Below, one piece after another: positions 1 to 64,000 of a stretch of 64,000 nucleotides of DNA. Numbering within the stretch: the first letter of the stretch is position 1; each line of letters opens with the position of its first letter. A program made the translations under genes and the position numbers. Source of the stretch: Cyanophora paradoxa CCMP329 (taxonomy: Eukaryota; Plantae; Glaucophyta); contig QPMI01000507.1 in assembly GCA_004431415.1 (NCBI GenBank), positions 62,001-126,000 of the forward strand, given 5' to 3'. Under the pieces are notes generated by a model. That model was given only the letters and a program-made list of their open reading frames with translations, made no database searches and was not told the DNA's origin.

Positions 1-2845
1 GGCGAGCAGCGCCTGCCCGGGGGTGAGGGCGGGGGCGGGGACGGGGGCGGGGGGGGGGGGGGGGGGGGGGCGGCGGGGCGGGCCTCGCCGCAGGAGGCGA
101 GGGTGTCGACGAGCTCGCGGGCCTCGTCGGAGAGGCCCGGCTCCCCCGCCAGCAGCGCCGCGCTCCCGATCGTCCCGTTCAGCGGCGTCCTCATCTCGTG
201 GGAGATGACCGAGAGGAAGCGGGACTTGGCGCGGGAGGCCTCCTCCCTGCCCGCCCCGTCCCCGCTCGGACCAAGCGGGGCGGGGCGGGGCGGGGCGGGC
301 GGGGCGGACGCGGCGTGGAGGGCTGTGACGTCGCGGCAGACGACGAAGACCGTCTGCACGGCCTCCGAGCCCGGCGAGGCGGGGCACGCGCTCGCGTCCG
401 GCCACACCGGCTCCGCGTGGATCTGCAGCCGCAGCGCCCGCCCCGCCCGGCTCGTCGCCGCCGTCTCCACCTGCGGCGAGGGGAAGGGTGAGGAGGGGGG
501 GGGGGGGGAGATCCTGGGGCGGCGCGGACCTCGGCGCGCTCGCGGCGCTCGAGGGCGAGGGCGAGACGCTCGGCGGCCTCGGGGGGAAGGAGCCCCGGCG
601 GGGGGAAGCGCCGCCCCAGGATCTCCCCCTTCTCCCACCCCGTCACCCCCTGCGCGCCCCGCCCCCGCGCCTCAGCGGATCGGAGGCGAGCGCGGCGGAG
701 GGGAGCGCCGAGAGCAGGGCAGGACTAGAGGGCGTGTGGAGAAAGCGGGTGGGCTATGAAATGAAATGGGGCGGGGGCGGGGGCGGGGCGGGGCGGGGCG
801 GGGCGGGCCGTCCAGGCGCGGTTGGAGTAGACTGCGGCGCCGTCGCGCGGGTCCACCACCGCGATCGCGTCCGAGAAGGCGTCCAGCGCCCTGCGCCCCC
901 CCCGTGAGCACAAGGGTCGCGGCCCGGGGGGCGAGCCCTCGCCGCGGGGCGGGGCAGCACCTGAGGAGGACGCGCTCGGTGCGCTCGTTGGAGACGAGGC
1001 GCGCCTCCTGCGCCGCGATCGTCCGCTCCCGCGCCGCCAGCGCCTCCTCCCCCGCCCGCCGCTCTGCCCCGCCACGCCCCCGCCGTGAGCGGGCCGCTGC
1101 TCGCTCCTCGCAGCGCGCCCGCCGGGGCCGCGCCGGGCCGGGCCGCACCGTAGAGCTGGCCCAGGAGGGAGGCGATCGCCGCCAGCGTCCCCGCGTCTGC
1201 CCCGCCCCCGCCCTCAGGCGACGGCGGCGGGGCGGGGGCGGGGGCGAGCGGACCGGTCTCGCAGAAGCAGGCGACCCCGCAGCGCTCCGCCTCGATGGAG
1301 AGGGGGCCGGGCGCCCCGGCCCCCGCCGGCAGCACCTCCGCCCTGCCCGCCCGGCCCTCAGCGAGCGCGTCGGGGGCGCCGGGGCGGGCGCGCGGGGGCG
1401 GCACCGTGTGCGGTGGCGGCGGGCGGTGCAGGCGCCGACGCCGCGGGCGGCGCGGAGGGCGGCGCAGTCGCAGTGGGCGGGGCCTCGACCTCGCCGCCGG
1501 CGGGGCCGGGGGGCGGGGCGGGCCGGCCTCCAGGAGGCGGACCGAGTCGCAGGGGAGGGACTCGCGGGCCCCCTCGAGGCACGCCGCCACCGCCTCCTCG
1601 AACCCCTGCCCGCCCCCGGGCCGCCACGCCGCCACCAGCCGCTGCAGCCGCCCCACCGCCTGCCCCCCGGCCCCTCAGGCGCGGCGCGGCGCGGCGCGGG
1701 GCGGGGCGGGGCGGGGCGGACGCGGTGCTGGGCCTCGGCGCGCTGGGCGCGGCGGGCCTGCGCGGACTGCGCCATCAGCTGCACCGCCACCTGCGCACCG
1801 CCCCGAGCGCGCGCGCGCCGCGTCAGCGGCCGGGTTCTCGCCGGCTCGCGCGGGGCGGGGGCCCTCGCCTGGCCCATGTCCTCCAGCGCCTTCACTTGCT
1901 CCTCGCTCAGCTTCCGCGGCACTGCGCGCGCGCGCCGTCGCCATCGATTCGAGTCAGGTTTCGCGCCTTCTCGAGCTCGCCGCGGAGGTTGCGGAATGTT
2001 TTGCTTTGTTGTGTTCATGCCCTGACTAAGCGGCTGCTGCTGTGGTTTGTGTTTATGCCCCGATTCGCACCGGCGTCGAGGACGCAGAGGGTGCCCAGAA
2101 CGTGCCCGGAGTCCGGCTCCACCAGCGGGGCCGCCGCCTGCATGCGGTGACATTGAATACGGCGGCGCGGGCGTGCGAGCCTCGGAGGTGAGCGCGGGGC
2201 GGGGGGGGCGGGGGCGCACGTAGAAGCGGGTGCCGGCGGCGGCGCATACGGGGAAGTGGCGGAGGGGCGTGGCGCAGAGGTCCTCGACGACGACCGTCCG
2301 CGCGTGCGTCGACGTCCACACGCACAGCGACTCGTCCCTGCCCACCCCAATTCAAATCGAAGGTTGAGCGGCTCAGGGCCGGGCGGACCGGGGGGCCTCG
2401 GAGCCCGAGTAGCCGTGCGCCGCGAGGAAGTAGACGCGGCGCTCGTCCAGCGCCGTCACGATCGCGACGGGCGAGCCCGTGAGGGCCGCCGTCGCCCGGC
2501 ACACCCCCTCCAGCGCCCCGTTCGCCGGCCTGCCGCGCGAGACTTTGTTCCCCGCGCGCGCCATCAAATTGAATATTCGAATTCGAAAGAGCGGACTGCT
2601 CGAAGACTTCCAGACTTCGGAGGAGCGCGAGGCGGTGCTCGTTCTCCTGCGGCGCGCTTGAGATTCGAGACGAGGGGCGTGTGGCGCGAAAGGCGCACGG
2701 GGGGCCACGGGGCGCGCGCGGTGGGCAGGCGCTCCAGGCGGGGAAGGCCCTCCGGGAGGTTCTTGTAGGTGACCCCCGCCAGCAGCGGGAACTCGCCGGG
2801 GCGCGCCACCCCGCCGTCCCCGTCCCCGCTGCTGCTGCTGCGCAT
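1..2845 (-). CDS. Multi-sensor histidine kinase (GAF - degenerate GAF/coiled coil - PAS - HisKA), multi-exon; runs off the left edge; start uncertain (in-frame ATG also at 3046)
   Basis: Spliced translation gives a bacterial-type GAF ([12 protein letters not shown]...[28 protein letters not shown]...RDESLC...[32 protein letters not shown]). It is followed by PAS segments ([25 protein letters not shown]; VVCRDVT) and an H-box [26 protein letters not shown] (His codon at 198-200). Confidence 0.9.
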
Positions 2846-3837
2846 GCTGCTGTCGGCGTCATGCGTATGATCAGTCCTGTCGAAGCGCCGCTGCGGGCAA
2901 AAACGGTGTGAGGAGCCATGTTGCAATTGTCGCACTGCGCGCGCGGCGAGCGGGCGCCGGCGCGCTTGGCAGGAGCGCACCCGCTTGCCAGTTTGAGCAC
3001 ACGAGTCCTGGTCACACTCCACGTTGATCGCTCCGCGGCATGTCATGCCGCCCCGGCGCCCGCACCACGGACTTCAAAAGCGCTGCGACGAACGCTCGGT
3101 GAAATGAAGGCCGTTGTGAAGGCAGACGCGCGCGCGAGCACCGTGATCGCGTGAGACCGCCGATGAAATCCGCGGCACCCCTAAATTGGGCCCTATAATA
3201 ATATCGATGAGCACACCCGCGGCCCGCCACGCACGCGTCGATGTCGCCCGCAATTGAGCTTCGCGCCCCCCTTAATCTTAAGCTTACGCTTCGAATTCAC
3301 AGCCTTCCCTGTATGCAGCGTACGCGTGCTACGTAGTATACGCACTCTCTGCCGCGACGCTGCGCGTGCGCGCGTCGACGATCACTATAGCCTGATGATA
3401 GGTAGCTAGCGGAGCCTAGCTATAGCGCTCGCCGAGTCGCCGGCGACTCGCCGCTCGCACAGACTCTGAGAGTCGCGGTGCCACCGCGGCCGCTCCGCTC
3501 GAGCTCGATGTAGCTCGTGAAAGCGCTGCCGCTTTATCCGCGGACGCGGATATCGATCGAGGCGCGCGGTCTACCGGTAGGTTATCTTTACGAACTGCAT
3601 CGGCGTGCGAATGCGAGGTCTATCGGCGCGTGCTCATTCACCGGGGTACGACCTGCATGACTCGGCTTGGTGTGCGAACGCAGGAAACGACGTAGCCCCG
3701 CCCAACCAACCGCAAAGACGCGGTTTGAATCCGAGCACGAGACGGGCGTCAGGGAGCGGTCTGTAGAGCCGCAGGCGGCCCAGACAAGCCATTCCGCGCG
3801 GTAGACTGCAAGCACCTGCGCCCCACGCCTTGCCAGC

Positions 3838-6372
3838 ATGGCAGACCTTCGCGCTATGCTAGGCATCACAGTTGAGCAGACGCCGCCCAGCTCTCCGAGG
3901 CGATCTTCATCCAGGCAGTCGTCGGCTCGCGAGAGCTGGACGCGCTACAACCTGGACGCGCTACAGCGCGCTACGGACGGCTTCTCCTACGACAACCGCT
4001 TCGTCAGCCGGAACCCGGGCCGCCTCGGGGATTACTTCGGTTGCTCTCTCGATGGTCAACGAGTCGCGGTCAAGCGAATCAAGCCGCGTACAGGTGCGCT
4101 GTCCGGGGTGTGCGACTGCCGCGGGCGGGCACGCCGGAGAACGCCCCTGACGGACGCCCGGCCTCGCCGGCAGTGTCGGTGCTGTCGAGGATCGTGCGGG
4201 ACGCGAAACAATTCGCGTCGCTGCGGCACCCGAACCTGGTGCGGCTCCTGGGCTACTCGCACCCCATCGAGGTGGACGCCGGCGAGGGCGGCGCCCGCGT
4301 CCTCCCGACCGAGCTGCCGGACGAGGGGGAGGTCGAGGCGTGCGGCCCGAGCGGCCTCGTCTCGTTCCTCCAGCAGATCGGCCTCGGGGGCGTCGTCGCC
4401 GCGTGCGCGCCCTCCTCGTGCGGCCCACCGGCCGCCTTCTGCGGCGGCTGCGGCCTCGAGGCCCTCGCCGGCGAGCTCCAGGCGCTGGGGGCCCCGAGCA
4501 AGCGCCGCGCGGCCGCCTCCTACGAGGGCCCGCTCCTGTGCGTCGTCTACGAGCACGTGGAGGGGACCTCGCTGGAGGAGGCGCTGGGCATCTCGGGCGC
4601 CTCGGTGCACGCGCGGGCCCTCTCGTGGGCGGAGCGCGTGCGGGTGGCGCTGCACGTGACGGCGGCGGTGGCGCACCTGCACGCCCGCGGCCTCGTGCAC
4701 CGCAACGTCCGCTCCTCCAACGTCATCCTCGCCGGGCGGCCCCTCGCCGCCCGCCTCGTCGACTTCGGCCTCTTCCCCCACGGCCGCCGCCTCCTCTCCA
4801 CCGCCCGCGGCCTCGCCGGCTACCACGACCCCCTCGCCCTCGGCGCGCCCCGCCCCGCTCCGCCCCGCCCCGCCGCCGGCGCCGCTGACGGGGCCGGTGG
4901 CGCAGCGACGGGGAGCCACACGGCGGAGAGCGACGTCTACTCCCTGGGGGTCCTCTTCCTGGAGCTGCTGACGGGCCTTCCGGGGGGCGACGAGGCGCGC
5001 GAGCCGTCGGCCCTCGCCGCCTGGCTCCGGGGCGCCCTCGCGGCGGGCGTCCCCTGCGAGAAGCTCGCGGCGCCCTCGGCCGGCCCGTGGGATGAGCGGG
5101 CGCTGCGCGGCTTCTTCGAGCTGGCGCTGGCGTGCGCGGCGGGGCGGCCGCAGGAGCGGCCGACGGCGCGCCAGGTCCTCCACAGCCTCGAGCGCGCCTG
5201 GGCCGGCGTCGCCAGCCCCGAGATCCTCGCCGACCTCCTCTCCGGCATGCCCCCTCCGACGTGCCCCCGCCCGCCCCGGAGCCCCCCGCCGCCGCCCCGC
5301 AGCAGCGGCCCTCGGCGCCGGCGCCAGCCCCGGGGAGGCCGGGGGCGGGTCGGGGACGCCGCGCGGCGGCCCCTCACGATGTCCCTGGCCCTGACCCCCG
5401 CCAAGCCGCGGCGGCGGCCCTCGTTCTCCGCCGCCCCGGCCGCCCCCGACAGCGTCGGGCCCGCCCCGCCCTCCGCCGCCGAGCACCGCCTCCCGCCCGC
5501 CCCCGTCCCCGCCCCGGCCCCGCCCTCCGAGTCCGGGGCGCAGCCGGCGCCGGCGGTGGCGGCGGCCCCCGCGCCGCCGGCGCCGGGCGAGGCGCCGCTG
5601 CGGCGGCCCCTCTCGGAGCTGAACGCGAACCTCGTGGCGGCCTCGGCGGCCTCGGCGGCGGCGGCGGCGGCGGCGGAGGGGAAGGAGAAGGGGCGGGGCA
5701 TCCTGAAGGCGGGGCGGGCGCTGCAGCAGCTGCAGGCGTGGATCCTCCCGTCGCCCTTCCGCCCCCCGCCGGCCTTCGCCGTGGCGACCCCGGAGCGCTC
5801 CAAGTCGCGGGGCGCCGGCCCGGCCCCCGGCGGCCGCCTCGGCAAGCGCGTCTCCTTCACGGCCATCGACCAGGTCCGCTTTGTGTCGCCCCACAAGAAG
5901 GGCGAGAGCCCTGCCGCCTCCCCGGCCCCGCCCGCACAGGCCCCGCCCGCCGTGCGCCCCGCCCCGCCCCCGCCCCCGCGCTCGAAGGGCCGCTCAGCGG
6001 GCGGCAGGCGGCTGCGGCGACCGCGGGGACGGCTGCGGCGGCGGAGGCGGGCGGCGGGGCGGGGCCCGGGGCGGGGGAGGTGGACATCGGGGACCCGCTG
6101 CAGGGGGACGACTTCGCGGCGGGGGCGCAGCGCGTCGGCCTCGCCCTCGCCTCGCAGGCGGCCCCGCTGGCGGCCCCGCAGGCGGGGAGCCCGACGGGCT
6201 GGCGCGCCTTCCTCTGCTGCGCCCCGCGCTTCGCCGCCTCGTCGGGGAGCCCGAGCGGGAGCCCGCTGGGGCCCCGCTGCCGCGCCGCTCCGACGCCCCG
6301 CGCCGCATCGAGGGCGCCGGCGCCACCGAGCCGCCCCCGCCCGCCACCCGCATCGTCCTCGTCGACGCCTGA
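3838..6372 (+). CDS. RLK/Pelle(IRAK)-like cytoplasmic kinase, probable pseudokinase, with low-complexity C-terminal tail; 3' end uncertain (6372 or 6520)
   Basis: Kinase motifs YNLDALQRATDGFS, VAVKRI, LRHPNLVRLLGY, LSWAERVRVAL, VHRNVRSSNVIL, VDFGL, GLAGYHDP, SDVYSLGVLFLELLTG, RPTARQV. Introns at about 4095-4173 and 4843-4905. Confidence 0.85.
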
Positions 6373-6683
6373 GTCCCGCGCCCGCGCCCCCGCCCCGCCG
6401 TCTCCTCCTCGCCGCCCCCTCGAGCTCCCGCCCCGCCCCCTCCCGCCGGCGCCGGCAGGCCGGCCCGCCCCTCTCGGCTGCAGCGCCCTCCCCTTGCTTG
6501 CGTACGTGCATTGGTCGTAATTCATGGACTGATTGTTGAATCTGCATTGAAAGGATTGCTACCTCACTGCGCTCTCACGCGAACTATCGTCCGATCCTAG
6601 GCTACAATCTCAGCTCCAAAAAGCAGTAAAAAGGGCCCGCGCGGCTCGACCTAGGGGCGCGGGCGGGGCTGGCCGGCGCCGCG

Positions 6684-9600
6684 CTACCGGCGCGGCTTGG
6701 AGCGACCCTTGCTCGCCGCGGGGGCCTTGCCGGCGTGCGGGGCCGGCGCCGCCGCCAGCCGCGCGGCGCCTTTGCTCTTGGCCGGCGCCGCCTCCTGCGC
6801 GGCCTTAGCCGGCTTGCCCGCCTTGGTCGGTGCTGCGGCACCCTTCCTGGGCCTCCGCGGCGCCGCCTCCTCCTCGCCCCCGCTCTCGCTCTCGCTCGCG
6901 CTGGCGCGGGCGGCGTGCCCGTTGGTCAGGGCGTGCGGCCGCGCCGCGGGCCGTTGGGGACCCCGCGGGCGCCCTTGGCGAGGGCGGGGCGGGGGCGGCG
7001 GCCCGTCGTCGGCCTCGCTGCCCGAGGGCCCTCGCCGCCGTCCCCGTCCCCGTCCGCCTCTGCCATCTCCGCGTCCGACCCGCCCGCCTCCGCCGCCTCC
7101 TCTGCCTCCTCCGCGCCGCTGCCGTCGCCCCCGTCGTCGTCGCTCGTCAGCGCCCCCGTCGCCGCCGGCCGCCCCGGGCCCGTGCCCGACGGCCCCGCCA
7201 GCGCCCGCTCCTCCTCCTCCTCTTCCTCGTCCTCGTCCTCGTCCCCGCTCGAGCGCGCCGCGGGGCGGGCGCCACGCGCCGCCGGAGGGCCGCCGCCGCC
7301 GCCGATGCCGCCGCGGCGCCGCGCCCGAAGGGCCCCGAGGGCGCGCGCGCCGCCGCGACGTCCCCGTCGCTGCCGCTGCCGCTGTCGCTGTCGCCGGCGT
7401 CGCTGCCGAAGCGCCCCGCCGCCAGCGACGCCGCCGAGGCGCGCGGCGCGCCCTCGGCCTCCTCCTCGCCCTCCGAGTCCTCCGCGATGACGGCGGCGGC
7501 GTCGTGCGCGACGCGCGCCGCCGCGGGGAGCGCGGCGGCCTCCGGGGGCGGGGCGGCCGGGCTGAGCGCGATGAGGGTCTCGAGGGCGCCCTGGAGGCCG
7601 AGGAGCTGGGCCTGGAGGGCGGCCTCCTGGCGGAGCTTGGTGCGCATGCGGCGCACCATCTCCTCCACGCCCCGCGACTCGCCCACGACGCGGCCGTACA
7701 GGCGCAGCACGCCGTTGGCGACGTGGAGCATGAGCCGCGAGAAGCGCGGGGAGACGAGGTTGCGGAGGAGGTACTCGAGGAGGGGGCCCAGCCCCGTCTC
7801 GTCCCGGCTCGCCAGCGCCGTCGCGAGGCCGCCGCGGCGCTCGAGCTCCTCGAGCACCGTCGCGATGACGACCGCCTGCCGCGTCTCCAGCGCCGCGTCC
7901 AGGGCGTCCCCGTAGCGGAACTGCTTCAGCGCCTTGTCGAAGGGCCGCAGCCGCGCCCGCCGCCGCCGCTCCACCCGGTACGCGTCCGCCGGCGCCGCCG
8001 CCTGCCCGCCCCGCTGGAAGAAGCGGAACGTCCCGGGCCGGATCGGCCGCTGCGCCGCCGCCGCCGCCTGCGCCGCGGGGGCCGCCTGCCGCGGGGGCCG
8101 CCTCCGCACGGCCAGCGTGCCGTCCACCATGCCGGCCGCCAGCGTGAAGCCGTCGGGCTGCGCACGAGGGCGTCGGCGCGGGCGTGCGGGGGGCGTGCGG
8201 GGCGGGCGCGGGGCGGACGGAGAGGGCGAGGGAGAGGATGGGGGCGGAGAACTTGAGGGTGTGGACGACGGCGAAAGAGGTCGTGTCGTAGACCTTGACC
8301 ATCTGCCCGGCGCCCCCGCGCGTCGGCCCTCGCAGGGACGGCGCGGGACGGGGCGGGGGGCACCTGGTCGGCGCCGCCGGAGAGGAGGCGGGAGCCGGCG
8401 CGGTCGAGGCAGAGGGCCGTGATCGTCTTCTGGTGGTTCGAGAAGGTCTGAAGCAGCCGCCCGCCCGCCAGCACGTCCCACAGCCGCACCACGCTCCCGC
8501 CTGCCGCGCCCCTCAGCGCCCGGCCGCGCGGGGTGGGGCGGGACGGGGCGGGGCGGGGCGGGCCTGCGGAGGCGATGATGCCGCCCGAGGGGAAGACGAG
8601 GACGGCCTCGACGGGGTGCCCGTGGTCCATGGAGAGGACGCATTCCTGGCTCCGCAGCGGGTCCCACAGCTTCACCGTGTGGTCGTACGAGCCCGTCACC
8701 CACAGCGGCGAGCCCCCGCCCTCCCCGATCGCTCCCGTGCGGATGTAGTCCTGCCCGCGGCCGTCAGCGGTGCCGCGGGACGCGGAAGCGGTACGGGGCG
8801 GGGCGGCGCACGGTGTGGCCGTGGACGACAGCGACCTCCTGCTGCGCGGGGACGTCCCAGCACCGCATCGTCGCGTCGTCCGAGCACGACATAACGTGCG
8901 TGTTGTCCGGCGCGAAGCGCGCGACGTGCACCGCCCTGCGAGGAGGCGGCGTGCGCTCGTCAGCGGCGCTCACTCGCGAGCGCCTTAGCTTCCTTTAGCT
9001 AGTGGAGCGGTCCGCATCAGTTCCTTAGAGAAAATCATGACGCGTAGCATTCATTAAGAACGCAGCAAGGATTAGATCATCATGCAGGGTGCCCGGGCGC
9101 GCTCCGTGCTATCGGGTGATCGAGGGGGCTGCGCACCGCGTATGCCCGCGAAACTGCCTGAGAATGCTCTTGTCATCGATGTTGAAGACCTGCACGCGGC
9201 GGCGGGGCCCCGATCAGCGCCGGTCGCGAGCCCCGTCCAGCGCGTGGAGGCCAGGCCTCGTGAGCGGCGTGGGCAAGCACACCTGCACGATCGGCTGCTC
9301 TCCTCCTGCGACCAGCAAGCGCCCGTCTTGCCTAAAGCTACCAGAGTACGCCACATCCTTGAACTTGGAGATGGTTTTGTGCACTCCGTTTGTGATAGCG
9401 TTGTATATTTGCACCTGCGCGGCGCCCCGATCGGATGAGCTTCATCGATAACGGAGGAATGCCGCAGAGAGGCGTGCGTGGGCGCCTAGCACGGCCAGGT
9501 CGCGATCGGAAAGGAGCGCACCCGTGTGGAGCTCGAGACCGCGTAGTTGTAGGGGTGCAGGGGCGAGAATTCTACGTGCGATACGCCGGCGATTTCCCGC

Positions 9601-9754
9601 TTCGAGAGCACCAGCTGCGGGCTGCGGTGTGAGCAGCGAGTAGGTCGCTCCTCGACCGTCGCACCTCGTACTCGCGCCACCTCCTGGCCTCGCCATCGTC
9701 ATGCGTGGAAGGGCGCGGGAAGGCCCGTATCGGCAAGCGCCGGAAGTCCGCCAT
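6684..9754 (-). CDS. UTP15: U3 snoRNA-associated protein 15 (WD40 repeats + UTP15_C domain), acidic then basic tail
   Basis: N-terminus MADFRRLPIRAFP..WREY; KTISKFKDVAYSGSFRQDGRLLVAGGE; TGSYDHTVKLWD; DHGHPVEAVL; NHQKTITAL; C-terminal FDKALKQFRYGDALD...EELERRGGL...LLGLQGALETL. Confidence 0.93.
9012..9088 (-). ncRNA. Intronic box C/D snoRNA predicted to guide 2'-O-methylation of an A in 5.8S rRNA
   Basis: Lies in a 201-nt UTP15 intron (8936-9136). Box C ATGATGA at 9083-9077, D' ATGA at 9054-9051, C'-like ATGATT, box D CTGA at 9020-9017, terminal stem CTGCA/TGCGG. The guide GCTGCGTTCTT is complementary to the conserved 5.8S sequence AAGAACGCAGC. Confidence 0.85.
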
Positions 9755-9801
9755 CGGGCGGACGGGTACAGGCGACCGGACTTGCGTGAGCGTACCCCTC
9801 G

Positions 9802-11187
9802 ATGAAACCGCCAGGCGGCGGAGGCCGCTGGCTTCGAGATCTCTTCTCGCACGCCGTCGTCCTGCTCATTACATGTAGCCCTTACCTCACGGGCGTCGCG
9901 CTCTGGCTCCTCTGGAAACACAGCCTCCTTGCGTTCTGCGCGCGTACGCGTCCACAATTCTATGTGCGTCCACACTTTTATTGTGTGTCTGCGCAGTGCT
10001 TGTGTGGTCTCTATTCGATCCGGCTCCGACGCGCGGAGGGAGGCGGTGGCCGGGATTTCAACAAGGCCGTATTATGCAAGCGGTGCGCACGTGGTAGCAA
10101 CCTATTCGGCGCCACGCGCTTTGGCGCCGGCGCGTCGGCGCGTTCCGTCCCCGCGCGGTTCTGTTCTAGACCCTGCTCGCCGCAACGCGCCTGACGTGCG
10201 CGTCCCTGCGCGCGGGCATTCAGATGTCTGACTACTTCCCGTGCTCGCTCCAACTCTCGTCCCCGCTCCCACCCGGCCCCAAGATATTCGGGATCCACCC
10301 GCACGGCGTTTTCACCTTCTCTGCGTTCACGGTCCTCGGAGGGCCCGAGGGGAGCCGCAAGCTCGGTGCGCATGCGCCTCGCCGCTCGGACGTAGTTAGC
10401 GCTGCGTGGCGCCTTCATCCTGACGCGGAGGCGCGCGTGGCGCAGGCGAGCTGTACATCTCGGCGACGTCGCTGCTCTTCTGCGTGCCGTTCATTCGGGA
10501 CTTCGCGCTGGCGGTCGGCTGCATCCACGCCGACCGGGAGACGCTGGAGCGGACGCTGCGCGCCGGCAAGTCGGTCACCATCACCGTCGGCGGCGTCCGC
10601 GAGGGCCTCGAGACCCGCACCGGCCGCAACCGCCTCGCGCGCCCCCCGCCGCCCCGCCAGCGCTCGGATCCCCCATCCGCCCCTGTGACGCCGGCGCAGG
10701 TGCTCAGCAAGCGCAACGGCTTCGTGCGCATCGCCTGCCGCACCGGAGCGCCCCTCGTGGTTCGCCCCTCCCCCCCCCTATGCGGGGGTACCGGTGCTGA
10801 GCTCGATGTCTGGGGGTACACGCGCAGCCGGTGTTCATGTTTGGGGAGACGGACATCTTCCGGATCGTGGCGCCGGCCGGGGGCCGCTTCCCGATGACGC
10901 GCCTCCTCCGCGCGCTGCACATCCCCGTGCCGCCGTTCGTGGGGCGCCCGCTGCCGCTCCCCTTCCCGCTCTCGCTGCCGACGCCGCTGCCGCACCGGCG
11001 GGCGCTGCGGACGGTGGTCGGGGAGGCGCTGGACGTGGGCCCGGCGGAGGAGAGCCCCTCGGGGGAGCGGCTCGCGGCGGTGCACGGGCGCTACTGCGCG
11101 GCCCTGCGGCGCCTCTACGCCGCGCACCGCCAGCCCGGCGACCCCGAGCTCGAGCTCCTCGACGCCGACGACCGCGCCCGCCTCTGA
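9802..11187 (+). CDS. DGAT2: Diacylglycerol acyltransferase type 2 (DAGAT/MOGAT family)
   Basis: FGIHPHGVF catalytic motif; VGGVRE; VLSKRNGFVRIACRTGAPLVPVFMFGETD; TVVGEAL; YCAALRRLY. Confidence 0.88.
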
Positions 11188-11258
11188 GCCCCACTTGCCC
11201 CCTTCTCATTGAATCACGAACTCCTAGCGAAAGCACCCGAGGCGCCGGCGGGTCAGTG

Positions 11259-13966
11259 CTAGTGGGCGAGGGGCGTGAGGACGACCTCGAGGTCCTTGGC
11301 CGGCCTGCGGGGGCGGGGCGTCAGAGGCCTCCGGGGTGGGGACCGGAGGGCAGCTTAAGAAAGCGGGGCGGGGCGCATCGCGGGGCGCGCCTCATGACGA
11401 AGGCAGGCCGGGTTGGTATGTCCTTCCCCGGCTCCACGCCCGGCGGCAGGCCCAGCTCGAACCGCTGCGCCAAACGCTCGCGATCACCGAGGGCGGCGCT
11501 GGAGGGGGCCGCGGGCGCGGGCGTCGCACCCGCAGCACGATCGACATGATGATGCGGGCCCTGGGGGTACCATGGCGCGTGAGGGGCGGGGCGCAGGGAT
11601 GAGAGGGGGGGTAGGGTGCACTCGTGGATGGCGAGGGGCTTGCCGGGGCACATGCGGTGCCCGCTGGAGAAGGGGAGGAAGGCCCGGCTGCCCTCCCCGG
11701 CCCCGCCTGCGAGGGAAGAAATCAAGGGGGTGGGGTGGAGCGAGGGGGGTACGAGGATGAGAGGGGACCGGGCATGAAGCGGTCGGGGTTGAAGGAGTCG
11801 GGGTCGGCGCCCCAGTGGCGCGGGTCGCGCATGACGGCGTACAGGGCGAGCATCACCGTGACCCCCGGGGGGATGGCGTACCCCCCGAGGGAGGCGGGGC
11901 GGGCGGTCTGGCGGGAGATAAAGTGGGCGGGGCCGTAGAGCCGCAGCGCCTCGTCGAAGACGGCCGAGACGAGGCGCAGGCGCCCTAGGTCGTCTCCCTC
12001 CCCCGGGTCCCCGCCCCCGAGCACCTCCTCCACCTCCTGGCCCCGCGTGAGCCAAAGAGGGGCGGGGCCAGGGCGGGGAGGGTGCGGGGGGCGGTGCGGA
12101 CGCTGCGGCAGCGGGTCTGGACGGCGGGGTGGAGGGCGAGGAGGTAGAGGGCGAAGGAGAGGGCCGTCGCCGTCGTCTCGTGCCCCGCCAGCAGGAAGAT
12201 CGTCGCCTGCGGCGGGGGTACAGGTCAGGCGGCAGCGGGGCGGGTGGGGCCGGGCGGGGGCGGGCCTCCTCGGCGAGCTGCGCCTCGGACATCTCCCCCG
12301 CGCGCACGGCCTCGACCAGCGTCGCCAGCATGTCCCGCGGCTGCTCCGCCCGCCCCAGCCGCTCCGCGAGCATCCTGCGGGGAGATGGGACGGGGGCGCT
12401 GGTGGCGGAAGCGGAGCTCAACGGACCGCTGGACCTCGGAGCGGACGAAGAGGGCGTTGCGGCGGAAGCGGGCGGCCCAGGGCGTCCACACGTACCGCCA
12501 CAGCTGCACCGGCTGCCCCCAGAGCCCTCAGCGCAGGGCCCGGGGAGAGAAGGGGGGGGAGGGGTGCGGGTACGCCTGCCTGGTAGATCCGGGACTCGAT
12601 CTCGAGGAGCAGCCCCTCGATCGCCGACGTCAGCCGGTTCTCTAGTTGAGGAGAGGCGGGGGGGGGGGGGGGGGGGGGTAAAGGACGGGGGTACAGGAGC
12701 CCGGGGGAGGGTACGGCGCACGGGAGTGGACGAGGTCGAGGTTAAAGCCGAGGGCAACGAGGCTGATCACGTCCGCGGTCACCTGGGGCGGGGGGATCGA
12801 GGCCGCGGGGGGTACATGTCGCTGGACGGGGGGAGGGGCGGAACAGGGGTACCTTGTACAGCTCGCGGTTGAGGGCGATCTGGGGTCGCACGTGCACGCG
12901 TCAGACCTCGCTGAGAGAGCTTGGATGGGGCAGAGCGGGGCGGGGCGGGGCGGGGCGGGGCGGGCCCGGCGGCGGGGGCGCCAGACGTCGCAGGCGGCGC
13001 GGGTGACCCCCGCGATGGCCTCCGTCATCGCCCGCACGGGCTCCGGCTGCACGCCCCCGGGGTCACAAGGCCGAGGGCGCGGAGCGCTGAGGCTCGGGGC
13101 TCGCCTGGAACGCCGGCGTCGTCAGCTGCGCCGGCCGCCGCCCCGCGGGGCGCGCTCGTCAGCCCTCGGCGAGGGAATGGGGCGAATTCGAAGGGCCGCC
13201 GGTCGCTCTAGCGCACCCGGCGGGATTTGCGCCACGCGTCCCCCTCCAGAACTGCGCTCGCGAGGGCCCTCCTCAAGGGCGCGGGGGGGCGCTGGGCGGG
13301 GCGGGGCGGTCCCGAAGGGCGCACGGATGAGACCGTTGACGACCGGCTTGACGTACCTGAGCTATGGATAAGCTACAGATAGAAATAAGCGTGAGCTTAA
13401 ACTTCCGAAGTTCAGCTAGGGATTCCAAGCGAGAGATGGGGGCGGGCGGGGCGGGGCGGGGCCGGGCGCACTGCCAGACAACGTCCATGGCCACGCGGTA
13501 CGTCTCCATCGACCCGCTCACCACCTCGAGGGGTGTCAGCCGTAACTCCTCTTCGGGAGGTTCGATGGGGCGGAGCGCGGGGGCGCGCCTCGCGGATGAG
13601 GAGCGGGTCGCCGACGGAGACGGCGCGGAGGAAGGGCCCCAGCTGGAGGGCGAGCACGGGGCCGTGCTCCCGGTGCGCGCGCTTCATGAACTCGTGCATC
13701 CCCACCCGCTCGATCTCCAGCACGTGCCCCAGCACCGGCAGCCCCGGCGGCCGCGGGATGCCCGCCAGTGGGTCCCTCCGCTGCCGCGCGCCGGTGCCTC
13801 ACGGTCAGTCTTAAGCGTCGAATGAATCGAAGGGCGGCCACGGGCGCTTCGCGCAGCCGTGCCAACGATGCACCAGCGACCGCCAGAGCGCCCAGCCGCC
13901 GACGACCGCGAGCGCCGCCGCGGCGAGCGTCGCGACGCTCGGGTGTTGCAGGTCGAAGTTGAGCAT
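11259..13966 (-). CDS. Cytochrome P450, multi-exon
   Basis: N-terminal anchor followed by PPGLPVLGH; I-helix IFLLAGHETTA; ExxR motif (DEALRLYGP); PDSFNPDRF; heme signature FLPFSSGHRMCPG. Confidence 0.93.
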
Positions 13967-14244
13967 TGCGCTGCAGCGGAAGTGCGTGCCGCGGCTGGCC
14001 GCGGTCAAGTATGAGCTCAAGCTCGAGTTGGCGCAAGCTTAAGTTGGCGCCGGCAGTTACCAGGTTCAGCACTGCGGCTGAGAGCGCGCCTTCTTCACAG
14101 CTCACGGACACGTGAGCATGAGCATGCGCTCAGTCCTGATCATGATCAGCTGCCCCGACCTCCGTGTACCCTGTCGCAGCTGCAGTTGCACAGCAGCGAC
14201 TTCTTCACCCAGCTTTCCTCTTGGCCTGCTGGGCCCGCGTCGGG

Positions 14245-16461
14245 ATGGAGGAGCGCTTCGTGATGTCTGCAGGTCCGCGAAGTGTTGCGAACGCGTCAGC
14301 GCAGGCGACAAAGCTGAGGTGAACGCGCAGACTTGTACGACCGGCTCCGGGAGTACGCGCACAGGAGCGGCGAGCGGACGCTCGAGGACGCGGTCGCATC
14401 GCTGCTGGACGCAGCTGCGGGCACGGCGCCCGCGGCATCGTGCTCGGAGGGGAGCGCAACCGCGGCCGCCTCTGGACCTGGCGCCGGCAAGCGAAGGAGG
14501 ACAGACCCGCCGCCGAGCGCTAGCTCGCAACAGGAGACGGAGACTGCAGCATCGGGAGAGCCTGAAGCCGAATTGGCACCGATCGATCAGCTGCCGGATG
14601 ACATTCTCTCGGTCATTTTCGAGCGCCTGGGCCTGCAGGCCGCGGCCGCCGCGCGTGCCGTCTGCCGCCGCTGGCGGGACGCAGCCGCGGCGGTCCTCTG
14701 GCGCCGGCTCGACGTCAAGCTGTCCCCGGAGCGCGCGGACGAGCTGGCGGGCCCCTTGCTCGGCGGCCAGGGCGTGGACTGGCGTTGGCCAGACTACTCC
14801 GCGCGTGCGGAGATCATGTGGTGTCTCGCGGCTCGGTGCCATGAGGGTGATTCCCGCACTGGCGGGCGGTGGATCCGCATCGCCCCCGGCGCGTCGCTGA
14901 GCCTTGAGATCACGCCCCCTACGGACGATGCTTACAGCGAAGCGTGGCGCTCCACGCTCTCCCTCCTCACGGCGTTCTCGGCCGCGGCCGGCGCCGCGAG
15001 CGGCGGCGGCGGGGGCCTGGGCGAGGTCGACGTGGACTGCTCGTGCGCCCCGTACTGCTGCCTCGCGGACCTTCTGGACGCCCTTGCCCCGCCCGGTGCC
15101 GCGGTCTGCCCCTCGCTCCGCAGCCTCGCGCTGCGGGGCGGCGAGTCCTGCGACCCCGACTGCTCTTTCTTCTACCTCGGGGTCGACCCGGTCCTCCGGC
15201 CCTTGCTCTTCCCGAACCTCGAGAGCCTCTCCTGCAGAGCCCTCTGCTGCTTCCCCGGCCGGCCCGACGCGCAGGCCCTCGCCCGCTGCCTCCCGCGCCT
15301 CAGGCGGGTGCGCAGCCTTCGCCCCGTGCGGCCGCCAAGCATCTAGATCTCGAGCTCACTCCGGGCCGCAGCTGGAGGTGGAGTACGACGGCGAGAAGAC
15401 CGACATAGGCGGCGCTGCGGCCGTCTTCCCCGCGCTCGAGTTCTTGAAGGCGACGGACGTGGGTAACGAGCTGGCGGACGCGGCGACCCTGCTCGAGGAC
15501 CTCGTCTCCGGCCCCGCGGGCGCCACTCTCACGGAGTGCGCCCGCCCCTCCGCCCCCGCCCTGCCCCCGCCCGCCCTGCGCCCCGCCGGCGTCTGACCGC
15601 GCGGGGCGCAGGCTCGTGCTGGAGTGGGCCGAGGGCTCGGCGGAGCTCACTTCGGAGGCCCTGCGCGCCCTCGAACGCTTCCCCGCCCTCCAGCGCATCC
15701 AGGCGGACCCCTACTTGATAGTCCGCCCGCCCCCCTCCCCGCCCCCGACTCGTCCCGGCCCCGCCACCCTGACGGCCGCCCACGCGCGCGCGCCTCAGGT
15801 CTTCTCGGACGTTGGTGGCCATGAACTGGCGGCACTGGGCTCCCTCCCGGCGCTGAAGAGCCTCGAGTCGCTCCACCTTTGCGAAGAGGAGGGCCTCGCC
15901 GCCCGCCTGACCGGCCTCGCCACCGCCCTCGAGCGCTCTTCCTCGCTGGCCGAGCTCCAGCTGCGTATCGGTGCGCTTCGCCCTGCCTTTTGTCCCGCTA
16001 CGCCCGTTCACCTCGCCTCAGGCACGGCGCCGCCTCGGGAGGCGCTGCCGGCGCTGGCGCGGCTGGCCGGGGCGGCGCGCGGGGGCCTCTCCCTCGAGCT
16101 CGAGGTCGACCTGGCGCAGTCGGCGGGCGGCCTGGCGGAGGTGGCGGCGGCGCTCGCGCCCGCCCCGCCCCGCCGCCTCGCTCTCCAGGGCGACGTCGAC
16201 GGGACAGCCCTCCAGGACGGCCGCCTCGCCCGCCTCTCCGCGTTCGCCGCCTGCTCCCTCGAGCCCATCGAGGTCCGCCCCGGGCCCGACCCCGGCCCCG
16301 CGCGCTGCCCCCGGCGCGGCTAAGGGCGGCGGCAGGTGCGCCTGAAGGACGACGTGCTTGAGCCGCGCAAGACAGCGTGGGAGGCGGCGGCGAAGGCGTT
16401 GAGGGGGGCCCTCCCCTCGGTACGCATCGTGAGGCAGGTGCAGGCGGGCGAGCAGCCGTAG
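14245..16461 (+). CDS. RHH-like / NLS / F-box / LRR-like protein, family copy 1
   Basis: Exon 1 (14245-14272) and a 58-nt GT-AG intron (14273-14330) give MEERFVMSADLYDRLREYAHRSGERTLEDAVASLLD. Then KRRR, the F-box IDQLPDDILSVIFERLGLQAAAAARAVCRRWRD, and LRR-like PSLRSLAL, PNLESLS, PALKSLESLHL repeats. Confidence 0.8.
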
Positions 16462-16761
16462 CTCGCAGCTTCTGCATCCGCAGCCGCGTGTGTCCTGCGT
16501 ATACGTCTTGGACGTTGTTCCGCGGGCAGAACTGCTGGCTGGGAGACGAGCTCGAGAACTAGCTCATGATCAGCCGGGCCCCACGCGCGAATTAAACACT
16601 GCCGCCTGCGGCAGGCCCCTCAAAAAAACAGCGCAGACGCCGGCGGCGCCGCGCAATGCAGGGTTAGGTAAGGATTCGAAAGATAAGCGCGAAGAGCATG
16701 GGAGGAGGGAAGGCGGTGCGGGCAGGGGCGGGGGCAGGGGCGGTAGGGCCCGCGGCCGGAG

Positions 16762-17934
16762 TCACCAGCGGAGGACGGGGAGGAGGTACTCGGGCCAGAC
16801 GCCGTGGCGCTCGCAGAGGGGCCGCGCGGCCGCCGCGTCGAAGGTGGAGAAGTCGGGGGCCGGCCGCAGCACGTCCTGGTGCACCCCGCACGCCAGCAGC
16901 AGGCCGGCCATGCCCTGCGTCGCGCCCCCGGCCACGTCCGTCTCCAGGCTGCGCGCTCCCGCCTGAGCCGCGGTGCCGGCGAGGCGGCGGGCGGGCGGGC
17001 GGGCCTGTCGCCGACGGCGAGGACGGCGGAGGGGTCGGGGACGCCGCGGGCGCGGAGGCGGCGGAGGGCGGCGGCGTAGATGGGCGCGTGCGGCTTCCCG
17101 TAGTACACCGCGCGGCCGCCCATCCGCTCGTACAGCGCCGCGTAGTGGCCGGCCGGGAAGCGCTTCTTGTCCCCGTTGTAGCTCAGCCGGTCCGGGTTCG
17201 TGCACACCACCGGCAGGCCCCGCCGCTGCGCCTCCTGCGCCCCGGGCCCGACGCCGTGAGCCCCCGCAGCCGTAGCGGATTCGAGCCGAGCGGATCCGGA
17301 GGCGCGGGCGGGCCTGGAGGAGAGCGACGGCGTCGGAGTCGTCCTCGCCCTCCTCGCAGTAGTAGGAGAGGAGGACGAGCGTCGCCTCCGCCACGCCGTC
17401 CACGAGCGTGAGGGGCAGGTCGGCGAGCATCGCGTGGCCCGTGCCGCCCCCGTGCTCCTCCCGCGCGAAGTGGAAGATGCGCGCGCCGCCCGACACGAAG
17501 AGGTCGTCCGTCGGCGAGACGAGCTGCTCCCGCACGACGTCTCCCGAGGTCAGCACCTCCTCGTCCGCGATCGAGAGGCCCATCCCCCGCAGCGACTGCC
17601 GCGAGGATTCGAATGCGAAAAGGGGCACGGGGAGCGCGGGAAGGACCTTAGCTACGTTCGAGCCCGGGCGCGTCGAGTTGGAGACGAAGAGGAGCTGCCG
17701 CCCGTCCTCCCGCATGCGCGCCAGGCACTGCGGCACCGTCTCGTACGGCTTCACGCCCTGCGCGGTCCGTCGGCGTGCTGGGCACGCTATGGTAACAGCC
17801 GCCAGCGGGTTCGTGTTTGGCGCGGCTAAGCGGGCTGGGGCGCGCACGTCATGCAGGCATCCCCAGAGATCGATAATGAAGCCGCGGTAGAGGCTTGCAA
17901 TCTCGGAGACGCCCTGTATCGGGCGGCACGCCAT
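16762..17934 (-). CDS. HAD-superfamily subfamily IIA hydrolase (TIGR01459-like)
   Basis: Motif I GFIIDLWGCLHDG; VSNSTR; VCTNPD; YGKPHAPIY; AVGDSLETDVAGG. Confidence 0.88.
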   Translation of the reverse strand: MACRPIQGVSEIASLYRGFIIDLWGCLHDVRAPARLAAPNTNPLAAVTIACPARRRTAQGVKPYETVPQCLARMREDGRQLLFVSNSTRPGSNVAKVLPALPVPLFAFESSRQSLRGMGLSIADEEVLTSGDVVREQLVSPTDDLFVSGGARIFHFAREEHGGGTGHAMLADLPLTLVDGVAEATLVLLSYYCEEGEDDSDAVALLQARPRLRIRSARIRYGCGGSRRRARGAGGAAAGPAGGVHEPGPAELQRGQEALPGRPLRGAVRADGRPRGVLREAARAHLRRRPPPPPRPRRPRPLRRPRRRRQARPPARRLAGTAAQAGARSLETDVAGGATQGMAGLLLACGVHQDVLRPAPDFSTFDAAAARPLCERHGVWPEYLLPVLRW

Positions 17935-18055
17935 TCCTTGGTCGCTCGTGTGCAGTGCTCCGGTACCCGGCAGTTACCAGCACGGCAGCACCTGGCAGCC
18001 GTGCAAGCCGGCGCCTGCAGCGGCTCCAGAGGCGCCCGCCCAGCATCTCAGTGCC

Positions 18056-20439
18056 ATGGACAGCGCGGCGGAGCTCCCCGACGAATTGTTGCAGCTGGCG
18101 GTGGCGCTTCTTCCTCCGCGCGAGATCCTCTGCAGCGTCGCGTGCGTACATCCGCCCCCTCTCGACAGGACTCAGCAGGACGCATTTAGACGCCCCCTGA
18201 GCACATGGTTGCGAATCCATGGACGGCGTGGGGCGTGCGGCGACGGCGCCCCCTCGTCGACGCTCCGGGCCCGGGCGCGTGCAGGCTCGTCTCGAGGCGG
18301 TTCCGGGCGATCGCCGAGCGCGCTTTCGCGTCGGACCTGAGGGAGCTCGACGTGCGCTGCGCCCGCGTGGAGGACGCGTGGCTCGCGAGGACCGTCGCCC
18401 GCGCGGCCGGCGCCGAGCGCCTGTCCGTCCGCTTCTCCAGCATCGTCGTCACGTCTCAAGAATGCTGGGACGCGCTCTTCGATCCCGACTCGACGCGCTC
18501 TTCGACCCCGCTCCACGTCTACATCGAGGCGCGCCGCCCGCTCGTAGAACGAATGTCGTGGGAGAGCCTCTGAGGCGGGCAGCGCGCAGGCGTGCGAGGT
18601 GGTGCTGGAGGGCGCGACGGCGGCGCGGGAGGTGCGCCTCCCGCGGCTGGACCGCGTCGAGCGGCTCGAGCTCTGGTCCCTGCGGCTCCCGCGGGGCGCC
18701 CGCCTGGCGACGCGGGCGCTGCGCGGGGCCGGCCGCCTGCGCCGCCTCCTCGTGAGCGACGCGCGCCTCGGGCCGCACGACGCGGCGCTCACCGACGTCG
18801 CCCGCGAGGCCCCCGCCCTCGAGGCGCGCCCCGCCCGCCCCGCCCGGCAAAGGGAAGGAATGTTGCCCGTCTGACTCGAATCGGCAGTCGCTGGCGATGC
18901 CGAACTGCCGGGCGCAGCAGGGACTCACCTGCGAGGGCCTCGGCGCCCTCCTCGAGCGGTCCTCGCACCCCCCCGCCACCTTCTCCACCGCTCCAAACCG
19001 TACCCCCCCGCAGGAACCCCGGCATCCGCGACCTCGACCTCACCATGATCCTCCAGGTGCGCGGCACCCATCGGCCTCCCAGGGGTACCCCCTCCGACGC
19101 CCGGCACGCAGTGGCGCGACGCAAGCCCCGTCGTCTCCCTTCTCGCCGAGCGGCGCGCACCCCCCTCCCTTGCGGCCGCATGTACCCCCCGAACGCCCAG
19201 CCCCGCCCTGCGGCGCAGGTGCCGGAGCCTGCGGGCGCTGGCGCTGGGCTTCGTTGACGTGGCGGACGGGCCGCTGGCCGCCCTCGCCACCGCCTGCCCC
19301 GCCCTCGAGCGCCTCCAAATCCCCGGCTGCAGGCCCGCTCCGCCCCCGCACCCCCGTCGCTCCGTCCGCTCTGACGCGCGGGCAGCCGCTTCCTGACGCA
19401 GGAGGGCCTGGGGGCGGCGCTGCGGGCCCTGCCGCGCCTCACCGACCTCGACCTCTCCTGGTGCGCCCTCTCCGACCCCGTCGTGCGCCCCCCCCCCCCC
19501 CCCCCCCCCCCCCCGCCCTCTCCCTGAGGCGAGGGCAGGTGGACGCGCTGACGGCGACTGCGGGGCCGCGCCTGCGGAGCCTGGCCTTCTCGAGCACGGT
19601 GGCGCTGCACCCCTCCGACGCCGCCGCCGCCCTCCTCGCCGCCCGGCCCGCCCCGCCCTCCCCCCTCTCCCCTCCGCAGCCGCCGCTGACGCCGGCGGGG
19701 CAGGTGCACGGGCCTGCGGCGGCTCTACGCGGCGGACTGCCACTTCGGGGCGCGGGCGCTTCGGGGGCTGCTGGGGGCCCTGCCCCACCTCCACACCCTC
19801 GTCCTCTCCCGCGCCGCCGAGGCCGAGCCCGAGGCGGGGCCGGGGCGGAGCCGCCGGGCCGGCGGGGCGCCCGCCCTCGGTGCTGGAGCTCGTGGCTGCG
19901 GCGGGGCCGGCGCGGCTGCGGTGCCTGGCGGTGGAGGGGCCTCGGAGGGCGAGCTGGCGGCCTGCGTGCCGCGGCTGCCGCCCCTCACCGGCCTCCACCT
20001 CCTGGGGCGGGCCACCTCCCCCCGCCGCCCTCGCCGCCCTCGCCGACGCCCTCGGCCCCTCCCTCCAGGCCCGCCCCGGCCCCGCGCCGCCTGCGCCCCG
20101 CGCCCCGCCCCCGCGGCCTGACGCGCGCACGCTCACGCCGCAGGAGCTGTCGGTGGAGGAGGCGGGGCTCGTCCCGGGGGCCCTCGAGGCCCTGCTGGGC
20201 GCCCTCGGCGGGCCGCCCTGGCCCCGCCTCGCCGCCCTCGGGCCCTTCAGCCCCTGGCCCGCCCCCGCCCCGCGCCCACCCGGTGACCCCGTCTTCGCCC
20301 TTTGAACGCGTACCCGCGCAGGGAGCCGGGGGTGCGGGCGGGGGGCGAGCTGGAGGGGCGGGTGCGGGCGGCGCTGCCGCGCGTGGGCGTGCGCGCGCGC
20401 TCCCTCGTCCGCCCCGCCCTCCTCGACGACCTCGACTAG
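18056..20439 (+). CDS. F-box / leucine-rich repeat protein
   Basis: N-terminal ELPDELLQLAVALLPPREIL...ACRLVSRRFRAIA F-box. LRRs PRLDRVERLELW, NPGIRDLDL, ACPALERLQI, LPRLTDLDLSWC, LPHLHTLVL. Confidence 0.8.
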
Positions 20440-20800
20440 AGCCTCGTCAGAGTCTCGATCTAGCCTAGTTTATGTATGCTGGCGAGCTAAGTACCCATTC
20501 AATGATTCCTTCCTTCAGTTCTTCAAGCCTACGGGCCGGCCGCGGGCAAGGTTACTAAGTTAAGCCTTGAAGGCTAGGACAACCGTTGAACCACGCCAGC
20601 CTTCAAGGCTTCCCCAGGCCCGCTGGCGCCCAGCCTGGCAGCTGCAGCTGCAGCTGCGCATGCAGGATCGTCCCTTGTAACTCAGTGACTATAAGCCTTG
20701 AAGCTCGCCCCCTTCTAGATCTCCTTAAGCTTGGCCAATTCACACACCGGAAGATTCAACGATTCTTTGAATTCGAATCATGAATAAAGATTAGATTCGC

Positions 20801-23078
20801 TCATATGAGCTTGCAGTGCTGCCTGACGAGGCGGGCCGTGGGGAGGGCGCGGGCCACGGCCTCCCGCACGGCGCCCCACCGGCCCTCCAGCCTCCAGATC
20901 GGCATGGACACGTTCCTCACGTTCAAGTGGACCTGCGAGCACCCTCAATGCAAGCCGCGCCGAGGGCGGCGCCCCGCTCGGCCCGGGCCCGGGATGGATG
21001 CGGAGGCGGACCGCGACGTCCCCCGTGGAGCAGCCGGCGAAGGCGGAGAGGCCCTCCAGGCGGCTCTGGTTTCCCTCGACGTCCTCGTCGAACAGGACAA
21101 CACGGAGGGCGAGGCTGCGGGGCGGGGCGCCCACCAGCGCCGCAGCGACCTCCGCGTATCTCGCGACTTTGTAGCCTACATCGATTTGGAGGGAGAGGCG
21201 CCCCCGGGCCGCGCTGGTCAGCCGCGCCAGCGCCGGGAGCGCCTCCTGAGGCGGCGCCGTGTCTGTCGCGCCCTAAGGCTAAAAAGCACACCGTACAAGC
21301 AGGAACAAGCAGAAACAAGTAGCGCACCGATAAGAAGCTGGAGGTCGGTCAGCGACGACGAGCGCTCAAAGGCGACCGCGAGGCCGTTCAAGCGAGCGGA
21401 GAGGCCTTGCTGATAATTATTGAGGCTGAGCGGCCCCAGGCTCTTGAGGGCCCGGATGGAGCCCAGCGCCGCCAGATCAGCCTCGCCCACGCTTGAGCAG
21501 AGCTGTGGAGCAAGGCTGTCGGGGCAGGCGGAGGCGGGTTCGGGGATGGACAGGTCGATCGGCAGGGGCGGACCTCGAACGAGGGAGTTGCCTGGAGTCG
21601 CTGGAGGGCGGGAAAGCGGTCGAGGGCGCGCAGGGTTGGGAGGGCGAGGTCTGGCAGTCGCGAAATCGTCGACCAGTCCAGCACGAGCCTGAGCCCCGCG
21701 CGGTCAACCAGCCGCGGGCGCCGATGCGGACGAAAGCCTCCGCGAGGAGGGGTACGCACTCCTTGAGGGACAGGGCGGCGGGGCCGGAGGCGAGGGCCTC
21801 GATCAGAGAATCTGGGCTTTCGAGCCATTGCACCGAGCCGTTCATCGCCTGGAGGTACTCGAGAGAGGGGAAGACGGCCATAGCCTCGCCAATCTCCTCG
21901 TCTGGATCGCCCTTGTACCGTACCTCCAGCTGCGGAACACGTCGAAGCTGCTCGAGGGCGGTGCGGGCGACGAGGGGAAGGAAAGGCGCACCCGCCTGAG
22001 GCGCGGGAAGCAGCGGGCGAGGGCCTCCGCGTCGGGCCGGCCGGGGAAGCAGCAGAGGGCTCTGCAGGAGAGGCTCTCGAGGTTCGGGAAGAGCAAGGGC
22101 CGGAGGACCGGGTCGACCCCGAGGTAGAAGAAAGAGCAGTCGGGGTCGCAGGACTCTCCGCCCCGCAGCGCGAGGCTGCGGAGCGAGGGGCCGACCGCGG
22201 CGCCCGGCGGTGCGAGGGCGTCCAGAAGGTCCGCGAGGCAGCAGTACGGGGCGCACGAGCAGTCCACGTCGACCTCGCCCAGGCCCCCGCCGCCGGAGCC
22301 GCTCGCCGCGCCGGCGGCAGCCGAGAAGGCTGTGAGGAGGGAGAGAGTGTACCACCACGCTTCGCCGTAACCATCCTCAGTAGTGGGCGTGATCTCAAGG
22401 CGCAGTGACGCGCCGGGAGCGACGCGGATGCGCCGCCCACCCATGCGGGAATCGTCCTCATGGCACCGAGTCGCGAGCCACCTAGTGACCTCCGCGCGCG
22501 CATGCTCAGCGTCATCCAGCCGGCTCCAGTCCAGGCCTTGGCCGCCGAGCAGGAGGCCCGCCAGCTCGTCCGCGCGCTCCGGTTGCAGCTTGACGTCGAG
22601 CCGGCACCAGCGAATCGCTTCGACCGCGTCTCGCCAGCGGCGGCAGACGGCACGCGCGGCGGCGGCGGCCTGCAGGCCCAGGCGCTCAAGAATTCCCGAG
22701 AGAATCGAGTCCGGCAGCTGATCGATCAGTGCCGGTTCGGCTTCAGGCTCTCCCGATCCCGCAGTACTAGTCTCCGTCTCCTGTTGTGAGCTAGCGCTCG
22801 GCGGCGGGTCTGTCCTCCTTCGCTTGCCGGCGCCAGGTCCAGAGGCGGCCGCGGTGGCGCTGCCCTCCGCGACCGATGCGCATGCCACGAGTGCTGTGCC
22901 CGCAGCTGCGTCCAGCAGCGACGCTACCGCGTCCACGAGCGTCCGCTCACCGCTCCTGTGCGCGTACTCCCGGAGCCGGTCGTACAAGCCTGCGCGTTCA
23001 CCTCAGCTTTGTCGCCTGCGCTTACGCGTTCGCAATACTTCGCGCACCTGCAGGCATCTCGAAGCCACGCAACTTCAT
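20801..23078 (-). CDS. RHH-like / NLS / F-box / LRR-like protein, family copy 2
   Basis: Exon 1 and a 58-nt intron (23047-22990) give MKLRGFEMPAGLYDRLREYAHRSGERTLVDAVASLLD. F-box IDQLPDSILSGILERLG...RAVCRRWRD. Same exon layout as copies 1 and 3. Confidence 0.8.
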
Positions 23079-23160
23079 CCCGGGCGCTAGCGCAAGAGAA
23101 CGCTGTGTGAAGAAGGTGCTGCCGTGCAACCGCAGCGCTAGCGGCGAAAAACACGGCGAA

Positions 23161-23191
23161 AGTGTACCCCAGCGAAGACAAGGGGTACACT
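23161..23191. promoter_or_regulatory. Perfect 10-bp inverted repeat AGTGTACCCC-N11-GGGGTACACT in a divergent promoter
   Basis: Seen directly between the starts of family copy 2 (23078) and Sec14 (23288). Regulatory function is inferred only. Confidence 0.45.
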
Positions 23192-23287
23192 GAGATCAGA
23201 CTAGGCGCTGCTTCGGCTCAGCTAGCGGGCGCGGAAACCAGTAGAGAGCGGAGCGCACGTGCCCGAGTGATCGCAAGGGCCGTCGCG

Positions 23288-24501
23288 ATGGATGTCCGCT
23301 CGCTGTACTCGCCGGAGCAGATCCAAATCCTGGAGCAGTTCCGCTCGAGGCTGGGCGACCTCACTCCAGAGCAGAAGCGGTTTTGCGACGATGCATGCCT
23401 CTTCCGGTGTGTTCCCTTTCCCCAACGACTCCCGCCCTGGCCGTTGTGGACCCTCGTGATGCGCCGCACCAGGTACCTGCGTGCCCGCGAATGGAAAATC
23501 CCCAAGTCGGAGACCCTTCTCCGCGAGACGCTGCAGTGGCGTGCGGAGAACAGGCCCGAGCTGCTCCGCTGGCAGGATGTCGAGGAGGGCGCTCGAACTG
23601 GAAAGCTGTGCGTTGCCTTTTAGCGGGGGTTGCCATCTCCTGTCCGTTCTCACGCCTCTTGCTCAGCTTCCGGTGGGGCTACGACAAGGAGGGCCACCCC
23701 ATCATCGTGCTCCGCCCCCGCTTCGAGAACCTGAAGGATTCCTCGCGCGAGAGCGAGCTAAAAGTGAAGCTCCTCAGTGAGTCTAGTCTTTCGATGCCGG
23801 CAGCGCGCGGTGCGGCGTGCACAGCGCTAACAGGTTCCGCGCAGCCTACACCGTCGAGCGCGCGATTGCGTCTATGCCCCCGGGCGTCGAGAAGATGGTG
23901 CTTATGATCGACTTCAAGGGCTACAGCTCCAGCAATGCCCCCGACATGAAGGTGCGGTCGTGTGGCCCGGCCCGCGCGCGCCTCCCCGCTGACGCGCCGT
24001 GTCGTGCAGACGACCAAGGCGTCGATCGCCGTGCTCAGCAACTATTACCCTGAGCGCCTCGCGCGTGCCGTCGCCTGCGACCCGCCCTGGTTCGCGCCGG
24101 CTGCCCCCGCACCCGAACACGCCTCTCACGGTACCTCGCCGCGATCGCAGGTACTTCAACACCTTCTGGTCGCTCGTCAAGCCGTTCGTCGATCCGGTCA
24201 CGCGTCAGAAGGTGCGGCGTCGGTTCTTGGCGGTTGGGCGAGCGCTGATGCATTCCGCGCAGCTCGTGTTCAAGAAGTCGGACAAGCCGTGGGACTCGGT
24301 CTGGCAGGTCATTCCCAGGTTAGCTTTACCGTCCACACTTGCGCAGCGCGGGGCCGGAGTGAGCGTCTTGTGCACGGCAGGGATCAGCTGCAGAGCTGGG
24401 CCCAGGGCAGCGCTGCGTTCGAGTACGACCACTCCTCGTACAGCGCCCAGATGGCGGAGGAGGACATCTGGTACAGGGAGCGCCAAGGCATTGCGGGCTG
24501 A
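23288..24501 (+). CDS. Sec14/CRAL-TRIO lipid-binding protein (Pdr16/RSC5-like)
   Basis: DDACLFRYLRAREWKI; GYDKEGHPIIVLRPRFEN; EKMVLMIDFKGYS; NYYPERL; WSLVKPFVDPVTRQK. Confidence 0.9.
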
Positions 24502-24735
24502 GCGCCCCGCGAGGTGGCCCCCGCGAGGTGGGCCGCGCGCAACAGCAGATGTGATTGATACTTGTACCTACGCTCCTGTACATTGAGCCGAATTCAAACC
24601 TGCATTATCATGACATCGCACTCGTAGCTATAGCCGTCCGCTGAAGCTAATCAAGGATTGAGGTGCGGGTTGCTTGGTAGGCCGAGGGGGGGACGTCAGC
24701 TAAAGCTCAACGAGGGGCGGCCGGGCGCGGCCGTC

Positions 24736-26742
24736 ATGCACCGATGCGGCGCCGGCCGGGCGCTGGCCCTCTCTGCAGGCGCGCACTCGCGTCGTCAGCT
24801 GCACGCAACTGCGGCGCGCTCGTCGGCATCGTCGGCGGGGCCGGCCGAGTCTGCGGTGGCGGACAGCATCCGAGCAGCGCGGCTGCACCTGGCGCAAGGG
24901 TTGAACGCGTTCACGCACATTCGCGATGAGGAAGCTCTGGCAGAGGCGCGTGAGCTGGATCGTGCCCCGGCCTCGTCCGGTGCGCTGTGGCTTCGCAGCG
25001 ACCAAGCGCTGCGCCAGCTAAGGCGCGCGCGCTCGCCCCGCAGCGCTGCCGCTGCGAGGGTTCACCGTGGCGGTCAAAGACAACTTCTGCGTCCGCAACA
25101 CGCCGACGACGGCCGCGTCACGGATGTTGAAAAGCGCGAGCTGCTGCGTCGACCCTCGGCGACCGCGCTGATCCCGGGCGACCGCAGACTTTGTCGCGCC
25201 CTACGACGCGACCGTGGTGAAGCGGCTGCGGGATGCCGGCGCCGTCGTCATCGGCAAGACGAACATGGATGAGTTCGGCATGGGGTGCGCGGGCAGCATC
25301 CTCCGCCTCTGCGCCCTCGGCTCCGTCTCATGCTTCCCTGCAGCTCTTTCAACATGCACAGCGTCCACGGGCCCTGCTACAGCCCGCTCGCGCCTCGCGG
25401 GGAGAAGCCGGGGACGCGCCTCGCGGGCGGCTCGTCGGGCGGCAGCGCGGCGGCCGTGGCGGCGGGCGCCTGCAGAGCGTGCGCATTCTCTCGAATTCTT
25501 CGTTCAAATTCGATCTGCCTTGCTGAGCCCCGGGGGGCAGAGCGCTGGCGTCGGACACGGGCGGCTCGGTCCGCCTCCCGGCCGCCTTCTGCGGTGCGCC
25601 AGCGCCGGCTCCCGGGGCCCTTGCGCGCCGGCGAGCGAGCCGGGGCGCAGGGGTGGTGGGGCTGAAGCCGACGTATGGGCGCGTGTCGCGGCACGGGCTG
25701 ATCGCGTACGGCTCGTCGCTCGACTGCCCCTCCATCGTCGCCCGCTCCGTCGAGGACGCCGCCCTGCTCCTCGGTGCGCCCCTCCCCAGCGGTCCTCCTC
25801 GAGCTTCAGCTGGGCCTAAGGTTCCCCCCTCAGACGCCGTGGCGGGCCCGGACGAGATGGACCCGACGTGCGTGGACTCGCCGGCGCACGAGGCGGCCGC
25901 CCCGTCCCTCTCGCGGCCCCTCGCCGGCCTCACCGTCGGCATCCCCGCCGAGCTCCACGTCAAGGAGCTCCCCGAGCCGGCCCTCCGGGCGTGGCGCGCC
26001 GCGGCCGGGCGGCTGCGCGCGGCCGGCGCGCGGGTGGCCGCCGTCTCGCTGCCGCACACGCGGGCGGCGCTGCCGGCGTACTACATCCTCGCCTCCGCCG
26101 AGGCCTCCTCCAACCTCGCCCGCTACGACGGCGTCCGCTACGGTGCCGGCCCCCGCCCCCGCCCCCCTCCCCCTCGTCTCACGCCGCCCAGGGCACCGCG
26201 AGGAGGGCCCGCCCGGGGCGAGGGGCGGGCGGGCGGTGCTGGAGGGGTACGCGGCGACGCGGAGCGCAGGGTTCGGGCCGGAGGTCCGCCGCCGCATCCT
26301 CACCGGCGTCTTCGTCCTCTCCTCCTCGTCCGCCCCGCCCCGCCGCGCCGCGCCCGGCCCCCGGCCTCACGGGCGCCGCTCAGGGCGTTCCACGTGTACT
26401 ACGAGCGGGCGCAGCGGGTGCGGGCGCTCGTAGCGCGCGACTTCGAGGCCGCCTTCGCCGCCGGCGTCGACCTCCTCCTCTGCCCCGCCGCCGTCTCCGG
26501 CCCGCCCACGCCGGCCGCCGCCGCCGAGGAGGCCCGGCAGCCGGCGCGCGCCTTCCTCGCCGACGTGATGACGATCCCGGCGTCTCTGGCGGGCCTCCCC
26601 GCGGCCTCGCTGCCCGTGCCGGGGGCGGAGTGGGCGGACGGCCTGCCCGTCTCCGTGCAGCTCGTGGGGCGCCCCTTCCGCGAGGCCGCCCTCCTCCGCG
26701 CCGCCCGCGCCCTCGAGGCCGCCCCCGCCCCGCCCCCGCTAG
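24736..26742 (+). CDS. gatA: Glutamyl-tRNA(Gln) amidotransferase subunit A, organellar; 3' end uncertain
   Basis: VAVKDNFC; [11 protein letters not shown]; [14 protein letters not shown]; [14 protein letters not shown]; [14 protein letters not shown]; [15 protein letters not shown]; [11 protein letters not shown]; [14 protein letters not shown]. Arg-rich presequence. Confidence 0.93.
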
Positions 26743-26900
26743 CCCGCCGCCGCCCTGAAAAAGCTGCTCTACACCATTCTCTACAAGTACACGGCGCGCT
26801 CCACGTGAGCGGCGAACGGGGATTGTACACGGGGCGCTCTGCGGCCGGCCGCGGGGCGAGGTCACCTCCGCGGTGGCGGCGCCGGGCGGGGCGCGGTCGC

Positions 26901-28963
26901 TTACGCGGCGACGAGCTCCGCCGGGGCGGCGGCGGCCGCCGCAGCGGGCGCGGCGGCAGCGCCCTCCTTCGAGAACCTGCGCGCGCGTGCGTGCGCGTTA
27001 GCCCAGGGCGGAGGCGGCCCGCGGGAGGAGGCCGCCGGCCCTCGCACCGGGTCATCCTGTCGGCGGGGGGCGTCAGTGGGCTGGGCATGAAGGGCGAGGG
27101 GGGCACGAAACGCACTTGGCGTTGCCGTACTTCTTGGTGATGAAGCGGAAGAAGTCGCGCCTGGGGGGTTCGAGCCGGGGTGAGCCCGCGGGGGTACGAG
27201 GAAAAGGAAGGAAGGGGCGGGGCGGACCAGACGAGCTCGTAGTAGACGGAGCCGGTGCGGGGCTCCTGGGCGCACTTGGCGCGGACGTCCTCGTAGATGC
27301 GGCGGGGCGAGAGGCAGCCGAGCGCCAGCCACGGGCTGATCTTGCACGAGAAGTCCGGCACCAGGCTGCGCGGGGAGCGCCTTGAGCAAGGGCGACGGTG
27401 CGGCGGCAGGAGCGGCCGGCCGGCCGGGCGGGCGCGCCTGGCGGTGGACTTGTCGTCGAGCTTGACGGTGGCGCCTTCAGTGCGCTGCGGCCCCTCCGCC
27501 AGGTACTGCTCCAGGCGCCGCACCGCCTCCGTCTCCCCGCCGATGAACGACGAGAGCGGCGCCGACATGCCCGCCGGCGGCTCCGAGAGGCCCAGCTCCT
27601 GCAGCGTCGGCACGGCACCCTGCCCGGCCGTGAGCTGCGGCAGCTGCTTCATCAGCTCCGGTGCCGCGATCGGCTTGCGGATCGAGCCGCCGGCCTGCGC
27701 GCGGGCGGCGTCAGCTGCGCGGGCCGGGCCGGACGCAGCGGGCGCTCGGGTCGGCCGCGTGCCTCGACGGAGCGGCGGAAGTCGGTGTAGACGTCGGGCA
27801 TGGTGTCCACAGAGAACGGCAGGTCGTTCTCGTGGTAGAGCGTGTTGCCCCAGAAGGCGCGCAGGACCATGCCCTGCGCCGCCGCCACCCCCGCTCGACG
27901 CTGCACTTTGCGGGAGGCGCGGGGGCGGGCGGGCGCGCCTGGTTCTTGAGCTTGGCGATGACGGCGTTCTCGACCTCCTGCTCCTCGAAGGTGACCTCCT
28001 TGTGGCAGTACACGGCGGTCGCCTTGAGCTCGCGGCAGAGCTTGGGCAGCTCCTCCTCCGGGATGCCGTGGCGGATGACGAGGCCCGAGCCGATCGACTC
28101 CAGCGTCGCCCGCAGGTCCTGCACCGACTCGACGAGGAACTTGGCGCGGTAGCTGCGCGGCACAACCGGTCAGGGTGCGGCACCAGGGCAGGGCGACGGG
28201 GCCACGGATGATCCAGAGAGGTAGGAGAAATGAAAGAGAATGAAAGCACCGGCCAGTCTTCTCGAAGCCGAACGACGTCTTGCCGAACTGGCGCGGGTCA
28301 AAGCAGAAGACCGGAACGACGGTGCTCGCGTTCTCCAGGGCCTCGTGCAGGGCAGCGTGGTCGTGAATGCGAAGGTCGTTGCGGAACCAAACGAGAACCT
28401 GCCCGCGGCGTCAGATCGCGGCGGCGGGAAGCGAGCGGCCGCGGACGGACGGTGCCCTTCTTGCCGCTCCGCGGTTGGTCATTGGCGTGGCCGCTGGCGC
28501 GCTGAAGGACGAGCTCGTTGATGGGGGTGGAATCGGCGACCGCCTTGAACGGGGTGGCAAAGGAGATCGAGGTGGGGGCGAGGCCGACGGTGGCAAGCTG
28601 CGTAAGCTGCTTGTAGCTCGCCTTGGCGGGGGACGCCTCGATGATATCGCCGATCGAGATGTTGCCCGGCTGGAATGACGGCAGGTCCACCACGTTGGGC
28701 GCGCGGCCGGCGCACAGCTGAGTGAGCTGCGTCGTGGGCAGCGGCGGGAGGATGCAGCGACGGGACTTCGATGCGACGAACACAGCGTTCTCGCGCACGG
28801 CGAACGCCTTCTCGACATCGTAGCGCGGCAGACGCCACATGTAGAACTGCACGCGCAGGCTGGAGAACCCATCGAACGCGAGATCGCGCAGCTCAAGCTG
28901 GTCCGCCGCCTGAGAAGACCGCGGCAGGCCGATCGGCGCAATGAATGCCTGCTGCTGCGCCAT
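26901..28963 (-). CDS. PHR2: Photolyase/cryptochrome family protein, plant PHR2-like (C-terminally short FAD domain)
   Basis: VWFRNDLRIHD; FDPRQFGKTSFGFEKTG; YRAKFLVESVQDLR; GGETEA; FSCKISPWLALGCLSPR; YELVWRDFFRFITKKY followed closely by the stop, as in plant PHR2. Confidence 0.85.
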
Positions 28964-29152
28964 GGTTGTCGAGCCGATCGAAGCCACCAAACTGGCGTAC
29001 CCGTCGAGAAACAAGCCACTCGCTCCGCAGCCTCGGCCGGGCGTCCGCTAGCAACGAATTCGAGCCAGGTGGCTGGAGACGTTCGATCGCGCTCGCACAA
29101 CCCAGCCAGCCGCCGCCTTCGAGTTTGTAGTTCGCACTAGCTATAGTTTCCG

Positions 29153-30863
29153 ATGGCTCAGGTCTCTCCAAGCTCGCTCGGCAAGCGCTCCACAGCCGAA
29201 GAAGCGAGTGCGGGGATCGATCTCAGCGGCCGCGTCGCCGTCGTCACTGGCGCGTGCGTGGCCGAAGCCCGCGCTCGCTTTTGAGCTGCTAGCGCGCAGA
29301 TCCGCAACCGGCTGCCTATATCACTAGCTGCGTTCTGTTCTAAGCTTTTTGCGAACCGGAAACCTCGAGCTCCCCCACGCGACGGCTCCGCGTATATATC
29401 GAGCGCAACGCACGTGCTGATTGACCCGCGCTGTTGCGCTCAGCAACGGCGGGATCGGCGAGGAGACGGCACGCGTTCTCGCTCTCCGCGGCGCGCACGT
29501 GATCATAGGTCAGTGGAGGCCGCGCGCCGGCTGTCCGCGCCTCGTCGAATTCTTGAAGCTGAAGGCTTGGCTTCCTGATAACGTTTGCCTGTCGCAGCTG
29601 GCCGGAACAAGGAGCAGGGGGAGGCCGTCGCGCGGGCGATCAATGAGCACGTCCGCGCCCGCGGCTCTTCCGGGCGCGCGGAGGTGATGCGCCTCGATCT
29701 GGCAAGGTCCGTCCGCTGCGCACTCGGCCTGTGTCCACGCCGGCGCCCCTTCCTGACGGCGTCCTTGCCGGGAGCAGTCTGCAGTCCGTTCGCCAGTTCG
29801 CCGACGATTTCAACGCGAAGAACCTCCCCCTGCACATCCTGGTCCGCGGCCTCGAATCCCATTCGCCTGGCCGTCTATGCGCCCCTCGGGACTCCCGATG
29901 CGAAGCGGCCCGCAGGTCCTCAACGCGGGCTGCTGGAAGGGCAAGCAGCGCGAGACGACGGCCGACGGCTTCGAGGCCACCTTCGGGTGCGGTGTAGCCC
30001 CGCCCGCCACCGTCGCCCTCGCAAGACGCCGTACCCGCGCAGGACAAACCACCTCGGGCACTTCCTTCTGGCGAACCTCCTGGAGGGGCGGCTCCGCTCC
30101 TCGGCCCCGGCCCGCGTCGTCGTCCTCAGCAGCCTGCTTCACAAGCGCGGTGCGCGCGTCCCCCCCGGCCCCGCCGCCCCTCGCCCACCCCGCCGCCCCT
30201 CAGGCAAGATGGACTTCAACAACCTCATGCTGGAGACGGATTACGAGCCGAGGAAGGCGTACAACAACGTGCCCCCCGCTCCGCTCACCTCCCGGACCCG
30301 CCTGGGCTGACGCCGGCGCCGCAGTCGAAGCTCGCCAACGCACTCTTCGCCATCGAGTTTAATAGGCGTCTCGCCGGCTCGGGCGTCGTCTGCAACGCGC
30401 TCCACCCGGGTCCGCCCGGCCCGGCCCGCCCCGCCGGCGCGGCCGCGCTGAGCGGCCTCCCTCCCCGGGGCGGCAGGCGTCATCCGGACGGGCCTGGCGC
30501 GCAACTTCAACCAGTGCCTCGTCAGCGTCTACTTCTGCCTGGGCGCCTGGTGGATGAAGACCGTCCCGCAGGCCCGCCCGCCGCCCCGCCTCCTGGCCGC
30601 CAGCCCTCTCACTCTGGGTGCGCGCGCAGGGCGCGGCGACGAGCGTGTTCGTGGCGACTGCGCCCGCGTACGCCGCGCGCGGGGGGCTCTACTTCGGCGA
30701 CTGCAAAGTGCGCGGCTCGAGCCTCTGGACCCTGCAGCTGTGGCGCAGCTGCCAACTCTATCTGCGCGCGCAGGAGGAGGAGTTCGCGCCGCAGGCGCTG
30801 GACGAGGGCGACCAGAAGCGCCTCTGGGAGGTCAGTGAGCGCCTTGTCGGCCTCAGGCGGTAG
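29153..30863 (+). CDS. Short-chain dehydrogenase/reductase (retinol dehydrogenase/TIC32-like)
   Basis: [39 protein letters not shown]; LDLA; VLNAG; TNHLGHFLL; YxxSK (AYNNSKLAN); LHPG; LWEVSERLV. Confidence 0.92.
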
Positions 30864-31024
30864 CGCCCGCAGGCCCGCAGCTTCGACGTTGCTTTGTGCT
30901 GTGTATGCGAGCTCTATGCGAGCTCTAAGATTGCGGAGCAGGGAAGCTTTATCGCAGCTAGCTAGCCGCCGCTAGCCCGGCCTAGCCGCTAAACGGGGGT
31001 AGCATGCACTTCGTTCGCACAGAA

Positions 31025-33262
31025 ATGGTCGGGTTCAACGTCCTCGTGGCGCAGCCGGGGGCGCGTACATCACCGTCTTTCCTCTCGGGAGTGTGTGGAG
31101 GACGCGTTTGTAGCTCGCGCGTCGTCGCGAGGTCGGTCTTGATCTTTCGCGTTCGCTGGCCCCGCTGACCGCCACCGCGCTGCAGCAGCACTCGGAGAGG
31201 GCAACGCTACAGCTTCCATGGCGAACCAATGCAGCCAAGTTTCGAAGCCCAGCCCAGCCCGAGGGCGGTCACAGTCCAGGCGCAGTCAGCCGCGGGGAAC
31301 GAGCAGCAGGGCCGCCGCGTGCCTTTCGTCACTGTAGAGGAGCTAGAGATCTTCCTCCAGCGCCACGTGAACCTGGATGAGAGCGCAGCGCACGACATCG
31401 TGATCAAGGTCCTTCCCGCGCCTGCGGCCGACGCGCATCGCTGACGGGCAGCGTCCTCAGATGCCGAGGCTGAGGAATTTCCCGATCGAGCGCCCGCAGG
31501 GCGCCATCGACTTCCTGAACAAGAAGGGCATCGCCCCAGAAGGTGAGCCCCGGGCTAGCGCTGCGCGGCGCCCCGCCAGGACGCGGGCGCCCGCACGATT
31601 CTCAAGCTAGCTGTGCGGCGCCGAGATCTCGATCTCGCCGCGGCGCTGCCTGATCGTCCTGCGCACGCGCAGACGTCGCGCGGATGGTCATCAAGTACCC
31701 GATGCTGCTGACCTTCGACGTGGAGCGGCGCCTCGCGCCCGTCTGGAAGATGCTCGAGTGCGCGGCGCCTCTTCCTGGGTAGCCGCGGGGCGGGGGGCGA
31801 CGGGGCGGGGCGCGGGGCGCAGGGACGAGGGGCTGGACGCGGCGCAGGTGGCGGCGCGCTACCCCCCCATCTTCGACCACAACCTCAACGAGGGCATCCG
31901 CGGGAAGCTGCAGGCCCTCGAGGCGGCGGGGATGTCCCCGCAGGCGCTGCGCGCGCGGGTGCTGAAGGAGGGCGGCGCCACCGTGCTCCGCCTCGGCGCC
32001 GAGGAGAAGCTCCGGCCCTGGCTCTCCTTCATCGCCGAGGTCGGCATCCCCCCCGAGAAGCTCGAGGAGATCGTGCGGCGGCACCCCTGGATCTTCAAGC
32101 GCGACCTCGAGCGCAAGGCCCGCGCGACCCGTACCCCCCCCAGTCGGATCGCGTCGCGGCGATTGACCGGGTGGCCGGGCGGCGTGCGGGGCGCAGGTGA
32201 AGCCGATGCTGGCCGTGCTGCGCGAGGACGGCGGGCTCGACGAGGCTCAGCTCGCGCAGGTCCTCGCCAAGGTCCGTTTCGTTTCGCGCCCCTTTCGGCA
32301 CCGGCCGCCCCGCCCCAGCGCAGTGACGAGCGGGGCGCAGTGCCCGCAGCTCTTCGGGTTCGGGCGGGACGCGATCGTCGCGAAGCTCCGCCTCCTCTAC
32401 AACATCGGCCTGACCTCCGACGAGGCGCGCGGCCCCCCGGGCCCTGCCCCCCGCACACCCCGCCCCCTCCCCCCCCGCGCCCCTCGAGCGCCGGCCGGCT
32501 CGAGCCGGGGCGGCAGGTGCGGCACACGCTGCTGGCGGCCCCCTACTTCCTCACCTACGACCTCCAGACCAACCTCAAGGCCAAGGCGCGCCACCCCGCC
32601 CACCGCGCCCAGGCTCCGGCTCTCACCGGCACCCGCCAGGTCGCCTTCCTGAACGCGGCGGGCATCCGGGGGGAGGACCTGCGCACCGTGCGTGCCCGCA
32701 CCCCCGGGGGGAGGAGGCGGGGGCGGGGGCGGGCTCCGAGGCCGGCGGGGGCAGGTGGCGGCGGCGTGCCCGGTGCTGTGGGGCATGGACCTGGAGGAGG
32801 AGATCGCGCCGCGCTTCGACGCGCTGCTGAACACCATGGGCCGCACCGTCCGCGAGCTCCTCAAGCGGCCCCAGGTCAGAGGCCTCCGCCGCCCTCCCCT
32901 CCCTTCCCCTCCCCTCCCCCCGCCCCGCTCTCGCGCCGACCCCGGGGGCGCGCGCGCAGTCGCTCTTCTACGCGAGTCTGCAGCGGGCGGTGCTGCCCCG
33001 CCACGCCTACCTCGAGCACCGCGGCCTCGACCCCGCCCGCGTCACCCTCCAGAAGGCCCGCGCCCTGCCCCACGCTGGCGCGCAGGGCCCCCTCCGCGGC
33101 TGAAGCTCGGGGCAGATGCTGGAGTGCACGGACACGGCGTTCGTGCGGGAGGTGGCCGGCGGGGAGCTGGAGGAGTACAAGGAGTTCAAGCGCTCCCTCG
33201 GCCTCGAGCCGCCCCCGCGCCCCGCGCGCGCCCCCCACGCCCGCTTCCGCCGCGCCGCGTGA
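31025..33262 (+). CDS. mTERF family protein, probably plastid-targeted
   Basis: Repeated mTERF units (KYPMLLTFDVERRLAP, RHPWIFKRDLERKVKP, APYFLTYDLQTNLKAKVAFL, SLQRAVLPRHAYL, TDTAFVREVAG). N-terminus MVGFNVLVA is transit-like. Confidence 0.85.
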
Positions 33263-33346
33263 GCCCTCCCCGGGTCCCTTGAGATTCGTGTGCGAAGCTG
33301 ATTTTTAAAGTCTGCTGGTCGAAGCCTACGGTTAAACTATGTATAG

Positions 33347-41240
<7,894 letters not shown>

Positions 41241-41961
41241 CTTTGCTGAGCCGGTGTCGCCGGCATGTTGGCGTCTGGCGTCGGTGTCCGTCCGCCGCCG
41301 AGCCTGCCGAGTGAGGTCAGCTCGCCGCGTTGCGCCGCGGCCGCCGCCTCGCCGCCGGACCAATCGTTCTGCAAGCAAAGCGCACACGCACCCTCCTTGA
41401 GCTTTGTCTGCGCGAGGAGAAACAAGGCCACCCGGCTGCGCCCCGCGAGCGGGGTCTTGCGTTCTCGGCGGATCCTGCGCCCGGGACCGCTCAAATTAAG
41501 GCCGCGCAACGCGTTTGCGTTTCTATGCGAAGCAGAAAGGCGAGAGCACTCGAGCCCCGGAGCGCACCGCGAAGTGGTGCTATCCGGCCAGAGGCTGCTC
41601 TTTCCTAGCTAGACTGGGCGGCGCTAGCGCGCGCTCTTGAACTTGTCTCGCGATCTGAGGCCTACAAAGCGCCTGCAGCCGTCGAAGGCGCTGTCGATGC
41701 GGCGCTGGCTGCAGCTGCTGGTGCGCGGGGTCCCGTTGCTGTTCAGGTGCACTGGAACCGACACAGGCATGCGCATTTCCTAGATCTACGCGTGCCATTG
41801 CTGTTGCGGCGGTACGGCTGCGTCGACAGCAGAGGGGCGTGGGTTGACAAGCGGCTTGAACGGGGTACGCGGGATAAGGGGAGGGGGGGAAGAATCGCCT
41901 CGCTGTAGGATGTTCGAATTCTTCGCAGAGGAGGGGAGGGCGGGGCTGGGGCTAGCTGGCG

Positions 41962-44900
41962 CTAGTGGATGTGGAGCTTCTTGCGGCGGTAGTAGAAGTA
42001 GGAGGCGACGAGGGCGGCGAGAATTGCTGCCATCGTGACGCCCAGGATGAGGAGCGCCGTCGCTGCCTCCAGCGGCGCCCCGTACACCTCGATCGCGAAC
42101 TCCGCCGTCAGGTCGCAGTAGCTGTACGTCGGCTCGATGATGCGCGCCTTCATCAGCAGCACGCCGTCCCGCGCGCTGGGCTGGAGGCCGGCGTCAGCGA
42201 GCGGGGGGCGCGCGGGAGCAAGGCGGGGGGCGGCGCACGGCAATGAGCAGGGTGTTGAAGCCCGTCGAGTTCATGATCTCATACGAGCGCTCTGCCGGCG
42301 GCGCGGGAGGCCGCCGATCAGCCTCGCATCAGGCGGCGCCGGCCCCTTCTCCGCGCGGTGGAGGGCCGGCGGGGGCCGGCGGGCGGGGCGGGGCGCACGG
42401 AGCGGGGCGCCCTTGGGGTCGGAGACGAAGCAGGACTGGTGGTTGTAGGGGGTGCGCAGCTCGTCCAGGGACTGGCCGGGCTTGCGGGCGGCGAGCAGGT
42501 CGGCCCACTGCTGCGAGCCCCGCAGGCAGCCGGCGTCCCCGTCCGTCGCGTTGTACTGATGCTCCAGCCGCCCCGTCGTCTGCGGCGGAGGAGGCGTCGG
42601 AGGGGGCAGGCGACGAGCAAGCGGAGCGGCGAGGGGCGACGCGGGCGCGCCTCCCAGACGATGAAGTCGCTGTTGACGGAGCCGGTGAGGGCGCCGTTGT
42701 CATAGCGGAGGAAGCCCGGGAGGAAGCCCGCAGTCCCGTGGTACACCCGGAAGGGGCACCCCAGCCGCGTGAAGTTGTAGTACCCCCGCAGCGACGGGGA
42801 GAGCTGCGGGCCGGTGAGGCGCTGCGGGGCGAGGGAGGCGAGGAGAGGAGAGGGGCAGTGCGGACCTGAATCTCCTTGCCGTGCTCGCCGGCGGGGGGCG
42901 CGTAGGCGGGGCACTGGCTCGGGTCCGTCACCTGCGGCCCTCCGTGAGCCGCGCGGGGCCCGAGGGCGGCACCGGCGCCCCCGCGGCGATCCCCCAGGGC
43001 GGCGCGCCTTGTTGAGGACGCGGATGGAGCGGCCCGGGGGGCACCCGATGCGTACGCGCGCCGAGGAGAGCCAGTCCTCGCACCTGCGCGCCCGCTCGCC
43101 CCGTCGGCTGCCGCCGGCGCCGGCGGGGCGGGGCGGGGCGGGGCGGGGCGCACGCGAGGGAGGCGGAGGCGGGGAAGAGGCGGGCGTCCGCGGGGCCCGT
43201 CGCCAGCAGCTGGCGCTCGCCGTACGCTGCGCGGGCCCCCGCTCGTTGGACGAAAGCGGGGGGCGGGGGCGGGGGCGGGGGCGGGGGCGGGCGGACAGGC
43301 GTAGCGGGAGACGTTGGCCTCGAAAAGTGTGGCGAGGGCCGTCGCCCGCGAGATCTCCCCCACCGGCTCCTCCACCAGCTGCGCCCCCGCCGCCCTCGGC
43401 CCCAGCCCGCGCCCCGCGCGCGGCCCCTTGGCATCGGCAGCGCACCTGCACGCTGAGGTCCAGGCGGCTGTTGTCCGACACCGCGAACCCGATCGCGTTG
43501 CTGCTCCCCCGCCGTCAGGCGGGCGGGCGGGGCGGGGGGCCCTGGGGAGGAGGAGGTGGGGGCCGCGCCTGCCGCCGGGGCGCGGGGTGAGCTGGAGGGC
43601 GGCGGTGAAGTTCTCGCCCATGTCGAGGTAGAAGATGGTGGCGTCGGCGTGCGCCACGGCGTCCATGTACCCGCACCGCGCCTCCGGGTTCACCGCCTCC
43701 GGCGCCCGCGGCGAGCCCCGCTCGTTCCCGTGCGGCACCGCCCGCAGCGCCACCTGCCCCCGCCCCGCTCGGCTCGGCGACGTGGGCGGGGGCGGGCGGG
43801 ACGGCGCGGGGCGCGGACCGCGGCGGGGCCGGCGGCGGCGCTGTGGGAGAGGATCCAGAGGCCACCCGAGCCGTCGAAGCGCAGCGCGCGGTACCCTGCC
43901 GACGCGGGGCCCCGCTCAAGGGGAGCGGGAGGAGGGCTGGGGGCCGCGCGGCCGCACCGGGGGCGGCGGCCTCGCCCGAGGCGAGCTCCATGGCGTCGGA
44001 GAGGCCCAGGGCGCCCAGGTACAGCCGCCCCGTGCTGCGCGGCTGCGTTCGAGGGGGATGGCGGCGGGGGAGGGCGGCGGGCTGCTCGCCTCGTGAGGGC
44101 GGCCCACCAGTGGCCGGCGCCGGTGGCGACGGCCTCGAGGACCTCGTCGGGGGCGAGCTCGGCGGCGGGGTCGGCGCGGGAGGGGAGGGCCACGCGGTAG
44201 GCGCTCGCCCCGCCGTCCGCCGAGTAGTAGAGCGCGTCGCCGTACACCAGCAGCTCCGAGGTCCCGTCCCGCGCGCTCACGACCCCCGGCCGCGCCGCCG
44301 CCTTGGCCGCGAGGCGGGCCGCCCCCTCGAAGCGGTGCCCGGCCGTCCACGCCGTGCCCCGCACGGCGTCCAGCCAGAACAGCTGCTCGGCGTCGGGGTA
44401 CCGGAGCAGCGCGGTGAAGCGGGGCAGGCCGACGGGCCGCACGAGGGCGGGGACGGAGGAGGGCGCCGGCGAGGAGGGGAAGGCCGGCAGGGCGGAGAAG
44501 GAGCGGCCCGAGTCCGAGGAGAAGTGAGGCGCGCCGGCGCCAGAGGAGGGCCACGCGAGGACGGCCGTGGAGAGGGGCGGGCGCAGGCCCTCGGGCGTCC
44601 GCAGCACGTCGCAGGTCTGCGCCGTCGCCGCCTCCACGCGGTCCACCCCCGCCGAGGCCGGCAGCACCTGCGACCAGGGCGCGGCGCCCTTGTCCGAGCG
44701 GAGGAGGCCGGCGGGCCCCGCGGCGAGCGCCCCGCCGTCGGTCACGAGGGCGTCGGTGACGGAGCCGCCGGCGTCGGAGGCGGGGAGGGCGACGGCGGCG
44801 GCGCGCAGGAAGGCGGACTGGGTGAGGAGGGCGGCGGGGCGGACGCCGGGGCCGCCGGCCTCGTCAAAGAGGGCGAGGGCGACGTTCGGGGCGCACGGGT

Positions 44901-45965
44901 CCGCCTTCACCCGCATCCGCGCCGGCCCAGGCGACCCCGCCGCCGGGGAGCCGCCCGCCGCAGGGAAGGCCGCGGGGCTCGCCGCCCGCACGTAGATCTC
45001 GTACCCCGTCGGGCCCGCGTAGCAGTTCATAGCCGAGACGCGCGCGCCGCTCACCTGCGCCCGGCGGCCGGCTCGGCGGGGGGGCGGGGGCGGCGCGAGG
45101 GGGGTGCGCGGGGCGCACGGTGAGAGCAAAGAGGCCGGCGGAGGAGCCCGAATAAAGCGCGCCCTCCCAGTAACTCCCGGAGGGCACCCACGTGAAGTTC
45201 CGCGCCACCTGCAGCTGCGCGGGGCTCGCTGCCGGGCGCGGCGGGGCGGGCGGGGCTGCGGGCGGCGCGCACGGTGGCGGTGGAGTCGGCCCACACGATG
45301 CGGGGAAATTCGCCGAGGGTCGCGAGCTCCGACGTGAGGCGCGCGCTCATCGGCGACGGGAGGAATGCAGCCGCGGCGCGCTCGTCGGCGCTCGCGGCGC
45401 CGCTGCTGCCGTAGTAGTCGAAGATCCACGCGCGGATCGCGTACGTCCCGTTGTCGGGCGGCAGCTCGAAGGTGGAGTCGGCTGCGGCGGAGGAGCCGGC
45501 GAGAGAGGGCGCGGTGACGAAGTACCAGTCGTAGCATGCTGGCTGCGTCACGAGCGTGATGTAGAAGGCGTCCGGCGTGCCCGAGACGCCGTTCGGCGCC
45601 ACCGTGAAGCGCTTGGGGCCCGCCGTCGAGCAGGTGAAGCCCGAGCACGGGTTGTCGCACAGGCCTCCCGAGCAGGAGCACGCCGCGGCGCACCCGCACT
45701 CAGATGGACACGTCAGCTGCATCCGGCTGGCCGAGTACGAGCTATTGAGGGGCGGACTGAGCATCTCGATTGTGATGGGCGACGTGCGGGCGAAAGTCGT
45801 GGGGTCCAGCTCGCCCGAGCTGTACCGCCATCGGAACCGTCCAAAACCGCCTTCCGATTGTGCCAGCGCGTGTAGCGCACTCGCCGCGCAGAGCGCCCAG
45901 ATCAGCAAGGCGGCGGCCGGTCCGCGACGGCGCATCGCCGTGCGTGGAGCCCCCGCGCCCGCCAT
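41962..45965 (-). CDS. CATSPERE: CatSper channel auxiliary subunit epsilon-like (CatSper delta/epsilon family) single-pass membrane protein
   Basis: Signal peptide, then WRYS...FTCSTAG...ACYDWYF...IRAWIFD...PSPMSARLTSELATLGEFPRI. C-terminal RIGCPPG; LGCPFRVY; SDFIVWETTGR...YNAT..DAGCLRGSQQW...NHQSCF; YEIMNST; ARIIEPTYSYCDLTAEFAIEVYG followed by a TM helix. Motifs are collinear with CatSper-epsilon as I recall it. Confidence 0.85.
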
Positions 45966-46112
45966 CGCCCCGCCCCGGCAGATAGGCTTGCCAGGGAGGG
46001 TCACCGGGCTGCCGTGGCGAGCGTTTCCTAATTTCCACAAAAGCCTATTGCCTGTACCCCAGGCGAGAAGCTCGAGAAGCCCGAGCAGCCTCAGCGTAGA
46101 GCCGCCGCTGCG

Positions 46113-46871
46113 ATGGTAGCCAAGGTGCGGTGTTTGCGGGGCTAGGAGTGCGGTCCGGTCACACCTTGGCCCCGCTGCGCCGGTCGGCCGCGCTCGCACC
46201 GCGCCGGGTCGCTAGCAACCGCATCGCGCCGCTCTCGCCTCGGCACACAACGGCCGCCCCGCACGCCTTCCGCCGCACGAGCTGAGACGCTCTGGTCGCA
46301 GATCATAGCTCAGCTCCTCATCGCCGGTGCGCCAGTCATACTCAGGGCAACAATCACGGTGCGCCGCTCTCTGCTGCAGCGCGGGTCGGCGCGGCGACAG
46401 CCCGCGTGGCCGTTCGGCGCCCACCGACAGCGCCGCAGGCGTTCAGGACCATCAGACAAAGTTCATGGAAGAACGCCCAAGCATATTACGAAGCCCGTGA
46501 AGCCATGAGGGCGGCGGAAGCGGCCGAGAAGGAGGTGTCGCTGATGACGCCGGTTGAGGCGAAGCAGATTCTGAACCTGGAGAAGGCAACCAGCCAGCAG
46601 GAGATCCTCGAGCGCTACTCGAAGATCCTGCAGGCGAACGACCCGGCACGCGGTGGCTCGGAGTATGTCGTGCACAAGGTACGCACCCCGCCCGCCCTCC
46701 CTCGCCGCCGCTCCGCCGCCGCCGACGCCGCCGCCGCCGCCGCGCCGCGCCGCGCAGGCGACGATCGCGAAGGACGTGCTGGAATACACGCTGAAGCATG
46801 GCGAGCCAGAGCTTGGGGGCCAAGCCGCGGCCGCCGCCGGCAAGAGCGCCGGCGGCACGGGCCCCGCGTGA
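46113..46871 (+). CDS. PAM16: Mitochondrial import motor J-like protein Pam16/Tim16
   Basis: MVAKIIAQLLIAGAPVILRA; MTPVEAKQILNL; ILERYSKILQANDPARGGSEYVVHK (J-like domain without HPD). Confidence 0.85.
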
Positions 46872-47166
46872 CATGCCCCCCGCCGTCGCCCCGGCCTTCC
46901 GCACATCCTCTCGACCTCCCCCCGCCCCTCGCTACCCCTTTCCATTCGTGCTCCCGCCCCCCGCCCCCCCCCGCCCCCCGTCGCCCACCCCCGATTCTCT
47001 CCCGCTTTCCTGCCCCGTTCCACCTTGTCGCCCCAGCCCTCTCCGCTCCGCACAATACTTTGCTTCCGCTCCGCACGATACTCGGCCTGTCGATCCTATG
47101 CGCAATGCGTATTCCACGCGACGTGGAGAGGGCGCGGCGGGCGGCGGCGGCGGCGTGGGCGTGGGC

Positions 47167-49721
47167 CTACGCGGGGGGCAGGAGCTTGTAGGGGTTGAGG
47201 ATGCCGTTGGGGTCCATGGTGCGCTTCAGGGACTGCATGAGCGCGACGGCCTCCTTGCTCTTGCTGTACCCGATGTGGCTCGCCTTCATCACCCCGAGCC
47301 CGTGCTCCGCCGAGATCGACCCCCGCCTCGACGCTGCGCCCGGTGGGGTGGGCGGATCAGAGGGGCCCGGGAGCGACCCTCTCGGGCTCGGGCGGCTGCC
47401 GCGCACCGGTCCACTCGTAGACGAAGGGCTCGATGAGCTCCAGGACCTCCTTCTCGAACTTGGGGGTCCACATGTTGAGGTGCAGGTTGCCGTCCCCGAG
47501 GTGCCCGAAGGAGACGACGTTGGCCTTGGAGCCGAGCCGCTTCTTCATGTCCTCCACCATCGGCCACATCTCCCGCACCGGCAGCGAGATGTCGTACTTG
47601 TAGACGGCCCCCGACTTGGAGAGCGACTCGGAGATGCCCTCGCGCAGCTTCCAGAAGGCCTTGACCTGCGCGGGCGCTGCAGCGCGGGGCGCGGGGGGCG
47701 GAGGGGGGCGGCAGGGGACCTGGGTGAGGTCCTGGGCGACGTTGCCGTCGACGACGAGGCCGGCCTCCATCGCCCGCTCCAGGAACGCCGAGAGCTTCTC
47801 CTCGTCGTGCCCCCCGTTCGAGCCCGACACCTGCCGCCCCGCTCAGGCGGGCCCAGGGCCGGCGCCGGGGGGCCCCGCGCGCCTCGATGAGGAGGTAGAA
47901 CGGCTGCGGGCTGGGCAGCGGGTCCCGCGTCCCGTCCAGGTGCTTCAGCACCAGCTCCATCGAGGGCCGGTCCAGGTACTCGATCGCTGCCGCTCAATCA
48001 GCAAGGGGAGGAGGGAGGGGGCGGGGCTCGAGTGGGGGTACCCGAGACGATCTCGCCGAGCTCCTTGCGGGCCGCGATGAACGCGTCGCAGACCTGCGGA
48101 GGGCGTGCCTCGTGAGTGAGCGAACAAAGGGTCAAGCGGGGAGGACGAGTTCGGTGCGGCGCCGGCCGGCGTGGAGGACTCGCCTTGTCGAAGGACTCGC
48201 AGGCGAGGAAGGCGACCTGGCGGGAGGAGGCCGGTCAAGGCGCGCGGGGTGGCGGAGGGGGCGCCGGGGCGGGTGCTGCGGCGGGGCTCGAGCGGGGGCG
48301 GGGGCGGGGGCGCCCCGCACCTGGGTCGAGGCCGGCTTGCGGGGGGTGACGATGGAGACGGCGGTGATGACGCCGAGCACGCCCTCCGACCCGATGAACA
48401 GGTGGTTCAGGTGGATCCCCGTGTTGTCCTGCCGGGGGCCGCCCCGCTCGGCCCGCCGAGGCGCGCGAAGGCGGGTACGGGGAAGCGGACCTTGCGGAGG
48501 GTGCTGAGGTTGTCGACGATGGTCCCGTCCGCCATCACGACCTGCGAGGGGGGAGGGGTCGGTGGCCGGGGCGGGGGCGGGGGGGTCGGCGCTGGCGGGG
48601 GAGGGGGCCCCCACCTGGAGGCCGAGGACGGTGCCGTGGAGGGAGCCGTAGCGCACGAGGCGCAGCCCGCCGGCGTTCGTCGCCACGTTGCCCCCGATCT
48701 GGCAGCTGCCCCCGCCCCGCCCGCTCGGGGGGCGGCCGGGGCGGGATGGGGGCGGGGTGGAGGCGCGCCTGCCCTTGGCGCCCAGGTCGAGGGGCATCAT
48801 GAAGCCGCGCTCGTGGAGGTAGTTGTCCACGACCTCGAGCACGCAGCCCGCCTCGCACGTCAGGATCCCCGACGTCTCGTCGAACGCCAGGATCTGCTCC
48901 ACGAGTCAGCGTCGGGGGAGGCTTTCGCCGCCTCCGCGGGGGCGCGGGCCTTGTTCATCGCGTTGGTGGTGAGCACGATCTCGTCGTATACGGGCACCGA
49001 GCCGCCCACGAGGCCCGTGTTGCCGCCCTGGGGCACCACCGCCAGCCTGCCGCCCCGCCGCCCCGCGCGTGGGCGCCAGCCCCCGCAGGCGCGGCGGGGC
49101 GGAGCGGGGCGCCCCGGGCAGCGCGCACTTGCGTTTGTTGCAGTAGGCGAGGATGGTGGAGACCTCCTGGGTCGTCTTGGGGCGCAGGACGAGGCGCGAG
49201 CTGCCCTTGTACTTCTTCATCCAGTCCGTATTGAAGCCCTCGAGCTCGTGCTCGTCCTGGATGACGCAGCCCGGCGAGAGGTTCTTCTTGAAGTACTCGA
49301 TGTCCTCCGCGGTGAGCTGCGCGCCGCGCGCGAGGCCCGCCGGTCGATCGCGTGCGTCCGGGGCGGCGGGGAGGATTCGCGGACGCGAGCGGCAGCTATC
49401 CGCAGCTATCGTAAGCTAGAAGGCGGCGGCTCACCTTGGCGAACTTCGCGTCGCGGGGGCGGTTGTACTTGACAGGAAAATCTGTGGCTGCGGCCGCGCT
49501 CTGGGAGACCACCGGCGTCGCGGCGTAGTGGCGAGCATGCTGGCGAACGAGGGACGCCTGGTGACGACGCGCGCGAGTCAGCCCCGATGGCGTGAAAACA
49601 CACGCTGGCGCACCGGCTCGACGACCGCGCGGGAGGCGGCCGGAGCCGCACGAGCCGCGCGCAGGCCCCGGGCGCCCGGGCGGGCGCCCAGGAGCGACTT
49701 CAGGATCGTCGAGCCGAGCAT
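47167..49721 (-). CDS. D2HGDH: D-2-hydroxyglutarate dehydrogenase (FAD-linked oxidase), mitochondrial
   Basis: [10 protein letters not shown]; [20 protein letters not shown]; [22 protein letters not shown]; [12 protein letters not shown]; [11 protein letters not shown]; SISAEHGLG; [10 protein letters not shown]. Confidence 0.95.
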
Positions 49722-49856
49722 CGTTATGTGAGCGTACCCGGGTGCCACCTCTAGGCTCTAGCTCTAGGCGCTATCAGGCTCCCGTGATGAGTTCCTGCGT
49801 AGTTGGCCAGCGCTAGCGCTCTGGCGACGGAAGCTGGTTGGCGCCCAACAGTAGCC

Positions 49857-50367
49857 ATGGTGCCGGCGCTGTCGGACGAGTCCCAGGCCAAAATCGCGCG
49901 CCTCCTCGACAGGGTGCGCATGCCCGAGCGCCCCAGTGAGCGCACGTCGAGCTTATAGTGCGCGCGCGCATGCGCAGCTCGGGGGCGACTGCAAAAAGAT
50001 CGCAGTGCGTTCACTGCCGTGCGCGCGCTGCACCTTTGCCCTGACGCCCGTCCGTGCGCAGGGACGCCTCCTGCTGTCCGCGTGCACGGGCGGCGCGTCC
50101 GAGCTGGCCTTCCCTGTGGAGCTCAGCCTCGCGCAGCGGGCGCGGCTGGCGAAGGAGGTCTGGGGTCTCGCGCGGGACCGGCAGCTGCTGAGCGACCTGC
50201 TGGCGGCCCTCTACGGGTCCCTCTCGTCGCCCGAGGCGCGCGCGGCGGAGGCGCGGGCCCTGGCCGCCGTGTCCGAGGCGGGGCGCGCGGCGGCGGCCAA
50301 GCTGGGGTCCACGCTCTCCCGAGCGGGGTCCAGCTCCGGCGCGAGGCGGCACTTCGACGGCATCTGA
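49857..50367 (+). CDS. Small hypothetical helical protein (two exons, about 120 aa)
   Basis: ATG at 49857 (MVPALSDESQAKIARLLDR), a GT-AG intron at about 49914-50061, then a GC3-rich second exon ending RRHFDGI*. No family recognised. Confidence 0.55.
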
Positions 50368-50874
50368 AGAAGGTTCATGTCTGACGGAACGGCCGAACGC
50401 GAAGCTCCACCCTCCTCCGCGGATCCCGCGCCACCCCTAGGCCGTCCACCACTGTACCCGCTCGCTCCGCCGAGTCTTCCCACCACGCCGTGGCCCCTCT
50501 CACCTCTGCCGCCTTTCGACGCCACTCGCGCCCAGCCCACTGGGCCAGCCAGCCGCCCCCCAGCGCGCACGTGCACTGCGGCTGCGCAGCGCCCGGCGGC
50601 CGCAGTTTCCCTTCCACTTTCCGGATCCCCCGGGCCCCCGGCCCCGCGAGCCTCCCTAGCCTCAGATTTTCGGGTTTCAATTGCAAGTCAAGATTTGTAG
50701 GTCGGTGATTGAAAAGTCGATGTCAACGTTATTCAAGGAATGATGTACTTCCGAAGTTCATTAAAGATTATATAATTAGCGATACCAGAATTCAGTGATT
50801 TTCAGTTTCAACGCCGCGGCCGGGATTGCGATTGCGATTGCAAATCAAATTTGAAGCTTGCATAAAGCGGGGGC

Positions 50875-53800
50875 CTACATCTCGAAGCCGGCGGCGGAGG
50901 AGAGTAGCTTGCGGGCAGCGCGGGTGCGGCGGCGGGCGTCGGGGGACGGCGCCGGCTCCCCCCGGAGCACCTCCCGGTCGATGAAGTAGAGCAGGCCGTC
51001 CCGCAGCGGGAAGAGGTCTGCGGGGCGGGGCGGGGCGGGGCGGTCAGGCGGCGGGCGGCGGGCGGGGGATCGCGGGGGCGGGGCGGGCCTTTGACGTTGC
51101 AGATGCGCTCGAAGGGGGCCACCACCGCCTCGTCCGCCGGCGGCTGCGCGCCGTCCTCAGAGAAAGGGAGGAGGCGGGGGCCGGGGGGCGGGCCTGGGCG
51201 GGGGCGCCGTCGACGGCGTCGGTGGCGGCGCAGGAGAGGATGTCGAGGAGGACGCGGCGCACGAAGCGCGCCACGCCCGGCCCGCACGTCTCCAGCTCCA
51301 CGATCTTCAGCACCGACATCGAGAGCGCGAAGGTCGCCACCAGGTACGCCAGCAGCCGCGCCGCGTTGTCGCAGACGCGCGGCGCGGGGCCGGCCGCCCC
51401 GCCCTCGTCCGCCTCCTTGAGGCGCTTGAGGAAGTCCCAGTAGGTGAGCTGCAGCGTGAACTTGTGCGCGTGGTCGAAGGCGCACAGGCGCCCCGCCAGC
51501 AGCGCGTAGAACGGGTTGAACGCCGCCTCCTGTCATGAAGAGTTTAGGGGGGGCGGGAAGGGGGCAGGGGGAGGGGTACGGGGGCGGACGCGGGAGCAGC
51601 AGTCGAAGAGGACGCGGATGGCCTCGCGGGCCTGCTCGCCCTTGAGCCCCAGCTTCGTCACCTTCTCGAACGCGTCCATGTAGTCCTGTACCCCGGGGTG
51701 AGACGCGGGGTACGGGATCGGGGAAGAGGGGGAGGACGGTGCCTCGCTGGTCATCATGGCGACGAAGATGGACTTCCGTACCCCCGTGTTCATCCGCTGT
51801 GGGGGCCTCAGGGGAAGGAGCTTTTGGGGAACAACGCGCAGGGGGCGGGCGGACCTGGGCGCGGGCGAGCTTCAGAATGTCGTTCTCTTCCTCCCGGGCG
51901 CCCCTGCGGTCCGCTTGAGACGGGGAGGTGGGGAAGTACGTCTTGGGGGCACAGCGCACGAGGGCCCCGCGGCGGAATCGTCGCGGTTGGGCCCCTCCCG
52001 CCCGTGCCACGCCGACCCGACCAGCCACCAGCGCCCTGCGGGGCGGCCCCGCTCGAGCGGGGGTACGGGAAAGAGGAGCGAGGGGGGTACCGGCGGCCTC
52101 GGCGTTGAGCAGGTCCTTCCAGGGGATGTTCAGGCGGGGGTCGCCCTTTCCGGTGTCTGGAGAGGGGGCCGGGAGTAAGAGGAAAAACAGAGACGAGGAG
52201 GGGTACAGGTGCTCGCCCTTGCGGAGCTTCTTGAGGACACCGCGCAGGACGGGGCTGCGGCGCGCGTCAGGCAGGGAGGGGTACGGAGACGGGGCGGGGC
52301 GGGGCGGGCCTGGTGAGGGAGTCGGGGTCGCCGAGGGCGCCGCCGGCGCGGCGCTTGTTGTTCTTCAGCTCGTACACCGTCTCCAGCATGAACTGCAGGC
52401 GCTTCCCCAGCGGCTTCCCCGCCTCCCCCGCCGCCCGCCCCTGCCCCCGCCTCCTCAGAAACGGGGCCTCTGGACGGAAGAGGGGCGGGAGGGGGGCGCC
52501 TGCATGGCGACGATGGCGTCCTTGAGGGCCCCCGGGTCTTCGTGCCTCAGCTGCACCCCGCAGTCTGCGCGCCCCTCAGAGGAGGCGGGGAGGGGGCGGG
52601 GCGGGGCGGGGCGCGGACTGCGGAGGGCGAGGAGGAGGAGGTCGACGGCGCGCTCGCAGAAGCGGGCGAGGAGGCCCCGCAGCACGTCGTACATCACCCC
52701 GCTGTGCACCACCTGCCGCCCCGCCCCGCTCAGAGGCAAGGCCGAGGGAGGAGCGCGGGCGGCGCGGGTGCGGGCGCCTGGTAGTTGTAGAGCATGACGA
52801 GGAGGAGGAGGAGGTTGGCGGCGCGCTTCTCGGCGGTCTCGTCGCCCTCGCCGAGCCCGGCGCCCTCGACGACGGCCCCGGCCTCCAGCGCCTCCTCCAG
52901 CTCCCGCGCCACCCGCTCCAGGAAGTACGCCCCTGAGAGGGCGCGTAAACAGAAAGGCACTTGGGAGGAGGAGGGGGAGGGGGAGGGGGTACGACGCGCA
53001 CCGACCTCGTGGCCGACGGAGGAGTGGAGGGCGGCGACGAGGGCGGCCTGGTGGATGGCGCGGGGGTCAGGGGGAGCACGAAGCAGGCTGGACCTCGAGG
53101 GTGGGGGCACCTGGAGGCCGAGGAACTGGCGGGAGAGGACGAGCTTGCCGTCCGTGCAGCTCCCCACCACCGCCTCCCCCAGCGCCCCGTTCATCACTGC
53201 CCGCCCCCGCTTGAGGCGCCCGGGGCGGGGAAGGAAGGAGGCGGGGGGACGGACTGTTGCGGGGGTACGAGCCGTAGAGCTTCGCGATCTCCGCGGCGAC
53301 GGATTCCATGGTCTGCGGGCGGGCGGGCGAGCGGGCCTCAGGAAAAGCGGGGCGCAAGCAAATCCAAGGAAAGCAAGGGAAGGCGCCTGTTCGGAGACGC
53401 GGTTGACGAGGCCGCGCACGTGCCTCCGGATACGCTCCGTCCGCTCGTCCACCGCGCCCTCGCGCCCCCGCAGCGCCGGCGGCACGTACTTGCCCCCTGC
53501 CGAGCGGGGGTCGCCCGGGCCGGGAGAGGAGCTACGGAAGGGAGGGCTGTCCGCACCGGCTGTGGCGGAGGCGGCCCCGCGGCGCGGCGCGGCCTCTCCC
53601 CCGCTGCCGCCCTCGCCGCCGCTGCTTTCGCCGCCTTCCCCGTCCTCGCCGCTGCTGCCCGCGCCCTCCTCCGCATCCCCCTCCTCCTCGCCCTCGCCGT
53701 CATCTTCCGAGCCTCCCGCCCCGTCCTCGCCCATCGCCTCGTCGTCCCCCGTCCCCTCGCCGTCTTCCTCCGAGCCCATGTCTTCGCCCTCCTCCTCCTC

Positions 53801-54852
53801 GTCCTCGTCCTCGTCGCCCAGGCCGAGGTCGCTCCCGATCTCCCCGCCGCTCCCCTCGCTCCCCGCATCGCCCCCCTCCTCCTCCCCCTCCTCCTCGTCC
53901 TCGCCGGCGGGCCCGTCGAGCCCCTCGTCGGCGGCCGTGATGCCCCGCAGCAGCCCTGCGCCCCGCGCGCCCTCAGAGCGAGTCCCACGCCGGAAGACAG
54001 GGGCGGAGCGGACCGCCGAGCTCGTCGCCGAGGACCTTGGGCTCCTTCTTCTTGCTCTTCTTGATGCCCAGCTTCTTCGCCAGGGTCCGCATGATCCGCA
54101 GGTCCGGGTCGTCGTCCATGCTCCCTGCGCGCATGAGGTCGAAGCTGAGCTCAACGTGGGCCGCGGGACAAGGCGGGCGGGGCGGCTCGGGGCACCGAGG
54201 GCGCCCCCGCCCGAGGGCAGGAGGTTCTGCTCCCGCAGCAGGTCCATGAACCGCGAGTTCGGCACCTCCTGCGGGCCCTGTCCGGCCGCCTTCTTCGCCT
54301 TCGCCGCCGCCGCGCCCTTCTTAGGCGGTGGCTCGCGATCGGACTCGCTCCCGCTCTCCGCCGCCGCCCTCTTCCGCTTGGCGCCGGCGCCCCCGGCGCC
54401 CGGAGCGGCCGCCGGCTCCTCCTCCGGCTCGTGCTTGCGGCTCTGCGCAGACACGCATCAGAGCTAGCGCTTCCGAGGAGCCGCACGCGTCGCAGCGGGG
54501 CGCGCCTTCCGTGCCGCGTAGTCCTGCTTCCGCTGCTTCTTGTCCGCCCGCTTCTGAGCGCGCAGCTCCTTCCTCGTCTTGCCACGGCGCTTCTTCACCA
54601 ACGAGTAGTGTCCGTCGTCCTCCGGCACGTGTCCTGCGCCACTGGCCGCGTCGCGCGGCGGCCCGGCCGCTCGCTCGCGATCGGATACGTACCGTCCGAG
54701 GGGTCCTCCATCTCCCTCGTCAGGGCCATCGGCATGCGAGTGGTGGTGTCCTTGTGCCTGCCGAAGCTGGAGCCGCCCCGCCCGCGTCCGCGGCCCCTGA
54801 AGCCGCCGCGCCCGCCACCACGCCCGCCGCCGCCGCGCCCGCGAAAGCCCAT
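50875..54852 (-). CDS. NOM1: Nucleolar MIF4G/MA3 domain protein (NOM1/Sgd1)
   Basis: RGG-rich N-terminus and acidic tract; GKYVPPALR; VRGLVNRVSE; GVQLRHEDPGALKD; FMLETVYELKNNK; GRWWLVG; MNTGVRKSIFVAMMTSEDYMDAFEK; FNPFYALLA. Confidence 0.92.
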
Positions 54853-55301
54853 CTTCGTGCCTTTCAGCCGCAGCTAAGCTTCCTTGCACTTTTCAGCGCT
54901 CCGATCGCCCCCTAGCTTGTTCCTCGCCGCTGCGCTTTGGTTCCCGCTGCGAGGCAGTACCCCATCAAATTCGCTCAACCGGCCTTACCGGGCTAGCGCG
55001 CATGGATGTGGGCGCACAATCGTCTCAAGACGTCCAAACCGTGTCAGCAAAGGTGCGCGCGCCGAGCCAGCCGCCCGCGTGGGTGCTCGCCCCTCGCCGG
55101 CCGACCGCTGTCCGGCTGGCCGCATACGCGCGCGCCATTCCTTAGTTAATCGTCCTAGCTGCACCGTGACGAAACTCTAAGCACCCTGTTCGGGCACGCA
55201 GGTTGCCGGGCTCGAGCGGCCCACCCGCGCAGAACAGGTTCTTGAAGACATGGGCGGCGAATGCAGCGGCGATCGCTCTGAAGTGATCAGGCATCGTGAG
55301 G

Positions 55302-57182
55302 ATGAAGAGGTTCTCCAATTTTCCAGCCGCGCGCTCCCCCGCCTGCCCGTTTGACGTTGCGACGCACGCGCAGACCGAGTTGGACGACGGCGCCGGCGCG
55401 CTTCCATACGTACCGTCTTGCGCGAGCTTCAAGCGCGTCGACTCGCTGCCCGTGTCGCCGCCCCGCGCCAGCTCGGAGGCGCCCGCACCCGCGGCAGCGC
55501 CGCCGCCGCCGGAGTCGACGTCGAGCGGCCCCTTCGATCTGCTCCCGGACGCGATCGTGTCGCGGATCGTGTATCTGGCGCGGCGCGGGGAAGGGAGCGA
55601 GTGGCTGCTGGAGGCGCGGCGGGCGTGCCGGGCGCTGCGGCGGGCCTGCGAGGAGCCGGCGGCGTGGGCCGTCGTCTCCGTCCTGGAGCCGGCCGACGAC
55701 GCCCTCGCCGAGCTCGCCTCCCTCCCGCCCCGGACGCGCCGCGCCGCCCGCGCGCTCTACGTCGACGGCTCCTCCCTCACCCCGGGGCGCGTCCTCGCCC
55801 TCCGCGCCGCCCTCGGGGCCACCCTCGAGGAGCTCTCCATCGACATCTGGCGGGTGCCCGCCGCCCGCCCCCAGGCAGAGAGCGACCCTGACCCCGGCCT
55901 CGCGCCGGACCGCAGCCGGAGCACGAGGCGCCGTTCGCGGCGCTGCGCGAGCTCCGCCGCTTCCGCGCGCTGCGGCACCTGCGCGTCGCCGCGCCCACGC
56001 ACCGCCTGCGCACGCCGTGCGGGCCCGTCATGCAGGCCTCCCTCGCCGCCCTGGGGAGCCTCCGCGCCCTCCGCTCGCTCGACCTCTCGCCCTTTGCGCT
56101 CACCGCCGCCACGCTGCGCGCCCTCGCGCCCCTCGCCCCGACCCTCCTCTCCCTCGAGGCGACCTGCGGCGCCGAGGGCGGGCCCGGCGAGGCCCGGCCG
56201 ACGCCCTCGAGGCGGTCGCGGGCCTCGCGCGGCTGCGGCGGCTGCGCCTGCGCGTGCGCGACTGCAGCGTGGAGGCCCTCGCCGTGCTGGGCGAGCCCGG
56301 CCCGCCTTCCTCCCCGCCGACGCCTGCCGCCGCCTCGCCGCCCTCTCCGACCTCCGAGGTGCCCCGCCCGCCCCGCCCCGCCCTTGTCCCCGCCCTCGCC
56401 CCGCCCTCACCCTCTCCTCGCAGCGCTACACCTGTCGGGGGTGGCGGCGAGCGCGGCCTTCGTCTCCTCCATGCCCCTCCTGGAGGAGCTCTCCCTCCAC
56501 TGCGACCGCGGCGCCGACCTCGCGCCCCTCGCCTCCCCCTCGGGGCCCGCCCCCCGCCTCCGCACCCTCTGCCTCTCCGCCTTCGACGACGGGCTGACCC
56601 TCCACGCCGCCCTCCCCGCCCTCACCGCCCTCGAGGCGCCCGCCCGCCCTGCCCTGCCCGCCCGCGCCTCCTCCGCCCTGACGCGGGGGCCGGGGGCAGA
56701 GCCTGGTGCTGCGGAGCGGGCGGGAGGCGTTGGAGGGCCTCGGAAACGCCAGCCTGCGCGCCCTCTCCCGCCTCTCCTCCCTCGAGATCTCCGTCCAGGC
56801 CCGCGCCCCCTTGAGCCCGACCTCGCGCCCACGGCTCGCGCTGACGGCGGCCGGCACGCAGGGGGAGGGCGGCCTGGCGCCCGTGCCGGGGGCCCTCCTC
56901 GCCCGCCTCGCCGCCGACGCGCCGCCGCTGCGCTCCCTCACCCTCGCCTCGCCCCTCCCGCCCTCCGCCGCCCCCGCCCTCGCCGCCCTCCAGCCGCCCC
57001 TCCTCCGCCTCTCCTGCTACGCCGTGCGCCCTGCAGCTGTCCACCCCCGCCCGGCGGAGCGGCGCTGGCCCGGCTGACCGGCGTGGGCGCAGGCGTGGCA
57101 GATGGACGCGCACGAGCGGGCCTTCCTGCGCGCATCCCTCCCCCACACGGCCCTCACCTTCGAAGCGCCTCTCTCCCCGTAG
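55302..57182 (+). CDS. F-box / LRR-like protein
   Basis: FDLLPDAIVSRIV...RRACRALRRACEEPAAW F-box. LRR-like repeats LEELSI, LRALRSLDLS, LLEELSL, LRTLCL. Confidence 0.75.
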
Positions 57183-57818
57183 CTCCGATTGCAAACTCGC
57201 AGCTGCAGCTGCCGCGAGTGCACTGCGGCCGCTGCTATCTGCAGCCACCCCGGGCCCCTGCCAGGCTGGCCCGTCGGCTAGCACCACCGTAGTTAACGTT
57301 AACGTTCGCTAGCCTAGTAGTAGTCAGCTAGGTAGATATCCGGTTGCGCAATCGCCGGCGCGAGCGCGCGCGAGCGATCCGATGATCATCGGATTGGAAT
57401 TCAAGGCTAGAGCTCAGCGGATTATACGGCTCTCGACTCGGCGAGAGATCATCGAATCGCGCGACTAGCTAGAGCCCGGGGCCGGCTGCTGGCGCCGGCG
57501 CCAATTGCAAGTTTGAGCGCGAGCGAGCAGCCTGTATACGTATTGCAGCTAGCGCACGATATCAGCGCTAGCGCTTGCAATTGTGCTAGCGCTCCAGCTA
57601 GCGCTGGCGCCGGCGCCCCGAAATATCCCTGACGCCAAAATCTGCCCCTACCCCCCGTTTCGGACTTTTTTTGACAGCGACAGCATGACTCACGTCTACG
57701 TGATACGGGATTTTTGGTAGCGACTTCGCCGCCGGCCGCCGCCTTCCTTCACTCGGTGACAGCCGCCGCGGTTCGGCGCGAAGCCCCAGCTCCCAGAGCC
57801 CCAGCCAGCTCGTTCGCT

Positions 57819-59533
<1,715 letters not shown>

Positions 59534-60078
59534 AGGCCCCGGCCCCGCCGCCCCGGCCCCGCCGCGCCCGGCGCCGGCGCCCGGCCCCCGTCCTCTGTGC
59601 AGACTTTCATTCCCCTCCCTCTCTCCCCTCTCGCCCCCTTTTCAAAGCTTCGCTTTGCCGCTCGTTTCAAAGCTTCGCTTTGCTTAGTTCATTTGATGAT
59701 CATCATGTGAGTCGAGCATCCGACGTCTCCTGGGTAGGTAGCTGTAGGCTTCAGCGGGAAGCAGTGCGTCACCCTGTATGGCAGAACAGTTAGGCAGGAC
59801 CTGTGTAGAAACCGTATTCATGTCGTCAATACCAAACCAATTCGTCGATTTCGAATTCGAAGCGCAAGCCAGCGATCCGCACCGCGCGCCGCATTGGGAT
59901 GTACATGTGAACATGTACATCCGCGCCGCGCGCCGCATTGGACGGGCGCTGGACAGTGGCTACATGCCGCGCACAGCGACACGTACATGACTAGTACTAG
60001 CTAGCTGCATCCCGCTTTTCGCTGTGTACCCCAGGCTTTTCGCCGCAGCCTTTGCAAACTCCCGCGCGACTCGGCGAG

Positions 60079-62340
60079 ATGGAGGAGCTTGATCATGAGC
60101 GCAGCTTCGTGATGACCGCAGGTCCGCGAAGTGTTGCGAATGCGCCAGCGCAGGCGACAAAGCTGAGGTGAACGCGCAGGCTTGTACGAGCGCCTCCGGG
60201 AGTACGCGCACAGGAGCGGCGAGCGGACGCTCGAGGACGCGGTCGCATCGCTGCTGGACGCAGCTGCGGGCACGGCGCCCGCGGCATCGTGCTCGGAGGG
60301 GAGCGCCACCGCGGCCGGCGCCGTCTCTGCAGCTGGACCTGGCGCCGGCAAGCGAAGGAGGACAGACCCACCGCAGAGCGCTAGCTCACAACAGGAGACG
60401 GAGACTGCAGCAGCGGGAGAGCCTGAAGCCGAACCGGCACTGATCGATCAGCTGCCGGATGACATTCTCTCGGTCATTTTCGAGCGCTTGAGCCTGCAGG
60501 CTGCGGCCGCCGCGCGTGCCGTCTGCCGCCGCTGGCGGGATGTCGTCGATGCGATCGTATGGCGTCGGCTCAACGTCAAGCTGTGTCTAGAGCGCGTGGA
60601 CGAGCTGGCGGGCCTCCTGCTCGGTGCCCAAGGCTTGGACTGGAGCCAGCTGGACGACGCTGCGCGCGAGGAGGTTGTGTGGTGGCTGGCGGGTCGGGGC
60701 CAGGCGGGCGATACCCGCGTTGGCGGGCAGCGGATCCGCGTCGCTCCGGGCGCGTCGCTGCGCCTGCAGCTGGAGGTCACGGCCGCCACGGACGAGGACG
60801 ACAGCGAAGTGTGGCAGTCCACGCTCTTCCTCCTCACGGCGTTCTCGGCCGCGGCCGGCGCCGCGAGCGGCGGTGGCGGGGGCCTGGGCGAGGTCGACGT
60901 GGACTGCTCGTGCGCCCCAGGCGACTGCTTCGCAGATCTCCTCGGCGCCCTCGTGCCGCGGGATGCCGCCATTTGCCCCTCGCTCCGCAGCCTCGCGCTA
61001 CGGGGCCTCGAGTCCTGCGACCCCGACTCGGACTATTCTATCCGCCTCGGAGTGGACCCCGAGTCTGAATTCTGCAGCTTGCCCTTGGTCCTCCCGAACC
61101 TCGAGACCCTCTCCCTCTTCATTCGCTGCAGTTCCTCGGGCCGACCCGCTGCGGAGGCCCTCGCTCGCTGCCTCCCGAACCTCAAGCGGGTGCGCCTTCC
61201 CTTTCAGATGCCTTCTTTGCACGCTTCGCCACTAAGCAACTCAGTTCCAATCCGCAGCTGGAGTTCTTTGCGGACGTGCGCAAGGAGAAAGCCCTTGCAA
61301 TTGGCGAGGCCGCGGCCGCCTTTTCCTCGCTTGAATACATCCTGGCGTACCCCCCGCTCGATCAGCATTTTGAGAATACGGCGCCGCTGCTCGAGGGCCT
61401 CGCCTCCGGCCCTGCCGCCCTCTCCCTCAAAGAGTGCGCATCCGTCCTCGCTGCGGCTTCGGCGCGCACCAATGTTCCGCCGACCGCGTGGCCCAGGCTC
61501 GAGCTGTTCTGCCCGGATCCGCAATTCTCGCCATTGAAAATCTCTGCGCGGGACCTGCGCGCTCTAACACGATTTCCCGCCCTGCTGCGCCTCTCGTCCG
61601 AGTGCCTCGCGGTCCGCGTGCCCCGGCCCGCCTGCCCGTCCCCGACCCCACCTCCGCCCGCCGGCCCTGACAGCCTTGCTCCACAGCCCTGCTCGGGCAT
61701 GGGCGAGGCTGACCTGGCGGCGTTGGGCTCTTTCCCGGCGCTAAAGAGCGTTGGGCTGCTGGCGCTGAGTGAAGAGGAGGCCCTCATCACGCACTTGAAC
61801 GGCCTCACCGCCGCCCTCGAGCGCCCCTCCTCGCTGACCGACCTCAAGCTGTGTATTCGCGCGTCACTCTTCCTGCTTATCATGCTACGTTGCCTCTCGT
61901 CCATTCATATCTGATCGCCTCGCCACAGGCACAGCGCCGCTTCGGGAGGCGCTGCCAGCGCTCGCAAGGCTGGCCGGCGCGGCCCGCGGGCGCCTCTCCC
62001 TCGAGCTGGAGGTCGATCTCGCGCCCGGACGCCCTGCGGAAGTGGCGGCGGCGGTGGCGGCCGCCCCGCCCCGCAGCCTCACCCTCGTCGTCGATCTGTA
62101 CAAGATAGACACGCTGAAAGCGGCCGTCGCTGCGCTAGACGGCCTCTCCGCCTTCGCCGGCTGCTCCGCGGGGAGCATCGAGGTCCGCGTCCTCCCCCGA
62201 GGCGTGCTGCCCTCGACGCGCCCTACGACCTAGGCCTCCCTCAGGTCCGCCTCGAATACTACGGCGATCGCGAGGGTGTGTGGGGCGCCGTGCGGGAGGC
62301 TGTGGCCCGCGCACTCCCCACGGCCCGCCTCGTGGACTGA
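60079..62340 (+). CDS. RHH-like / NLS / F-box / LRR-like protein, family copy 3
   Basis: Exon 1 and a 58-nt intron (60122-60179) give MEELDHERSFVMTAGLYERLREYAHRSGERTLEDAVASLLD. F-box IDQLPDDILSVIFERLS...RAVCRRWRD; ends WGAVREAVARALPTARLVD*. Confidence 0.8.
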
Positions 62341-62471
62341 ATTCGAAGATTTCTAGATCTGTGGCCCCGCGGCCGGCCCGGCGGCTCCCCCGGCGGGGGT
62401 CAGATGGTGGGCAGGGCTGCCGGAGGGCTCCGACCCCGAGCTCGAGCGGCCCGGGGAGAGGAGGCGGGGGG

Positions 62472-64000
62472 CTAGCGGTAGGCGATGGCGGCGAGGCGGG
62501 CGATGGTGCGCTCGTGGGCCATGCCCCGGCTCGCGAGGCGCTCCAGCTCCCCCACCACCTTGTCCACCAGCCGCTCCGTCCTGCGCGCCAGGGGAGCGTC
62601 AGACGCGCGGGGGAGGGCGGGGGCGGGGCGGGGCGGGGCGCGCTTGTCGAGGCGCGCGGCGGCCTCGCCGGCGTCGATGGCGGCGTTGGCGGCGCGGCCC
62701 TCGGCGGCCCCGCAGCGCCGCTCGAGCCCCGCGAGCCGCCGCTCGATCGCCTCGAACTGCTCCGCGATCAGGTCCAGGTCCTCCGGCTGCAGCGCGCGTC
62801 AGGCTCTCTTCTCCGAGCGTCCTCGGAGGCGAGGGCGCGCACCGTGAGGAGCGGCTCGGCGGCCGGGGCGCCGGCCGGCTCGGGCCCCGTGCTCCGGTTC
62901 CGCCGCCCGCGCTCCGCCGCCGCCGCGAGCGCCGCCGTGCCCCGCCGCACCCCCGCCGGCTGCATCTGCGTCAGGAAGCGAAGGGAGGAGGGACGGGAGG
63001 GGGCGCGCCGTCTTCGGGGAGAGGGCCGCCGCGGCGCTCGCGGGGCTCACGCTGCGCCCCGCCGGACGGGGGGCGCCGGCTGCGGGGGCAGGGGCGGCGC
63101 TCGGGTGGGACTGGAGGGCGAGAGGAGCCCCGCAGGGGCCCCTCGCGGTAGGGCGGGCGGGGCGGCGGCGGAGGGGGCCGCGAGGGCGGCGGGATCGGCG
63201 GAGAGGGCGGGAGCCGGAGCACGGGAGGGGTGGGGGCGGGGGCGCCGGCGGGGGCGGGGGCGGAGGATGAAACAGAGAGGGCGCTGCGGTGGGCGCGGGC
63301 GGAGGCGGAGCGGTGGGTGGGTACGAGGAAGTCGGGGCGGGGCGCCCAGGGTACGCCTACGCCGGCGACGGCGGCGGCGAGTGGCCAGAGGGACGAGGAG
63401 CGGCGGTACCAGCGGGGGCCGCGCGGCCCCTCGGACCCTCCCGGCTCCTGCGCCGCCGGAACCTCGGGCACGTCCGGCGGGGCCGAGCTGGGCCGCGGCG
63501 GGGCCGCCTCTGCTCCCGCGGGCGCCCCGGAGGCGGCGGCGAGGGCGGCGAGGGCCCCTCGAGTGCCTCCACGCGCGCCGCCAGCGCTCGCTCGCCCCCG
63601 GCGGCTGCGGCCTCCAGCTCCCGCCTGCCGCCCTCGGAGGCGGCGCGCGCCGGGGCCTCCTCCAGCCGCCCCTCGAGCCTCGCGATCTGCCGAGGGCGGA
63701 GGTCAGCCGGGGCACGAGCCGGGGGAGGACGGGGGTGGGACGGAGCGGACCGCCTCAGACACGCGCTGCAGCTCTTCCCTCGCCACAGCGCACTCGCATG
63801 CGCGCTCCCGGGGCGGCGACCGGCGCCGCGGCGTGGGCTTTTCCTGCGAGGCAGAGCGGGTTCGGACAGGGGCGCCGCGCAATGGGAAGTACGACGCGGG
63901 CGCACCGGCGCGGGCGGAGGCGGCGGGGCGGCGGCGGCGGAGGCGTCGGGGGAGGGGCGGAGGAGCGCCGCGAGGGACGCCTCGAGGCGGGAGAGGCGCT
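62472..64000 (-). CDS. Hypothetical coiled-coil protein, 3' portion; runs off the right edge
   Basis: Spliced exons IARLEGRLEE...LAARVEALE and DLIAEQFEAIERRLAGLERR...ERLVDKVVGELERL...AYR*; typical short introns. Confidence 0.55.

Follow-up and report, generated by a model that had tools for sequence, protein, structure and literature searches.

A predicted ribbon-helix-helix module at the N-terminus of a Cyanophora paradoxa F-box-LRR subclade, a possible dimerisation clasp

We find that at least six F-box genes of the glaucophyte Cyanophora paradoxa start with a module predicted to fold like the bacterial ribbon-helix-helix (RHH) repressors. Three of these genes lie in the window, the 64,000-nucleotide stretch of DNA analysed here, which belongs to contig tig00020927. 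Our main reading, to which we assign a probability of about one half, is that a subclade of FBXL proteins gained an RHH-fold module that acts as a dimerisation clasp and not as a DNA reader, because the hydrophobic core of the fold is kept and its DNA-reading face is not.

Results

Three genes with a split N-terminal module

Gene A (tig00020927_g15955, P0009) starts at 14245 on the plus strand, gene B (tig00020927_g15958, P0010) at 23078 on the minus strand and gene C (tig00020927_g15972, P0008) at 60079 on the plus strand; all three are represented by EukProt models (EP00741, Cyanophora paradoxa). Exon 1 of gene A (14245..14272) holds the start codon and encodes the short beta-strand predicted for the module, and intron 1 follows at 14273..14330. 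Residues 10-38, which form helices A and B of the RHH-like module in the AF2 model, are encoded at 14331..14416. Further downstream lie the NLS-like basic motif GKRRR (14486..14500), the F-box (14582..14713; Pfam F-box-like, E 5e-12, 45.9 bits against a cut-off of 24.3) and a region assigned to an LRR solenoid from AF2 and Foldseek (14714..16461), closed by the stop codon at 16459-16461. The module of gene B (22904..23078, minus strand) consists of exon 1 at 23078-23048, an intron at 23047-22990 and helices at 22989-22904; the linker with GKRRR, the F-box (22726-22598, Pfam) and the LRR region fill 20801..22903 down to the stop. The module of gene C (60079..60265, plus strand) is likewise divided into exon 1 (60079-60121), an intron (60122-60179) and helices (60180-60265), and the linker with GKRRR, the F-box (60443-60574, Pfam) and the LRR region to the stop occupy 60266..62340.

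In each gene intron 1 is 58 nt long, in phase 1 and bounded by GT..AG, and it brings in an in-frame stop if retained. The frame of exon 2 has a stop just upstream and no ATG ahead of the F-box, which makes a further coding exon upstream necessary. The same exon 1 is present in the public EukProt models g15955, g15958 and g15972. Introns 2-6 of gene A (15308-15371, 15536-15611, 15721-15798, 15971-16021 and 16273-16335) are spliced at GT..AG in RNA contigs from three RNA-type runs, and over these introns the spliced RNA is exactly the 608-aa public model. The gene A RNA contigs begin at 14332, downstream of intron 1, and hold neither exon 1 nor the joint of exons 1 and 2; the DNA-like run X8 spans the intron. 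Intron 1 is supported indirectly, by reading frame, splice consensus, public models and paralogs, with no junction read. An earlier note on this DNA, made from the letters alone, had described a 58-nt intron shared by the three genes and an N-terminal consensus followed by GKRRR and an F-box. Both descriptions agree with what we see in genes A, B and C, the junction of gene A being indirect only.

Two features of the flanking DNA were observed in addition. Between 13995 and 14245 lies a divergent minus-strand gene, whose intron at about 13995-14060 is spliced and whose RNA cover reaches about 14140; the roughly 100 nt from there to the start codon of gene A form a compact bidirectional promoter. 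Upstream of gene C (59875-59945) a perfect 12-bp inverted repeat (59897-59922) lies between two direct repeats of 23 nt that are 44 nt apart.

The proteins are FBXL-type receptors

Genes A, B and C encode FBXL-type SCF substrate receptors. The F-box scores above the Pfam cut-off in all three (PF12937/PF00646), and in the AF2 model it is followed by a confident, repeating strand-helix solenoid with pLDDT mostly 80-95. Foldseek matches this model to MAX2/D3, FBXL2, TIR1, COI1 and Dia2 at E 6e-9 to 6e-7. The LRR-like repeats that had been proposed are thus borne out by structure and not by Pfam, which finds no LRR in the three window genes and matches only one paralog, P0014 (LRR_14, E 1e-6). We infer Skp1 binding of the three products from their family. 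In gene A residues 41-90 form a disordered linker (pLDDT < 50 in AF2) that contains GKRRR. Similar basic motifs (KRRR) are found in the module-less family members P0001, P0003 and P0006, so the NLS-like motif is no part of what is new here.

MAX2/D3, TIR1, COI1, FBXL2 and Dia2 share with the Cyanophora proteins the order of F-box and LRR solenoid, whereas the latter are only 13-17% identical to them, form a species-restricted family and add an N-terminal RHH-like module and a linker. We know of no other FBXL protein with such an addition. The architecture had been put forward as undescribed, and no description of a fusion of an RHH-like module with an F-box-LRR protein was found in the open-access literature.

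Evidence for the RHH fold

The N-terminal module of about 38 amino acids probably has an RHH fold. Its AF2 monomer (pLDDT 82) is extended over residues 1-8 and forms helices at 9-22 and 27-41. When it was compared by VIA with 48,161 PDB chains, the first 36 rows were RHH or TCP structures, as far as they could be identified; the best Z was 5.6, values of 4-6 being modest for a 42-residue model, and unrelated folds appear from Z 3.7 downwards. Plant TCP domains, tied with NikR, take the top Foldseek rows. At the level of sequence, a profile of the six copies gives a gap-free alignment of 38 columns with E. coli NikR and one of 34 columns, with a single gap, with MatP; both outscore every one of 150 shuffles and of 111 background windows, NikR and MatP having been picked as comparators after the fold search. 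Alignments of RelB and PutA to the profile did not beat their shuffles. Two of the three inward strand positions are hydrophobic, F/V and M/L being kept in the NikR register and the first position being E, R or C, and the hydrophobic register of the module is maintained across intron 1. All these lines of evidence read one sequence pattern and are not independent proof of the fold.

Database profiles give a similar picture at lower strength. Pfam RHH_5 matches one of the six copies, P0011 (E 3e-4, 20.9 bits against a cut-off of 26), Arc and MatP_C match more weakly, all under the curated cut-offs, and no Pfam RHH family matches genes A, B or C. The RHH pattern claimed by the earlier note stands as a predicted strand-helix-helix with RHH and TCP matches; a Pfam check of it yields sub-threshold matches only, and no RHH family for the window genes. 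Feature matches in the ESM Atlas are mostly to RHH-type families, all below 0.9, and a structure search of the same resource found nothing. PHROGs gave weak, unnamed families (E 0.004-0.03), PDB sequence searches gave LRR or ribosomal chance matches only and no TCP chain, and NCBIfam gave nothing useful. The RIIa/Dpy-30 docking-dimerisation domain was considered and rejected: it is absent from the Pfam matches, the best 50 VIA rows and 41 Foldseek rows, and neither Pfam nor structure matched the X-type helical dimer. Residues 7-39 of P0009 recurrently and weakly match the C-terminus of Pfam DUF6084 (E 0.004-0.009), a segment that may itself be RHH-like and unannotated.

With NikR, the MatP C-terminal domain, the MazE9, VapB and TacA antitoxins, Arc and CopG the Cyanophora module has in common the strand-helix-helix order, an L..A...G ending of helix A and a hydrophobic helix B, and its turn has the length of that of NikR. 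Unlike the prokaryotic RHH regulators, it has two and not three inward hydrophobic strand positions, is split by a spliceosomal intron and is fused to an F-box.

Relation to plant TCP domains

According to a review, eukaryotes lack RHH domains almost entirely (PMC5569661). In plants, however, TCP is an established RHH-like fold (PMC9841405; bioRxiv 2022.11.22.517060), which has been reported from Phragmoplastophyta alone and lacks a known ancestor (PMC9480096). The premise that RHH domains are essentially prokaryotic or viral does not hold, since plant TCP domains share the fold and also provide the top Foldseek rows for the module. OsPCF6 (5zkt) and AtTCP10/15 (7vp1-7vp7) match it at TM 0.7-0.78 by query, with a common short strand and a 14-residue helix 1. 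In contrast to TCP domains, the module has no basic region, beta-hairpin, DRH loop or RVR/RIR arginine pair; by the definition of TCP (PMC9841405) the DRH loop and RVR/RIR motif are absent, only 3-9 residues preceding the strand of the module. Pfam TCP matched none of the six copies at E up to 10. On profile and motif, TCP membership is rejected. The longer G-x-x-T turn is no pointer to TCP, because NikR has the same turn.

Distribution and history

The queries spanning the strand were the public protein records P0008-P0012 and P0014, and exon 2 of the window genes was searched separately. When 1.84 billion representatives were searched exhaustively with HMMER, the module was found beyond genes A, B and C only in P0011, P0012 and P0014, all of them C. 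paradoxa F-box-LRR proteins on other contigs. P0013 and P0015 were rejected as carriers, being repeat-driven false positives. In a tree built from the F-box-LRR portion of 13 proteins of the family, the six module-bearing proteins and P0001 form one clade (support 100/99). The N-terminus of P0001 looks like a deleted or mis-modelled module, and this seventh clade member seems to have lost it. The simplest history would be one gain within a lineage-specific F-box-LRR expansion. Rather than a broad class of adaptors, we find a small single-species subfamily of six proteins in one clade.

The public model of P0012 (tig00020629_g12348) ends in a TrmA-like tRNA methyltransferase domain (residues 606-858) and probably represents two genes merged by annotation. 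An ORF at 55296-56594 has a weak F-box-like match (Pfam E 0.13) and is possibly a more distant F-box gene that lacks the module.

Recruitment from a prokaryotic or viral RHH protein had been suggested. Searches for a donor came up blank in prokaryotic genomes, plasmids, phages, viral contigs and metagenomes, and the six-sequence profile found none in a set of 5.8 billion proteins; the profile is shallow, and these blank searches leave room for distant relatives. No relative of the module turned up in the viral contigs, prokaryotic genomes and phages searched. A plasmid match was discarded as chance, lying antisense to a hydrolase gene, and the sole metagenome locus (L001) proved to be an unrelated bacterial ORF, matched in its C-terminal tail.

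Discussion

Does the module do anything? It could be an incidental or decaying passenger: a piece resembling RHH, or an amphipathic helical hairpin that arose by convergence, would have been captured once at the start of a single F-box gene (its 5' end) and spread by duplication and gene conversion, and would have no function today. The module has been found only in a single clade of a single species. Among A, B and C intron 1 differs at 2-5 of 58 nt and the module exon at 2-6 of 90 nt. Because the intron is equally conserved, we do not take conservation of the module among these three as a sign of selection; their near-identity is the product of recent homogenisation. The three genes are also a mosaic: their 5' ends resemble each other more than their LRR regions do, and 15020-15310 of A is almost identical to 22270-21985 of B; this pattern suggests gene conversion. 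Helix-breaking prolines in two of the six copies (P0012 and P0014), together with the apparent deletion in P0001, indicate that the module is dispensable in some genes. Against a passenger, the helices remain gap-free at 63-70% identity between distant paralogs that are about 60% identical, while the adjoining linker (29-43% identity) is full of indels. Moreover, the hydrophobic register is kept across an intron, and the match is specific to RHH and not to generic helical hairpins. Taken together, we regard the absence of function as unlikely, though of the alternatives it survives best.

A second alternative, which we hold to be rather improbable, is that the module binds chromatin sites, possibly its own promoters, and SCF ubiquitylates the proteins nearby. 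In its favour, RHH and TCP are folds that bind DNA, and the proteins carry an NLS-like motif. Moreover, the 8-mer GTGTACCC is found five times in the window, where 0.43 copies are expected; four of the five lie within about 110 nt upstream of the start codons of A, B and C (sites at 14164-14171, 23161-23191 and 60024-60031), and ahead of gene B it is arranged as a perfect inverted repeat of 10 bp with 11 nt between the arms. The 8-mer is operator-like, but may have been inherited with the duplicated 5' regions. The residues of the module argue against a DNA tether. In RHH proteins the outward strand positions read bases, and the serine that starts helix B contacts phosphate; helix-2 backbone contacts are stated for the RHH-like TCP fold (PMC9841405). 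At the positions that match R3, T5 and T7 of NikR, five copies read E-R-V, E-S-V, L-G-E, E-C-S and A-C-V; where NikR and MatP start helix B with a serine the module has E, V or A, and the net charge of the module is 0 to -5. DNA binding, and with it the tethering mechanism proposed by the earlier note among others, is disfavoured because the strand face is variable and non-basic, the helix-B serine is lost and the charge is neutral to acidic. There is likewise no room for the basic DRH loop of TCP domains. We consider it about as improbable that the module is a functional eukaryotic RHH domain outside streptophytes, be it a second capture or a relative of the TCP core, through which SCF directly recognises DNA or RHH/TCP-like factors.

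Least probable is a bait that forms a mixed RHH dimer with a host, viral or bacterial RHH- or TCP-like factor and delivers it for degradation: RHH assembles by strand and helix pairing, a DNA-blind copy could conceivably be a dominant-negative trap, and among viral structures small phage proteins come nearest, some of them under the names RHH or NikA (all E > 0.3), but no supporting target was found, no stand-alone relative turned up in the Cyanophora, viral, plasmid, prokaryotic and metagenomic sequences searched, and the LRR domain already supplies a substrate-binding surface.

The module is more likely to pair the adaptors with each other than to bind DNA. RHH folds are intertwined dimers, and because of this the module would pair two F-box proteins. 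In the dimerisation-clasp reading, a Cyanophora-specific FBXL family would have expanded and one subclade would have gained the N-terminal RHH-fold module, which could join homodimers or, the helices being near-identical, paralog heterodimers. Thanks to the flexible linker of 50 residues, two Skp1-Cul1 arms and two LRR domains could work on a single substrate; alternatively, the paired SCF arms and LRR domains might act on each other. Such a clasp would be analogous to the D-domain of Fbw7/Cdc4 and beta-TrCP, which like the module is small and N-terminal to the F-box, SCF dimerisation by the module being a proposed analogy. The D-domain is all-helical, adjoins the F-box and is found in proteins with WD40 repeats, whereas the RHH fold of Cyanophora lies about 50 residues upstream of the F-box in proteins with LRRs, and no homology between the two was found. 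Functional F-box dimers have a precedent in the D-domain of Fbw7 (PMC3861666).

The scope of these findings is six genes of one species, some of them degenerate, and the function is inferred. If the module is what it appears to be, it would be the second occurrence of RHH in eukaryotes, in a glaucophyte and split by an intron, plant TCP being the known exception so far. If it proved to be a functional RHH domain outside streptophytes, the origin of TCP would become more tractable, and the module would represent a new means of directing ubiquitylation to targets. If the clasp reading is true, the RHH fold can be domesticated as a protein-pairing clasp, and the Cyanophora proteins would represent a new solution to SCF dimerisation, in which paralogous receptors could combine.
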